DNA of 64,000 nt from Candidatus Hydrogenedentota bacterium. Lineage in GTDB: Bacteria; Hydrogenedentota; Hydrogenedentia; Hydrogenedentales; JAEUWI01. A program made the position numbers and the translations under genes. Position 1 is the first letter of the stretch. Each line of letters starts with the position of its first letter. The notes beneath the pieces were generated by a model. The model saw only the letters and a program-made list of their open reading frames with translations, did no database searches and had not been told where the DNA came from. Positions 1-64,000 of the stretch are shown in pieces. The DNA lies in NCBI GenBank assembly GCA_034669905.1, contig JAXMOL010000002.1, positions 128,001 to 192,000 of the forward strand. Reading direction: 5' to 3'.

Positions 1-350
1 TCAATCAGCACGAGGTGCTCGAGGGCCGACCGGGGCACCCCTTCCCATTCGTGGAAAGGTAACTCCGTTCCCGGCGGGTGATAGGCCATGGGCTTGGTGG
101 TGCAGGGGCGCATGGCCGAGGTCAGGGCGATCTGGTCCCCCGCGATGGCATTGAGCAAGGTCGATTTTCCGACGCCAGATCCCCCAACGAGGGCCACCAC
201 CAGCACATCGTCCAGGCGGGCTTCGCGGGTCTGCAACTCGTTCACCCGTTCACGAAGGCGCACCGTCTCCTGACGGAGGGCCTTCCAGGGGCCGTCATAT
301 GCGGCCAGACTTTCCAGGTGTTCGAGGACGTTTAAGATACTGTCAGACAC
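1..350 (-). CDS. P-loop GTPase (Era/dynamin-like), N-terminal part; runs off the left window edge
   Basis: Not in the ORF track because it has no stop in the window. Manual translation from GTG at 350: VSDSILNVLEHLES...VLVVALVGGSGVGKSTLLNAIAG...RPCTT...HLVLID, i.e. G1, G2 and the start of G3. Overlaps the stop of the upstream GTPase. Confidence 0.85.
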   Translation of the reverse strand, partial: MSDSILNVLEHLESLAAYDGPWKALRQETVRLRERVNELQTREARLDDVLVVALVGGSGVGKSTLLNAIAGDQIALTSAMRPCTTKPMAYHPPGTELPFHEWEGVPRSALEHLVLI

Positions 351-2104
351 TGCGTGTGAATCCTTCGAAGGGTCTCCGCCGCCTCACTCTCGAGGGCTGC
401 ACGGCCTTCCGCGAGCGGCACGAGGGCCGCTTTCAATATATGTTCATGGAGCGCCCGCTCAAATCGGGCCTGTTGTTCTTTGTGCCAGGGCGCCATAAGG
501 TCCACCCACTTATCGGCAAATTGATGCTCCAGCACCCGGGAGAAAAACTCCCCCGCCAGGGGACTCGTCGCCGCCACCACTTCCGGCACCCCCACACCGC
601 CCGAGTAAACCGCCAGCGGCAAGGCCACGGCCGTAGGGGCGAGCATGAGCATGGCATCCAACTGCACCAGGAAGAGACGACGCATCTTGTTGTCGTTCCA
701 CCAGTCGTCCAGGGTCTTTTCCGCATGGGCACGAAAGGCTTCCGAAATATTGTCATCCACCAGCGTCGCCGCCTCCACCGCGGCAACGACCTCCGTAACC
801 TCGAGCGCTTCAAAGCGCCTGGCCACCATATCCCGTGCGGGTTGGTCGAGGTGCTCTGCCATCTCCACACAGTCCCGGATAAAGTCCCGGGTGCGGATGG
901 ATAACTCGCGCGAATGATGGGAGCGCAACTCGTCGGCCGTGGGCGGTTTCCTGGCCGAGGTGAGGGTCAGTCGGCTGCGCACCATTTCACCCAGCGAACG
1001 ACCCACATAGCTCACCCCATCCACCGCCGCCGCACCCACCTTACCGACCGTCCGGCTCACTGCGCCGCGACGGGCCTTGATGTGGTTGTGAAGTAGTTTC
1101 CCGACTTCCGCGCCGGGCTCCGGATCATAGGTCTGTGCCACGGCTTCTGCACGGTGCTCAAACAACTTCGCCACCCCATCAAAGGTCTTTGCAAAGTCGT
1201 CCAGTCGCGCCACGAATTCCTCGGTATGGGCCGTAAAATGTTTCAAGGTATCGCGGTACACCCGATCCTTGGTGTCGACCACATCCATCTGCTCCAGGTA
1301 GCTGCGCAGGGGCGCTGTACCGCTGAGCGAGGCGATGGCGTGGTCACAGGATTCCATCAGCGTAAAATCGTGGGGCACCACGAAAAAAATGCGTTCTTCG
1401 ATACCGACAGACTGACAGAAATCTTCCAGCTGGGCCCGCGCCACTTCAAAATCCTGGGCGTCATTGGCCTTGTTCATCAGGGGCAGGATGACCCGTCCCG
1501 AATCGGCCGCCTGACGAAAGTAGGCAATAACCTGCTCGTCCTGGTATTTCTCCCCTGTGAGGACCGCAATCAGCACATCGCACACCGCCTGGATATTCTC
1601 CGCCACATCCCAATTGATGAGGTCGATGGAATCCACGTCGGGCACGTCAAGCAGGACCATGTGGTCGGGCAGGCCGTCACTGGCTTTCATAAACAGGGTG
1701 TCGGGTGCGGCGCTCCGGTCGATAGGGTCGGTGTCGTGGGCCTGAAAACGTGCCTGAAGGCCCGGAACCAGGTTTCCCGCCACCCCCTGATCGAAGCGGT
1801 GCTGATTGCCGACCAGCAAGGGCCGACAGGTCGCCGCCGCCGTGGCCCGGACCGGACTCAATTCTTTGCCCGCCAGGAGGTTAAAGACGGTCGATTTGCC
1901 CGTATTCGTGCCACCCGCCACCGCCGCGACGAGCACATCCTTCCCCGCTAACTGGGGGAGGAGCTTAAAGGTCAGCAATTTCCGCCACTCGCCCGTATCC
2001 TCAAAGAGGGCCCCATGGAGCGCCGGCTGCCCTTCCAACGCGGCATCCAGCGCTTGAAGGGCGGTGTCGAAGACTTCCAGATCGTGATTCAAGGCATCAT
2101 CCAT
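332..2104 (-). CDS. Dynamin-like/Era-like GTPase with helical C-terminus and hydrophobic segment
   Basis: G1 GGTNTGKST, G3-like DVPDVDS, G4-like NKAND, C-terminal hydrophobic stretch LMLAPTAVALPLAVYSGGVG. Start ATG 2104 (alternative TTG 2134). Confidence 0.8.
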   Translation of the reverse strand: MDDALNHDLEVFDTALQALDAALEGQPALHGALFEDTGEWRKLLTFKLLPQLAGKDVLVAAVAGGTNTGKSTVFNLLAGKELSPVRATAAATCRPLLVGNQHRFDQGVAGNLVPGLQARFQAHDTDPIDRSAAPDTLFMKASDGLPDHMVLLDVPDVDSIDLINWDVAENIQAVCDVLIAVLTGEKYQDEQVIAYFRQAADSGRVILPLMNKANDAQDFEVARAQLEDFCQSVGIEERIFFVVPHDFTLMESCDHAIASLSGTAPLRSYLEQMDVVDTKDRVYRDTLKHFTAHTEEFVARLDDFAKTFDGVAKLFEHRAEAVAQTYDPEPGAEVGKLLHNHIKARRGAVSRTVGKVGAAAVDGVSYVGRSLGEMVRSRLTLTSARKPPTADELRSHHSRELSIRTRDFIRDCVEMAEHLDQPARDMVARRFEALEVTEVVAAVEAATLVDDNISEAFRAHAEKTLDDWWNDNKMRRLFLVQLDAMLMLAPTAVALPLAVYSGGVGVPEVVAATSPLAGEFFSRVLEHQFADKWVDLMAPWHKEQQARFERALHEHILKAALVPLAEGRAALESEAAETLRRIHTQCLTVS

Positions 2105-2143
2105 AGACGTGAACCGGTGGAACGGGGCGAGCAAGGCGGGACA

Positions 2144-2326
2144 TCAGCTTGCCCACATGCCTTTGGTAAGAAACAGCAGCCAGAGAATGCCAAATATCGT
2201 AAAAATAATGGAAAACTTAATGAGCTTCTGTTTGAACAGGGGATCGCGCTGATACTTGCACGTGGGGCAGGGCGCATCGGGGTCGCTTAAGACTTGCCCA
2301 CATCCGGGGCACTGCGTTGGAGCCAT
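2144..2326 (-). CDS. Small zinc-ribbon membrane protein (60 aa)
   Basis: CPGC...CPTC followed by one TM helix (FSIIFTIFGILWLLFL); GGAAGG RBS upstream of ATG 2326. Confidence 0.75.
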   Translation of the reverse strand: MAPTQCPGCGQVLSDPDAPCPTCKYQRDPLFKQKLIKFSIIFTIFGILWLLFLTKGMWAS

Positions 2327-2485
2327 GATTTTGTTGCCTTCCATACTACCGGTACCGAGGAGAGACCGAACACCGGCCGGGCCTCCAACGGCACAACCGC
2401 CCTATCATACGTTATCTGAACCGGCGCAGAAAAATAGACCGGGCCCTTTGCCTCGGGAGAGGTATCGCACAAGGCCCACACCGGG

Positions 2486-3361
2486 CTAGTCGCGGACGAC
2501 GCCCTGAGCTACGGTGCGCACCACCGTCGTCTTATACGCCGTAATGCGGGACGCAATCTGCCGGGCAGATTCTTCGTCCCCGCACAACCCGAAGACCGTG
2601 GGGCCGCTCCCACTCATGGCGCTGGCCACACAGCCGAGGTCCCGCAGTTGGGCCTTGATAGCCGCCAGCTCCGGGTGATCGCAGAGTACACCCGACTCCA
2701 TGCGATTGAAGACAACATCGGCCACCTTCCCCGCAGCGAGCTGGGAAAGCGCGGCGTCAAATGCCGGCGTTCGCCCATTGACCGGGGCCGTCGTATTGCG
2801 GGTCAACTGGGGGTGCCCATAGGCGTGGCCCGCCGTCACAGCCAGCGGGGGATGGACCAAGACCAGCCACTGCGGCGCCAATGGCGTTAAGGGGGTCATC
2901 ACTTCCCCCCGTCCCGTGGCCGCAACCATGCCGCCCACGACACAAAAGGGCACATCGGAGCCCAGCTCGAGGGCCACTTCACAGAGTTGCGCCGTGTCCC
3001 AATCGAGGTGCCACAGATCATTCAAGGCCAGCAAGGCGGCCGCCGCATTCCCCGAGCCCCCGGCAAGCCCTGCGGCCACCGGCAAATTCTTCTCCAGGTG
3101 AAATAAGACGCCATCCTGGATACCCGTACGCGCCTGTACCAACGCGGCCGCCTGGTAAACCAGATTGTCCGGCCCGGCACTCAAGGCGGGATTGCTGCAC
3201 GTCATGCGAATCCCCGAGGCGAGGGGCTCTGCCAGCAGGCGATCACACAAGCTGATGGATTGGAGCACCGTTTCAATATTGGTAAACCCGTCGGGACGAC
3301 GGGCCAGCACATCAAGATAGAGATTAATTTTTCCATAGGAACGGTACGACAAAACCGGCAC
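2486..3361 (-). CDS. ispE: 4-diphosphocytidyl-2-C-methyl-D-erythritol kinase
   Basis: KINLYL, PVAAGLAGGSGNAA, LGSDVPF and MSGSGPTVFG GHMP motifs. Confidence 0.96.
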   Translation of the reverse strand: MPVLSYRSYGKINLYLDVLARRPDGFTNIETVLQSISLCDRLLAEPLASGIRMTCSNPALSAGPDNLVYQAAALVQARTGIQDGVLFHLEKNLPVAAGLAGGSGNAAAALLALNDLWHLDWDTAQLCEVALELGSDVPFCVVGGMVAATGRGEVMTPLTPLAPQWLVLVHPPLAVTAGHAYGHPQLTRNTTAPVNGRTPAFDAALSQLAAGKVADVVFNRMESGVLCDHPELAAIKAQLRDLGCVASAMSGSGPTVFGLCGDEESARQIASRITAYKTTVVRTVAQGVVRD

Positions 3362-3379
3362 AACACGTACTCCAAACCA

Positions 3380-5053
3380 CTAAAATTTTCGTGTCCATAG
3401 AATCGAAATAACGAGGATACTGCCCAGGAGTCCGGCAAAGATAAAGCCGGCCACCCCCAGGCGGCTGATCGTCGATTCCGTCGTGATCAGTAGACTGGAA
3501 CCGACAATGAGGGCGGCCACAATCATGCCCACCGTGTTTCGGCTGCTCGCCCGGTCAATGGTCGCCGCCAGATCATCCAGGTGCTCATGATGAATGGAAA
3601 ACTTGAGCTTCCCTTTGCGCAACTGCTCCAGGAGCTGGGCAATATCCCGGGGCACCTGATGGCCCAGGCGCAGCAAGACCCGCGTGTTGTGTTTCAGATC
3701 GCGGTAGAGTTGGCGGGGCGCATAGCGCCGTTTGATGAGCCGCTCGACATAGGGCTGAATTATAGGCACCATATCGAGATTGGGATCGAGGCTACGCCCC
3801 ACCATCTCAATGGTGGCCAGTGCCTTAATCAGGAGGGAGAAACGGGGAGCCAGCTCCATGTTGGCCCGCTGAAGGATCTGCGTGGTGCGCTCCAGGCCCC
3901 GGGCCACCTGACCGCCCCCGAGAATCGCACGGGCTTCAAAGGCAATAAATTCGGTGAGCTCCCGCTCCAGCACATCCTGATCGGACGGCTCGCCCCCTGT
4001 GGTCAGCAGGAGAATCGCGTCCACACAGGCCCGGCTATCCCGCTCAAACAGGGCGAGAAACAAATCACCAATAGCCGCCACATCACTCTGTTCCAGGTGC
4101 CCGGCCATGCCAAGGTCGAGGAAGGCCAGGTGATTGTCATGGGTAACGAAGATGTTGCCCGGGTGGGGATCGGCGTGGAACAACTGAAACTCAAAGACCA
4201 TCCGACAAAGGGCGTCACACCCGTTGATGGCGACCTGCTCCGGCGTACAATTTCGCTCCGGAAATGACGCCACCTGATCGACCCGAACCCCGTCGACCCA
4301 GTCCATCGTGATCAGGGTTCGGCCCGAAAACTCGGGGTAGACCTGGGGCATGTCCACCGCACTGTCATCTTCAAAATTGGTGCGGAATTGCTCGATGACC
4401 CGGGCTTCGATGCTCAAGTCCAATTCCCGGCGTATAGAGCGGGCGAACTCATCCACGATTCCCGGTGGATCGAGCCACTTGATATCGTCCAGGTGCTCTG
4501 CACTCCACTCGGCCACCTGACGCATGAGGCTCAAGTCCGACTCGATTATTTTCTCTACGCCAGGTCGTTGGATTTTCACCACGACTTCCTGACCAGTGAA
4601 GAGGGTCGCCCGGTACACCTGACTCAACGACGCCGAAGCAATGGGCGTCGTATCAAAGGTGGCGAACAATTCCTTGCACGACTTGCCCAGGGCCGCCGTA
4701 ACGACCCCGTCCATCGTTTCAAAGGGCAGGGCATCCACCCGATCCTGCAGGTTGCTGAGTTCCCGCGCGGTCTCGAGCCGAATCAGGTCGGGACGGGTGC
4801 TGAGAATCTGGCCCAGCTTCACAAAGGTCGGCCCCAGCTCCACCAGGGCCGCGCGCATCCGTTGCCCAAAGGTGTGGGGCGGTCCGGAGGTCGCCTCCAT
4901 GAGGTTTAGACTGCGCAGCAGCTTCGCGGGCAAACTCCGGTGAAATCCCGCCCGTTGCAGCAGATCGGCAAAACCGTGCTTCACAAACACCTGAAGCACT
5001 TCCGCCAGACGAACGGCGTTTACCGTCTGTTTTCCAAGCCGGGAGTAGTGCAA
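3380..5053 (-). CDS. UbiB/AarF (ABC1) family kinase
   Basis: LGPTFVKLGQILSTRPDL, ASASLSQVY, VVVKIQRP, FHADPHPGN, LDLGM; two C-terminal TM helices. Confidence 0.93.
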   Translation of the reverse strand: MHYSRLGKQTVNAVRLAEVLQVFVKHGFADLLQRAGFHRSLPAKLLRSLNLMEATSGPPHTFGQRMRAALVELGPTFVKLGQILSTRPDLIRLETARELSNLQDRVDALPFETMDGVVTAALGKSCKELFATFDTTPIASASLSQVYRATLFTGQEVVVKIQRPGVEKIIESDLSLMRQVAEWSAEHLDDIKWLDPPGIVDEFARSIRRELDLSIEARVIEQFRTNFEDDSAVDMPQVYPEFSGRTLITMDWVDGVRVDQVASFPERNCTPEQVAINGCDALCRMVFEFQLFHADPHPGNIFVTHDNHLAFLDLGMAGHLEQSDVAAIGDLFLALFERDSRACVDAILLLTTGGEPSDQDVLERELTEFIAFEARAILGGGQVARGLERTTQILQRANMELAPRFSLLIKALATIEMVGRSLDPNLDMVPIIQPYVERLIKRRYAPRQLYRDLKHNTRVLLRLGHQVPRDIAQLLEQLRKGKLKFSIHHEHLDDLAATIDRASSRNTVGMIVAALIVGSSLLITTESTISRLGVAGFIFAGLLGSILVISILWTRKF

Positions 5054-5109
5054 TCAATTCCTTCCCAACGGCCCGAAGCAAACCCGGGGCTCCGTTGCAA
5101 ATGGGCCGG

Positions 5110-6834
5110 TCAAGATGCCGATTTCGCCGTCTTCACCGATGCCGCGCCACCCAGGGTTACGGTCCGTTCACCGACAACGGTACCGTTCTCGTCATACTCC
5201 ACCACATTCCAGTTGCGGGGTGCCCGCGCATTGGCGTCCATGGGTTGGCCCTGGACCGGAACGCGGGCGACCATGGCCGAGATATCCTCACGAAGCCCCT
5301 TGCTCAGTTTCCCGTAAAACTCGATGGGGCCGGGCCAGAAACTGGCCGCCGTCGCAAGGTCTTCGGAAATATCGGCGGAATTGCCCATCCGACATTGCAG
5401 TGGCGCGGGGATCACGCCATACATGGCCATACGGGCCACCGAGCCACTGGCATCCAACCAATCATCCACGTTGTCCTGAATAGCCCCGGACGAGGCGGGA
5501 AACACCGGTACGGGAGCGGCCGCCACGCGGAGCGCCTTGTAAGCGGCATTCTGCGCTTCGGACCGGGTGAGCTTGAATTCTGAAAGCACTGCTTCGGGGA
5601 TCAAGGATTTTTCGACTACGATGAAGGCCGCGCCCCACTCGCTCAGGGTCTTCACCTTGGCCGCCAGTGCCGACGCCGCACCGGGATCCAACGGGTTGAT
5701 CCAGGCCTGTCCATCGGAACTTTTCGCCGTCCAGGACGCACCACCCTCTTTCGCCACCAGCGGGTCAATCGACACGCCCACCTTCAATTCAGCGGTCGCC
5801 AAGGACCCGATGGCCGACTTCATATTCTTGGGGAAACGGCCCGCGGCACCACTCATGGAACCGGGACGTCCTTCCCAGCCACGGCCCAGCAGCACATGGT
5901 CAATACCTGCCTGCTTCCAACTGGTGCCAGCGGAGACGTAGTCATCCAGCCCCTGGGTATCGTCCAGCGTGTACCATCCCCGGGCCAGGAAATTGCGCTC
6001 GGGCGACTCCACAAACAGGCTATACGCCCAGCAGTAATACAGATCCACCCGATGGGGTTCGGGAACACCGTGAGACATCCAGAGGGGATCGGCCAGGAGA
6101 CTCTGTCCCGGAGCCAGCACCTTGGCGGGTCCGTAGTTACATACAATTTCACCGTGCCATTCGCCGTCCCGCTCGGTAAAACCGATGGTCGACTCGGCCA
6201 GACCGCCGGGAAGGAGCCCCACGCCGAAGCAGATGGGCTTGGACGGGTCATGTATCACCGCCATGGTTGCGTGATCCTGCCCCACAACCACGGGCTGTCC
6301 GCCCATATCCTGCAGGCTGCGGTAGCGGATCCGGGTCTGGGGGCTGAGTTGTTGCATGACCGACGTCTTGGCGACCACGGGGTGAATGCGCTGGATGGCC
6401 ACGTCTGTCGTACCCACGTTTTCCACCAGGATCTCGACGAATACGAAGGGGCGGGACTTGAAAGTTCGCATGACGTGCATGACTTTTAAGCCGTTCTTCG
6501 GCGCAAAAGTCACCGAATAGGTGGTGCCTTCGCCCAACGCATGGGTAAAGGCATCCCGGCTCGGCTTGCCTTCGCCCAGGTTCAACCCGTTCAGTTCCGT
6601 GCCGTCGGCGAGGACGATCGAAAAGCCCATGCTATCGGCCAGCACCGTTTCGTCTTTCAACAGCACACGCCACTCGGCGTTGTCCTCGGCGTAGATCAAG
6701 ACCCCTTCTTCAATCGGGATGCTGTAATGATTCCGCAGGTCCCAGGGAAGGTTCGGGTCCGCAAAGCTGGTGCTGGAAAGAAACACAAGGGCCACGATTA
6801 CAGGGCCCCAAACGATTCGTGTGGCAAGTGTCAT
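5110..6834 (-). CDS. Secreted GH36/GH27 alpha-galactosidase-like protein, catalytic motifs apparently degenerate
   Basis: Signal peptide from ATG 6834; beta-rich N-terminus, then barrel-like motifs GIDHVLLGRGWEG, RFPKNMK, LKVGVSIDP, WINPLDP, WGAAFIVVE. Confidence 0.55.
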   Translation of the reverse strand: MTLATRIVWGPVIVALVFLSSTSFADPNLPWDLRNHYSIPIEEGVLIYAEDNAEWRVLLKDETVLADSMGFSIVLADGTELNGLNLGEGKPSRDAFTHALGEGTTYSVTFAPKNGLKVMHVMRTFKSRPFVFVEILVENVGTTDVAIQRIHPVVAKTSVMQQLSPQTRIRYRSLQDMGGQPVVVGQDHATMAVIHDPSKPICFGVGLLPGGLAESTIGFTERDGEWHGEIVCNYGPAKVLAPGQSLLADPLWMSHGVPEPHRVDLYYCWAYSLFVESPERNFLARGWYTLDDTQGLDDYVSAGTSWKQAGIDHVLLGRGWEGRPGSMSGAAGRFPKNMKSAIGSLATAELKVGVSIDPLVAKEGGASWTAKSSDGQAWINPLDPGAASALAAKVKTLSEWGAAFIVVEKSLIPEAVLSEFKLTRSEAQNAAYKALRVAAAPVPVFPASSGAIQDNVDDWLDASGSVARMAMYGVIPAPLQCRMGNSADISEDLATAASFWPGPIEFYGKLSKGLREDISAMVARVPVQGQPMDANARAPRNWNVVEYDENGTVVGERTVTLGGAASVKTAKSAS

Positions 6835-7087
6835 GGTAAAACGCTCCACCAGCCGCAGAAAGGAAACCCGCCCGACGCGACCAGCCTTGGTAAAGGAATA
6901 TGTATCTGAGAAACTCTCACCGGCATAATAGCTTGCAGTATACCCTATATGGTGGTCGCGCTGGTACTGATCGAGATGGGGTAGTTGTTCGGGCCCTGCC
7001 TCGGCACATCCTGCGGCGGCCCCACCCCCACTTCCAGGTGCCCACCCGTCCCCCCGCATCACGCGCGCGAAACATTCGCACTCCGGT

Positions 7088-7117
7088 TTGACACTTTTCT
7101 CCGCCGTATGCTACGCT
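7088..7117 (+). promoter_or_regulatory. sigma70-type promoter upstream of ffs/dnaX
   Basis: TTGACA-N18-TACGCT with TG at the extended -10 position. Confidence 0.5.
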
Positions 7118-7243
7118 TCCCTCCGTCTGTTTTCACTGGAATGCAGAAGTGTGCCCCCCGTTGGTATGCCCCCGACAAACCACCTTGGTTTACCGGTGGC
7201 CTGGACACCAGCCCGGGTACGCTTTTTCAAATACGGTGTAAAA

Positions 7244-7358
7244 GGTGATGGCGGTTGGGTCCTACTCAACACGACGTTGGCGAACCCGGTCAGGTCCTGA
7301 CGGAAGCAGCCGCAGTCTTCTGTTGTGTGTGCTGTAGGAGTGCCTGACCGTCATCACC
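7244..7358 (+). ncRNA. ffs: Small bacterial SRP RNA (4.5S)
   Basis: Long hairpin with ends GGTGATGGCGGTTGGG/CCTGACCGTCATCACC and domain IV TCAGGTCC-TGAC-GGAAGCAGC (7290-7310); directly upstream of dnaX, a common synteny. Confidence 0.92.
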
Positions 7359-7432
7359 TTTTCCACCGTAACCAGAATCCCACCCGGGCAGACCAGGTCA
7401 ATCCGATGGCAGGGCGAAGGCCGGAGACGCGC

Positions 7433-9295
7433 ATGGCAAACAAACAATACTTGGTGTTGGCCCGCAAATGGCGCCCCCAGGCCTTCGAAAGCGTTGTCGG
7501 GCAGGATCACATCACCCGCACCCTGAAAAACGCCATCACGTCGGGCCGGATCCACCACGCCTTTCTCTTCATCGGCTCCCGCGGTATCGGAAAAACCACC
7601 ACGGCGCGCATTCTGGCCAAAGCGCTGAATTGCCTTTCCACCGAGGAACCCACGCCCGATCCCTGTGGCACCTGCACCAATTGCGAAGCCATCGCGGCGG
7701 GCAACAGCATCGATGTCATCGAGATCGATGGTGCCTCCAATAACAGCGTGGAAGACGTGCGGGAACTCCGTGACAACATCCGCATGGTACCGACCAATGC
7801 CCGCTACAAGGTGTACATCATTGACGAAGTACACCAGCTTTCCATCGCGGCTTTTAACGCCCTGCTCAAAACCCTCGAAGAGCCGCCGCCCCATGCCGTC
7901 TTTATTCTGGCCACCACGGAAGCGCACAAAATTCCCGCGACCATCGTATCCCGCTGTCAGCGCTACGACTTTCGCCGGGTCCCCGTACCCCAGATTATCG
8001 AACTGCTTCGGGGCATCCTCGAGAAAGAAGGCATTGCCGCCACCGACGAAGCCCTGCACGCCATTGCACGGGCCGCCGAAGGGGGCATTCGCGATTCGGA
8101 AAGTATCCTCGACGAGCTCATTACCTATTGCGATGGAGAGATTACCTTTAAAGATGTCTTCGACGTGCTTGGCCTCGTCGATTGGCAGCTCATGCACGAC
8201 ATCTGTGACGCCATCCTCGCCAAGGATGTGACCCGCCAGCTGGTACTGGTCGAAGAAGTGGTCACGGCCGGTAAGGACCTGACCCAGTTCGTTCAGGAAT
8301 TGCTGCGCTATTTCCGCAACCTCCTCGTGAGCAAGACGGCCAACGTCAGCGAGCTCATCCACCTGCCCGAAGAGGAATTGAACGCCCTGAACGCACGGGC
8401 CCAGAAGATTTCGCTCACCAACCTGATTCGGCTGGTGGAGCAGTTCGCGGAACTGGTCAATACCTTCGACTCCCAACTGGCCCAGCGCATCGCCCTGGAG
8501 TCCATGCTGATTCGGATCTCCAAGGTGGGCGTCGAGGTTTCTCTCGATACCATCATGGAGAAATTGATCGCCCTCGGACAGGGCGGACTCGGCACCGTCA
8601 ATGATGGAAGCGCACTCGCCGCACCTCCGGTAGCCGCTGCGGCACCCCCGACCGCCCCCACACCCCCGACCGCCCCCACACCCCCGACCGCACCCGCCCG
8701 GCAGCCGGAAAAACCGGCCCCCAGGGTAGAAACACCGCCCCCACCCCAACCGGACAGTCCACCGGACCCCACGGCGGCCGCGCCGGCTGAATCAGCGCCT
8801 GCGGCTCCGGCCCCGAAAGCGCGCATCAAGGTCACCCCGGAAAATCTGGCCCGGGCGTGGGGCGCTATCATTACCCGGACCAGTGAGGAAGACCTCAACC
8901 TCGGTACCTGGTTCAGCCGCGGCAAGACGCTCGGAATGAACGGCGACACCGTGTCGCTCCAGTTCTCCGACGACAATCCACAAGCCGTGTCCTTCGTGCA
9001 GGATCGCAACAACCAGCAGGCTATGGCGGAAGCGCTCCAACGGCACACCACCAACCTGAAAGCGCTGGACATTTCCGTCGTCGAGGCCAAAGCAACCCGA
9101 CAACACGCGGCGACACCGGCCAGTAGCGAGCAGCCCTTTTACCCCGGCACCAACCCGGAAGAGGCCCGCGAGGTATTGGAAGATCCCGGCGTGGCGACGG
9201 TGGTCCGTGTCTTCAAAGGGCGTATCGCCGATATCACATCCGTCGCCCCCACGGACCCACTGAACGGGGGAGATGCGTTGGATTCCGAGGCATAG
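7433..9295 (+). CDS. dnaX: DNA polymerase III subunit gamma/tau
   Basis: YLVLARKWRPQ, GSRGIGKTT, IDEVH, AFNALLKTLEEPP, SRCQR; Pro/Ala-rich linker. Confidence 0.97.
   Translation: MANKQYLVLARKWRPQAFESVVGQDHITRTLKNAITSGRIHHAFLFIGSRGIGKTTTARILAKALNCLSTEEPTPDPCGTCTNCEAIAAGNSIDVIEIDGASNNSVEDVRELRDNIRMVPTNARYKVYIIDEVHQLSIAAFNALLKTLEEPPPHAVFILATTEAHKIPATIVSRCQRYDFRRVPVPQIIELLRGILEKEGIAATDEALHAIARAAEGGIRDSESILDELITYCDGEITFKDVFDVLGLVDWQLMHDICDAILAKDVTRQLVLVEEVVTAGKDLTQFVQELLRYFRNLLVSKTANVSELIHLPEEELNALNARAQKISLTNLIRLVEQFAELVNTFDSQLAQRIALESMLIRISKVGVEVSLDTIMEKLIALGQGGLGTVNDGSALAAPPVAAAAPPTAPTPPTAPTPPTAPARQPEKPAPRVETPPPPQPDSPPDPTAAAPAESAPAAPAPKARIKVTPENLARAWGAIITRTSEEDLNLGTWFSRGKTLGMNGDTVSLQFSDDNPQAVSFVQDRNNQQAMAEALQRHTTNLKALDISVVEAKATRQHAATPASSEQPFYPGTNPEEAREVLEDPGVATVVRVFKGRIADITSVAPTDPLNGGDALDSEA
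8643..8696 (+). repeat. 3 x 18-bp tandem repeat encoding (PPTAPT) in the DnaX linker
   Basis: Unit CACCCCCGACCGCCCCCA, two exact copies and one variant. Confidence 0.85.
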
Positions 9296-9354
9296 CCTGT
9301 ATTATCGTAGGCCCATACCCCTACCCTTATCCTACGGAAGGAATTATCCCCATC

Positions 9355-9942
9355 ATGCTTCGGAAGTCTTTAGCGCTCATTCTCGGTATTGCCCTCTTAT
9401 CGCTGACCCCGGTGGCCCACGCGGAACTGGAAGTCTCGCTAACCGTATCCGGTGAAATTCGCGAAATACAGGCCCTCCTCAGCTACATCGAGCAGCGCAA
9501 CCGTGAAGGTGCCAACGAAGGGGATAACCCCCTCAAGATCAGCGTGCACAGTATCGCGGGCGGAGGCAGCCCCACGGCAACCATGCCACGCCCCGTCACC
9601 CTCGCGACACCCCAGCTCTCCGCAGAAAAGCTGACGCCCGGGCAGCCCGCCCTGGTCACCGTCGCCGTGCGCGATGACCGCGATGAAGTCGACACCCTGG
9701 CCATCGAAGTGGTGGGCACCAATCTGAAAACCGACCTTTACGACGATGGCACCCATGGGGATGTGGACCCCGGCGACAACGTCTGGTCCGTCACCCTCAC
9801 CCCCATGGAAGCCACCCCGGCCGGTGAGTATGAATTGATTATCACCGGTTACGATCCCAAGGGCCGCCCCCTGACGACCATCCGTCAGGACGGCGCAGAG
9901 CATCCCGTTCAAGTACGTCGAAACGTTAGCATCGAGCGCTGA
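9355..9942 (+). CDS. Secreted protein with a choice-of-anchor X-like Ig domain
   Basis: Signal peptide ending AHA; LYDDGTHGDVDPGDNVWS motif. Confidence 0.7.
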   Translation: MLRKSLALILGIALLSLTPVAHAELEVSLTVSGEIREIQALLSYIEQRNREGANEGDNPLKISVHSIAGGGSPTATMPRPVTLATPQLSAEKLTPGQPALVTVAVRDDRDEVDTLAIEVVGTNLKTDLYDDGTHGDVDPGDNVWSVTLTPMEATPAGEYELIITGYDPKGRPLTTIRQDGAEHPVQVRRNVSIER

Positions 9943-9994
9943 ACTCGGGCATCCGGCCGACCCGTTGCCCGACGGCACACAGAGAAGGTCCCCT

Positions 9995-10756
9995 ATGGAT
10001 CCACAACGCATTCTAGCCCTGTTGAAGGATGTTGCCGCCGGGGAGCAATCGCCGGAGGCCGCCCTCCAGTCACTCGAGCACTTGCCCTTTGAAGACCTGG
10101 GCTTCGCCAAGATAGACCACCACCGCCCCCTGCGAAAGGGCTACCCCGAAACCATCTTCTGCGAAAACAAGACCCCCGACCAGGTCGTCACCATCACCCA
10201 ACACATGAGTGACAAGCAGAGTAATGTCCTCGGCACGCGGTGTACCCCCGTGATGATGGAGGCCATTCGCGCGGCCTTCCCGGAAGCGGAAATCAACACC
10301 CTCGCGCGCACGTTCACCATTACCCACACCCCGCCCGCCCGCGCACGGGGCACCATCGCCATCGTATGCGCCGGCACCAGTGACCTCCCCGTCGCCGAAG
10401 AAGCGGCCGTCACCTGCGAGGCCCTCGGCAATCCCATCGAACGCATCTCCGATATCGGCGTGGCAGGCATTCACCGTCTCCTCAACCAGCAGGACAAATT
10501 GAACAGCGCCAATGTGATAATCTGCTGTGCAGGCATGGAAGGTGCCCTCCCTTCCGTGTTGGGTGGCCTGGTCCAATGCCCCGTAATCGCCGTTCCGACT
10601 TCGGTCGGCTATGGGGCCAGCTTCGGAGGCCTTGCGGCACTCCTGGGCATGCTTAACTCTTGCGCCACGGGCGTCACCGTGGTAAACATCGACAATGGCT
10701 TTGGCGCCGCTTCGGCCGCCTCAACCATCAACCGTATGGCCGGTATTACCTCATGA
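9995..10756 (+). CDS. larB: Nickel-pincer cofactor biosynthesis protein LarB
   Basis: FAKIDHHR, AGTSDLPVAEEA, DIGVAGIHRL, AGMEGALPSV, PTSVGYG, VVNIDNGFGA. Confidence 0.95.
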   Translation: MDPQRILALLKDVAAGEQSPEAALQSLEHLPFEDLGFAKIDHHRPLRKGYPETIFCENKTPDQVVTITQHMSDKQSNVLGTRCTPVMMEAIRAAFPEAEINTLARTFTITHTPPARARGTIAIVCAGTSDLPVAEEAAVTCEALGNPIERISDIGVAGIHRLLNQQDKLNSANVIICCAGMEGALPSVLGGLVQCPVIAVPTSVGYGASFGGLAALLGMLNSCATGVTVVNIDNGFGAASAASTINRMAGITS

Positions 10757-12291
10757 AAACCTGTTACTTCGATTGCTACAGCGGCATCAGCGGCGATATG
10801 ACCGTGGGTGCCCTCCTTGATGCAGGCGCCGATTTCGACGCTATCCAGGAAGGACTGAAGTCCCTGAAGATGGAGGGCTTCTCCGTAAAAGCGGAGAAGG
10901 TGCTCAAGAACGACGTCCACGCCACCCAATTCACCGTCATCGATGAATACGCCGGGCATAGCCATGACCACGATCATGGGCACAGTCACAGCCACGACCA
11001 TGGACACGACCACGATCATGGACACAGCCACGATCATGGACACGACCACGATCATGGACACAGCCACGACCACGGGCACAGCCACGACCATGGACACAGC
11101 CACGATCATGGACACAGCCATGACCACGGCCACGACCACGACCACGGACACAGCCACGGACACAGCCACGACCACGACCACGGACACAGCCATGATCACG
11201 GGCACAGCCACGACCACGGGCACAGCCATGATCACGGACACAGCCACGACCACGGACACAGCCACGACCATGGGCACAGCCACGACCATGGACACGGACA
11301 TCACCATCATCCCCACCGCCATCTTTCCCATATCGAAAAACTGATTACCGAAAGTGGACTGCCCCAGGCCGTGAAAGACGCGGCGGTCGAGACCTTTCAT
11401 CGACTCGGCCATGCCGAGGCAACGGTCCATGGCACCACCATCGACAAAGTGCACTTCCATGAAGTCGGCGCGGTGGACTCCATCGTCGATATCGTGGCCG
11501 CCCAACTGGGCTTTCATCTCCTCGGCATCAAGCAGTTCGTTTGCTCCCCGCTCCACGTGGGCTCGGGCACGGTGAAATGCGACCATGGCATCATGCCGGT
11601 CCCCGCCCCCGCCACGGCCCGCCTCCTCATGGGCAAGCCGACCTACGGCGGTAAGGTCGATGGCGAACTCGTCACCCCCACGGGAGCCGCCCTCATCGAC
11701 CAACGGGTCACCTCCTTTGGCGCCGCGCCCCTCATGCGCACCGAAGCCATCGGCTATGGCAGTGGCACCAAAAACCTCCCCGACCGCGCCAACGTCCTGC
11801 GCATCCTCATCGGCGAATGCGACGACACGTCGCGCACGCGGGAAACCATCCAGGTCATCGAAGCCAATATTGACGACATGTCGGGCGAGCTCCTGGCCCC
11901 CCTGATAGCTCACCTGCTGGACGCCGGTGCGGTCGACGCCTTCCTCACCCCCATCATCGGAAAAAAGGGACGGCCCGCCTATCAGGTCACGGCCCTGAGC
12001 AGCGACGCCCACGCCCAAGCGATCCATGAATGCCTCTTCGCCCATTCCACCACCCTCGGCGTGCGCATGCGCACCGAGCAGCGCCAGATACTGACCCGTG
12101 ACTGGAAATCGGTCGCCACGCCGTGGGGCACGGTGCGCATTAAACGGGGACTACAGGGAAGCGAGACCACGGTGGCTTCGCCCGAGTTTGAAGACTGCCA
12201 GGCCTTGGCGCAGACAGCTGGTGTACCGGTGCGCCAGGTATACGACGCCGCGCTCGCCGCAGGCATACAGGGAAACTTTATCGATGACTGA
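10753..12291 (+). CDS. larC: Nickel insertase LarC (single frame) with very long His-rich insert
   Basis: YFDCYSGISGDM, HFHEVGAVDSIVDI, HGIMPVPAPAT, ELVTPTGAA, EANIDDM, KKGRP, PEFEDC; ATGA overlap with larB. Confidence 0.95.
   Translation: MKTCYFDCYSGISGDMTVGALLDAGADFDAIQEGLKSLKMEGFSVKAEKVLKNDVHATQFTVIDEYAGHSHDHDHGHSHSHDHGHDHDHGHSHDHGHDHDHGHSHDHGHSHDHGHSHDHGHSHDHGHDHDHGHSHGHSHDHDHGHSHDHGHSHDHGHSHDHGHSHDHGHSHDHGHSHDHGHGHHHHPHRHLSHIEKLITESGLPQAVKDAAVETFHRLGHAEATVHGTTIDKVHFHEVGAVDSIVDIVAAQLGFHLLGIKQFVCSPLHVGSGTVKCDHGIMPVPAPATARLLMGKPTYGGKVDGELVTPTGAALIDQRVTSFGAAPLMRTEAIGYGSGTKNLPDRANVLRILIGECDDTSRTRETIQVIEANIDDMSGELLAPLIAHLLDAGAVDAFLTPIIGKKGRPAYQVTALSSDAHAQAIHECLFAHSTTLGVRMRTEQRQILTRDWKSVATPWGTVRIKRGLQGSETTVASPEFEDCQALAQTAGVPVRQVYDAALAAGIQGNFIDD
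10954..11331 (+). repeat. (GHSHDH)n coding tandem repeat with an ~18-bp unit
   Basis: Unit ~GGACACAGCCACGACCAY with synonymous variation; 126 codons, about 64 His. Confidence 0.95.
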
Positions 12292-12772
12292 ACGAATCGC
12301 CATCTACCCCGGTAGCTTCGACCCCCCCACGCTGGGCCACCTCGACCTCATTGAGCGCGCGGTAAATATCTTCGACCACGTTATCGTCGCCGTCGCCATG
12401 AACAACGAAAAAATTGGCCTCTTCTCGGTGGAAGAGCGGATGGAGATGCTCCAGGAATTGGTCTCCCACGTCCCCCGGGTATCCATCGAGCACTTTCGCG
12501 GACTCACCGTGCAATTCGCCCAGGAGAAGGGTGCCGTGGCGCTCATTCGGGGACTGCGCGTCGTCTCCGACTTCGAATTCGAGTTGACCATGGCCATCAA
12601 CAACCACAAACTCGCCCCCGAGATTGACACCGTCAACCTCATGCCCAGCGAACCCTACCTCTTCCTCAGCTCCCGGCTCGTAAAAGAGATCGCGGCCTTC
12701 GGCGGAAACCTCAGCCACTTCGTCAGTCCCGCCGTGGGCGAGCGCCTGAAAGCGAAGTTCGTCGAAGAGTAA
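12284..12772 (+). CDS. coaD: Phosphopantetheine adenylyltransferase
   Basis: IYPGSFDPPTLGH, IRGLRVVSDFEFE, SSRLVKE; start overlaps the larC stop. Confidence 0.96.
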   Translation: MTERIAIYPGSFDPPTLGHLDLIERAVNIFDHVIVAVAMNNEKIGLFSVEERMEMLQELVSHVPRVSIEHFRGLTVQFAQEKGAVALIRGLRVVSDFEFELTMAINNHKLAPEIDTVNLMPSEPYLFLSSRLVKEIAAFGGNLSHFVSPAVGERLKAKFVEE

Positions 12773-12808
12773 GCGCTTTTTAAGACCCTGAGTTTTTAAA
12801 CCTATCCG

Positions 12809-14175
12809 CACCTCGGTAGCCACGCCGGGTTACACCGAGGAGAAACCTGGCAGCAAAGCCCCATAACCAACCACAACAAATTCGCCCGTTTGGCTAATGT
12901 ATTCGTAGGCTGCCCATTAGCTCTTCCGGGCCGTTTTCGTGTGGGACCTGTAGGACATGTGGGACCCGTGAGACCCGTGAGGCATGGCGTCGCGGGACGC
13001 TGTTATGGCAAACGGCTTGTGGCTCAACGCGCACAAGCCAACCCTCTTTAACCACAGAGAACACAAAGAACACAAGAGCATTGCTCCTCTGCGCTCTTTG
13101 CGTTCTTTGTGGTTAATCACCCCCCTCTTATTCGTGTAAATTCGTGTCCATTCGTGGTTAAAAAACAGCCGTCCCCCCATTCTGGCTACACGGCTCACGG
13201 ATTCAGCCTGTACCAAGGGTCGGAAACATGTAAGCTATCTCGTAGGCTGTCCATTGGTTTTTGGCTCGGAAAGGAATCGCGGCCTTCGGCGGAAATCTGA
13301 GCCACTTCGGTAGCCCCGCCGGGTTACACCGAGGAGAAACCTGGCACCAATGACCCATACATTCCAACCACTACAAATTTGCCCGTTTAGCTAATGTATT
13401 CGTAGGCAATCCATTGGCTCTTCCGGGCCGTTTTCGTGTGGGACCTGTAGGACATGTGGGACCCGTGGGACATGGCGTCGCGGGACGCAGTTATAGCAAA
13501 CGGCTTGTGGCTCAACGCGCACAAGCCAACCCTCTTTAACCACAGAGAACGCAAAGAACACAAAAGCATTGCTCCTCTGCGCTCTTTGCGTTCTTTGTGG
13601 TTAATCGCCCCCTTCTTATTCGTGTAAATTCGTGTCCATTCGTGGTTAAAAAACAGCCGTCCCCCCATTCTGGCTACACAGCTCACGGATTCAGCCTGTA
13701 CCAAGGGTCGGAAACATGTAAGCTTTCTCGTAGGATGTCCATTGGCTCTTCCGGACCGTTTTCGTGTGGGACCTGTAGGACATGTGGGACCCGTGGGACA
13801 TGGCGTCGCGGGACGCGGTTATGGCAAACGGCTTGTGGCTCAACGCGCACAGGCCAACCCTCGTTAACCACAGAGAACACAAAGATCACAAGAGCATTGC
13901 TCCTCTGCGCTCTTTGCGTTCTTTGTGGTTAATCGCCCCCTCTTATTCGTGTAAATTCGTGTCCATTCGTGGTTAAAAAACAGCCGTCCCCCCATTCTGG
14001 CTACACGGCTCACGGATTCAGCCTGTACCAAGGGTCGAAAACATGTAAGCTCTCTCGTCGGCTGTCCATTGTTTTTTTGGCTCGGAAAGAGATTGGGGCC
14101 TTCGGCGGAAACATCAGCCACTTTGTCAGCCCCGCCGTCGGCGAGCGCCTGAAAGCGAAGTACAAAGAAGCGTAG
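12809..14175. repeat. Array of three ~330-350-bp units interleaved with coaD 3'-end copies
   Basis: Near-identical units at ~12903-13256, ~13400-13727 and ~13728-14072; a ~95-bp linker repeated at ~12809-12902 and ~13303-13399; coaD-like fragments at ~13263-13321 and ~14079-14175. Confidence 0.92.
14079..14175 (+). pseudogene. Detached coaD C-terminal fragment
   Basis: Encodes KEIGAFGGNISHFVSPAVGERLKAKYKEA* versus coaD KEIAAFGGNLSHFVSPAVGERLKAKFVEE*. Confidence 0.85.
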
Positions 14176-14301
14176 CCCCCCCGTCCGGGGGTGCCCATTG
14201 CATACAGACGATCGGTGACGCATCAGCGCCTTCTCGAATCGCAGGAACGAAGCGACTGTCGCGGGGCTTCATTGATCGGCCGCAATCCGGAGCCTAGATA
14301 T

Positions 14302-14547
14302 GCATTACCACGGGGGACCGTGGTAACGAGCCAAGCCAAAAAAGAAATCGACAAAGGTGCCACCCGATCCGGCCCAGCCGGTTCGGGAGCCTTGAGCAAC
14401 GGGAAATTACGTCCATCTAATACAAACCGGGCAGTAGCCTCACTCCGCGTACCTACGGTTCCTCCAGGAGCACCGGATTTCACCTCGCCACTCCTATTCC
14501 GCAGGAGCGGAACCGTATGCATTACCACGGGGGACCGTGGTAACGAG
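14302..14547 (+). repeat. Composite REP-like element, left flank of the sulfatase
   Basis: GCATTACCACGGGGGACCGTGGTAACGAG at 14302-14330 and 14519-14547; the intervening sequence resembles 16283-16445. Confidence 0.85.
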
Positions 14548-14706
14548 CCAAATTTACTTTTCGGTGGTAATCCGCGAAGCGGATGACGGCGTAAAGCCTT
14601 GGGTGAAGCGAGGCACGAGCGCAACCCAAGGGAAACCGGTGCCACCGAAAACTCCAAACCCGCAACGCGGGTGACGGCATACCGCACCACACCCCCGACC
14701 CCGCGC

Positions 14707-16098
14707 TCAGGGCCGCGTATAGCCTGCGATGGCCTCCGTCCAGTCGTCGCCCTCCTCCACCACGTCCCGATGCAAGGCCACCATCTGGGCCTTCAATTCC
14801 GCCAACCGCGCTGGCTCTGATTCCGCCAGGTTCTTTTGCTGGCCCATATCGGTGCGCACGTTGAATAACTCAAAACGCGTCGGCGTGCTTTCCTTAATGA
14901 AGGGCATGTCCTCCGATGAAAGCCAATGGCTCCGCTTGGCCACCGGATCGTCGACGAAACCATTCAACACCCAGTCCCCGGCGCGCAGGGCCATCTGGGG
15001 GCTGTTGCGATAGAAATACCAGAACAGGGGCCGCGTGCGGACCAGCTCCTCCGCGCGAAAAAGGGGCGTCACATCCGTCCCATCCATCGCGCGATCCGTG
15101 GGGGCGTCCACCCCGGCCACGGCGCACAAGGTCGGCAACATATCCACGACCCCCACCGGCTCCGATGACGTAACGCCCGCCGAAATTCGCCCGGGCCAAC
15201 GCATGATCCCCGGCACCCGAATACCCCCTTCCCAGATATCCGACTTCTTGCCCCGCAAAGGCCCCTGGGAGCCTTCCCGCCAGGGGCCATTGTCGGAAGC
15301 AAACAACACAAACGTGTCTTTAACCAAATCTAACCCATCGAGGGTCTTGAGGATGCGGCCAATGGCGGCGTCCAGATTGGCGATGTTCGCGAAGTAGAGG
15401 GCATCCGCCTTGCTCGCACCCGCGTATTCCGCCTTGAGCTCCGGCGGCGACGCCAACTTTTTGTGGGGTTCGTGAAAGGCCACATAGGCGAAAAAGGGTG
15501 GGGCGTCCGCTTCCCGGGATTCGAGCCACCCAATCGTTTCGTCGGCCACGAGCTGACACGAGTAGCCCTTCTGTACCCCCAGCGGCGTACCGTTGCGATA
15601 AAAGTTGTCCGGGTCTTTGTGGGAAGGCTCCGCGTTGTTCCGCGTGCAATAGGTGTAGTCAAAACCATAGTCCGCAGGCTTGGGCTGGGTGCTACCCACA
15701 TCGGTATGACTCAGGTGCCACTTGCCGAAAAGTCCCGTGGCGTACCCCTCCTTTTGCAGCAACTGGGCAATCGTGATTTCATCGGCGGGCAGGTGCATCC
15801 CATGGGCGGGGGGAATGTAATTGAAGATCCCGGTCCGCGACGCGATACGCCCCGTCATCAGCGCGGCCCGCGACGGCGAACAGTTCGGTGCCCCCGCATA
15901 GAAATCGGTAAAGCGCATCCCCGCCCGGGCCAGTCCGTCGATGTGGGGCGTCTTGATGGTACTCCCGAAACACCCCACATCCTGGTAGCCCATGTCATCG
16001 GCGAAGAGGATGACGATGTTGGGCCGGGTATCGGCGTCGGCGTCGGAGAACAGGGCAAATAAAACGACCGCAAGGCCGAGGAACGTGAAGTGTCGCAT
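14707..16098 (-). CDS. Sulfatase (formylglycine-dependent S1 family), secreted
   Basis: Signal peptide, PNIVILFADDMG, CSPSRAALMTG, GKWHL, SDNG, EGGIRVP. Confidence 0.95.
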   Translation of the reverse strand: MRHFTFLGLAVVLFALFSDADADTRPNIVILFADDMGYQDVGCFGSTIKTPHIDGLARAGMRFTDFYAGAPNCSPSRAALMTGRIASRTGIFNYIPPAHGMHLPADEITIAQLLQKEGYATGLFGKWHLSHTDVGSTQPKPADYGFDYTYCTRNNAEPSHKDPDNFYRNGTPLGVQKGYSCQLVADETIGWLESREADAPPFFAYVAFHEPHKKLASPPELKAEYAGASKADALYFANIANLDAAIGRILKTLDGLDLVKDTFVLFASDNGPWREGSQGPLRGKKSDIWEGGIRVPGIMRWPGRISAGVTSSEPVGVVDMLPTLCAVAGVDAPTDRAMDGTDVTPLFRAEELVRTRPLFWYFYRNSPQMALRAGDWVLNGFVDDPVAKRSHWLSSEDMPFIKESTPTRFELFNVRTDMGQQKNLAESEPARLAELKAQMVALHRDVVEEGDDWTEAIAGYTRP

Positions 16099-16169
16099 AG
16101 AAATTCCTTTGTGTTTCGGACAGACCCTGATTATGGCGACTCGAAAAGAAAACGGCAAGGGTGCTCCCC

Positions 16170-16524
16170 CTGTTCCGCAGGAGCGGAACGGTAGGCATTA
16201 CCACGGGGGACCGTGGTAACGAGCCAAGCCTATTCCGCAGGAGCGGAACGGTAGGCATTACCACGGGGACCGTGGGAACGAGCAAAGCCCAAAAAGAAAA
16301 CGGCAAGGGTGCCACCCGATCCGGCCCCGCCGGTCGGGTCGTAGATTCGCCGCAGGAGAATTCGGGTGCCTTGAGCCACGGCAACCCACCTCCATCCAAT
16401 CCAGACCGGCAGTACCCTCACCCCCCGTACCTCCAGTTCCTCCTTTAGCACCGACACTCCCTTCATCCCCCCTGTTCCGCAGGAGCGGAACGGTATGCAT
16501 TACCACGGGGACCGTGGTAACGAG
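16170..16524 (+). repeat. Composite REP-like cluster with three copies
   Basis: TTCCGCAGGAGCGGAA hairpin plus GCATTACCACGGGG(G)ACCGTGG(T/G)AACGAG at 16195-16223, 16255-16282 and 16497-16524. Confidence 0.9.
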
Positions 16525-16555
16525 CCAAGCCCAAACCGTTACCCAACAATCCAGG

Positions 16556-16584
16556 TTGTAATTCCCCACGCCCCATCCTATAAT
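16556..16584 (+). promoter_or_regulatory. sigma70 promoter of the HEAT-sialidase gene
   Basis: TTGTAA-N17-TATAAT. Confidence 0.6.
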
Positions 16585-16618
16585 TGGTTATAACAACTTG
16601 ACCCCACGACGGAGCACT

Positions 16619-18532
16619 ATGACCATGCCGAAATCTCTCCGGGCCCTGCTGGCCTTTCTACTCGTTGCCTTGCCCCTTACCACCGCCCACAGCGAAGCCC
16701 TCATCACCCTGACCGATGCCCAGGAGGCCAAGTGCCTCACTATCCTCCGTGGCACCCTCCAGTCCGATGAATTCTGGCCCGCCATGCACGCCGCGGAAGC
16801 CCTTACCCTCGCCGGACACGGCGAGGAAGTCCGCGCGGCCGTCGAACCCATGCTCGACACAGTGACCGACCTCCAACACCGCTGTGGCCTCGCCCGGGAG
16901 TTGGTGCGCGCGGGGGACCATAGCAAGGCCCAAATCCTCCTTGACCTGCTCGACGGCCCGGACCCCTACGCCCACATCCACGCGGCCGAAAGCTCGTATA
17001 AGGTGTGGGTGCTCGGTGACGGCGTGGATATGCGAAAGGCCTTCGCCGACAAAGAAAACACCAACCGCGCCCTCATGGCGGCCGCCGCCCTCGCACGGTG
17101 GGGCAATCAGGAGGCCCTCGTCCACCTGCGCCAGCAAATTCAGTCCGACAACAAAGACACGGCCCGCATTGCTGCCTGGATCCTCGGTCGGGTGGGGGAT
17201 GCCTCTGACATCCCGGCATTGCGTGATTGCCTGAAGCGATTTGACGACGAGATGGCCAATGGTTTTTTCGACCACGCCCTGGCTTCCCTCGGTGATCCCG
17301 CGGGTATCGTGGAGCTCGAGCGGAACCTCTTCAGCGACAACCCCACGCTACGCACCATGGCCGCCACTTTCGCCGGGGAGCTCGGCTTCCACCATCTCAA
17401 GGCCCTCTTGATTGCCCAACTCGACGACGACTACGAAGATGCCCGGGTACGGGCTGCCCAGGCCCTCCTCCAGATGGCCCACTACGCCCCGACCCACCCA
17501 GAGGGCATGCTCGTCTCGGAAGTCTATCCCGCGACGGAAGAAAACCCCCGCTACAGCGAAGGGGATGTCCACGTCCTCAACGATGGCCGCTATCTTTATG
17601 GCACGACCGAGTTCATGAATGACTGGAGCGACTTCGCCAAGGCCCGCATCGTAGGCCGTATCTCGGCGGACGGCGGCCAGACCTGGGGCGAGAAAACGGT
17701 CCTCCAGGAAAACATCGGCAAAAAGAACATTATGTCCCTCACCTTCCAGCAGCTTTCGGACTCGGAAGTGGGCATGTTTTATCTGCACAAGAATGACATG
17801 AACGACCTCGATGTCTACCTCCGTCGCTCCACAGATGGCGGGCTGACCTTTGGCGAAGCCTCCCTCGTCACCGACATGGCGGGTTACCACGTGATGAACA
17901 ATGACCGGGTGGTGCGCCTCTCCAGCGGCCGCTTGCTGGTCCCTGTTGCCTGGACCGAAGACGTGAAGACCGTGAATCACTTCACCTGCCGCACGTGGAT
18001 TTCTGACGACGCGGGCAAGACCTGGCGGGCCAGCAAGAACACGGTGGACTACGCCCAGCGGGGTGCCATGGAGCCCGAGTGCCTGGAACTCAACGACGGG
18101 CGCGTGCTCATGATATTCCGCAATCAGTTGGGCCACATCGGCGCGGCCTGGTCGGAAGACGGTGGCGAAACGTGGAGCGAAGGCAGCGACTGGGGCGTAC
18201 GCGCACCGGAAGCCCCTGCCACCCTGCGTCGCATTCCCTCCACCGGCGATCTGCTCCTTATCTGGAACGACAGCTTCGTGGAAGGCGCGGGACACGGCGG
18301 AAAACGTTCGCCCCTTACGGTCGCCATTTCGAAAGACGAAGGCAAGACCTGGGAACACAAGAAAAACATCGAAGCCGACGAAGAAGACGCTTCCTTCATG
18401 AGCGGCTTCTCCTACATCAGCGCCACCTTCGACCACGGCCGGGTGCTCTTGAGCTACTACGTCTCGAAAGAAGGCACCAAGATGATTTCGTCCCGCTTCC
18501 GTTCCTTCCCGATTGGGTGGCTGTATGAATAA
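16619..18532 (+). CDS. Secreted HEAT-repeat plus BNR/Asp-box (sialidase-like) protein
   Basis: Signal peptide; HEAT-like helices; Asp boxes SADGGQTW, STDGGLTF, SDDAGKTW, SEDGGETW, SKDEGKTW. Confidence 0.88.
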   Translation: MTMPKSLRALLAFLLVALPLTTAHSEALITLTDAQEAKCLTILRGTLQSDEFWPAMHAAEALTLAGHGEEVRAAVEPMLDTVTDLQHRCGLARELVRAGDHSKAQILLDLLDGPDPYAHIHAAESSYKVWVLGDGVDMRKAFADKENTNRALMAAAALARWGNQEALVHLRQQIQSDNKDTARIAAWILGRVGDASDIPALRDCLKRFDDEMANGFFDHALASLGDPAGIVELERNLFSDNPTLRTMAATFAGELGFHHLKALLIAQLDDDYEDARVRAAQALLQMAHYAPTHPEGMLVSEVYPATEENPRYSEGDVHVLNDGRYLYGTTEFMNDWSDFAKARIVGRISADGGQTWGEKTVLQENIGKKNIMSLTFQQLSDSEVGMFYLHKNDMNDLDVYLRRSTDGGLTFGEASLVTDMAGYHVMNNDRVVRLSSGRLLVPVAWTEDVKTVNHFTCRTWISDDAGKTWRASKNTVDYAQRGAMEPECLELNDGRVLMIFRNQLGHIGAAWSEDGGETWSEGSDWGVRAPEAPATLRRIPSTGDLLLIWNDSFVEGAGHGGKRSPLTVAISKDEGKTWEHKKNIEADEEDASFMSGFSYISATFDHGRVLLSYYVSKEGTKMISSRFRSFPIGWLYE

Positions 18533-18824
18533 TTAGCTGGGCTCGTTACACCGGTCTTCCGGTGTAACGCACTACCCTTCCGGTCCTCCGGAAGCAACCC
18601 CGCGAATCGCCGCAGGAGCGGCAAGGCAGGCATTCCCACGGGGGACCGTGGGAACGAGCGATTCCGGTCCTTCCCGATTGGCTGGCTGTATGAATAATTA
18701 TCTGCGCTCGTTACACCGGTCCCCCGGTGTAACGCACTACCCTTCCGGTCCTCCGGAAGCAACCCGGCAAGTCGCCGCAGGAGCGGCAAGGTAGGCATTC
18801 CCACGGGGGACCGTGGGAACGAGC
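18497..18824 (+). repeat. Tandem duplication (~165 bp) of the gene 3' end plus a REPIN-like doublet
   Basis: 18497-18660 matches 18662-18824. Each copy contains a GCTCGTTACACCGG...GTGGGAACGAGC inverted doublet. Confidence 0.92.
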
Positions 18825-18843
18825 ATCTAAATTCCCAAGGCCG

Positions 18844-20586
18844 TTAATAACCCGCCGCACGCCCATGCTTGCGGGCATCACTCTTGCCGTAGAGGCGTCC
18901 CGCCTTCATCGCGACCACCTGACAGGCCGCCAGATTATCCCGCTGGGTAATCTGGTGGCCTTTTGCGGTAAGGGCCTCCGCTACGGGCGACTGGGCCAAT
19001 CCCGATTCCAGATAAAGCACGTCGGGACTCCACTGATGATGCATCCGGGGCGCGGCAACCGCTGCTTCCGGCAACATGTCGAAACGCGAGCTATTCAGCA
19101 ACACCTGAATCGTGGTGCTGATGATGCGCGGCCCGCCAGATGCCCCCAGCGCGAGTATCGCCTTTCCGTCGCGCACCATAATCGTGGGGGTCATGCTGGA
19201 GAGGGGCTTGTGTCGGGGACCCACGGTATTCGATTCCGACTGCATGAGCCCGAAGACGTTGGGCTCGCCGGGACGGGCGGTGAAGTCATCCATCTCGTTG
19301 TTCAAAACGATGCCATAGGTGGGCTCGACCACCCAACTGCCGAAGGCCGTGTTGATGGTTTCCGTGCAGGCCACCGCATTGCCCGCTGCGTCCATGACGG
19401 CGTAGTGGGTCGTACCGGCATCATCGGGCGTCACCGCCGACCCATAGGCCGAAGGGGACTGGGTCTGGTCCAGGCGGATGCGTCCAGCGATTGCTCGGGC
19501 GTAGGCGGTGCTCGTCAGTCGCTCTACGGGCACGTCGTGAAAGTCGGCGTCCCCCAGAAAGGTGCCTCTGTCCGCGAAGGCGTGCTTCAGGGACTCGGTG
19601 AGCAACTGGAGATACTCCGGCGAATTATGTCCCAGGCCAGAAAGGGGACCCTTCAGGGTGGTGGACTCGAAGGCCGCGAGGATGTTCAAGGTCTCCACCA
19701 GGGCGACGCCGCCACTGGAAGGCGGCGGCATGGAAACAATCTGAACACCTTCGAACCGGGCCGTGATGGGCTTGCGGGTGACCACGTCCATGGTGGCCAG
19801 GTCGGACGGTTGCCATATGCCGCCCTGTGCCGCGACACATTCCACGAGGGCGCGGGCCATGTCCCCCGTGTAAAAGGCCGCGGGGCCTTCGGCCGCCAAC
19901 ACCCGGAGTGCCGCCGCCTGGGGCGAATGAAACGGGTCTCCCACGGCCAGCTTACCTTCCTGCAGATACTCCCTCCAGAGCCCACGGTATTTCACCTGGA
20001 GTGTGGGGTCTTCCTCGAATTCCTTCGCGATGGATCGACGTCCAGCGACCTCATGTTCGTCGAGGGGGACGCCCTCCTCCGCATACCGGAGTGCGGGCGC
20101 AATGACCTCCGCCAGCGGCAGGGTGCCGTAGTGCTTTAAGGCATGACAAAGGCCCGCGACCTGCCCCGGCACACCGATGGCCATCCCGCCCTTCTCGCTG
20201 GACGGAATCGTCCCATCAGGTTGGGCTTTCGTAAACATATCCCGTGTTGCCGCCCCCGGTGCGCGCTCCCGAAAGTCGAGGGTAATGGCTTCGCCTTTAT
20301 CGGCGTCCCAGATAACCATGAAGCCCCCGCCGCCCAAGCCTGCGCTTCCGGGACGTAACACCGACAAGGCAAAACCCGTGGCCACGGCGGCGTCCACCAC
20401 ATTGCCACCCGCCTGCAGCATTTCCACGCCCGCGCGGCTGGCGAGTTCGTGGTCGGCCGCCACGACACCGTGTTCCCAGGCGGTGACGGGGCTTTCGGCG
20501 GCGGCGGGCAAACACGAAAGCCCCATAAGAAGCACCAGGGCGATGGCGCGGTACAGTAAGGGCGGTAGCGAAAAAGACATGGTCAT
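18844..20586 (-). CDS. ggt: Gamma-glutamyltransferase
   Basis: GGNVVDAAVA, GLGGGGF, DFRERAP, PPPSSGG, catalytic TTH, NNEMDDF, PLSSMTP, GGPRII. Confidence 0.96.
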   Translation of the reverse strand: MTMSFSLPPLLYRAIALVLLMGLSCLPAAAESPVTAWEHGVVAADHELASRAGVEMLQAGGNVVDAAVATGFALSVLRPGSAGLGGGGFMVIWDADKGEAITLDFRERAPGAATRDMFTKAQPDGTIPSSEKGGMAIGVPGQVAGLCHALKHYGTLPLAEVIAPALRYAEEGVPLDEHEVAGRRSIAKEFEEDPTLQVKYRGLWREYLQEGKLAVGDPFHSPQAAALRVLAAEGPAAFYTGDMARALVECVAAQGGIWQPSDLATMDVVTRKPITARFEGVQIVSMPPPSSGGVALVETLNILAAFESTTLKGPLSGLGHNSPEYLQLLTESLKHAFADRGTFLGDADFHDVPVERLTSTAYARAIAGRIRLDQTQSPSAYGSAVTPDDAGTTHYAVMDAAGNAVACTETINTAFGSWVVEPTYGIVLNNEMDDFTARPGEPNVFGLMQSESNTVGPRHKPLSSMTPTIMVRDGKAILALGASGGPRIISTTIQVLLNSSRFDMLPEAAVAAPRMHHQWSPDVLYLESGLAQSPVAEALTAKGHQITQRDNLAACQVVAMKAGRLYGKSDARKHGRAAGY

Positions 20587-20678
20587 TGAAAACTCCTTGG
20601 GGAGGTTGGCATGGTCGATCATGGTAGCACAGGCAAACGTGATGACAATGGGCTTCGGCATGGGTTAAGAAACACAAC

Positions 20679-21090
20679 GCTCGTTACACCGGTCCCCCGG
20701 TGTAACGCACTACCCTTCCGGTCCACCGGAAGCAACCCGGCGAAGTGACCGGCGGTCGGCACAAAACGCCCGGCTCGTCTCTCCTTTCGCCTTCGGCGAA
20801 TCGCCGCAGGAGCGGCAAGGTAGGCATTCCCACGGGAGACCGTGGGAACGAGCGAAAAACGGGCGATTGGGAAAGACGACTCTTTGGAGTGCGGCAGCTT
20901 GCTCCCCACCCCTGGAAGCAGGTTTAACCATCGCCCACCGGCCTGTGCCGTGAGCAAGCTCACTCCGTAAGAGCGTAAGCAAGCTTACGCACTCCAAGGG
21001 ATTTACCCGTTTAGTGAGAGGATGGAGTCTATGCTGCTGGGCTCGTTACACCGGCCCTCCGGTGCAACGCACGACCCTTCCGAGCCTCCG
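20679..21090. repeat. REP mosaic: REPIN-like doublet, TGGAGTGC-type element and a half element
   Basis: 20679-20853 matches the 18541-18659 element with an insertion; 20880-21000 is TTGGAGTGCGGCAGCTTGCT...AGCAAGCTTACGCACTCCAA; 21041-21070 is another GCTCGTTACACCGG arm. Confidence 0.85.
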
Positions 21091-21260
21091 GGAGGAATTC
21101 TGCAAGGTACCTGCCCGTCCACCCAAAACACCCGGATAGTCCCACCTTCCGCCTACGGCGCGTCTATGACGCGTGGCAAACAGGGGACCATGGGAAGGAG
21201 TACTAAATTGACGCACACCTTCGCTATTATGAATCCTCAACCTGCTACGAAAGGCTCTCC

Positions 21261-22655
21261 ATGCGAATTACGCTTCTATTATTGGCTTTAGCTGTCATCG
21301 CCCCATCCTTCGTCCCCGCCGCATCCCCCAACATCGTCCTGGTCTTTATCGACGATATGGGCTGGGGCGACTTTTCCGCCTTTGGCAACGAGGCGGTCGA
21401 AACCCAACACATCGACCGGCTGGCCTCCGAAGGGATTCGCTTCGAGCAATTCTATGTGAACTCACCCATCTGCTCGCCGTCACGGACCGCCATATCCACG
21501 GGCCAATATCCTCAGCGCTGGCGCATTGGCTCTTACCTGGCCGCGCGGGAGTTGAATGAGAAGCGGGGCGTTGCCCAATGGCTCGACCCGAAGGCCCCTA
21601 TGCTCGCGCGCATCCTCCACGAAGCGGGTTACGCCACCGGCCACTTCGGCAAGTGGCATATGGGCGGCCAGCGTGACGTGGGCGAAGCGCCCCTCATCAC
21701 CGAATACGGCTTCGACGAATCCCTGACCAATTTCGAAGGGCTCGGCCCCCGCGTCTTGCCCTTGTGCAACGCCTTCGACGGGAAGCCCCTGAAACGCCAC
21801 GACCTCGGCTCGGCGAAACTGGGCCGCGGCCCCATCCAGTGGGAAGACCGGGCGGCTATCACCCAGACCTTTACCCAAGCCGCACTGGGCTTCATCAAAA
21901 AGGCGGAATCGGCGGGAAAGCCCTTCTACGTCAATGTCTGGCCCGATGATGTCCATTCGCCCTTCTATCCGCCCGAAGCGCGGCGGGGTGACGGCAAAAA
22001 GCGAAGCCTCTACCACGGCGTCCTCGACACCATGGACGAACAGCTCGGCGAACTTTTCGACTACATCCGCAACAGCGAGACGCTCCGGGACAACACCCTC
22101 ATCCTCGTCTGTTCCGACAACGGCCCCGAGCAGGGTGCCGGTTCGGCGGGTCCCTTCCGGGGATTGAAGACCATGCTCTACGAAGGGGGTATCCGCTCGC
22201 CCCTCATTGCCTGGGGCCCGGGGCTGGTGAAGGGCGCGGGGACCGTCAATGAGCGCTCCTTCTTTTCTGCCATCGACCTTGTGCCCACCGTGCTCGATGT
22301 GGTCCAGGTGCCCATACCCGACGCAATCGACTTTGATGGCGAGGCGCTCTCCGGCGTATTGACGGGCACGTCGACCGCCTCCCGAAAGGAGCCTCTCTTT
22401 TTCCGCCGTCCCCCCGACCGGGATGCCTACTACGGTGTGGCCGACCTGCCCGATCTCGCGGTGCGGGAGGGCAAATGGAAATTGCTCTGTGAATACGACG
22501 GGAGTCAGCCGGAACTCTATGACCTGGAATCGGACCGGGAAGAGCGCAACAACGTGGCAGCCGAGCACCCGGAAGTCGTGACCCGCCTGACCGAGGCCGT
22601 CGTGTCGTGGCACGAGGCCATGCCACAGGACCACGGCGCCACCTTTAAAAAGTAG
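21261..22655 (+). CDS. Sulfatase (S1), secreted
   Basis: PNIVLVFIDDMG, CSPSRTAISTG, GKWHMG, SDNGP, EGGIRSP. Confidence 0.95.
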   Translation: MRITLLLLALAVIAPSFVPAASPNIVLVFIDDMGWGDFSAFGNEAVETQHIDRLASEGIRFEQFYVNSPICSPSRTAISTGQYPQRWRIGSYLAARELNEKRGVAQWLDPKAPMLARILHEAGYATGHFGKWHMGGQRDVGEAPLITEYGFDESLTNFEGLGPRVLPLCNAFDGKPLKRHDLGSAKLGRGPIQWEDRAAITQTFTQAALGFIKKAESAGKPFYVNVWPDDVHSPFYPPEARRGDGKKRSLYHGVLDTMDEQLGELFDYIRNSETLRDNTLILVCSDNGPEQGAGSAGPFRGLKTMLYEGGIRSPLIAWGPGLVKGAGTVNERSFFSAIDLVPTVLDVVQVPIPDAIDFDGEALSGVLTGTSTASRKEPLFFRRPPDRDAYYGVADLPDLAVREGKWKLLCEYDGSQPELYDLESDREERNNVAAEHPEVVTRLTEAVVSWHEAMPQDHGATFKK

Positions 22656-22942
22656 CCACGTCGTAGCAGTGGCGGGTACACGTCCGTTCACCCTGGACGT
22701 GCCGCGCGATCGCGCTTCGGGTGCGACGGAGTCGCGCCAAAACGCGTTCGTGCGCTCTTGGGTCATCTAGCCGGGGTGTCCTACCCAATCACTCAATTCG
22801 CCAATCGATGAGAGCGCAGAAATCACGAGGCCCATGCCCGCAATCACGCACGAACCCGTCAGACTCGTTGACACTCGCCTTTTGGGGATCGCGCGGCACG
22901 GTGATTCCAACCGGCTCGGGACCCTCAAGCGCGAGAAGCCGG

Positions 22943-24133
22943 TTAAGGCAACTCACCCATCGCCTTGTTAATCAACACCCGCTCGCGCGCGGCGTCCGAC
23001 GTAAAACGCCCTGCCATGATGTCTTCCTCCGTAAAGACCGCCATGAGAATATCCCGCTCCTTGTAGCGGCTGTAATCGTAGATGAGGTAGATGCGACCAT
23101 CCTTGGTTTCGACGCCATCCGGATAAGAAACCCCGCTCCGCTCGTCGACCATGAGTCCCCCCTCCCACGTGGCACCATCGTCGCCCGACAGAAAAGCCGT
23201 CAGGTGCGACCGGGTCTTACCGTCCGGCGGATTGTGGCGCACAAAGAGCAGTTTTCCCGAGGCCAGCCGCCGCAGGAAAAAGCGGGCGGACGGCAAGGGC
23301 GAGAAGGCCGCCGGGTTCGTTTCACCCCAGGTCTGGCCGCCGTCCTTGGAAACAGCCTGACCAATACCACGGCCCGTGCGCAGCAACATCCAGAGGCTGC
23401 CATCGCCCCGCTCGACGACCATGTGTTCGTCAAAGGCCGGGCTGGACATACGGGCGCCACCATAACGCGTCCACGTACCGCCCTGGTCCCGGGAGCCCAC
23501 CACATTGGCCCCCGCCTCTTCTGTCAGATGAAAGGCATGGTCTGGATTGGGCGCAACACGCCACAGGGCCGCCGGGAGAAGCCAGGCCCCTGTCGACGTC
23601 ACCGTCGGCTTATTCATCAACACCCCATTACACAAGCGACGGGGCGCGGACCACTCGGGGTCTTCCTCCCCGGGGCTTTCGGTCACCATGGCCCATACAC
23701 CCGCACGGCCATCCCAGATATTACTGACAGCCGTGGGGTTCTTATCGCCGCCATAGCCCTGCGACCAGAACAGCCAGAGCCGTCCCAGGGGATCAATCCA
23801 TAAGGCCGGGTCGAAGGCACGGACGATACCGTCAGGGTGAACGATACGTTTCTGGGTCCAGGTTTGGCCGTCATCGTCGCTCGTGTAGAGCAAGACATAG
23901 TTCCAAATACCCTCCGTAGGGCCGCCGCTATACCACGTGGCCCAGAGACGTCCGTTTTCCGCCCGCTCGATACCGGGGATGCCTTGCCAGATTCGCGCCT
24001 CGTCGGCGTATTCCGGGCCCGGGTCCACGATGACCTTTGGCGGGTCCAACGCGGGGTCTCCCTCCGGAACGGCAGCCGGCACAAGGATCAGGGCGAGGGT
24101 ATAGAATAGGGCGTTCATTGGCTTCAACTCCAT
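22943..24133 (-). CDS. BNR/Asp-box sialidase-family protein, secreted
   Basis: WQGIPGI, SDDDGQTW, SRDQGGTW, SKDGGQTW, SGDDGATW, VSYPD. Confidence 0.9.
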   Translation of the reverse strand: MELKPMNALFYTLALILVPAAVPEGDPALDPPKVIVDPGPEYADEARIWQGIPGIERAENGRLWATWYSGGPTEGIWNYVLLYTSDDDGQTWTQKRIVHPDGIVRAFDPALWIDPLGRLWLFWSQGYGGDKNPTAVSNIWDGRAGVWAMVTESPGEEDPEWSAPRRLCNGVLMNKPTVTSTGAWLLPAALWRVAPNPDHAFHLTEEAGANVVGSRDQGGTWTRYGGARMSSPAFDEHMVVERGDGSLWMLLRTGRGIGQAVSKDGGQTWGETNPAAFSPLPSARFFLRRLASGKLLFVRHNPPDGKTRSHLTAFLSGDDGATWEGGLMVDERSGVSYPDGVETKDGRIYLIYDYSRYKERDILMAVFTEEDIMAGRFTSDAARERVLINKAMGELP

Positions 24134-24388
24134 GGTCGTGACAAAAGCAGTACCGCATTCTACACCGGATCTGGTCGCGGGACAATCGAACGAAGCACGG
24201 GTGCCACCCTCAAGCGGAGGAGCAAAGCGGGGGAAGCTTGTGGGTGGGCGTCTGGAAGCCCGCCTGAGCCCCGCTCAGCGAGCGCTGGTCCCACCCTCCC
24301 GCATCCAGCCCATTGACTCCCGACACAGATCCGCCCTACACTTTCATTGAGTTCTAAACCCAACCCCACCAAGTGAAAGTGTATCATC

Positions 24389-26263
24389 ATGACCGGGCGT
24401 ATGCTCTCTATCCTTCTCACCCTCGTCGCCACCCACGTGATGGCCGCCGAAGGGCCCAACATCCTCTGGCTTTCCGTCGAGGACATCAGCCCCCACCTCG
24501 GCTGCTATGGGTATCCCAACGCCAAGACACCCACACTCGACACCCTGGCCACCGAGGGCACCCGCTACACCCACGCCTATAGCACAGCGGGCGTCTGCGC
24601 GCCCAGCCGCTCGGCCATCATCACGGGCATGTATCAGACCACCCTGGGCACCCAGCATATGCGGGCCAAGGCCCAACTCCCCGAGCACATCCAACCCTTC
24701 ACCATCCCCCTGCGCGAAGCGGGCTATTATTGCACCAACAACTCGAAAACGGACTACCAGTTCGACGCCCCCAAAGGAACCTGGGACGAATCGAGCAAGT
24801 CTGCCCACTGGAAGAACCGACCCAAAGACCAGCCCTTCTTCGCCGTATTTAACTATACCGGGTGCCACGAATCGGGCATTGCCAACACGCAGAAATATCA
24901 AACGGTCACCGAAGGCCTTACGCCCATCAAGCGCAACGTGGCCGCCGAATCTCTCCCGCCCTACTACCCCGACACGCCCACCGTGCGGGAAGATTGGGGC
25001 CGCTATTACGATATCATTACGGCCATGGACCGATGGGTCGCCGGGCACCTGAAGGCCCTGGACGATGCCGGACTCGCCGACGACACCATCGTCATCTATT
25101 GGTCGGATCATGGCGTGGGACTGCCCCGGGCGAAGCGCTGGCTCTATGAATCGGGCACCCACGTGCCCCTTATCGTGCGCATCCCTCCAAAGTATCGCAC
25201 CGGCACACAGGCCATTCCCGGCACCGTATCCGACCAGCTCATCAGCCTCATGGATCTGGGCCCTACCACCTTGAATCTCGCCGGAGTGACCGTGCCCAAC
25301 CACATGCAGGGACAGCCCTTCCTCGGGAAAAAACTCCCCGCACCCCGCACCTACATCTATGGCGCACGGGACCGGATGGACGAACGCTATGACATCATCC
25401 GCATGGTGCGCGGCAAACGTTTCCGCTACATCCGCAACTACGAACCTTTCAAGCCCTATTACCAATACATGAACACCCCCGAGAAGGGACAGACCATGAA
25501 GGCCATCCGCGCGGCCGAGGCCAACGGCACCGCCACGCCTGCCCTGGCCCTGAACCTCCAGCCCGGAAAGCCCATGGAGGAACTCTATGACGTGAACGCC
25601 GATCCCCACGAGATTCGTAACCTCGCGAAGGACCCAGACCACCAGAAGACCTTGAAGCGCCTGCGACAGGCTCACCTCGACTGGGTGCTGGAAACCCGCG
25701 ACGTGGGCCTCATCCCCGAGCCAGATATTGCGGAGCGTGCCGACGAACTCGGCAGTGCCTGGGCCATCCTTAATGGCGAAAACGGCGCAGCGCTCATGGA
25801 ACGGGTCCGCGATGCCGCCTCCCTCGCCCTGGCGGGACCGGAAAAAATGCCCGACATGATCGCCGCGCTGGGCGATGGAGATGCAGCCGTCCGCTATTGG
25901 GCCGCCACGGCCCTGGGCAATCAGGGCGCTGCTGCGAAACCCGCCCATGATGCCCTGGTAAAGACGCTGGCGGATACCTCAGCCGTCGTGCGGGTTGCGT
26001 CGGCACGGGCCCTGGCACGGATGGGCGACGTGGAGCCGGCCCTGCCCGTCTTAACCGAAGTGCTCGACAACGGCACCCAATGGGCACGGGTTCATGCCGC
26101 CATCGTGTTGGATGAAATGGATGAAGCCGCCCGGCCCGCCCTCGCCGCCATGGAGCGGAACAAAGCCTACCGGAAAGGCCTGGTCGCCGATGGCAAATAC
26201 ACCGTGCGCGTGTTAAACCGTGCGCTCAACGAACTACAGGGCACCAACAACGCGGTGAAATAG
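24389..26263 (+). CDS. Sulfatase with C-terminal HEAT repeats
   Basis: PNILWLSVED, CAPSRSAIITG, SDHG; C-terminal DAAVRYWAATALG and SAVVRVASARAL repeats. Confidence 0.94.
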   Translation: MTGRMLSILLTLVATHVMAAEGPNILWLSVEDISPHLGCYGYPNAKTPTLDTLATEGTRYTHAYSTAGVCAPSRSAIITGMYQTTLGTQHMRAKAQLPEHIQPFTIPLREAGYYCTNNSKTDYQFDAPKGTWDESSKSAHWKNRPKDQPFFAVFNYTGCHESGIANTQKYQTVTEGLTPIKRNVAAESLPPYYPDTPTVREDWGRYYDIITAMDRWVAGHLKALDDAGLADDTIVIYWSDHGVGLPRAKRWLYESGTHVPLIVRIPPKYRTGTQAIPGTVSDQLISLMDLGPTTLNLAGVTVPNHMQGQPFLGKKLPAPRTYIYGARDRMDERYDIIRMVRGKRFRYIRNYEPFKPYYQYMNTPEKGQTMKAIRAAEANGTATPALALNLQPGKPMEELYDVNADPHEIRNLAKDPDHQKTLKRLRQAHLDWVLETRDVGLIPEPDIAERADELGSAWAILNGENGAALMERVRDAASLALAGPEKMPDMIAALGDGDAAVRYWAATALGNQGAAAKPAHDALVKTLADTSAVVRVASARALARMGDVEPALPVLTEVLDNGTQWARVHAAIVLDEMDEAARPALAAMERNKAYRKGLVADGKYTVRVLNRALNELQGTNNAVK

Positions 26264-26367
26264 GGGACGCCTGTTTTCTACCACGGAAGGCAGGAGGACG
26301 ATAAGGGTGCCACGGGAAAGCGCTCGGCTTGCCCGTGCGGATTGGCGTCTACGTCGTCTCCATTCCG

Positions 26368-26712
26368 CTAGTCTTTTCGGAGCATCTCGGACGACTCCAG
26401 AATGCGCGTTGCAATGGCATTGAGGCTCTCATTAGACGCACTGGCCGACTCGGCAAGACGTCGGTGTAATTCGGGAGATACGCGCAACACGAATTTCCCG
26501 GAGTACGGCTTATTCGGCTCTTTGCCAATACGCTCGCAATGGTTCAGATAGACCTCCACCGAGTCCCGAAAGGCTTCATGTAACTCCTCAATGGAGCGCC
26601 CCTGAAAATGTATGGTGTCGCGAATATTTGTCACCACACCAAAAAACGAGTCATCCTCCTGATCATATTCCAATCGGGCCTCATATCCCTTATAGCTCAG
26701 ATGGTCTTTCAT
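26368..26712 (-). CDS. hicB: HicB antitoxin
   Basis: YKGYEARLEYD...FQGRSIEELHEAFRDSVEVYL...KPYSGKFVLRVSPELHRRL (RHH). Confidence 0.93.
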   Translation of the reverse strand: MKDHLSYKGYEARLEYDQEDDSFFGVVTNIRDTIHFQGRSIEELHEAFRDSVEVYLNHCERIGKEPNKPYSGKFVLRVSPELHRRLAESASASNESLNAIATRILESSEMLRKD

Positions 26713-26963
26713 AGTTCTACTCCAACTTCGTTCAAGAACCTTCGCACCGCCACCGCCACACCCCGACGTATGGTGGGTTGCGGATGGGGACGGTGGAACA
26801 CCGCCACATGCTCACCCATCGTTACCGTAACCCGTGAGCCTGCACCCTCATCGAGCACCGCACCCAACCCCACGAACAGGGACTCCACGTCGGCCCAACG
26901 GATATTGTTGCCCGCCTCTCCATGCATTATTCGCTGGAGGGTTTTTCGTTGCTTGTTATTCAC
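26709..26963 (-). CDS. hicA: HicA toxin
   Basis: KQRKTL...IRWADVESLF...EGAGSRV...FHRPHP; ATAG overlap with hicB. Confidence 0.92.
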   Translation of the reverse strand: MNNKQRKTLQRIMHGEAGNNIRWADVESLFVGLGAVLDEGAGSRVTVTMGEHVAVFHRPHPQPTIRRGVAVAVRRFLNEVGVEL

Positions 26964-26969
26964 CCGTTC

Positions 26970-26998
26970 ATAATACTATCTCTAGTACCATTCGTCAA
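26970..26998 (-). promoter_or_regulatory. hicAB promoter with a palindromic operator
   Basis: TTGACG-N17-TATTAT on the minus strand; TACTA-N4-TAGTA palindrome at 26974-26987 in the spacer. Confidence 0.75.
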
Positions 26999-27106
26999 TC
27001 GCTGGCGGCTGCTGGCGCGACTTTGTTAAACCCTCGTTCCTACGCCCCCTGCAGGAACGAGGTGGGCTGATTCCAAGAGTCGTCTACAAACCCGAAAGCG
27101 ACTGAA

Positions 27107-27135
27107 TTGACACGACGCACGTCGGTTACTAGACT
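27107..27135 (+). promoter_or_regulatory. sigma70 promoter of the sulfatase gene
   Basis: TTGACA-N17-TAGACT, followed by an AGGAGG RBS before TTG 27169. Confidence 0.65.
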
Positions 27136-27168
27136 GCTCTGGAAGCCAACTTTCAGGAGGATTCCATC

Positions 27169-28605
27169 TTGTTATTTTCTGCACGCCTGCTTGCCCTCAC
27201 ATTCTCCTTCGTCAGCCTCGCCTGTATCGCGCACGCTGCGCCGCCCAACATCGTGCTCATTGTGTCCGACGACCAGGGCTACAACGACCTGGGCCATGTC
27301 AGTGGCGAGATCTTCACGCCCCACCTCGATCGCCTTGCTGCCGAAGGCGTGCGCCTCACTGACTTCTACGTTTCCTGGCCTGCCTGCACCCCCTCGCGGG
27401 GGAGCATCCTCACCGGCCGCTATCCCCAGCGCAATGGCCTCTACGACATGATTCGTAACGACGTGGCCGACTTTGGAAAAAAAATATCCACCGCCGATTA
27501 TCCCTATACGCCCGAGCGCATCCTGGGCATGGACACCCGGGAAGTGGGCATCGCCGAAGTACTGAGCGACGCCGGATACCGCTGTGGGGTCTTTGGCAAG
27601 TGGGACGGCGGTCAGCTTAAGCGCTACCTCCCCCTCCAACGGGGCTTCCACGATTTTTATGGATTCACCAACACGGGCATTGACTACTACACCCACGAGC
27701 GTTACGGCACGCCCTCCATGTATCGCAACAACACGCCCACCACGAAAGACAAGGGTGAATACGCCACCGACCTCTTCGAACGGGAGGCCCTCCGCTTCAT
27801 CGAAGCAAACAAAGCCCGCCCCTTTTTCCTCTACGTACCCTTCAACGCACCCCACGGCTCTTCCAACTTAGACCCGGCCATTCGGGGCACCGTGCAGGCC
27901 CCCGATGCATACCGGGCAAGATACCCGGACCTTCTGGCGGAAGCAGGCCTGGAACCGGGCAAGCGTTACGGCAAAGAGGCCATGGTGCCCAACAAGGCCG
28001 AGCGCGTGCTGGGTTACAAGGCGGCCACCACCTGTATGGATGAGTCCATTGGCGCCATCCTCGATGCCCTGGACAAAAACAACCTGGCCGAAAACACCAT
28101 CGTGATCTTCTTCTCCGACAACGGCGGCAGCGGCAGTGCGGACAACCGCCCCTTGAATGGACGAAAGGGTCAGGTCCTCGAAGGGGGCATTCGCGTGCCC
28201 TGTATCATCCGCTGGACCGGCGTTACCAAACCCGGCACGGTCTCCGACGCCTTCCTCACCTCCCTCGAACTTTTCCCCACCCTATGCGCTGCCACGGGCA
28301 CCCCGACACCGGCGGGGGTAGTCCTCGATGGCTACGACATGGCCCCCGTGCTGGCCGGTGCCCCCTCGCCCCGTACGGAAATGTTCTGGCAGCGTCGCGC
28401 CGAAAAAGCGGCCCGTGTCGGACAATGGAAATGGGTGAAGGCCCGACGGGGTTCCGGACTCTACGATCTCGCCACCGACATCGGTGAACGCCATGACCTC
28501 TCCAAAGAGAAACCCGAGGTCCTGAAAATGGTCCAGGAGAAATTCGCCACCTGGCGGGCCACCATGGACGCCACCGAGCCCCGGGGACCCTTTCGGGATT
28601 ATTGA
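27169..28605 (+). CDS. Sulfatase (S1), secreted
   Basis: PNIVLIVSDDQG, CTPSRGSILTG, GKWDGG, SDNGG, EGGIRVP. Confidence 0.95.
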   Translation: MLFSARLLALTFSFVSLACIAHAAPPNIVLIVSDDQGYNDLGHVSGEIFTPHLDRLAAEGVRLTDFYVSWPACTPSRGSILTGRYPQRNGLYDMIRNDVADFGKKISTADYPYTPERILGMDTREVGIAEVLSDAGYRCGVFGKWDGGQLKRYLPLQRGFHDFYGFTNTGIDYYTHERYGTPSMYRNNTPTTKDKGEYATDLFEREALRFIEANKARPFFLYVPFNAPHGSSNLDPAIRGTVQAPDAYRARYPDLLAEAGLEPGKRYGKEAMVPNKAERVLGYKAATTCMDESIGAILDALDKNNLAENTIVIFFSDNGGSGSADNRPLNGRKGQVLEGGIRVPCIIRWTGVTKPGTVSDAFLTSLELFPTLCAATGTPTPAGVVLDGYDMAPVLAGAPSPRTEMFWQRRAEKAARVGQWKWVKARRGSGLYDLATDIGERHDLSKEKPEVLKMVQEKFATWRATMDATEPRGPFRDY

Positions 28606-28680
28606 GGAGTGCCACGGGGAGCAAGTTACAACAAGACAAAGTACGTGGGATAGGCGTCCCGCCTGTCATGGCGCGACGCA

Positions 28681-29391
28681 ACACTTACCAAGTCGACGCA
28701 CACCAAATCCCACCACGCCCTGGAGTGCGTAAGCTTGCTTACGCTCTTATGAAGCAAGCTTGCTTGCGGCCCTGCCCATAGCACCCGGAACTCCTCGCCC
28801 TTCCACCGGCAGCAAGCTGCCTCAACAGGGCGGCAGCAAGCTGCCACACTCCAAAGAGTCACCCCCTAACGCGGAGAGCGGTCCCAAATAGAAACAGGGC
28901 CACTGGAATCCCAGTGGCCCTGCCCGTGGCACCCAACCGGTGTCGATGGCAGATCGCAAACATCCTGTAAAAGATGTAAAGACGGGAGCCGCCCGTAACG
29001 TGGCGACTCCCCACGAATTCGTTAGCTCTTACTCGTTACCACGGTCCTCCGTGGTAATGCCTATGGTTCCGCTCCTGCGGGACGGGGGGGGAGCATCGTG
29101 GGTGTAGGTCCGATAGGGTGGTCGGCATGCCCTTTCGCCTACGGCGTTGCCGCAGTAGCGGCAAGGTATGTAACACTTACCAAGTCGACGCACACCAAAT
29201 CCCACCACGCCCTGGAGTGCGTAAGCTTGCTTACGCTCTTATGAAGCAAGCTTGATTGCGGCCCTGCCCACAGCACCCGGAACTCCTCGCCCTTCCACCG
29301 GGAGCAAGCTCCCACACTCCAAAGAGTCACCCCCTAACGCGGAGAGCGGTCCCAAATAGAAACAGGGCCACTGGAATCCCAGTGACCCTGC
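28681..29391. repeat. Direct duplication (~220-245 bp) of a TGGAGTGC-type REP element plus terminator, with an inverted REP between the copies
   Basis: 28681-28923 matches 29173-29391, the second copy having a ~24-bp deletion; CTCGTTACCACGGTCCTCCGTGGTAATGC at 29032-29060. Confidence 0.9.
29356..29390 (-). terminator. Intrinsic terminator of the acetylesterase gene
   Basis: CAGGGTCACTGG-GATT-CCAGTGGCCCTG then TTTCTATTT on the minus strand. Confidence 0.65.
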
Positions 29392-29412
29392 ATCAACGCA
29401 TCAAAAACAGAT

Positions 29413-30948
29413 TCACTTCGCGTCGACCGTCACACCCGGCCAGTCATCGGTCCGGAAGGGGCTCGCAGGCAAGCCGGCTTCGTTGTACAGCGTAGACACC
29501 GGATTGTCGGCCCAACCATAACGGACGGCCTTGGGCGCGGGCACGGCGTCCGAGGAAACGATAACCTTCTTGCCCTTGACCTCGGCATCGGCCCAGACAA
29601 ATTGCTGGTCTTCACCGGCAATCATAAAGCCCTTCAGTTCACCCGCCTTGGGGTGAAGGCCCTTGGCATAGTCGAAGGAAATGACGACCTTGTTGCCATC
29701 GATAGTGTGGGATTTATACAAGGGTCCCGACGGCACAACATCGCGCATGCCATAGTCGAAACGCAGCGCCCACCGGGCCAATCGCTTGCCCACATCCTGC
29801 TTGTTACGGGGATGGATGTCACCGGCCTCACCGATGTCGATGGCCGAGGCCATACCGGTGTTTTTCAGTTCCAGGGTCATCAACTGCGCTTCCCGCAGTT
29901 CCGCCCAATCACTATCGGCCACGGGCTCTTCCACACGCTTCTTATAGTTGGCCAGCTGCACGAAGTAAAAGGGAAAGTCCCCCTGGTCCCAATGCATGCG
30001 CCAGTCTTCAATCATGGCGGGGAAAATCGTGCGGTATTGAAAGGCACGGCTGGCGTTCGATTCGCCCTGATACCAGATGGCACCCTTAATACCAAAGGGT
30101 ACAATGGGATGAATCATGCCGTTGTAGAGACTCGAAATACGGTGGGGATGATCGGGACCATAGGGCGCACGAGGCTGACGTGCCTTAGTCTCACCCGCAT
30201 CCTTCTTCGCCTTCCACTCGGCCACAGTCTTGTCATAGGCCGCCTTCGTTTCCGGCCACTTCGCCAGAACGTCTTCCCAGCGTTTCGTAATCGGTGCAAA
30301 GGCCGCCACCTTGTCCACCGTCTCCGGGCTCGTCCAGGATTCCGAGGGCGTACCGCCCCACGACGTGTGAATCAGGCCCACGGGGATGTTCAGTTTCTGG
30401 TGCAACTCGCGCCCGAAGAAATAAGCCACGGCCGAAAAACCGGGAATGGTCTCCGGCGTGCACACCTGCCACGTGCCCTCACAATCTTCCTGCGGCGTAT
30501 CGGCGACCACGCGCTTGACAGAGAAAAGCCGGAGGTTGGGATACTTCGCCGCCGCGATTTCCTTTTCCGGATCGTTCGACTGTTTTACACTCCACTGCAT
30601 GTTGGACTGGCCGGAGCCCACCCACACTTCGCCGATGAGGATGTCATCGAAATAAAGCGACTCGGCTCCCAGGCTCACCCGCAGGTCATAGGCCGTGTTA
30701 CCTGCCGACATGGAATCCAACGCCGCCATCCAGCGTCCATCGGCACCCACCGTCACCTCCTGTACCCGATCACCAAACTGGACCGTCAGCACCGCGCCCG
30801 GATCGGCCTTACCCCAAATGGGATTCTTCTGTTTCTGCTGCAACACCATGTGGCTGCTGAAGATGCTCGGCATCCACAATTCCGCCTGGGCACTCAGCCC
30901 CACCGCAACGACAATGGCCAGCAGACCGAGATGACGAAGTATACGCAT
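29413..30948 (-). CDS. Sialate O-acetylesterase (SASA/SGNH), secreted
   Basis: GEVWVGSGQSNM, WGGT, WYQGESN, FYFVQLA, DIHP, RYGW. Confidence 0.94.
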   Translation of the reverse strand: MRILRHLGLLAIVVAVGLSAQAELWMPSIFSSHMVLQQKQKNPIWGKADPGAVLTVQFGDRVQEVTVGADGRWMAALDSMSAGNTAYDLRVSLGAESLYFDDILIGEVWVGSGQSNMQWSVKQSNDPEKEIAAAKYPNLRLFSVKRVVADTPQEDCEGTWQVCTPETIPGFSAVAYFFGRELHQKLNIPVGLIHTSWGGTPSESWTSPETVDKVAAFAPITKRWEDVLAKWPETKAAYDKTVAEWKAKKDAGETKARQPRAPYGPDHPHRISSLYNGMIHPIVPFGIKGAIWYQGESNASRAFQYRTIFPAMIEDWRMHWDQGDFPFYFVQLANYKKRVEEPVADSDWAELREAQLMTLELKNTGMASAIDIGEAGDIHPRNKQDVGKRLARWALRFDYGMRDVVPSGPLYKSHTIDGNKVVISFDYAKGLHPKAGELKGFMIAGEDQQFVWADAEVKGKKVIVSSDAVPAPKAVRYGWADNPVSTLYNEAGLPASPFRTDDWPGVTVDAK

Positions 30949-31190
30949 GTGTTTGTATTCCTTCCTGCAAGAGTTTCTTTCAAAAGCACAAGGAAGAAAG
31001 CGTAACAAAATGAGGGGGGAAGGGCAAGACGACGGGAGATGAACTATCAAAACGCCTTGACCGGTAGTCTCGTGGGCTCGGGTTGGAGTCTGGCCGCCGT
31101 GATTTCGAGCTCTTGACTGGGTATGGCTATGAGTTCAGCCCGTAATGAACTACGCATGGGCATCTCTGCATGGTGGATATTCCTCCTCGC

Positions 31191-31220
31191 TTTACAAGTC
31201 TACGAGACCCGCGTTAAAAT
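31191..31220 (+). promoter_or_regulatory. Possible sigma70 promoter of the ABC operon
   Basis: TTTACA-N18-TAAAAT. Confidence 0.45.
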
Positions 31221-31264
31221 CCACCCCGTAGCAGAAGCCCCAGGTGGTTGAGGAGTGTCTACCC

Positions 31265-32200
31265 GTGAGTGCAATTGTCACCAAGAACCTGAGCAAGATT
31301 TACCGCGAAGTCGGCAAGGCCTCGGTGAAATCGCTGGATGGCCTCGATCTGACGATTGAAGAGAATGAGGTCTATGGCTTCCTGGGCCGTAATGGTGCCG
31401 GGAAGACCACGACCATCAAGATTCTCTGTAGCCTGCTGAAACCCACTTCGGGGGAGGCCTTTGTCTTCGGAGAAAACGTCCGCACCCCCCAGGCCCGACA
31501 ACACATCGGCTATCTCCCTGAGCAACCCTATTTCTACGAGTACCTCACCCCCCGGGAAACCCTCGATTTCTACGGCAAACTCCGCAACTTGAGCCCGGCC
31601 GAGCGGGATCACCAATGGGACAAGCTCTCGGAGCTCCTCGACCTGCGGGATATTGCCCATCAGCGCATTAAGGGCTTCTCCAAGGGCATGCGCCAGCGTA
31701 TCGGCTTTGCCGTGGCCCTGATGGGTGACCCACCCTTACTTATACTTGACGAGCCCATGAGTGGCCTCGACCCCATTGGACGCCGCATGATCCGTGATAT
31801 CATCATGCGCTGTCGCGATGAAAAGAAGACCCTCTTCTTCAGCTCCCACGTCATGAGCGATGTGGAACAAATCTGCGACCGGGTCAGTATCCTGGTCAAA
31901 GGTAAACTGACCCACCGCGGGCGTATCGACCAGCTACTGGCCAGCCAGACTAAGACCGTGGAAATCATCACGGCGGGCCTCTCCGATGAAACGCGGGGCA
32001 ACCTGCGCGAGCGTGCCACCGACTACCGCGCACTGGACGAGCAGGATATCTTCGTCTTTCCCGATGAGGCCGCCGCCAATGATGCGGTGCAACAACTCCA
32101 ACAACAGGGTGGACGCATCGTCCAATTTACCCCCATTCGGGAATCCCTCGAAGACTTTTTCCTCCGCCAACAGACACCGACCAACGAGGAGGCCTCCTGA
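31265..32200 (+). CDS. ABC-2 type exporter ATP-binding protein (PilH-like)
   Basis: GRNGAGKTT, FSKGMRQR, ILDEPMSGLDPIGR, SSH; GAGGAG RBS before GTG 31265. Confidence 0.93.
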   Translation: MSAIVTKNLSKIYREVGKASVKSLDGLDLTIEENEVYGFLGRNGAGKTTTIKILCSLLKPTSGEAFVFGENVRTPQARQHIGYLPEQPYFYEYLTPRETLDFYGKLRNLSPAERDHQWDKLSELLDLRDIAHQRIKGFSKGMRQRIGFAVALMGDPPLLILDEPMSGLDPIGRRMIRDIIMRCRDEKKTLFFSSHVMSDVEQICDRVSILVKGKLTHRGRIDQLLASQTKTVEIITAGLSDETRGNLRERATDYRALDEQDIFVFPDEAAANDAVQQLQQQGGRIVQFTPIRESLEDFFLRQQTPTNEEAS

Positions 32201-32961
32201 TGCGTATCCTCACCATTGCCCAGAACACCTTTCGGGAGTCCATCCGCGACAAAGTCCTCTATGTCTTGCTCTTCTTCGCAGCCGTCACCATATTTGGTTC
32301 CAAGGCCCTGGGCTGGATCAGCATCGGACAGGACATCAAGATCGTCAAAGATATTGCCCTGAGTGCCACGTCTGTTTTCGGCATTCTCATTGCCATCTTC
32401 GTGGGCACGAGCCTCATCTACAAAGAAATCGACAAGCGTACGCTCTACACCATCCTCGCCCAGCCCATGCAGCGCTATGAGTTTATTCTCGGGAAATACC
32501 TGGGGCTCATTACCTTGCTGGCCGTGGTAACCGTCACCATGACGGTGGTGTCCTCAGTCTATATCCTCCTCCTCGGCGGCACGCTCCACACGACGTTTTT
32601 CCTGGCTATCCTGCTGATATACGCCAAGCTCATGCTCATCACCGCCTTCGCGGTCCTCATGTCTTCCCTGACGTCGCCTATACTTGGGGCCATCATCGTC
32701 TTCTCCGTGGCGGTCTTCGGCCATGCCACCGAGGTCTTCCGCGATTTGCCCCCCCAATTTGACGGAACCTCCGCCAAGGCCCTCCTCGAAGCGGCCTACT
32801 ATGTCATCCCCAATCTGAGCAACTTCGACATCGCCCGGGAAGCCGCCAATGGCATCGATGTCTCCGGCGCCTACGTCGTCTGGGTCCTGGTCTACGGCCT
32901 CATGTATACCGTGACGTTGCTCATCCTGGCGGCCCTTGCCTTTCAGGAAAAGGACGTGTGA
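32200..32961 (+). CDS. ABC-2 permease (PilI-like)
   Basis: IAQNTFRESIRDKVLY, KEIDKRTLYTILAQP, EFILGKYLG; about 6 TM helices. Confidence 0.9.
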   Translation: MRILTIAQNTFRESIRDKVLYVLLFFAAVTIFGSKALGWISIGQDIKIVKDIALSATSVFGILIAIFVGTSLIYKEIDKRTLYTILAQPMQRYEFILGKYLGLITLLAVVTVTMTVVSSVYILLLGGTLHTTFFLAILLIYAKLMLITAFAVLMSSLTSPILGAIIVFSVAVFGHATEVFRDLPPQFDGTSAKALLEAAYYVIPNLSNFDIAREAANGIDVSGAYVVWVLVYGLMYTVTLLILAALAFQEKDV

Positions 32962-32963
32962 CC

Positions 32964-33983
32964 ATGGCCCGCCGCATCATCGCCGCCATCTGCGCCCTGG
33001 CCGTCTTTCTCGGAGCAGTGGCTGCCCAGCGCCAGGTCAATGCCGTCCGCGCTGCTGAGCAAGGGGAAGAGATCCTCTTTCTGCCCAATCAAAAACTCCT
33101 CAATCACTTCACGGGCGGCATGAATAACGTGGTGGCCGATCTGCTCTGGCTCCGCTGCATCCAATACATTGCCACCGAGTCCAAGGGCGACCGCAATTTC
33201 ACCTGGCTCAATCAGATGCTCAACACCGTCGTCCAGCTTGACCCCTATTTCGGCGATGCCTACCGCTATGGCGGCATGTTTCTCGCCGCCCTGAAATCTG
33301 ACGATGATGCCGGCATCGCCCTTCTGGAGCAAGGGGTGGTCGCCAATCCGCGCAACTTCCAGTTGCCCTATGAACTCGCCATGATCTTCCTCCTCAACCG
33401 GAAAGACGAGCCCGGCTCCAAAGAGCGCGCCACCTATTATCTCAGTATGGCCGCCGCCATCGACGGTTGCCCCGAATTCGTCCGCGATCTCGCCACCCAA
33501 CTGCAGGGACAATATGATCTGGCCGATGTGGAGCTCGCCATGTGGAACCGTATGGTCGACAGTGACGATAAGCTCCTCCGCGAAGTCGCCCAGCGAAAAC
33601 TCATCGAGATCGACATCCGCGCCCACACCGAGCAACTCAACCAGGCCATGCTGGCTTTCAATCAGCGTGCCGGACGCTTTCCCCAGTCTATCGAAGAGTT
33701 GGCCGCGGCCGGGATCATGCCCATCCCGGTTAATGATCCCCTGGGAGGAACCTTCTTCCTCGGTGAAGACGGCGTAATGCGTAACACCACCTTGCTCGAC
33801 GAAGAAAAGAAGAACCGGCTCAAGGTGATCAACAATCTCCTGAAGAGCTACAAGAACAAAGAGGACGACTGGCCGCCGACCCTCGACGCGCTGGTGGAAA
33901 AGGGGCTCATCCCCCAGCTACCGGAACACCCCTATCCCGGGCAGGCCTGGCGGTACGATGCCAGCAACGGGACCGTCGAGTAA
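32964..33983 (+). CDS. TPR-like periplasmic protein (PilG/XapA-like) with two pseudopilin-type C-terminal repeats
   Basis: ADLLWLRCIQY, QLDPYFGDAY, LLEQGVVANP; GRFPQSIEELAAAG...DPLGG and WPPTLDALVEKG...HPYPG. Confidence 0.7.
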   Translation: MARRIIAAICALAVFLGAVAAQRQVNAVRAAEQGEEILFLPNQKLLNHFTGGMNNVVADLLWLRCIQYIATESKGDRNFTWLNQMLNTVVQLDPYFGDAYRYGGMFLAALKSDDDAGIALLEQGVVANPRNFQLPYELAMIFLLNRKDEPGSKERATYYLSMAAAIDGCPEFVRDLATQLQGQYDLADVELAMWNRMVDSDDKLLREVAQRKLIEIDIRAHTEQLNQAMLAFNQRAGRFPQSIEELAAAGIMPIPVNDPLGGTFFLGEDGVMRNTTLLDEEKKNRLKVINNLLKSYKNKEDDWPPTLDALVEKGLIPQLPEHPYPGQAWRYDASNGTVE

Positions 33984-34099
33984 CCGGTCTCCCTGCGGGG
34001 TGTTGATAAGCAACTCTGTATACCCCCTTGCGCACGTCCGTACAACCCGCCGAACACCATCGTTCAAGCCGGCGCACCAACAGGTACCCCGGTTCATTC

Positions 34100-34128
34100 T
34101 TGACGGCGGCACGACGAGCCCGTATAGT
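34100..34128 (+). promoter_or_regulatory. sigma70 promoter upstream of pckG
   Basis: TTGACG-N17-TATAGT. Confidence 0.65.
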
Positions 34129-34186
34129 GCACAAACACCGTATGAGCGCGGGTCAATGTGTCTGCTGGAGCACCCACCACCCCAGC

Positions 34187-34203
34187 TTGGCACGTGAATT
34201 GCA
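34187..34203 (+). promoter_or_regulatory. sigma54 (-24/-12) promoter upstream of pckG
   Basis: TTGGCACGTGAATTGCA matches the consensus TGGCAC-N5-TTGCW. Confidence 0.8.
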
Positions 34204-34277
34204 CTGCTAGCCATATAACGGCAAGAGAATGAACAGTATTGATCGCAAGGTGGGCCCCCCTGGAAAGAGAGGTAGTT

Positions 34278-36128
34278 ATGGAAACGCCGTCTTATGTGAA
34301 ACATCAACGGCTCATTGCCTGGGTGCAGGAAGTTGCTGCACGCTGTAAGCCGGAGCGGGTAATCTGGTGCGATGGCTCCAAGGAAGAATACGACTCTCTC
34401 ATGGGCGAAATGACCGCCTCGGGCATGGCCATTAAGCTCAATGAAGAAAAGCGCCCCAACAGCTATCTCTTCCGCTCTGACCCCAAAGACGTGGCCCGGG
34501 TGGAGGATCGCACCTTCATCTGCAGCCGCCGCGAGCAGGATGCGGGCCCTACCAATAATTGGATGCAGCCCGAGGAAATGAAGAAAATCCTCAATGGCCT
34601 CTTCGACGGATGCATGCAAGGCCGCCCCATGTATGTCATTCCCTTTTGCATGGGTCCCCTGGGCTCCGACATAGCCCACATCGGCATCGAGATCACCGAT
34701 TCGCCCTATGTGGTCGTCAACATGCACCTCATGACCCGCGCCGGAAAGGCGGTCATTGAACAACTCGGTGAAGACGGCGAATTTGTGCCCTGCATTCATT
34801 CCGTAGGCCAACCCCTCGCGCCCGGACAGGAAGACGTGCCCTGGCCCTGCAATAATGACGAAAAGTATATCGTCCATTTCCCCGAAGAGCGGGCCATCAT
34901 GTCCTACGGCAGTGGCTACGGCGGCAACGCCCTCCTCGGCAAGAAATGCTTCGCCCTCCGCATCGCCTCCTGCATGGCCCGGGACCAGGGCTGGCTCGCC
35001 GAACACATGCTGATCCTCGGCGTGACCGAACCCAGTGGTGCCAAGACCTATGTAGCGGCCGCATTCCCCAGTGCCTGTGGCAAGACCAATTTCGCCATGC
35101 TCATTCCGCCGAAAGAACTCGACGGCTACAAAATCACCACCGTGGGCGACGATATCGCCTGGATTAAACCCGGCGACGACGGCAAACTCTACGCCATCAA
35201 CCCGGAAGCGGGCTTCTTTGGCGTAGCACCCGGCACCTCCTACGACTCCAACCCCAACGCTATGGAATCCATCAAGCGTGACTCCATCTTCACCAACGTG
35301 GCCCTCACGCCCGATGGCGATGTCTGGTGGGAAGGCATGACCGACGAAACGCCTCCCGAATTGACCGACTGGAACGGCAACCCCTGGACCGCCGACTGCG
35401 GACGGCCCTCCTCCCATCCCAATTCCCGATTTACGGCACCCCTCGCCAATTGCCCCTGTGCCGACCCGGCCTATGAAGACCCCAAGGGCGTGCCCCTGGA
35501 AGCCTTCATCTTTGGTGGCCGTCGCAGCTCAACGGTTCCCCTGGTGATGCAGGCCTACAATTGGAACTACGGCGTCTACCTCGCCGCCACCATGGGCTCC
35601 GAGACCACTGCTGCCGCAACCGGCGCGGTCGGTAACGTGCGCCGCGACCCCTTCGCCATGCTGCCCTTCATCGGATACCACATGGGCGACTACTGGAGCC
35701 ACTGGATGGACGTAGGCCGCTCCATTTCCAATCCCCCCCGCATTTTCGGGGTCAATTGGTTCCGTAAAGACAAAGACGGAAAATACGTGTGGCCTGGATT
35801 TGGCGACAACATGCGGATCCTCAAATGGATTGTGGATAAAGTCCACGGCCGCACCTACGCCGAAGAAAGTCCCCTCGGTTGGGTGCCCCGTTACGAGGAC
35901 ATCGACTGGACCGGCCTCGATTTCACCGAAGCCGAATTCGATGAGATCATGTCTGTCGACCGCGCCATCTGGGAAGCGGAGATTCTCTCCCACGAAGAGC
36001 TCTTCATCAAACTCTACGATCGCCTACCCAAAGAGTTCATGATGATTCGCCAGCTCACCCTGTCCCAACTCTGGCGTGCCCCCGAACATTGGGAACCCAC
36101 CCACGTCACCGCGCCCTACGTGAAATAA
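34278..36128 (+). CDS. pckG: Phosphoenolpyruvate carboxykinase (GTP)
   Basis: [66 protein letters not shown]. Confidence 0.97.
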
Positions 36129-36145
36129 CAGCCCCCAACGCCCAT

Positions 36146-36177
36146 CGCCCGGCGGTCCAACCGTCGGGCGTTTTTTT
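36146..36177 (+). terminator. Intrinsic terminator of pckG
   Basis: CGCCCGGCGG-loop-CCGTCGGGCG followed by T7. Confidence 0.85.
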
Positions 36178-36386
36178 CGACAGGAACTCGGACACTCCCA
36201 CCACTGGCGCGTCTTCGACCTGTCCGAGACAAAGCAAACACAAGACCGCAAGGGCAGTTGGCGTATGAACACAACACGCTGTGCAAGCCAATACCAACCT
36301 TCGCCCATCAACTTTATAACGAACGTCTATTCCTACCTACTGCTTATCGTAAACAGGAACTTGCCCCCCGGCAAATGTGCTCTTAC

Positions 36387-36899
36387 TCAAGTCAGAGGGA
36401 CCGATTTCATCGCATCCCGCAAAATCGCGTCTCCCTGCATTTGCAAAAATTGGTTGTATTTCGCGCTCGATAGCTGCTTCCCCATTGCATCGACACGCAG
36501 AAGCCACAGCGCTGCTTTTTCACCTTCCCCTTGGGCACCAAGCTCCTCGGCTTTCTGAATGGCCACATTCGCAAGGGCCCGGGCGGCTTTCCCGACGCTC
36601 ATGTTTTTGTCCTTTACGGAGGAGAGCTGGGGATCGACCGCCATTTGTTTAAAGTCCCATTCGCTTAGTCCAAGGCAGTCCACAATCTCCACGTCGGTAG
36701 CGTCCGCCTCGGTGCCCTCCAGCAGGAGCGGCACGGCCAGTTCCATATTACCCCCGAAACTCAGGGTGATGGCGCGTTCGATGACGTCAACTGTCAACCC
36801 CGCCGCCTTAACGGCTTCGTCGGCACTCTTGTCCGACGCACACGATGGGATAGTCAATACGGCAATAAACAAGACCGTCCCGCGATACCATTTTTTCAT
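36387..36899 (-). CDS. Hypothetical lipoprotein
   Basis: MKKWYRGTVLFIAVLTIPSC lipobox-like N-terminus; AAGGAG RBS. Confidence 0.7.
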   Translation of the reverse strand: MKKWYRGTVLFIAVLTIPSCASDKSADEAVKAAGLTVDVIERAITLSFGGNMELAVPLLLEGTEADATDVEIVDCLGLSEWDFKQMAVDPQLSSVKDKNMSVGKAARALANVAIQKAEELGAQGEGEKAALWLLRVDAMGKQLSSAKYNQFLQMQGDAILRDAMKSVPLT

Positions 36900-36999
36900 A
36901 GTTCCATACTCCTTTGGTAAAGTGAAGTGCGCTACACTTACCCAACCCTGCGGAACCTGTCCGCCCAGCCAGGCGTGTGATGCACTGTTGTAAATCCGA

Positions 37000-38307
37000 T
37001 TACTGCAGGATGTGTATTTCGCGTTCACGACTCCTGGGGGGGGCCCCCGCCCGCCACAGCCGAAAGCCGTCGCCGATGCGCTCGTACCGATAAGGAACGC
37101 CCAAGTAGGGATCCACGGGCAACGACGCAACATGACGCGGAACCAGTTCTTCCAAATCGTCGGGGTAACTGCCTTGTGCGATCTTGTATGCCCGGAGGGA
37201 AAGCGCGATGGTACTCAAGTCTCGGCAAATGGGTATATCAAAGTAACTCTCCACCGCCCGCACGTAGGCCGGAATAAGGATGGGGGGATAGTAGTAAAGC
37301 ACAAAGTTCAAATCGATGGCTTCGTGCTCTATTTTCTGGAGGTCTGCAGCGACATTTGTGGTCGGAGAATCCTTCAAGGTAACCAAAATACGGTCTGTCA
37401 GTTCGCCCATCTTCAAGAGCTGCATCGTATATTGGAGGCGGGTCGAATGGGATTCACCGGCAGGCCAGCCGTTCCACGCTTCGCTCACCATATGCCGGGT
37501 AAAGGTCGCTGGGTCCGCGATGCGGTCGAGTGTTTCGAGGTAGGCGGGTCCGAGGTCCGGCATGCTCGACGTGGCATTGAGCACGTGCTGAAGGGCACCG
37601 AAGTTTACTTTCACGAGTCCGACACGAATCATGTGGACCGCTAAGGTGGGATGCTTTCCTAGCAGCGCGACGAACTTGTTTCCCGCTTCCAGCCACGCGG
37701 ACGCGCTCTCCATACGTCCCGCGCGGGCCTCCACGATAGCCTTGGCCGCCAGACAATGGGCGATATCACGCATATGCTCTAATTCAGCAGGCCGTTTTCC
37801 CAGCTCGCTGAAATGCATTAGCACGCCTTGCTCAAGGCCCTCTGCTTCACGGAGCACGGCAAAGGCGGGTGCGAGCGCGGCCATTTTTTCCTGAACCTTG
37901 ACGTCGAGTTCCTCCGCCGTTGGAAGAGTAGCATCATCGCGACTCCCCCGCTTGTCAAACATACTCGGACCCATCACCAGGGCCTCATAGACCGACCAAT
38001 CGCCATGCGCTTCGTTCGCCTTGTCGATGAGATGGGTTGCATAGCCGTAGATGCGACCGGCGTCACGGGCGGGCTCCACCGGCTTTGGTACGAAGTCACG
38101 AAAATCCACTGCACCAAAGCGCGCGCGAAAGACTTCTCGCTGTTGTTGCAATTGGCGCCAGAGAATCTGGTCCGCGATGTGATAGCCGACAAAGAGCACC
38201 ACGACCAGTATCACAAGCACCCGGAAAAGCCGGATTAGCACCGGAATGAAGGGAGGCCAGGACTTGGTCGCTGACTTTTCTGTTGTTGAATGCATGCTGG
38301 ACTCCAC
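37000..38307 (-). CDS. Membrane-anchored helical protein with a pseudopilin-like C-terminal motif
   Basis: N-terminal TM; C-terminal YKIAQGSYPDDLEELVP...LPVDPYLGVPYRY. Confidence 0.7.
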   Translation of the reverse strand: MESSMHSTTEKSATKSWPPFIPVLIRLFRVLVILVVVLFVGYHIADQILWRQLQQQREVFRARFGAVDFRDFVPKPVEPARDAGRIYGYATHLIDKANEAHGDWSVYEALVMGPSMFDKRGSRDDATLPTAEELDVKVQEKMAALAPAFAVLREAEGLEQGVLMHFSELGKRPAELEHMRDIAHCLAAKAIVEARAGRMESASAWLEAGNKFVALLGKHPTLAVHMIRVGLVKVNFGALQHVLNATSSMPDLGPAYLETLDRIADPATFTRHMVSEAWNGWPAGESHSTRLQYTMQLLKMGELTDRILVTLKDSPTTNVAADLQKIEHEAIDLNFVLYYYPPILIPAYVRAVESYFDIPICRDLSTIALSLRAYKIAQGSYPDDLEELVPRHVASLPVDPYLGVPYRYERIGDGFRLWRAGAPPRSREREIHILQ

Positions 38308-38362
38308 GATAATCGTTTTTCTACCTATCGTTTCATTTCGTCAAGGAACCACACCCGGCTGG

Positions 38363-38731
38363 TTAGACTTGGGGAGGCCGCCGGAAGCGGAAGGGTCGAA
38401 CGAATGCATCCATCTCTTGGGCGATGATGAAATTTGCAATCGCTTCGTTCGACCGTTCCGGCAGTAGCGTTTCTACGTTTCGGGTCACCTCAGCTTGATA
38501 CACCGCATAGTCCGTCGCGCGCAGACTGCGGCGCACTTCCTCAGAGCCTTGTTCAAACCACGTGGCCCATGCCATCACCACCACCAACACGGCCGTTGAC
38601 CACTCCAATGTGCGTCTGAGACGGTGCCATTCCGATGGCCTGTGCGCCACGGCCTTCAAGACCTGTTCGCGAAGCGCTTCCGGAGGGGGCTGGAGCGCAA
38701 GAGCCTTCAGTTTCGTTTCAATCTCGACCAT
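38363..38731 (-). CDS. Probable single-pass anti-sigma factor
   Basis: Overlaps the ECF sigma stop; PPPEALREQVL motif followed by one TM helix. Confidence 0.65.
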   Translation of the reverse strand: MVEIETKLKALALQPPPEALREQVLKAVAHRPSEWHRLRRTLEWSTAVLVVVMAWATWFEQGSEEVRRSLRATDYAVYQAEVTRNVETLLPERSNEAIANFIIAQEMDAFVRPFRFRRPPQV

Positions 38732-39245
38732 GGGGCACCTCCTCGCTGTTCAGGGTTGCCTTTAATTTCGCAAGACCGTAGCGATATCGGCTGGCCACCG
38801 TATTGTTAGAAATACCGGTAATATGCGCGATTTCCCGAAACGTCATCTCTTCGTATATCTTCAAGACCACTACCTCCCGCTGTTCGACGGGCAAGGCTGT
38901 AAGCGCCTGAGAAACACGTTCGGCTTCCTCGTTGGCCATTAGATTACCGTCGGCCCCTCGTAGAACAGGGGGACCATCCGTTAACTCGGATGCTGATTTA
39001 TTACGCACGGCCTGTTTGCGCAGACGGCCGAGCGCCTCGTTGCGCGCAGCCCGATAGAGATAGCCCACAGGGTTGCGCAGCCCCAGCCAGGTCCGCGACT
39101 GCTCTAAGGCACGCAGGAATACCTCTTGGACCACATCCTCTGTTTCCGGGGCGCTTGCCAATAGGCTGTACACATATCCATAGACGCCCCGCGCGTGGGC
39201 GTCATAGAGCGCAGCGAGCGCCTTTCTGTCACCTGAAATACCGAT
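38718..39245 (-). CDS. ECF RNA polymerase sigma factor; start codon unclear
   Basis: GDRKALAALYDAHARGVYGY, EDVVQEVF, YLYRAARN, LPVEQREVVVLKIYEEMTFREIA, TVASRYRYGL. Homology extends upstream of GTG 39173 to in-frame TAG TAG at 39249-39254. Confidence 0.85.
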   Translation of the reverse strand: MGISGDRKALAALYDAHARGVYGYVYSLLASAPETEDVVQEVFLRALEQSRTWLGLRNPVGYLYRAARNEALGRLRKQAVRNKSASELTDGPPVLRGADGNLMANEEAERVSQALTALPVEQREVVVLKIYEEMTFREIAHITGISNNTVASRYRYGLAKLKATLNSEEVPHGRD

Positions 39246-39486
39246 AGTCTACTAACCCCTGGCCGATCTGCCTTTGGCGCTCATAGCATCCACTTTTACA
39301 GGAATAACGCGCGGACGTCTCTTTTTTGTCTAAGCAACCCAAAATTTCCATTCTTGATTGCCTGAGGAATACGTGAGCCACGATGCCGCCACAAATAGTG
39401 GCTTGAATCATACAGGCGGAATACTAAGGTGGTGGATAGAAGTCACCCAATTCTAGAATTTACTCCTCACCACAGCGAGTTTTCGC

Positions 39487-39566
39487 CCCTCCTTGAAGGG
39501 GCCGAGGGTGGGTCAGGTCACGAGAAGCGTTGCAAACCCACCCCTGCCCCCTCCCAGGAGGGGAAT
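39487..39566. repeat. Palindromic intergenic element (CCCCTCC...GAGGGG type)
   Basis: CCCCTCCTTGAAGGGGCCGAGGGTGGGT ... ACCCACCCCTGCCCCCTCCCAGGAGGGGAA imperfect inverted pair. Confidence 0.6.
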
Positions 39567-39679
39567 TGTTCGGCGGGCTGAATGAACTACAGGGGCCTAA
39601 TAAACTCCCCTTAATTGGAATCAAACCACTAGCACGCCGGAGGAGGGCGTATCCAAGCGCCTCCGCGAGTCATAGGGCA

Positions 39680-41812
39680 TCACCCCTCCCGCACCACCAC
39701 GCCCCGCTCTCCGTCGATACGTACCATTTCCCCGTTGTGTATTATCGACACAATATCCGGCACGCCAATCACGAGGGGGACGCCATACTCCCGCGCCACG
39801 ATGGCGGCGTGGGACAGGAGTCCGCCCCGCTCGATAACCAGGCCGGCCACCCGCCCCATGATGGCCGTCGCAGCGGGGTCCAGACAGGGGAGCACCAGAA
39901 TATCATCCCTTTCCACCCGCGCCAGATCGGCACCCGACTCCAGCACCACCGCACGCCCCCGGGCCGTTCCCGTAGAGGCGCCGATGCCCGTAAAGGATTG
40001 GGCGCTCCCCCCGGCGTCGGGCATCGCGACTTCATCGCCCGGGGAGAGATGGGTGGGTCGCGAAACCGCGCGGTAAATCCGGGCGTGTCGTTGTCGTTGC
40101 GCGATAACCGACGGTGATGGGGTGGCTTTTCCCGCCAATGCGTCGACCACTTCGCTCCAATTCAGCCAGAACACATCCTCCCGGTGGGCCAGCTGCTCCC
40201 GCGCACAAAGGGTGTCCCCCGCCTGTAGTGCCAGCCGCCGCTGCCGGGCCAGAATCATCTCCCACACGAATCGCTGCTCTTCCCGCATCTCCAGAAGCCG
40301 TGCCAGCCCACCCCGCGCTTCCCTACGGCCTTTGAATGCAGCCGGGCCAGGCAAGGAGGGCAGCGCAAGGCCGCACATCGCTTCACCCCACGTGGGGTCC
40401 CCATAGTCGAGGGAGGCGGACCGGTGGCCGTAGGGCGAATCCGGTCCCAACTCCCCCTGCTCCCGGGCCCGGTTCGCTTCCAGGGTAATGAGGCATACCG
40501 TATCTTGGAGTCTGCGGTGGAGGGCAGCACGCCATCCTGCCGGAAGTCGACCGGTCCATCGGCAAAATACGCCGTATCCGCCATCGGCCAGGGCAATACT
40601 CCACCGGTGAATACGTAAGAACTCCGTGGTGAGTTGATCCAGGGCCTCCCACGCTCCACACCATTCCCCCACCTCCTCTCCGGATGGGTCGGGAATGGCC
40701 GCCAGCGCCTCTTCCAGCCGCCCACAGTACCCGCGCCAGGCGCTCCGGTTAATAAGGGCGTTGCGGCGCTCCTGCCAAAGGAGCGACAACCCCGCCCAAA
40801 GAACCCCGGGCCCAGGGAAGGACCTCGGTGCCACACGCCCTTCCGGGAAAAGCTGGGCCAGATCCTTCGTCAACCACCTTGAGGGCACCCCTTCCAACAA
40901 CGCCACGTAGGCCCCGTGGGCCACATAGACCTGACCCCCATAGTCGAAGACCAGGGGGGCCGGCGGGTCCGTGTGACGTAGCGCGAGGGCTTCCACGATA
41001 CCGGCCTCCACGATACGGGGCAGCAGGGCACTCCGGGTCAGGGGTGTGATGGGTCGGGAAAAACGCTGGTCGAAGAACCAGGAAGTGGCAGCCACGGGCG
41101 GACGGAATGTGCGGTCGAGGTAGAGGCGGGTTACGGGCCGCAGTTGCAAGAGCCAGAGCCCTTCCCCGTCGACGGCCCATTCGATGTCCACCGCCCGGCC
41201 CAAGGCCTCCTCAGCGCGGAGCAGCCACGTACATAAGGCACCCAGCACGTCGTCGGTCAAGGTCGAGGGCTCCGCCACCGCCCCCTCGACGATAGCCCCC
41301 GTAACGGGATCCAGCCAGGCGCAATGGGGGGCCGCAACACCATCCACCAATTTCCCCGGTACACCAACAACCGTCTCCACATAGGCTCGGTCCGGGTGGG
41401 CATTACTGGGATGGGCGGAAAACAAAACGCCGGAAACGAGGGCATCGATACGTTGCTGGATCACCACGGCCATGTCGGAGGAATCCGCCGGGGCAGGGCC
41501 GCTCGCCCGCACCGCGTCTATCGTCGCTGCGAGCCCCTCGGGTCCGTCGCAGAAGTGGGTGGCATAGGCCCCCGCATGGGAGGCCACGGTGCCATCTTCG
41601 TTACGGGCCGAAGAACGAACCGCCACCCCCGCCCCCCCATCAAGCTGTCGGAAAATTGCCGGGAGCCGTTCCGTCGCCACGGCGGCCCCCGCCGGTAGCA
41701 CCACCCAGGGTGGCACCGGCGCACCCAGTTCGTGCAATACCCCCAGCCCCACCGCCTTCCCACCGATTTCGGCAGGGTCACTCCGTTGCTCCGGTGTCAG
41801 GAAGGGGGTCAT
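39680..41812 (-). CDS. PEP-synthase-like phosphotransferase (ATP-grasp, central domain, His swivel)
   Basis: IGGKA, VAVRSSARNED, VVIQQ, DIEWA, LLQLRPVT; C-terminal GGLLSHAAIVAREYGVP. Confidence 0.88.
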   Translation of the reverse strand: MTPFLTPEQRSDPAEIGGKAVGLGVLHELGAPVPPWVVLPAGAAVATERLPAIFRQLDGGAGVAVRSSARNEDGTVASHAGAYATHFCDGPEGLAATIDAVRASGPAPADSSDMAVVIQQRIDALVSGVLFSAHPSNAHPDRAYVETVVGVPGKLVDGVAAPHCAWLDPVTGAIVEGAVAEPSTLTDDVLGALCTWLLRAEEALGRAVDIEWAVDGEGLWLLQLRPVTRLYLDRTFRPPVAATSWFFDQRFSRPITPLTRSALLPRIVEAGIVEALALRHTDPPAPLVFDYGGQVYVAHGAYVALLEGVPSRWLTKDLAQLFPEGRVAPRSFPGPGVLWAGLSLLWQERRNALINRSAWRGYCGRLEEALAAIPDPSGEEVGEWCGAWEALDQLTTEFLRIHRWSIALADGGYGVFCRWTGRLPAGWRAALHRRLQDTVCLITLEANRAREQGELGPDSPYGHRSASLDYGDPTWGEAMCGLALPSLPGPAAFKGRREARGGLARLLEMREEQRFVWEMILARQRRLALQAGDTLCAREQLAHREDVFWLNWSEVVDALAGKATPSPSVIAQRQRHARIYRAVSRPTHLSPGDEVAMPDAGGSAQSFTGIGASTGTARGRAVVLESGADLARVERDDILVLPCLDPAATAIMGRVAGLVIERGGLLSHAAIVAREYGVPLVIGVPDIVSIIHNGEMVRIDGERGVVVREG

Positions 41813-41834
41813 GGCCGAACCTTTACTTTATATC

Positions 41835-42359
41835 CTAAAGCGCTTTCCACTTCCCAAGTATATCATAGAGCACGATGCCAAAGGCGTTCGCCACATTGAT
41901 GCTGTTCTTATACCCGTGCATCGGGATCTTCACTACGTGATCACAGCGCTTCAGGTTCCGCTCGTGGATGCCATTCACTTCATTCCCAAACACAATGGCC
42001 ACCGGCCGGGACCACTCAAAATCGTGCAGGTCCTGGGCATCATCGGTCACTTCGATGGCCACGATAGGAATTCCCTCGGCCTTCAGGGCCGCCAGACAAT
42101 CCTTTGTGCGCTCGTAATAGGTCCACGGCACATACTCAAAGGCACCCAGCGCGGTCTTCTCCAATTTCTTGTGGGGCGGATGGGCCGCCATGCCACAGAG
42201 GTGAATATGGGCCACGGCACCGGCGTCACAGGTCCGGAAAATAGAGCCCACGTTAAAGGCGCTGCGGATGTTATCCACCACCACGTGGACCGGATTCCGG
42301 GGGATAGGCTCCAGGCTATTGATATCAATCTGGGCGTAATGGGGTTCAGGTTCGGCCAT
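41835..42359 (-). CDS. TrmH/SpoU family RNA methyltransferase
   Basis: DNIRSAFNVGSIFRT, VFGNEVNG, IPMHGYKNSINVA. Confidence 0.93.
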   Translation of the reverse strand: MAEPEPHYAQIDINSLEPIPRNPVHVVVDNIRSAFNVGSIFRTCDAGAVAHIHLCGMAAHPPHKKLEKTALGAFEYVPWTYYERTKDCLAALKAEGIPIVAIEVTDDAQDLHDFEWSRPVAIVFGNEVNGIHERNLKRCDHVVKIPMHGYKNSINVANAFGIVLYDILGKWKAL

Positions 42360-42414
42360 CGTATTCTCACTCACACCTTCATTCGCCGCGGCGCAATCCG
42401 GCGGCACCAAAACT

Positions 42415-42447
42415 AAAATGGCCTTCCCGCAGTAAACGGGAAGGCCA
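42415..42447 (-). terminator. Hairpin/terminator after the PpiD-like gene
   Basis: TGGCCTTCCCG/CGGGAAGGCCA 11-bp stem followed by TTTT on the minus strand. Confidence 0.6.
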
Positions 42448-42472
42448 GTGTACTCAGCACGTCATAACCGGC

Positions 42473-44473
42473 TCAGGAAGCCTCATCCGCCGCAGGCGTG
42501 GCCTCTTCTGCGGGCGCTTCTTCCGCCGCTGCTTCTTCTGCAGGGGCTTCCTCCGTCGTCGCAGCCGCTTCCTCCGTCGTGTCTTCCGACGAAATTTCGA
42601 TGATGTCCGTCGGCAGATCCGTCACCGGCTCGGCCTCTTCTTCACCGGCACTCACCATGGCGTTATAAGCCACTTCGTCCAGGGAAACGCTTACGAGGGG
42701 CAAGCGTTTTTCCTGCAGGTGGGTGGTGAAATCCTGGGTCAATTCGAAGCGGGCAGTCGCCAGCATCCGGTCCCGGATATCCTTCTCTTCTTCTTCCCAG
42801 TTTGCCTTCTCTTCTTCCGTCGCCTCGATACGATTCGTCAGGGCGATGAAATAGGTGCCGCCCAGGAAATCCGTGAGGGGGCCGGCCAACTGGTTTTCTT
42901 CTTTGTCCGCCAGCGCCGCGTAGATATCCTGCGTCTGCAGATAAATCTGGTCCTGGAAGAGATATTCCTTCTTGGTGAAGGGGCGGGTCTCTTTAATCTG
43001 GACGTTCAACTCGGGGAAGCTCGTCTTCACCTCGTCGAGGGTCTTGGCCTGGGCCGCGATCTTCTCGGCGTATTCCGTGGTGGCTTCGCGGTAGGACTCT
43101 TCGCCCTTCTTCGCGGCCGTCGCATCGGTGGTGACTTCCGCGCGCACGTCGGAAAGGGGCGGAATCGCACCCTCAACTTCGCTGGTCTTCTGGGCCACAT
43201 AGAGATTGTCGCGACCGGTAATCACGTTGAACTCGGGCGCTTCACGGCCCGCTTCTTCATCAATCGCCCGGCGGAACTGGAAGGAATCCACATTCGGAAT
43301 ACCTTCGATCTCCGTGGACTCCACATTGAAGCCGCTCGCCGTGGCCACTTCATAGCCCAACTCACTCGCCGCGGCGGCGAGATCTTTTTTCTCCCGCGTC
43401 AACGCAGCCAGTTTCTCGGCAGCCACTTCTTTCTCCAGCCGTTCGGAATCGGAAAGGGCCACGTTGATAAAGATGTGGCGGGCCTTGATTTCACGCTGCT
43501 GCGTTTCCTCGTTGGTACGCTCTTCTTCCACCTTGTAGATGTAGTAGCCATTCGGACCCTTTGCCGGGTCGCTGACTTCACCCACTGCCAGGGCGAAGAG
43601 GGGCTTGCGATAATCCAGTTCGGTTTCCCGCTCAGCCAACCAGCCGAGGTCCCCACCGTTTTTGGTTTCCAGGTCGGAAACTTCATCGGCCAGGGCCGCG
43701 AAGTCTTCGCCCCCACGGGCACGCTCGACAACCTTCGCCACTTCTTCACCGGGCCCACTGGGCTGGAGGGAAAAGGCCACATAGTTGGCCGTGTAAGTGG
43801 GCGGATCCTGATAGTTGGCCTTGTTTTCTTCGTAGTAGGCTTGCAGTTCTTCTTCGGAGAGTTCGACGGGCGGCTCGACCTTGATGTATTCCATCTGGAT
43901 CTTCGAGGTGTTGTCCACCAGCTCCTGCTTCACATCCTTGTCCAGAATGCGATTGGCCGAAGCGAGCTGTGCGCTCATATAGGCCTGGCGGGAGAGCTGC
44001 TCTTCGATGCTGGTGTAGACCGCGTCCCAATCCATATTCTGGTTGGCCTTCACCCACGCATTGAAACGGGCACCATTGAAGTTACCGGCATCATCCTGAA
44101 AGCTGGGATCTTCTTTCAACTGGTCTTCCAGAAAGCCCTGCTCCACGTGGAAGTTGCGCTTCTCCTCAATACTGGTGATGAGCGCCGACGTCAACATCTG
44201 CTCGAAGATTTCCCCCGCAACGCCCTGCTCCTGCAGTTCGGCGAAGGAAGGCACTTCCCCGGCGCCCTGGGACTGACGACGTCCCGCAGCCGTGAGGTTG
44301 CGATGAAACTCCGATGCCATTACCGGCACCCCCGCCACACGGGCCAGCTCCACGTCCTGTCCTGGCATGCCCGGCGCACCGCCCCAGGGAATGCCGAAGA
44401 ACAGCATGGGAACACCCACGACAAGGAATATGAAAATCAGCAACGCGCGTCTGTGCTTTCGAAAGAGATGCAC
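42473..44473 (-). CDS. PpiD/SurA-type membrane-anchored parvulin chaperone
   Basis: N-terminal TM, SurA_N-like region, GEDFAALADEVSD...NGGDLGW...GEVSDPAKGPNGYYIYKV; acidic tail. Confidence 0.88.
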   Translation of the reverse strand: MHLFRKHRRALLIFIFLVVGVPMLFFGIPWGGAPGMPGQDVELARVAGVPVMASEFHRNLTAAGRRQSQGAGEVPSFAELQEQGVAGEIFEQMLTSALITSIEEKRNFHVEQGFLEDQLKEDPSFQDDAGNFNGARFNAWVKANQNMDWDAVYTSIEEQLSRQAYMSAQLASANRILDKDVKQELVDNTSKIQMEYIKVEPPVELSEEELQAYYEENKANYQDPPTYTANYVAFSLQPSGPGEEVAKVVERARGGEDFAALADEVSDLETKNGGDLGWLAERETELDYRKPLFALAVGEVSDPAKGPNGYYIYKVEEERTNEETQQREIKARHIFINVALSDSERLEKEVAAEKLAALTREKKDLAAAASELGYEVATASGFNVESTEIEGIPNVDSFQFRRAIDEEAGREAPEFNVITGRDNLYVAQKTSEVEGAIPPLSDVRAEVTTDATAAKKGEESYREATTEYAEKIAAQAKTLDEVKTSFPELNVQIKETRPFTKKEYLFQDQIYLQTQDIYAALADKEENQLAGPLTDFLGGTYFIALTNRIEATEEEKANWEEEEKDIRDRMLATARFELTQDFTTHLQEKRLPLVSVSLDEVAYNAMVSAGEEEAEPVTDLPTDIIEISSEDTTEEAAATTEEAPAEEAAAEEAPAEEATPAADEAS

Positions 44474-44729
44474 CGATCTAAACCTCCGGTATCAGGATAG
44501 GTACCCGCCGCAACACCCGACAGTCGCTTGACTCGTGTTTGACGGCATAAAAAAGTACTGAGTGGTAAACCCGAGAACACTACCATATACCGTCTGATCT
44601 GTGCAAACCTATGGCGGATGGTGCGTTAAGTCGTGGAACACCCCCCGCGGCCCTTTACAGCGACCGACCCGCTTCCGTACCATAGGCCCCGGAATCAACC
44701 AGTGCACCCATCCGTGCCGGAGTCATCGC

Positions 44730-45494
44730 ATGTCCCGAAACCCGCACGTCACCGCCCTGTGCCTTTGCCTGGCGGTGGCCCCCCTGCTGAGCGGCTGCCC
44801 CACATCCGAGGGTCCGCCCCAATACACCGTGTTCATCGAAAATAACAGTAACCAACCCCTCGGACCCGTCGTGGCGGCTACCCACTCCACTGGCGTGGTC
44901 ATGTGGGAAGAAGGCCAACTCGCCAGCTCCGGCATGGGCTCCCTGGCGGAAACAGGTGAAATCGCCGAGCTCTTCAGCGAACTCCAGGCCCAATCCCAGG
45001 TCACCGACGTGGTCAGTTCCCGGATCCCCATGCCCTCCCAGGGCCGTGTCGTGCCGCGTTTTGCACCGGGCACGGTCGGAGGACCCGATCTCGTGGACAA
45101 CCAGCGCATCACCATTACGGCCCAACCCGGCGACGTCATTTCCCTCGCCAGCGGACTCTTGGGCACCAACGACGGCTTTTGGGGCCTCGACGCGGTGCCC
45201 CTGCCGGAATCGGGCTCCCTCATCTATTTCGCCCGGGGCTATGACGCCGGCACCGAAGAAAATAATGAACTGGAGGCCTTCGTAAACGATGACGCCTCCC
45301 GCCTGGGCCCGGCGGTCATCCCCGGCGACGACCCCGAGACGGAAGAGGAGCCCGACAACCGCCGGGAAGCCACGTCGCCGCCCCAGGGTATCCGTGCGCA
45401 CACCGGCATCACGGGAGAAAACGATATCCCGGCAGCCTTTGATTTCGACGGTATCCTCCTCCAGGTAACCATTACGGCGGTCGAAACCCCATGA
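44730..45494 (+). CDS. Spondin_N-domain lipoprotein
   Basis: LLSGC lipobox; ASSGMGSLAETG, TNDGFWGLD, YDAGTEENNE. Confidence 0.85.
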   Translation: MSRNPHVTALCLCLAVAPLLSGCPTSEGPPQYTVFIENNSNQPLGPVVAATHSTGVVMWEEGQLASSGMGSLAETGEIAELFSELQAQSQVTDVVSSRIPMPSQGRVVPRFAPGTVGGPDLVDNQRITITAQPGDVISLASGLLGTNDGFWGLDAVPLPESGSLIYFARGYDAGTEENNELEAFVNDDASRLGPAVIPGDDPETEEEPDNRREATSPPQGIRAHTGITGENDIPAAFDFDGILLQVTITAVETP

Positions 45495-45889
45495 AGTGGC
45501 GTTATTACGGCGCTATCGGGGCCTATTGCGCCTTTATTTTCTGGATCTCCCACCAGTCCCGCCCCCCCGGCTCCAGCATCGATTTCGAAAACTCGGACAA
45601 GGTCGCCCACTTTCTCGTCTATGCCGTTTTGGCGACGCTGATCTCGGTGGGGCTCCACCGCGCCCCCCGGACGTACCGCCCCGCTGTACTTCACGGGGTG
45701 CCGATCGTCTTTGCCTCGCTTTATGGCATCTCAGACGAAGTACACCAGCTCTTTGTGCCCGGTAGAACCTTTTCCTACCAGGATATGATGGCCGACGCAT
45801 TGGGGGCTGTGGCGGGGCACGGAGCCTGTCTCTTCTTCTTTCGAATCCGCCCCCAGGGAAACTTATCGGAAGAAGAGGGAACTTCCTGA
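45491..45889 (+). CDS. VanZ-family membrane protein
   Basis: DKVAHFLVYAVL, YGISDEVHQLFVPGR, DMMADALG. Confidence 0.9.
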   Translation: MKWRYYGAIGAYCAFIFWISHQSRPPGSSIDFENSDKVAHFLVYAVLATLISVGLHRAPRTYRPAVLHGVPIVFASLYGISDEVHQLFVPGRTFSYQDMMADALGAVAGHGACLFFFRIRPQGNLSEEEGTS

Positions 45890-46060
45890 CCCGCGACCGG
45901 TATTAAATCAGGGAGTCGCCCAGGACAGCGGAGCCGAACCTTTGCCCGGATCTCGCCCTGAATGATAAACTGAAGGCAGTGGACATGGGCAGCTACCCGT
46001 GTGAATTCCCGCGCCTGCGGGTATGATTTGCAATTGAATGCGTTCTTGTCCGCTATTATG

Positions 46061-46268
46061 GGCCGGACTTTCAGCCCGTATTCTATTTAACCTTGATTTC
46101 CTGGGGCGGTGCCCCAGACTGCTATGTCTCGCGCCTTTGGCGCTACGGAAGTAGGCGTGGTTGCATTGCGGATAACGTGTGCAGGGCCAACGGCCCCGTA
46201 AGATATCAGCATGGAGCAACGCCCCATGATTCGAGCCCATAAATGCGTAAAGGGCTGAAAGCCCCAGC
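46061..46268. repeat. Imperfect long inverted repeat (REPIN/MITE-like)
   Basis: Left arm GACTTTCAGCCC...CCTGGGGCGGTGCCCCAG...TTGGCGCT versus right arm AGGGCCAA...ATGGAGCAACGCCCCATG...GGGCTGAAAGCC. Confidence 0.65.
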
Positions 46269-46405
46269 CACCGCACGACGCAGCGACACCGAAACGTGGT
46301 GGCGATACGGTTTTCCAGCGGTGAATAGGCTGCGCCAGTGCGAACAACAGCCCATCTGCCTAAATCAGACCACGACAGGCACCCGCCCGATACAGGAAAA
46401 AGACC

Positions 46406-48580
46406 ATGGCCGAAGATACCAACGAAGAACTGAAAGAGGCAAAAACCAAACGGGGTTGTGCCGGACTTTTCTTTTTCCTCATGCTCGTCATGGGCTCCCT
46501 CTGGGGGGCCGGACTCGGCGTATTCGTCTGGGTCCTGGAAGACGCGAAAAGCACCATCTCGGCCCTGGAAGAGTTCCGACCCAATATCGGCAGTAAGATC
46601 TTCTCCAGCGACGGCGAATTGCTCGGCCAGTTTACCATTGAAGAACGCCAGCTCGTCCCCCTCAATGAGATGCCCCTCCACCTCATCAAGGCCTTTGTCG
46701 CCACCGAAGATCACCCCTTTTATGAGCACAAAGGTGTGCGCCCCGACGCCATCATCAATGCCGCGCTCCAGGGCCTCCGGACCGGCCACTTCCGCGGCGG
46801 CAGCACCATCACCCAGCAGGTCGTGCGTAACGTCAAAGATCTCTCTATCGGCAGCGAGCGCACCATTCAGCGAAAAATTAAAGAGGCCATCGTGGCCCTC
46901 CAGGTGGAACGGGAATTCACCAAGGACGAAATTCTTGAGCTCTACCTCAACCAGATATTCCTCGGCATCAGCGCCTATGGCGTCGAAGCCGCCTCCCTCC
47001 AATACTACTCCAAGAGCTGCCGCGACCTGACCCTCGGTGAAGCGGCCACCCTCGCCGGCCTCACCCGGGCACCCAATATCCAGGAACCTATCCACAACCC
47101 GGAAAACGCCCTGGCCCGGCGAAACATCGTCCTCGCCCAGATGCTGGACCCCCAGAACGGTTTCATCACCCAGGAAGAATATGAGGCCGCCATCGCCGAA
47201 GACCTGGACGCCTCGGTCATCACCCCGGAAGAACGCCTCGAGAAGGAAGCCAGGGGCGAAGGGGTGTGGGCACCGGCCAAGTTCAAGGCACCCTATTTCG
47301 TCGAAGAGGTCCGCCGTAAGATTTACAACGAATACGACAAGGAAGAAGTGCTCGAGCAGGGCATGGAAATCTACACCAGCGTCGATATGCGCATGCAGCG
47401 TGCCGCTGAGAAAGCCCTCCTCGATCGACTCGAACACTTTGACAACAACAAACGCACCTGGCTCACCAAGGTTGGGCGGGAAGATGAGTTTGTGCCCGTC
47501 TCCGGGGCCCTCGTCTGCATCGACAACCGCCCCGGATACGAAGGCATGGTCCGCGCCATGGTGGGCGGACGCGATTTCGACACCATTAAATTCAACAGCG
47601 CTACCCAGGCCAAACGACTCATCGGCTCCAGCATCAAGCCCTTCGTCTGGGCCGCTGCGGTGTCCGCCGGCCTCACCCCCTCCACGGTCATCATCGATGA
47701 GCCCTTCGTAAAACGCGACGCCATCGGCCGCGTCTGGCGCCCCAAAAACTTCGACGGAAAATTTCACGGGCCCATGCCCATTCGCTATGCCCTCGAGCGC
47801 TCCGTCAACATTGTCTCCATCAAGCTCGTCGAACAACTCGGCGTGCCCTATGTCCGCTCCTACCTCCAGAGCTGCGGTATCCAGACCGACGTGCAGGGCC
47901 TCACCATCGCCCTCGGCACGCCCCAGGTCTCCGTCCTGGAACTCTGCAGCGCCTATGGCACCTTTGCCAACAACGGCTGGCTCTACAGCCCGGTCTTGAT
48001 TACAGAAATTAAAGATCGCGACGGCCTTACCCGCTACGATTACACCGAAACCGCGCGCAAAGACAAGGCCATGGAAGAAGACGTGGCCTACGTCGTCAAC
48101 CACATGCTCCAGGGCGTTGCCACCCCGGCCGGCGGAAGCCTTGGCTACCAGCCCACCGCCTGGCGCACCCACGTCCTCGAACGCCCCCGGGGCGGCAAAA
48201 CCGGCACCACCAACGACAGCCGCGATGCCTGGTTCTCCGGCTTCACCAAAGACTTCACCTGTGTCGTCTGGGTGGGCTACTCCGACAACCGTCCCCTGGG
48301 CAAAGGCCGCGACCACGACGGCATGACCTTCACCGGCGGACACCAGGCCGCCCCCATCTGGATCGAGTTCATGAAGGAAGCCCAGAAGGGCATGCCCGTG
48401 CGCGACTTTGAAGTCCCCGACAACGTGGAGTTCTTCAACATTAATCGCCGCCGCGGCGACCTCGGCGGCAACTACCGCGAAGCCTTTATCAAAGGCACCC
48501 GCCCCCCGGAAGCCTGGTATGGCGATGTCTACGAGGCCATCCAAACCGTCGACGAAGAGCTCGAACTGGAGTCACTGTAA
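46406..48580 (+). CDS. Class A penicillin-binding protein (PBP1A family)
   Basis: ATEDHPFYEH, GGSTITQQ, RKIKE, KDEILELYLN; transpeptidase motifs SSIK, SVN, KTG. Confidence 0.96.
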   Translation: MAEDTNEELKEAKTKRGCAGLFFFLMLVMGSLWGAGLGVFVWVLEDAKSTISALEEFRPNIGSKIFSSDGELLGQFTIEERQLVPLNEMPLHLIKAFVATEDHPFYEHKGVRPDAIINAALQGLRTGHFRGGSTITQQVVRNVKDLSIGSERTIQRKIKEAIVALQVEREFTKDEILELYLNQIFLGISAYGVEAASLQYYSKSCRDLTLGEAATLAGLTRAPNIQEPIHNPENALARRNIVLAQMLDPQNGFITQEEYEAAIAEDLDASVITPEERLEKEARGEGVWAPAKFKAPYFVEEVRRKIYNEYDKEEVLEQGMEIYTSVDMRMQRAAEKALLDRLEHFDNNKRTWLTKVGREDEFVPVSGALVCIDNRPGYEGMVRAMVGGRDFDTIKFNSATQAKRLIGSSIKPFVWAAAVSAGLTPSTVIIDEPFVKRDAIGRVWRPKNFDGKFHGPMPIRYALERSVNIVSIKLVEQLGVPYVRSYLQSCGIQTDVQGLTIALGTPQVSVLELCSAYGTFANNGWLYSPVLITEIKDRDGLTRYDYTETARKDKAMEEDVAYVVNHMLQGVATPAGGSLGYQPTAWRTHVLERPRGGKTGTTNDSRDAWFSGFTKDFTCVVWVGYSDNRPLGKGRDHDGMTFTGGHQAAPIWIEFMKEAQKGMPVRDFEVPDNVEFFNINRRRGDLGGNYREAFIKGTRPPEAWYGDVYEAIQTVDEELELESL

Positions 48581-48749
48581 CCGCTGGGACGCTCTGCCGC
48601 AAGACCACATCACCGTAATCAAGGGCACCGGCCCGCAAGAAGCCACACCCAACCCACGCACAAACACCCCAACGCGGCTGCGTGTCCCGGTGGAAATGTA
48701 AACTCACTACGACCCCAGAAAAGCTTACCCCCAAAGCCCCTCTACACTC

Positions 48750-49316
48750 CTATCCCTCTGACGGCGGGCCCCAGGCCGGGGACTCCCCAACGGGCTCGGG
48801 TGCGGGGGCCTGTACCGGCTCGGCCGCAGGCGCTTCGCCACGTTGTGCGGCTTCGATGAAGGGCAACACGAGGGCGATGGCTTTTTCCGCAGCACGCTTT
48901 CGTCCGAGAGAATAAAGCGGCGCCTCGGAGGTCGCGGTGTAGAGGGTCGTCCGACAGGAGGGACCCAGCAAGAGATTCACAACCAGGCAAATGGCCGGTA
49001 GTACCATGAAAAAAGCGGTAACCGCGATGACCGACGCGGGAGAACCGGAGGCGGCCAAGAGGGCAATCAAAAGTCCCATGGAGACGAGCACCACCGTCAA
49101 TATGATGGTAAGCACCCGGGAGGCATTGGTAGGCCCACAGACGATGGCCTGTATGTCCCCATAGTAATAACGTTTCACCACTTCCCGATATCCGGATATC
49201 TCCCGATAAAGGAGATACTCGGGAGAAAGCCACAGCTGGTGCCGCTGTGAAGACCATCCAAAGGCCTTCACGGAACGTCCCGGTAACCGACTCATCTGTA
49301 TCATACTTGGGTCCAT
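48750..49316 (-). CDS. Hypothetical 2-TM membrane protein
   Basis: Two hydrophobic helices; KRYYYGDIQAI motif; last gene of the RDD operon. Confidence 0.75.
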   Translation of the reverse strand: MDPSMIQMSRLPGRSVKAFGWSSQRHQLWLSPEYLLYREISGYREVVKRYYYGDIQAIVCGPTNASRVLTIILTVVLVSMGLLIALLAASGSPASVIAVTAFFMVLPAICLVVNLLLGPSCRTTLYTATSEAPLYSLGRKRAAEKAIALVLPFIEAAQRGEAPAAEPVQAPAPEPVGESPAWGPPSEG

Positions 49317-49344
49317 TCGAGTTCACCGCACGCGGCACCACATG

Positions 49345-49926
49345 CTAGAAACTGATAAAAAGCGTCGTCAGGTAGGTGGCCCAGCCCGTCATCGTGACAA
49401 AGGCGAGCACCAGAGAAAAGATCATGCCCCACTTGCGATAAGGGACCGGCCGCCAGGGCTCGTTCCAATAGCGCCATCCCATGAAGAGCGCGACCGGTGC
49501 GATGAAGGCCCCCAGAAAAAAGAGCACGACGGAGAAGAGCGCCAGCCCGAACACGATGCGATCATAGTGAATATACTCCGTCCTTAAGTCGCTGTGCTTG
49601 CTTTCGTCACTGCCCCGGTGTTCAATACAATTGCTGCACAGGTGCTCCCCGTTCCAGTCAATATCGCACAGGGCACACAAAAATTTCCCGCACCCGTCAC
49701 AGACCGAGACCGCCCGCTTATTGGGGTGGTTCATGCAACTGCTGTGCCCCTCATCCAACACCACCTGCGCGGCTTCGCTCTTCTTGGTTTGATAGAGCGC
49801 CGGAAAAAGCCAGAGCCGGGTGGGCTTCTGACAATGGGCGCACGTCAATGTGCCGCCCCCCACGGCCTCGGGCAAACTCAGCGCATGGTCACAAGCGCTA
49901 CAACGAACTATGGTATTCCGCACCAT
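49345..49926 (-). CDS. Zinc-finger (B-box-like) membrane protein
   Basis: CSAC...CAHC; CMNHP...CDGCGKFLCALC...HLCSNC; C-terminal TM helices. Confidence 0.8.
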   Translation of the reverse strand: MVRNTIVRCSACDHALSLPEAVGGGTLTCAHCQKPTRLWLFPALYQTKKSEAAQVVLDEGHSSCMNHPNKRAVSVCDGCGKFLCALCDIDWNGEHLCSNCIEHRGSDESKHSDLRTEYIHYDRIVFGLALFSVVLFFLGAFIAPVALFMGWRYWNEPWRPVPYRKWGMIFSLVLAFVTMTGWATYLTTLFISF

Positions 49927-49934
49927 CGGCCTCC

Positions 49935-50714
49935 CTATTTTCGCACTACGCGGGTATCACAAATATGATCATGCAGGGCCCGCTTCTCGCTGTCAAAGGC
50001 CGCGATGATATAGCCAATCATCAGCGTAAAACTACTCAACAGCGTTCCCAGATAGCGCCCGAAGGCACGCCAATAGCTTACCCGGGATCCATCACTCCGA
50101 ATGACCTTCAAGCCAAAGGCCATTTTCCCCGGCGTGGCACCATACTTCCCGATAAACCACACTTCGTAGGTGATGCCAATGGCCATAGAAAGCAGCGTCG
50201 CAACCGCGAAATACACATAGTCCGACGGGGCAGCGGCCGGTCCGAATAGACCAGCCGGGTCAGCAGGCCCAATCCCAAACAAGGCCTCGATGAGGCTCTG
50301 CAAGACCCCCACAAAACCCAGGATGCACCCATCAATGAAGCGCGCAAAAAAACGAACCCAGAAGCCACCGTAGTGCCAGTCGACAAGCGTACCGCCCCCT
50401 TCGCGGATACGTTGGAAGAATACGTCTTTACAGGCCGCACACACCCGATGCTGTTCATAAACTATCAGCTCATCGGTGGGAAAGGATAGGCCACACTCCA
50501 CACAGGGGGCCGTAGCCCCCGCTTCATCGGAGCCTTCGACGCCGGCTGGAATAACCGGCCTCCCCGCGATCGTGCGATAGGGTTGCCAATCGGCCATCCC
50601 TTCGCGCCAGACCAGGGTCTGACCTGTCACCGCCCCGGACGCGACGAGGGCGGTAAAATCCTCATCGTCAACCGGGCCGATACGCTCATCGCCCTGTGCG
50701 TAATACCACGCCAT
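49935..50714 (-). CDS. GYF_2 + zinc ribbon + RDD membrane protein
   Basis: WYY...GPV...TLVWREGMADWQP; CVECG...CAACK; GFWVRFFARFID...LHDHICDTRVV. Confidence 0.9.
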   Translation of the reverse strand: MAWYYAQGDERIGPVDDEDFTALVASGAVTGQTLVWREGMADWQPYRTIAGRPVIPAGVEGSDEAGATAPCVECGLSFPTDELIVYEQHRVCAACKDVFFQRIREGGGTLVDWHYGGFWVRFFARFIDGCILGFVGVLQSLIEALFGIGPADPAGLFGPAAAPSDYVYFAVATLLSMAIGITYEVWFIGKYGATPGKMAFGLKVIRSDGSRVSYWRAFGRYLGTLLSSFTLMIGYIIAAFDSEKRALHDHICDTRVVRK

Positions 50715-50771
50715 CGCTCCACCTCAATTTTCCCGGGCACCCACACGGCCCCCGCCCCCGGTCAATGCATC

Positions 50772-51581
50772 CTATTTATAGACCACCCGGGTATCACAAA
50801 TGCGATCATGAAGGGCCCGCTTTTCATCGTCAAAGGCCGCCATGATAAAGCCGATAAGCAGGATGATATAGCTCAGCCAGGTGCTGAACATGCGACCGGT
50901 GGCCCGCCCGTACGAAACCGGTGCGCCATCGCTCCGAATCACCTTGATACCCACCGACATCTTGCCCGGGGTCGCACCATATTTCCCGATAAACACAATC
51001 TCATAAACGATGGGCAGGATAAAACCGATCAGCCCGCCCAATATCCCTGCGACGGCATCAAACTCATCGCCGCCACCGGCCGCAGAATTGATTAACGCCC
51101 CGACGAAACCGACGACAAACGAGATCGCGAGGGTTGCGATATTAATAATGAATCCATCCACGATACGCGCACCGACACGAACCCAGAATCCCGCATAGCG
51201 AAAGGCGCCGCGGATTCCGCCCCCTTCGCGTACGCGCTGGAAGAACACGTCTTTGCACTCCGCACAGACCAGGTGCTCTTCATAGGGCACCATTTCATCG
51301 CGGGGAAAACTGCGTCCACACTCCACACAGCCCGCCACCGTCTGCTCGCCATACAATGATTCCGGCATCGCAGCGTCTCCGGCTGCAACGGGCGAGGGCG
51401 TGGAAGCGACCGGGGCGGACGCTCCAACCTGGGCCACACTGCCCAAGGGTTGCCAGTCGGCCATGCCCTCTTTCCATACCAGGGTTTCGGCCGTGATCGC
51501 GCCCGAACGGACCAGCTGATCCATGGCCGCGTCATCGACGGGTCCCATACGTTCATCGCCCCGTGCGTAATACCAGTTCAA
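50772..51581 (-). CDS. GYF_2 + zinc ribbon + RDD membrane protein (paralog)
   Basis: Same architecture as 49935-50714; TTG start at 51581 after GGGAGG. Confidence 0.9.
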   Translation of the reverse strand: MNWYYARGDERMGPVDDAAMDQLVRSGAITAETLVWKEGMADWQPLGSVAQVGASAPVASTPSPVAAGDAAMPESLYGEQTVAGCVECGRSFPRDEMVPYEEHLVCAECKDVFFQRVREGGGIRGAFRYAGFWVRVGARIVDGFIINIATLAISFVVGFVGALINSAAGGGDEFDAVAGILGGLIGFILPIVYEIVFIGKYGATPGKMSVGIKVIRSDGAPVSYGRATGRMFSTWLSYIILLIGFIMAAFDDEKRALHDRICDTRVVYK

Positions 51582-51817
51582 AGCAGCGCCCTCCCGGGAG
51601 TTCCCAGTCCGTTGATTCGTGGGTACAGTGGTGCGCACCCAATGCGCACCCGAAGTGTCCGCGTCATCCTACCCGAAGGGGACCGGGCTGATCGAATTTC
51701 GTGCCTTGCACACCTTATTTACCCCGCCACCGTGTGCGACGTATACTGGAGCCACGGTTGTCCAGGCCGAGATACCCCGGCACCCTGGAAAAGGCTGTCA
51801 CGAAAGAGGAGAGAGAC

Positions 51818-52597
51818 GTGCCCGAACCCTTTGATATCTCCAGCATCGAGCTTCCAGAGGATTCAGAAGTACATGCGTTGCTGCGCAAGTGCCCCGATGT
51901 GGAGGGAATCCGATTTACCAACGACGAGTTCCTGGTCCACGGCGAAGACACGGCCATGGACATCTTCCTCATTCTGCGCGGCAATTGCCTGGTAGAGCAG
52001 CCCGACGCCCCCCGCGAACGCACGCCCGGAAGTGAACTGGCCGTCATTCAGGCGGAGCCCGACTCCCCCGTTTTCATCGGCGAAATGGCCTACCTCGGTG
52101 GCGGCTACCGCACCGCTTCGGTCCGCAGCGTCATGGCCACCCATGTCATCCGGCTCCAACCCCACCATCTCGACACCATCATGGAAGAACTCCCCCGCTT
52201 AACGCGAATCCTCTGTCGGCAATTCGCACAACGGCTCGGGGAAGCCAACGCCTTCATCAAGAGCTACCAGGAACTGAACGCCATGGAGGCGTCCCAACGT
52301 TTCCTGAAAACGGGCGATATCCTGGTAAACGCGGGCGACCCTGCCGAGCGCCTGTATCAGGTCATTGACGGGTGTGTCGCGGAAACCGATGGCGGTGAAG
52401 CCGTCATCCAGCACGGAAATGGGCCGTCCACCTTCGTGCATGCGGCGGAGTTCTTCGCCGAAGGCACCCACCCCTTTGGCGTGGTCGCCCGCTCGTCCAG
52501 CATCGTGTTGGGACTCGAACGCTCCCGCGTGGAAGCCGTTGTCCGTAATTTCCCCGAACTGGCCCTGTCCCTGTTGCGCGGTGAAAACAGCCCCTAG
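51818..52597 (+). CDS. Tandem cyclic-nucleotide-binding domain protein without HTH
   Basis: IGEMAYLGGGYRTASVRS phosphate-binding cassette; second degenerate domain GDILVNAGDPAERLYQVIDG; GAGGAG RBS. Confidence 0.82.
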   Translation: MPEPFDISSIELPEDSEVHALLRKCPDVEGIRFTNDEFLVHGEDTAMDIFLILRGNCLVEQPDAPRERTPGSELAVIQAEPDSPVFIGEMAYLGGGYRTASVRSVMATHVIRLQPHHLDTIMEELPRLTRILCRQFAQRLGEANAFIKSYQELNAMEASQRFLKTGDILVNAGDPAERLYQVIDGCVAETDGGEAVIQHGNGPSTFVHAAEFFAEGTHPFGVVARSSSIVLGLERSRVEAVVRNFPELALSLLRGENSP

Positions 52598-52604
52598 ACC
52601 GCGC

Positions 52605-53816
52605 CTATGGGACCATTGCCAGATGCCGGTTCGCCGCCTGGAGTGTTTTCAGGTAGCCGTTGCGGTGGTTGGTGGCCGTCACACTCATAGAGGCTTCCTG
52701 CCAGGAAAAATCGAAGACCCAGAATGCGGCCAATTGCACCGGGCTCGCAAGCAGCGCGGCGACCATCCGCTCCCCTTCTTCCCGGGCGCTCTCCCGCGTC
52801 CAGGGCGCAGCATTGTCCGGTGGCGGTCCGAATTCGCCGACGAAAAGTCCTTTCCCGGCCCCATCAGCGGCCTTCCGCGCCTCCCCGAATATGGATTCAT
52901 AGTCGACCGACGCCTCCCCGAATCGCTTGTGGCGGGCGTGGGGATACACGTGAATCGAAATCATATCGAGGGGGTCCGGGGTCATATACATTAGATTCTC
53001 CCGAAACTCCGCCGGGCTGTCCTGCGCCCACGTGCCCGCAACCCGTAGATGGTGGGCCGATGCACGGGAGATACTGTGCCCGGAAGTGACAGGCCGATGG
53101 GGATCCACGGCGCGCACGGCCTCGCCAAAAGCGACCAATGCCACCCGGACCATGTCGGAACGAAGATCGTCTTCCGGGCCGCGGGTTGCCGGAGAACCTT
53201 TGTGCACATGGGTCCAGGGCCGGTGCTCCGCCGCATTGGGCAGGTCCACGTTGAGGTTGTATTCATTGCCGAATTCCCACGCCCAGATGGCCGGTGAGTC
53301 CTTATACCGGGTCACCACCTCGGTCACATAAGTCGTCATAAACGCATGGGTCTTGCTCCCGGGCATGCCCCAACGGTTTCGTGGCTCGCCCACGAGATCC
53401 GGAATGCAGGCCGACCACCAGAACAGGGAGGGCACCAGACCCACGCCTGCCTCTTCGGCCGCCCGCACCACGCCATCCATCAAGCTGAAGTAGGCGGCCC
53501 GGTCCGTCTGGTACAGATCCCATTCAACGGGATAAAAGCCACCGAAATTCAACCGCGCAAAGGGGATGTCATGGGCCGCCAGAACCGCGAACCCATCCCG
53601 GTAACGCTGGTCCGCCGGATCTTTCAGACACCGTGTAAAGGCATCCATATAGTTCACCCCGATGGCATGAACCGGGGCACCGTCTTTCAGAATGCGCCCG
53701 TCCTCACCGATGCGAAGTCCCTGCCCCAGCACCGAAGCACAAGAAAAGGACAGGAGGCCTGCCAGGAAAACGCCCCGGCATGCACTCCTGCCCAAACACT
53801 GAAAATACCGCGTCAT
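52605..53816 (-). CDS. GH5-like glycoside hydrolase, secreted
   Basis: RYKDSPAIWAWEFGNE (acid/base), SIHVY, FVGEFG (nucleophile). Confidence 0.85.
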   Translation of the reverse strand: MTRYFQCLGRSACRGVFLAGLLSFSCASVLGQGLRIGEDGRILKDGAPVHAIGVNYMDAFTRCLKDPADQRYRDGFAVLAAHDIPFARLNFGGFYPVEWDLYQTDRAAYFSLMDGVVRAAEEAGVGLVPSLFWWSACIPDLVGEPRNRWGMPGSKTHAFMTTYVTEVVTRYKDSPAIWAWEFGNEYNLNVDLPNAAEHRPWTHVHKGSPATRGPEDDLRSDMVRVALVAFGEAVRAVDPHRPVTSGHSISRASAHHLRVAGTWAQDSPAEFRENLMYMTPDPLDMISIHVYPHARHKRFGEASVDYESIFGEARKAADGAGKGLFVGEFGPPPDNAAPWTRESAREEGERMVAALLASPVQLAAFWVFDFSWQEASMSVTATNHRNGYLKTLQAANRHLAMVP

Positions 53817-53818
53817 GC

Positions 53819-56800
53819 TTAATCCCGACGATAGAGGGGATCGGCTCCCAAGGTACCTTGGAGGCTATCCAGGTACGCCGGCGAACTGACCTTTTTCAGT
53901 TCCTCTTTCGCGATCACGAGACGCTTATTCAAGTCCAATTGATGACTGTCATCCAAGAGCGCCGGCTTGGAGAGTGCAGCTTCCAGGTTGTCAATGTGCC
54001 GCTGCCACAGGGCGCAATCACGCTCCTGCTTGGTGCCCAGCCGCTCCTGGTACCAGTCACTGGCGATAAGGTATTCCCGGGTAAAGAGGGCCCGCACTTC
54101 GGGGTCCTGCACGGTCTTCCCGTTGTAGTCGCCATGGGCCATGATGTGCAACAAGGCCGCCAGGGGCGGACAGGCCGCTTTGATACTGCCGTCGTCCAGG
54201 AAGGCCTGGGCACACCGTTGCTGCGCCTCCACGATATTCTTGATACCGTCGACAAAGGCTTCCATGTCCTGCGTTTCCGGACGAAGCATCTCCGTGTTGA
54301 AGACCGATGACGGGCTGTCAAAAACCCGGCCAAAGTAATGCCGTAGAAAGGTCTTCGTCATGCGATAGCCCAGTCGACTGGCGGGAATCAGCTCTCCCTC
54401 GTACTCAAAGTCCTCGAGTTTCTCGAAACACCCTTCCGCGATCAATCGCGCCGGATCCCGCTCCGCGGCAGAGAGACGACACCACACTTCGGGAATCAGC
54501 AGGCTTACATCGTGGTCGACCCGGTACTTCGGCCCGATATAGCCGGCCGCCGTCGTAAATGATTGGTAGCCGGTCAAGATATACGAGACAAGGGCATTGT
54601 TCAGATCACTGGTGGGGGTCAGGCAGTTGAAAGGCCCCTTCGTAAGGGCCCCTTCCGACCCTGCACCGGTCGTCGAAGGCGACTTACCCGTCAAGCTCGC
54701 GATGAAATCCATGAAGAGCTCGGGGAGCTCCAAGTAGTGTATGGGATTGTACACGGCAAGCGGACGTATGCCGGCTTTCCGGTCCTGGGGATTGTTCCGG
54801 CGCCCGGGCAGCACGGCATTGACCGGCTGGATGAGCGGCTTATCCATGGGTACACGCCGGTGCAGGCGGGTGGCCACCTCCCCGAGATAGCGCTCCCGGG
54901 GCTCGACCAGATCAGGGCGCATCTGGAGATAACGGGGATTCTTCGTCGGCACCCCATCGACGATGCGGGGATGGGCCGACGAAACGAAATACGCGCAATT
55001 ACTGTCTGCTGCCACCCGATTGATGAGGCCCTGCATCGGCTCGGTGTAGGCATCGAAGCTGATGATTTCCCGCTTGAAGGCGTGGGCATCTTCCCGGGTA
55101 AGGGGCGCGAAATTGGAGATGAAATTGTTGTCTTCCGATAGATCCCATTCGGTCTGGCGATCATAGCCCCGGTGGATGGCCTCATCAGGACGCTGGAAAA
55201 GGCGCGTTTCACAGTTCTCCAGAATCTTCACACTCTCGTTCTTGTACTGCGGATTCAGGTATTCGAGCTGATTCGTCGGCACCACCACAGACGCCGAGAT
55301 GTCGTCTTCCGTCTGAATCTTTGCCGCCGGCATAAAGTCCTGCCGCAACTTGTAGGTCCGCCAGGAGCCATCGCCCAGAAGGCCTACACGCAGATAGCTC
55401 GCTACCAGCTTACGGCCGTGGAATTTCAGTTCATGACCCGGCTTGCCATTGATGATATCGGCACTGAAATGGCTCTGCCAGTCGTCTCCCCACTCAGGAC
55501 GGTAGAAGCGCTTGATGATAAAGACCATCGCCTTTACATAGTCGGGAATCGTTTGGAGCCAGGCATTGTATTCCGGCACGTACTCTTCTTCCGACACCGT
55601 CAACAGACGAATCACCGAACCCAGCGACCGGTTGCTGGCAAGCAACGGCCGGCCTTTCGACACGATCGATTTGTCGATGAAGCGGTTGCTGTAGTTCCGG
55701 TTCATGATCTCTTCGATCTTCTCGAAGTCCAGCTTGTAATCCGCCACAAAAAACGGTCCGTAGTGAACCGCATCCAGCAGGGACTTGGAAATCTCGGACT
55801 TGCCGCCGCCGGAAACGGTGCACGGCTTGTGACAGAAGGTTCCTTCTACCCCCGTTCCGATGAGACGCCACGAAGGGGCTCCCCGGTGCTTCTCCATGTG
55901 GACCTTGTAGCCATCGGGATTGACGTAGGTGTGGTTGGGCGACAGCAAGATCGACTGCTCCTCCCCGTCCTTCGTCCAACTCACCCGTTGGGCATTGAGG
56001 TCAATGTGCACATTCTCCGGCACATAAATAATGTCCGGATACTGCTTATCGATACCATAGCCCTCTGGCTGGATATCCATGAGCTCGCCATACTTTGAGG
56101 CCATCTCCCCAAAGGTGTGGTCATCTTTGGAATAGCGGGCGTCCATGTGAAACTTGTCGCCCAGATTGAATCGCGCATAGGCCAGCGCACCACCGGCGTG
56201 CTCTTCTTCACAATTGCCATACAAGTTGGCCGCATAGCTGAGCTGGGTCTTTACTTCCTTCTTGCAGTAACCAAAATAGTTATCCGCGATCAGGGTCACG
56301 ACGACGCCGCGCTCATCGCGACACGTAATCTTGAAGGCACCCCCGTCATTGTATAACTCGTCGGCATCCTTCCAGCACATCCCCTCACGACGCTGACGCT
56401 CCGTCGCGTGGTCATAATGGGGCAGACCCAGATCCTTCTTCTTGCACTGGGTCAAATGGGGGGCAAGGATCACGCAGCCCGTGTGGCCGGTCCAGTGTTC
56501 CACATCGAGTGCCGCGTCGTGCTCGGGCAGAGAGGGGTCACCGCCATTGCCAAAAATCGTCTCCACAAAGTCCAGATTACTTACCAGACTCGCCGGCGCA
56601 AAAAAACGGGTCTCCATCGTCTTGGCCGGCGAAATCCCCGGCACCTCCGGGACCACTTTGGGCCGAAGCAAGAGCGATACAACCACGTGGGCCTGCTCTG
56701 CCTGTTCCGACAGAAAGGGTAGTTGGGTATAAGTCTTGGGGGGATTCAATGCGGCGATAGCCAGATTGCCATAGACCTGTCGGGGCACTTCCTTCTTGTC

Positions 56801-57286
56801 CAGGGGAACCGGCAGCCCCCCGTCGGCCACGTGAAAGACCCCTTTCGTCGTGCGGCGGTCACTGGCAGGGTTGTGCAACACCCCCTGCTTGATTCGGTAA
56901 GACTCGATGATGTCATTCTTGAATTCGTGGCCATCCACCGGGAGTGAAAGCTCCCGGGCCAGTCCCGGACGGTCCAGGGTGAGCGTATCGCCCGGAAGCC
57001 GAAGGGTGCCATTCAAGGTCACGTCCGAAAGATAATCGTCCAGAAAGTTCTGGATGCGTGTATCGACCGGGCACAGGTAGTCCGCCAACAGGCGGTTCTT
57101 CGCTTTGTAACTCCGCACGAGGCCGTGGGTCAGACCAAGAAAATTGGAACTTGCCTTGGTGTAGGTCGGAAGTCCCAGTGCAGCCAGTTTCAGGCTGATG
57201 TACCGCACGATATGACGGCGCTCGTAACCGAGGTTTTCTCCGTCTCCGCTTTGGGTCATGTCGGATTCTGAGTGTGGGTTGGACAA
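53819..57286 (-). CDS. PPi-dependent phosphoenolpyruvate carboxykinase (PEP carboxytransphosphorylase)
   Basis: ~1150 aa; QGVLHNPASDRRTTKGVFH, NYFGYCKKEVKTQ, EEHAGGA, HKPCTVSGGGKSEISK, LTGKSPSTTGAGSEGALTK. Start TTG 57286 or ATG 57259. Confidence 0.9.
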   Translation of the reverse strand: MSNPHSESDMTQSGDGENLGYERRHIVRYISLKLAALGLPTYTKASSNFLGLTHGLVRSYKAKNRLLADYLCPVDTRIQNFLDDYLSDVTLNGTLRLPGDTLTLDRPGLARELSLPVDGHEFKNDIIESYRIKQGVLHNPASDRRTTKGVFHVADGGLPVPLDKKEVPRQVYGNLAIAALNPPKTYTQLPFLSEQAEQAHVVVSLLLRPKVVPEVPGISPAKTMETRFFAPASLVSNLDFVETIFGNGGDPSLPEHDAALDVEHWTGHTGCVILAPHLTQCKKKDLGLPHYDHATERQRREGMCWKDADELYNDGGAFKITCRDERGVVVTLIADNYFGYCKKEVKTQLSYAANLYGNCEEEHAGGALAYARFNLGDKFHMDARYSKDDHTFGEMASKYGELMDIQPEGYGIDKQYPDIIYVPENVHIDLNAQRVSWTKDGEEQSILLSPNHTYVNPDGYKVHMEKHRGAPSWRLIGTGVEGTFCHKPCTVSGGGKSEISKSLLDAVHYGPFFVADYKLDFEKIEEIMNRNYSNRFIDKSIVSKGRPLLASNRSLGSVIRLLTVSEEEYVPEYNAWLQTIPDYVKAMVFIIKRFYRPEWGDDWQSHFSADIINGKPGHELKFHGRKLVASYLRVGLLGDGSWRTYKLRQDFMPAAKIQTEDDISASVVVPTNQLEYLNPQYKNESVKILENCETRLFQRPDEAIHRGYDRQTEWDLSEDNNFISNFAPLTREDAHAFKREIISFDAYTEPMQGLINRVAADSNCAYFVSSAHPRIVDGVPTKNPRYLQMRPDLVEPRERYLGEVATRLHRRVPMDKPLIQPVNAVLPGRRNNPQDRKAGIRPLAVYNPIHYLELPELFMDFIASLTGKSPSTTGAGSEGALTKGPFNCLTPTSDLNNALVSYILTGYQSFTTAAGYIGPKYRVDHDVSLLIPEVWCRLSAAERDPARLIAEGCFEKLEDFEYEGELIPASRLGYRMTKTFLRHYFGRVFDSPSSVFNTEMLRPETQDMEAFVDGIKNIVEAQQRCAQAFLDDGSIKAACPPLAALLHIMAHGDYNGKTVQDPEVRALFTREYLIASDWYQERLGTKQERDCALWQRHIDNLEAALSKPALLDDSHQLDLNKRLVIAKEELKKVSSPAYLDSLQGTLGADPLYRRD

Positions 57287-57897
57287 GGCTCTGTTACTCC
57301 CAAGTCGTCGTTGGCGTTAGAGGTGGCTTCTGTCCGATCCCATACCCCGTACGGGCCCCGGAGAAGAAGAAATTTCGGGTCGAGGAACAATCTGCTGCCG
57401 GGACGCAGTCCAGACCATCCGCGGTTGTGCCTTGGAGATGTCGACGCCGTGACACAACGGACACGGGTCTTTGCGGTGGCCTGATCAGGGCCTCCGAATC
57501 ACACAGGGGTGTCCAAGCCCGACGACACGTTGCCTGTGGATAATTCGCCGTATTTCTACGGCCATCTACGCCCCACTATTCTACGAAATCTCAGGGCACG
57601 GTGTCGAACCGACGCCCCGCCCCAACGGGTTCCTGCGACACGACACCCACACATTCTATATATGCGCAGTATTCTTAGCCATGTCGCCCGTTAATTATGG
57701 TCTATACGTTCCGTTTTGTAATCCCCCTTACCGAAAAATACGCGCGTTTGGACAATACTGATAGCAGTGGTATGCGGAAATCTGTTCCCAGTTGATACTG
57801 GTTCGACGGATTCTGCAGGAGTCAAAGACCCGCTGCGCGAGCCATGATGGTTGGCACGGCCCAGCCCTGCCGGGCTGTAAATGGAGGATGAGAGCGT

Positions 57898-58995
57898 ATG
57901 AAATCACAATGGTTACTACCCCTGTGTGCCGCCGTAATACTGGTCGGTTGCCAGACCAATCGGGGCGTCCACGAATTGCCTATGTCGCGAGACTATCACG
58001 ATGTAGAATACTTTGATATCGACGAAGCCGAGGCCATGGTTCAAAAGGCCCACCGGGTGGGGGCCCAGCATCACGCCTCCTTTGAATACCAGTCTGCGAC
58101 CCGCTACCTGAAAATGGCCAAGGCCTCCAAGGCCGAAAACGATAAAAAAGGGCAGTGGGACTATGCCAAACTGGCCCACGATTACGCCGAGAAGGCCATT
58201 GCCAATGGATCCGGCATTGCCGATCGGGGTCCGTTCACCCAATACGCGGATAAGGAAGCCTGCGTGGCCGACTTTAATCGCGTAAAAGCCCGCCATGCCG
58301 AACTCGATCCCGCCAAGGCCGCCCTGGTGGCACCCGTCCTCTATGCCGATGCCACCTATCAGTTGAGTCGCGCCGAGCATGAACTCATCGAAGTGCGCCA
58401 CTGGCCCCAGGCCGGTCCCCGCATTCCCTCCGCCGAAGCCGACATTGATACCATCTGGTCGCAAGACGTAGATGGCGACGGCATCGTCGACATGAAAGAC
58501 GGGGCGCCGTGGGCCCCCGAAGATAAAGACGGCTTCGAAGACATGGACGGCATCCCCGATCCGGACAACGACCAGGACGGCATCCTCGACGATGATGACG
58601 TCAAAATCAACGACCCGGAAACCCACAACAACTGGCATGACTACGATGGCGCTCCGGATACCCCCGCCGCCCTCGACACCATCTACTTCGCCAGTGGTAG
58701 CGCCGCCTTCTCTTCTGAAACGAAGGGGTACCTCCGCGGCCTGGTCCATATCCTCCAGGAATGGCCCGCTATCAAGCTGCACGTAAAAGGACATACCGAC
58801 AGCGTCGCTGGTGAGCCCGCCAACCAGGATCTCTCCAAACGCCGCGCCGAAGTGATTCAGTCCTATCTGATTCAACGCGGCGCGCCGGCCGACCGCGTCA
58901 TGGTGTCCTTCTACGGCGAATCCATGCCCGTCAACGACAACAAGACCGCTGCCGATAAGGCCAAAAACCGTCGGGTCGAGCTCGTACTCGAGTAA
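57898..58995 (+). CDS. OmpA-family lipoprotein with DUF4398-like helices and Ca-binding (TSP3-like) repeats
   Basis: LVGC lipobox; DVDGDG and DNDQDG repeats; GHTD...NQDLSKRRA...NRRVE. Confidence 0.9.
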   Translation: MKSQWLLPLCAAVILVGCQTNRGVHELPMSRDYHDVEYFDIDEAEAMVQKAHRVGAQHHASFEYQSATRYLKMAKASKAENDKKGQWDYAKLAHDYAEKAIANGSGIADRGPFTQYADKEACVADFNRVKARHAELDPAKAALVAPVLYADATYQLSRAEHELIEVRHWPQAGPRIPSAEADIDTIWSQDVDGDGIVDMKDGAPWAPEDKDGFEDMDGIPDPDNDQDGILDDDDVKINDPETHNNWHDYDGAPDTPAALDTIYFASGSAAFSSETKGYLRGLVHILQEWPAIKLHVKGHTDSVAGEPANQDLSKRRAEVIQSYLIQRGAPADRVMVSFYGESMPVNDNKTAADKAKNRRVELVLE

Positions 58996-59020
58996 GTATC
59001 ACCGGCTGACAAACCCATCC

Positions 59021-59055
59021 GGGCGTGGCTCCCATCGGAGTCACGCCCTTTTTTT
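59021..59055 (+). terminator. Intrinsic terminator of the OmpA gene
   Basis: GGGCGTGGCTCC/GGAGTCACGCCC followed by T7. Confidence 0.85.
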
Positions 59056-59272
59056 GGGTACGTCGACGGGGCGTGTGTGGGCCGGAAGCAAGCTGCCGCA
59101 CGCCCGGGAAACGTCTCCGAGCCGGTCAGGCTTTATCGTTCACTCGAATTCCCTGGGGATGCCACCGATACGGACGTGGGGTAGGCGACGCGCCGCAGGC
59201 GGGTACGAACGGCCTGATGGTGCAAGACGTCTCTCCAATGTGAGGCTCCCATCATGCTCGCTCCCCCCAAAC

Positions 59273-59315
59273 AAAAAAACACCCCGGGATACCGCACAGT
59301 ATCCCGGGGTCTTTT
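59273..59315. terminator. Bidirectional terminator, serving the M23 gene
   Basis: A7, ACCCCGGGATAC/GTATCCCGGGGT, then CTTTT. Confidence 0.8.
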
Positions 59316-59369
59316 GTGCCCAGTTGCGCCTGAGACAAAAGTAAGGGTTATAAAAAACGCATATTCAGC

Positions 59370-60545
59370 CTAGTTGTCGCCGCCCGCATGGGCTCCATGA
59401 AGGGGGGCCGATTTCAAATGGGGCATGGGGTTGACCGCCTTGCCATGACGTCGCATCTCCAGGTGGAGATGCGGTCCGGTTGAGCGGCCCGTTGAGCCGA
59501 CTTCCGCAATAACCTCACCCGCCTGCACCGTATCCCCCACCGAAACCAGGGTCTTTGCCGTGTGGCCATACACCGACTCCAGTCCATCGTCATGACGGAC
59601 CACTACGGTATTGCCGTAGCCCCCCTTCCAGCCACTGAAAGTCACTTCACCCGCACGCAGAGAAGTAATCTCGGTCCCGCGGTTGGCTGCCAAATCGATG
59701 CCCCCGTGAAAAGCCAGGCGCCCCGAAAAAGGGTCTTTGCGCATGCCATATTCGGAACTCAATCGGGCCGTGCCTTTGAGTACGGGATGCCAGGGGCTTT
59801 CCGGCGGCGTGTTCACAACAGGGCTATGCTCCACGTCGATCAAACCACGCACCCGCGACAGGGCATCAGAGGTACCGTTTAAGAGCCGCTGCAGGGCGTT
59901 CGCCCGCTTCATCGCGCCACCCACCGCAAGTTCCTCGGCGAGGGGCTCGACGGCCCCTACCGGCTTCGGCGTCTCCGGCACAACAGGAGTAAGGCGGCGC
60001 GCCACGGGCATGGGCTTGGACGTCGCGGTCAGGTCTTTATCACGGAGCACATCCACTGGTGCCGTGGGCGGGGTGGCCGACGACATGGATGGGGGCGCGG
60101 AAAGGGGGCTTACCGTCAGGTGCTTCGCCATCGGTGTGGGAGGCGCCATGGGCACGGTGGCCATGGGTACGGCGGCCGAAGCCACCCGCCCCTGCAATAC
60201 GGAAAGGTTTAAGTCCTGACCAGGATGGATAAGATCGGCATTCCGCAGCCCATTGGCGGCGGCCGTTTTGCGGACCCCGTCGTACACTTCGCTCGGCGTG
60301 GGGCTTTTTCCGTCACGCTGCAAAAACTCCCGCACGATACGTGTCAGGTTTTCGCCACGCTGAACACGATGGGTCGCGTTGGGTGCCGGGTTGCTGTCGG
60401 GTGTGAGGCTGGCCGCAGTGGGATTTCTAAGAAATTCTTCGCCCGACCATCGCTCCGGGCTCCGTGCCGGCACCCGGGTATAGGTGGCCACACTTTTCGG
60501 GCGAACTGTGTTTTCTACTTCGTGGGGTATCCCATAGACAGGCAT
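59370..60545 (-). CDS. LysM + M23 metallopeptidase
   Basis: HRVQRGENL...NADLIHPGQDL; HGGID, YGH, STGPHLH; GGAGG RBS before ATG 60545. Confidence 0.92.
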   Translation of the reverse strand: MPVYGIPHEVENTVRPKSVATYTRVPARSPERWSGEEFLRNPTAASLTPDSNPAPNATHRVQRGENLTRIVREFLQRDGKSPTPSEVYDGVRKTAAANGLRNADLIHPGQDLNLSVLQGRVASAAVPMATVPMAPPTPMAKHLTVSPLSAPPSMSSATPPTAPVDVLRDKDLTATSKPMPVARRLTPVVPETPKPVGAVEPLAEELAVGGAMKRANALQRLLNGTSDALSRVRGLIDVEHSPVVNTPPESPWHPVLKGTARLSSEYGMRKDPFSGRLAFHGGIDLAANRGTEITSLRAGEVTFSGWKGGYGNTVVVRHDDGLESVYGHTAKTLVSVGDTVQAGEVIAEVGSTGRSTGPHLHLEMRRHGKAVNPMPHLKSAPLHGAHAGGDN

Positions 60546-60588
60546 TGTTTCGACCTCCATCACGACATCCGGGCAACAGAAGCACTGC

Positions 60589-60604
60589 GCAAGATTCGGA
60601 CCAG
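60589..60604 (-). promoter_or_regulatory. sigma54-like promoter of the LysM-M23 gene
   Basis: CTGGTCCGAATCTTGC (GG-N10-GC), 43 nt upstream of the ATG. Confidence 0.55.
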
Positions 60605-60911
60605 AACACGCCAAACCCCCTAACCCATTTATTGGCAGAGAGATAAGAACCCCTTCAAGTGAAAGACAGCGCCCCTCCAACCGGTAGAATCTGCAGGACG
60701 GGGAAAGAATGTCCCCCCACCGCCATCCCGTCGAAGTCACCAGGGATATCCTGCATCCGACCGGTATCAATTGCTTGTCGTTAAAAAGTATTTCGTGGAC
60801 CAAGGGCCCATCTGCCACAAACCCCAACATCGCCTTGCGGCAATGTTGGGGTCCATGACGTTGGGAAGGAAGGAAGATCGTTACTTCTTTCGGGCGTTCC
60901 CGATATATCAT

Positions 60912-61177
60912 AAAAAGAGGAGAGGGTCTCCCCCGAGCAGTGGGGGAGGGAGGAGTGGCTCGGGGGAGACCACGCCGAATGTTGCGGCTTGTGTTAATGG
61001 GAGAGAACCGCTACATGTCAGTTGGTGTGGGGCAATCGGGGGGTACTGACATGCTGGGGAGACATTCGACGCATTGGGAACCTCTTTAATGGTGCGCTTG
61101 TCTTATTCAACTGTCTTATGCATACCAGACGCTCATTTGACCGCCGGTATTCAATTTTTTTCTTTACTGCCTGAACT
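60912..61177 (-). ncRNA. Candidate sigma54-dependent small RNA with C-rich loops
   Basis: Lies between a sigma54 promoter and a 14-bp stem followed by CTCTCCTCTTTTT; contains at least three hairpins with C-rich loops. Confidence 0.55.
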
Positions 61178-61188
61178 GCCTGTATAGA

Positions 61189-61204
61189 GCAATCGCTGTG
61201 CCAA
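61189..61204 (-). promoter_or_regulatory. sigma54 promoter
   Basis: TTGGCACAGCGATTGC on the minus strand, matching the consensus. Confidence 0.8.
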
Positions 61205-61501
61205 GTTTGGCTGATTCGACCTAAGTCCTTTAACTTCAACTGTACCTGCGCTCAACTGCTTCTACCTTATGTATACACAAGGGGCTCAATTCGGTTTCAC
61301 TTACCTGAAAATATCTCAATTGGGGTTTCTGCACCCCAAACCCGAAACCGGGTTTGCCTCGTAAATTGATTCAAATTGAAACGCGACTGTTTCAAGTTGG
61401 TGCAGGGTCGTGCCCGACACGGTGTACTTGAAACCTGACTTCCTCATCGCAAGCTTCACTTCTATAACGATTTAGATACCCTGGACGATGACAAAATTTT
61501 C

Positions 61502-61517
61502 TTGGCATCACTCTTGC
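61502..61517 (+). promoter_or_regulatory. sigma54 promoter of dnaK
   Basis: TTGGCATCACTCTTGC (GG-N10-GC), 80 nt upstream of the ATG. Confidence 0.7.
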
Positions 61518-61597
61518 CCTTATTCAGGCAAAAGAAATGTGCACCAACCCGCACCCCGCCCACCACAGCGCGCGGTGCCAGGAAAGGAATTCGAGAC

Positions 61598-63496
61598 ATG
61601 GCAAGAACCATTGGAATCGACTTAGGAACCACCAACTCCTGTGTCGCCGTGATGGAAAACGGCGAACCCGTTGTCATCGCCAACCCCGAAGGCAACCGCA
61701 CCACCCCCTCCGTGGTCGCGTTCTCAAAGAATGGAGAGCGGCTGGTAGGGGCCTCCGCCCGTCGGCAGGCCGTCACCAACCCCGCCAACACCCTCTCCTC
61801 GGTAAAGCGTCTCATGGGCCTCAGCTATTCCGAGGCCGCCCACGAAATCGAGCGCATGCCTTATGCCGTGAAAGCGGCGAAAAGTGGGGACTGTGAAATC
61901 CAGGCCCAGGGGAAAGGCTACCGCCCCCCGGAAATCTCCGCCATCGTATTGCAGAAACTGAAAGAATCGGCGGAAAGCTTTCTGGGCGAAACCGTGGACA
62001 AAGCCGTCATCACGGTGCCGGCCTATTTCAACGATGCCCAGCGCCAGGCCACCAAGGATGCCGGTAAAATCGCCGGCCTGGAAGTACTCCGCATCATCAA
62101 CGAACCCACGGCCGCCGCCCTCGCCTATGGCCTGGATAAAAAGGGCGACGAAAAAATCGCCGTCTATGACCTCGGCGGCGGTACCTTCGATGTGTCCATC
62201 CTCTCCATCGACGACGCCTCCTTTGAGGTCCTCAGTACCAACGGCGACACCCACCTGGGCGGCGACGACTTCGACCAGGTCATCATTGATTGGCTCGCCG
62301 ATGGCTTCAAAAAAGAATTCAGCGTCGATCTGCGCCAGGACCCCATGGCCCTCCAGCGCCTGAAGGAGGCGGCGGAGAAAGCCAAGTGCGAGCTGTCCTC
62401 CACCACCCAGACCGACATCAATCTGCCCTTTATCACGGCCGATGCCTCCGGGCCCCGTCACCTCAATCAGACCCTGAGCCGGTCGAAATTCGAGCAGTTG
62501 GCTGCCGACCTCCTGGAACGGAGCAAGGCCCCCTGTTACCGCGCCCTGGAAGATGCGGGACTGCGTGCATCGGACATCGACGAGGTCATTCTCGTGGGTG
62601 GTATGACACGCATGCCGGCCGTCGCGGAATTGGTCACCAAGCTGTTCAACACCGAACCCCACCGGGGCGTGAACCCCGATGAGGTCGTCGCCCTCGGTGC
62701 GGCCATCCAGGCAGGTGTCTTGTCGGGCGAAGTGAACGACGTCCTGCTCCTCGACGTGACGCCCCTCTCCCTGGGTATCGAAACCCTCGGCGGGGTGTGC
62801 ACCAAACTCGTGGAGCGCAACACGACCATTCCGGTGTCGAAGAAGGAGATTTTCTCCACCGCTGCCGACAACCAATCGTCGGTTACGGTTCATGTGCTCC
62901 AGGGTGAACGCGAACTGTCGAAGGACAACCGCACCCTGGGACGCTTCAACCTCGAGGGCATTGCACCGGCTCCCCGGGGCATCCCCCAGATTGAAGTCGC
63001 CTTCGACATCGACGCCGATGGCATCGTCCACGTTTCAGCCAAAGACCTGGCCACCGGCAAGGCCCAGAAGATTCGTATCGAGGCTTCCTCGGGATTGTCC
63101 GAAGACGAGATCAACGAACGGGTCCGTGAAGCCGAGGCCCATGCCAAAGAAGACGCCGAGCGTCGGCACCAGGTTGAATTGAAAAACCAGGCCGACCACC
63201 TGCTCTACACCACAGAAAAAACCCTGGCGGAACAGGGTGATGAAATTCCGGAAACCATGCAGCAAAACGTGAAGGAGAAACTTATGGCCTTGAAAGAATC
63301 CCTGAACACGGAAAACGGATTGACCATCGAAGCCGCCATCAAGGCACTGAATGGTGCCCTGCAGGAAATGGGCACCCAGGCCTATGCCAAGGCCCCCGGT
63401 CAACCACCGCAAGACGGGCCGGAGACGCCCTATGCCACGGCAACGGTGAAGGATGACGACAGCGTGGATGCCGATTACACGGTCATCAACAACTAA
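61598..63496 (+). CDS. dnaK: Chaperone DnaK (Hsp70)
   Basis: [50 protein letters not shown]. Confidence 0.98.
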
Positions 63497-63525
63497 TCCG
63501 GTACGCCACCGGTTGCCATAGAGAA

Positions 63526-63554
63526 ACCGCCCCGGTCACCCCGACCGGGGCGGT
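63526..63554 (+). terminator. Hairpin after dnaK
   Basis: ACCGCCCCGGTC/GACCGGGGCGGT perfect 12-bp stem, weak U-tract. Confidence 0.6.
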
Positions 63555-63624
63555 CCCTGTCTTGGCCGGACCGGAAAAACAGGCCTGTCCGAATAAGGGA
63601 CGCTTTCGCCCTGCCGAATCCTGT

Positions 63625-63654
63625 TTGCACGCTCCCTTCCGTTGCGCGTATGAT
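63625..63654 (+). promoter_or_regulatory. Possible sigma70 promoter of the GNAT gene
   Basis: TTGCAC-N18-TATGAT. Confidence 0.45.
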
Positions 63655-63684
63655 CACCTCAGGCCAAAACGGTAGAAAGCAGTT

Positions 63685-64000
63685 ATGATTCGTAGTTATG
63701 AGAGCGACGACTTAGAAGACCTTCTGGACACGTGGTATGCGGCGTCGCAGATTGCCCACCCCTTCCTCACCGAAGACTTCTTCGATTTGGAGCGCCACAA
63801 CATCCCCACCATCTACCTCCCCATGGCCGACACCTTCGTCTATGTGAAGGACGACCATGTCGTGGGCTTTATTGCCGTCATCGGCAACGAAGTGGGGGCC
63901 ATCTTCGTGCACCCCGAACACCACGGTCAGGGCATCGGCCGCGCCCTCATGGACCACGCCCGCAATCTCCGCGGCAATCTCGAAGTGGAAGTCTTTAAGG
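63685..64000 (+). CDS. GNAT acetyltransferase (YiaC/YjaB-like), truncated by the window end
   Basis: Manual translation: MIRSYESDD...AHPFL...VVGFIAVIGNEVGAIFVHPEHHGQGIGRALM. Confidence 0.88.
   Translation, partial: MIRSYESDDLEDLLDTWYAASQIAHPFLTEDFFDLERHNIPTIYLPMADTFVYVKDDHVVGFIAVIGNEVGAIFVHPEHHGQGIGRALMDHARNLRGNLEVEVFK

Follow-up and report, generated by a model that had tools for sequence, protein, structure and literature searches.

A predicted sigma54-dependent RNA gene of one Candidatus Hydrogenedentota genus, with C-rich loops on a multibranch fold

A 64,000-nucleotide stretch of DNA from a Candidatus Hydrogenedentota bacterium (genome G000; "the window" is this whole stretch, and coordinates refer to it unless a contig is named) very probably contains a real, transcribed RNA gene on its minus strand. 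On the comparisons made here, it is an undescribed sigma54 gene that is restricted to one genus, and it presents its seven to eight C-rich patches on a closed multibranch fold, which is unusual. The predicted primary transcript (60816..61177, minus strand, ~362 nt) runs from the promoter to a terminal hairpin and is non-coding: its longest internal ORF on the same strand is 32 amino acids. At the level of sequence and comparison, the gene, its orientation, its promoter, the stems of hairpins 1 and 3, and its complementarity to Shine-Dalgarno (SD) sequences are established. The original prediction was of a structured RNA that is transcribed on its own from a sigma54 promoter on the minus strand and exposes C-rich loops, and this core of it stands: the promoter, hairpins, and loops were all found where they had been placed, and promoter, stems, and loops are conserved.

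The gene is kept in all nine genomes of the genus (BLAST and covariance model). BLAST found the element in 8/8 same-genus genomes and in 0/32 others. The covariance model had matches in 9 of 135 genomes of the phylum, all nine within the genus; in the 126 phylum genomes outside it, which were searched with strict filters and 20 candidates scored per genome, it found no homolog. A family-level covariance search gave a single chance-level match outside the genus (E = 7.7), the model did not find the RNA at 26 loci with an ortholog of the nearby M23 peptidase gene, and a pattern search found no copy on viral contigs. The restriction to one genus thus refers to the genomes searched, and diverged homologs may have been missed. 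Close copies are present on two metagenome contigs. The element is single-copy in G000, and in G002 the gene is truncated by the end of its contig. Identity of the homologs to G000 is 85–99% in the core, 64–84% in the 5′ part, and 46–82% in the 3′ part. That the region is more than a chance arrangement is supported by its conservation (8/8) and by its folding energy: the minus strand of 60900–61180 folds with z = −4.28, and none of 200 shuffles was equally stable. The z-score of the plus strand of the same region is −0.24.

The sigma54 (−24/−12) promoter (61189..61204, minus strand) reads TTGGCACAG-N3-TTGC, which is invariant in 8/8 homologs, and predicts a transcription start near 61177. About 120 nt upstream of the −24 box lies a candidate enhancer (UAS; 61293..61325) with a palindromic CAATTG core and a TGAAAC. 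This pattern occurs exactly once, at the RNA locus, in 8 genomes and in 0/127 others (reversed control, 0), and the site would act as the enhancer for a sigma54 activator. A second candidate enhancer site is a conserved near-palindrome (61368..61381) whose TTGAA.C half is invariant in 8/8. Farther upstream, a conserved motif pair (GTCA ... AATCGTTA; 61465..61492, minus strand) could be aligned in 7/8 homologs despite different upstream genes and is a possible regulator site. Between enhancer and promoter, AAAGGACTTA(G) (61221..61231, minus strand), which we take to be an IHF-like site, is invariant in 8/8 and also lies beside other sigma54 sites of the genome.

The genome encodes RpoN and 25 sigma54 activators. 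Among its 33 intergenic consensus sigma54 sites, that of the RNA is the farthest from the next same-strand gene (659 nt, measured on our own gene calls). An NtrC-type activator gene lies directly upstream of the RNA only in G005 (1/9 genomes); because it is adjacent in this genome only, we do not assign it as the activator of the RNA. In G000, the kinase and NtrC-type activator pair is on contig C64 (20506–23206; loci L115–L144). Orthologs of the activator are present in 102/135 phylum genomes with highly variable downstream DNA, and no sigma54 site follows the gene among the listed loci of other genera.

The genes around the RNA are not constant. Across the 8 homologs, the upstream neighbor is dnaK three times, an unrelated gene three times, msrA once, and the kinase/NtrC-type pair once; downstream, four have the M23 gene and the other four have genes on the opposite strand. 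Because the promoter and the upstream enhancer-like motifs are kept while the neighboring genes change, the RNA is, by the evidence of synteny, a stand-alone, independent non-coding gene with a sigma54 promoter. In G000 its upstream neighbor is a divergent dnaK paralog (61601..63496, plus strand; a neighbor in 3/8), the second in the genome and 68% identical to the copy on contig C6. This dnaK has its own sigma54 site (61502–61517, plus strand), which is kept in the three genomes with the divergent arrangement. As it diverges from the RNA with a sigma54 site of its own, dnaK may share with the RNA the enhancer-like sites that lie between them. In RNA run X1 (share 0.09), reads fell over dnaK only and were mostly from other organisms. 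Farther along the window, a 1155-amino-acid ORF (53819–57286, minus strand) has no Pfam match and is 91% conserved in a relative; we take it to resemble a PPi-dependent PEP carboxykinase.

On the other side of the RNA lies a gene for a LysM/M23 peptidase (59370..60545, minus strand; Pfam M23), which is a neighbor and not part of the RNA. It has an ortholog in 78/135 phylum genomes. As it is on the same strand and downstream in 4/8 homologs, the RNA could be a cis element (a leader or attenuator of the LysM/M23 gene), or else a dual-function mRNA for a short peptide. We consider this reading quite improbable. In 4/8 homologs the RNA is followed by an unrelated gene on the opposite strand, and the M23 gene has a sigma54-type promoter of its own (a non-consensus sigma54-like site at 60589–60604, minus strand). 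In many other genera the M23 orthologs (L079–L098) have their own consensus sigma54 promoters and short G-rich leaders, and these orthologs lack this RNA. As for a peptide, the 18-codon ORF that had been pointed out inside the transcript (61018..61074, minus strand) is indeed there, and its SD sequence, its spacing, and its first 7 codons are kept in 8/8. Beyond these codons it is frameshifted, and it encodes 18, 20, 59, 27, 54, 54, 54, and 54 amino acids in the 8 genomes. Because frame and length change among relatives, we judge it to be incidental rather than a conserved peptide. Its ribosome binding site and start are in or at conserved stems, and not even the wobble positions of the first codons vary, which is what a constraint on the RNA predicts. 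Overall, synteny and frameshifts largely refute the cis or peptide reading. The dual-function type of RNAIII/hld was also rejected as a class for this RNA, as there is no conserved small ORF (18–59 amino acids in different frames).

The three consecutive hairpins of the original prediction are all present, but they are not a simple series: two long-range stems enclose them in a multibranch domain. Near the 5′ end, a hairpin that had been placed at ~61115–61152 is predicted in G000 at 61120..61152 (minus strand, as are all parts of the RNA); it is variable, with shorter forms in most homologs. It is followed by a conserved 5′ motif (GUAUGCAU..ACA(G/A)UUGAAUA; 61104..61125) with mostly invariant columns. 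The core is closed by a 7-bp root stem. Its 5′ arm, AAAGAGG (61081..61087), is also the apparent ribosome binding site of the small ORF; it is predicted to be paired, and 7/7 of its pairs with the 3′ arm (60914..60920) are kept and none vary. Within the root stem, an 11-bp long-range stem (61062..61072 with 60972..60982) encloses hairpins 1 and 2, and this arm and hairpin 3 branch from the root, so that the consensus structure has two branch points. All 11 pairs of the 11-bp stem are kept, including two invariant G-U pairs, and one pair changes from U-A to U-G. Hairpin 1 (61014..61053) has a 9-bp stem, in which 4/8 pairs change on both sides, and a 22-nt loop with an invariant 19-nt core that holds two C-runs. 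Hairpin 2 (60984..61011) has a 6-bp stem, of which only 4 bp, all invariant, are kept in relatives, and a 16-nt loop in which UUCUCUCCCA is conserved. Hairpin 3 (60925..60971) has a 14-bp stem, with 2/14 pairs changing on both sides, and a 19-nt loop with an invariant CACUCCUCCCUCCCC. Two C-rich single strands lie between the stems: L0 (UUCCCAA, 61074..61080), which is invariant with unpaired probabilities of 0.58–0.99, and L1 at the junction (CUCCCCA, 61055..61061), which is invariant and unpaired at 0.98–1.00. The two long-range stems and two single strands, together with the tail patch, terminal hairpin, and upstream motifs, are additions to the first reading of this region.

Each of the 44 pairs is a standard pair in every one of the 8 sequences (352/352 cells), and 6/44 pairs change on both sides, four of them in hairpin 1 and two in hairpin 3. 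The covariation score is 0.157, against 0.083 for shuffled alignments (reached in 0/500) and at most 0.026 when the structure is slid. The count of covarying pairs alone does not exceed the shuffles (70/500), and the 8 sequences are close kin. So, a check by BLAST and covariation in relatives finds promoter, stems, and loops kept and two stems covarying, and stems 1 and 3 vary around loops that do not. Because the root and 11-bp stems are both invariant, covariation does not test them; for these and for the stem of hairpin 2, all almost invariant, the support is folding energy only, and we treat them as predicted. A structural switch, in which the G-rich arm of hairpin 3 would pair with L1, is unlikely, as the alternative fold costs 17 kcal/mol.

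Could the functional strand be the other one, or the element be DNA-level or untranscribed? A plus-strand transcript would be GGA-rich and might bind CsrA, which the genome encodes, and GGA occurs 8 times in the core on that strand. We regard this as highly improbable. Only 1 of the 8 plus-strand GGA is in an ANGGA context, the conserved promoter and terminator both face minus, and the core folds better on the minus strand in 10/10 sequences (z = −6.8 to −9.2 vs. −2.4 to −4.5 for plus). G-U pairs in the stems fit the minus strand only. Thus the plus-strand, CsrB-like transcript that had been named as the refuting case is disfavored by fold, base pairs, and signals alike. Also, csrA (contig C20, 7752–8430 with its neighbor) adjoins a gene that we take to be FliW-like, which suggests protein-based control of CsrA. 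The CsrB/RsmZ class, with multiple ANGGA in loops, was rejected with 1 ANGGA on the strand(s) examined.

The part of the original prediction that fails is the 3′ end at 60912. The linker and root stem 3′ arm (CUCUCCUCUUUUU, 60912..60924) are probably not a terminator: CCUCUUU, which had been taken as a terminator tail, pairs with AAAGAGG in the root stem, its U-run has 3–4 U in 4/8 relatives, and a conserved hairpin follows ~55 nt later. A terminator scan found only weak alternative stems near 60912; it also did not pick up the hairpin farther downstream, which in G000 has a short U tail. In every homolog, a variable spacer is followed by a C/U-rich patch (CUUCCUUCCC; 60863..60876, kept in 8/8, partly unpaired at 0.42–0.80) and then by a strong hairpin, mostly with a U-rich tail. 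In G000 this hairpin is at 60816..60857 and occurs nowhere else in the genome; its U tail is short here and in G007. A strong hairpin is at this place in 11/11 loci folded, and the hairpin sequences are unrelated. Because of this arrangement, the hairpin near 60816 is likely to be the intrinsic terminator, which would make the transcript ~360 nt rather than 265.

The core of each homolog has seven unpaired C-runs, mostly in a U-CCC(C)-A context (44/63 have A next). (A genome-wide count of unpaired C-runs, with 900 of 2879 windows folded, was dominated by simple repeats.) The loops had been described as anti-SD, and to examine this we used the 795 of 5340 called genes that have one possible start, so that SD strength could not choose the start. 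At −20..−11, the six-nt complement of loop 3, the strongest anti-SD patch, is found in 108/795 genes (vs. 1–10 in upstream bins), that of the tail patch (AAGGAAG-type sites) in 88/795 (vs. 3–13), that of loop 2 (GGGAGA-type sites) in 42/795 (vs. 3–10), and that of L1, which is weakly enriched, in 19/795; over all four patches the upstream bins hold 0–13. At least one of these four patches has a six-nt complement at −20..−3 in 239/795 genes (vs. 23–35 in control windows). The anti-SD description therefore fits loops 2 and 3 and extends to L1 and the tail patch. It does not fit the invariant 19-nt loop 1, whose complement is not enriched at the SD position (15/795 vs. 22–36), or L0, which is not SD-complementary (1/795 vs. 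1–7); together these two reach 21/795 (vs. 27–43 in controls). The 3′ end of the host 16S rRNA was not found in the assembly. SD complementarity is a capacity to pair, not a function, and would follow from any sequence that contains CUCC.

None of the RNA families that we compared accounts for this gene. As had been suspected, it belongs to no named family: the Rfam 15 scan of the window, at gathering thresholds, matched only the SRP RNA and nothing at the RNA, and E-value mode on 60700–61400 gave two chance matches (E = 0.61 and 7.9). (The SRP RNA at 7253–7352, plus strand, and a 6S RNA on contig C19 at 97014–97202, minus strand, are above the Rfam thresholds.) 6S RNA itself was rejected, as the fold is branched and not a rod, and the genome's own 6S is elsewhere, on C19. 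A literature search on the phylum and sRNA or ncRNA, mostly among papers outside subscription and with supplementary motif tables outside its scope, found no relevant paper.

The closest likenesses are to RNAs whose C-rich loops act without Hfq, namely sX13 (PMC3771888), 6C (PMC6486639), NfeR1 (PMC10746234), and RsaE (PMC2790875); here and below, these sources are cited for the parts of their text available to us. Like these, the RNA has conserved unpaired C-rich motifs on stable stems and a stand-alone gene, and complementarity to ribosome binding sites was found for 4/6 segments tested (not loop 1 or L0). sX13 of Xanthomonas has three stems with C-rich apical loops, is Hfq-independent, and recognizes G-rich motifs near start codons at non-conserved positions (PMC3771888, as far as available). 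Our RNA shares its C-rich loops on stems and a host in which Hfq was not found, but in place of three serial hairpins with 4C/5C loops it has ~360 nt, a closed multibranch core, 7–8 unlike patches, and a sigma54 promoter, and there is no Rfam or sequence match to sX13. 6C of Actinobacteria, whose host is GC-rich, also has C-rich loops, and these bind G-rich leaders with no chaperone; in the accessible description it is a small RNA with conserved C-runs, and architecture, size, host, and promoter differ (PMC6486639). RsaE (PMC2790875, in part) and RNAIII likewise have several unpaired UCCC motifs, and RNAIII is also long with several C-rich loops; they differ from our RNA in phylum and promoter type, and here there is no Rfam match and no conserved peptide. 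An anti-SD loop is shared with cuckoo (PMC4615179) and NfeR1 (PMC10746234): loop 3 has CUCCUCCC, 8/9 letters of the cuckoo motif in the text available. In that text, the alphaproteobacterial cuckoo/alpha-r14 RNAs have the same CCUCCUCCC in each of 2–4 adjacent hairpins and no multiloop, and NfeR1 is described as Hfq-independent with a promoter that lacks a sigma54 signature. We rejected membership in cuckoo/alpha-r14, as CCUCCUCCC is not in every loop (loops 1 and 2 differ) and there are two branch points.

Among sigma54-driven RNAs, Pxr of Myxococcus has an upstream enhancer, an essential loop cytosine, and a host without Hfq (PMC5568312, PMC5684412, in the parts available), and its targets are stated to be unknown in the accessible text of PMC11928866. 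Our RNA resembles Pxr in its sigma54 promoter with a candidate upstream enhancer region, in its stem-loops, and in a host where Hfq was not found; the NtrC-type gene directly upstream recalls pxrR-pxr, in 1/9 genomes only. In contrast to Pxr, which the same sources give as 108 nt with three serial stems and a fixed activator linkage, it is ~360 nt and the linkage is not conserved. So, promoter and enhancer agree with Pxr, and we rejected membership on the activator adjacency (1/9), the lack of a match to the Pxr model, and the length. CJnc230 is an RpoN-dependent anti-SD sRNA and, unlike our RNA, a processed RNA of 98 nt (PMC11187230, as far as available).

We propose, with about an even chance of being right, that the RNA is a Hfq-independent, multi-seed repressor that works like sX13, 6C, NfeR1, or RsaE and is a member of none of them. 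We favor this because RNAs built in this way, with exposed, invariant C-rich loops carried by covarying stems, have been shown by experiment to act as such repressors. A signal would activate one of the 25 sigma54 activators, which would bind the conserved upstream sites and fire the promoter. The RNA would then fold, with stems that protect it and present the patches. Loops 2 and 3, L1, and the tail would form 5–8 mostly G-C pairs with GGGAG-, GGAGG-, and AAGGAAG-type SD variants, and loop 1 and L0 would give second contacts on nearby G-runs. This pairing would block 30S loading, so that many mRNAs would be repressed without Hfq. (Hfq and ProQ were not found in the 95.7%-complete genome, which does encode CsrA, a 78-amino-acid KhpA-type protein, and one RRM protein.) An sRNA that blocks ribosome binding sites had been predicted originally; the complementarity of four patches agrees with this, but our searches yielded no conserved target, and the blocking is something that we infer.

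The best loop-1 duplex was at the ribosome binding site of ilvE, with −30 kcal/mol in G000; the nearest relative has −22, and the remaining seven have −13 to −17. We rejected this target because the energies in the relatives are like those of six genomes of the family that lack the RNA. (Across the family, ilvE leaders have a GTRYGCAT-like palindromic motif ~75 nt before the start [L028–L042; contig C18, 89861–89869], and this 8-mer is also invariant in the 5′ part of the RNA and occurs within a dispersed REP-like repeat of the genome.) A 14-letter complement of loop 1 is no commoner in the nine genomes than its reversed control, with 19 sites outside the RNA against 16. In five relatives, 60 long complements of loops 2 and 3 precede an ATG; among the 58 of these that were examined, no two relatives have one at the same ortholog, and two such complements are common only to G000 and its closest relative. 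Flagellar and pilin genes did not rank high for any loop. (Four near-identical type IV pilin genes are each behind a sigma54 promoter [C2:213594–214025, C16:126226–126657, C55:32552–32983, and C6:189228–189659]; ACAGTTGAA is near +1 of three of the four and is also found upstream of and inside the RNA gene.) The searches used long contiguous seeds, by which short seeds are not resolvable, and the negative results could be explained by targets like those of sX13, in which the position and flanks of the G-motif vary.

A second possibility, which we entertain tentatively, is that the RNA is a decoy: its 7–8 copies of U-CCC(C)-A on a scaffold would titrate a protein that binds C-rich RNA (KH, RRM, a nuclease, or Rho), and the mRNA targets of this protein would be released once the sigma54 signal fires. 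The common context of the seven unpaired C-runs in every homolog fits this, as do the invariant stems, which suggest sequence-specific recognition, the lack of a conserved pairing target, and the presence of KhpA-type and RRM proteins. Also, there is no preference for U before the G-runs of start regions (363/1551), which fits a protein motif no worse than it fits pairing. On the other hand, CsrB-type decoys typically conserve only a short motif, and here the invariant loop sequences are long and differ from one another. The SD variants of the genome are matched by four patches, and a literature search found no bacterial C-rich sRNA that is a sponge of KH proteins. It is rather doubtful that the RNA represents a new type of CsrB-like decoy (for KH, RRM, or Rho) and that an unrecognized system of protein titration underlies it and the other sigma54-driven C-rich RNAs of phyla without Hfq, Pxr included.

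Third, the RNA might act on a narrow target or as an RNA sponge, touching a few G-rich RNAs (an sRNA, or a coding or leader site) by short discontinuous contacts with loop 1 as the specificity element. Loop 1 is invariant over 19 nt yet not SD-like, multi-loop kissing contacts are described for RNAIII (in the available part of PMC3771888), and discontinuous sites would escape searches with contiguous patterns. This seems unlikely, however. In the nine genomes, there are 35 non-self sites with at least 16/19 matches to the complement of loop 1 (vs. 19 for the control). Among the 14 of these 35 that were inspected, none is at a start codon, and the sole recurring one is in-frame within homologous coding sequences in 3 genomes.

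Only one genus, of uncultured bacteria, has the RNA, and sRNAs with C-rich loops are already an established class, to which, by its inferred working mode, it would add a new family. Our searches found no sRNA literature on this phylum, in which the RNA is a new structured family. As its boundaries, promoter, and exposed motifs are well defined, the RNA is testable in a surrogate host. If it pairs with mRNAs as we propose, its four patches match the SD region of ~30% of genes (over 6 nt), and the question becomes where specificity comes from, or whether the RNA is a broad brake on translation. If it is instead a protein decoy, this would account for the difficulty of finding targets for Pxr and other sigma54-driven C-rich RNAs.
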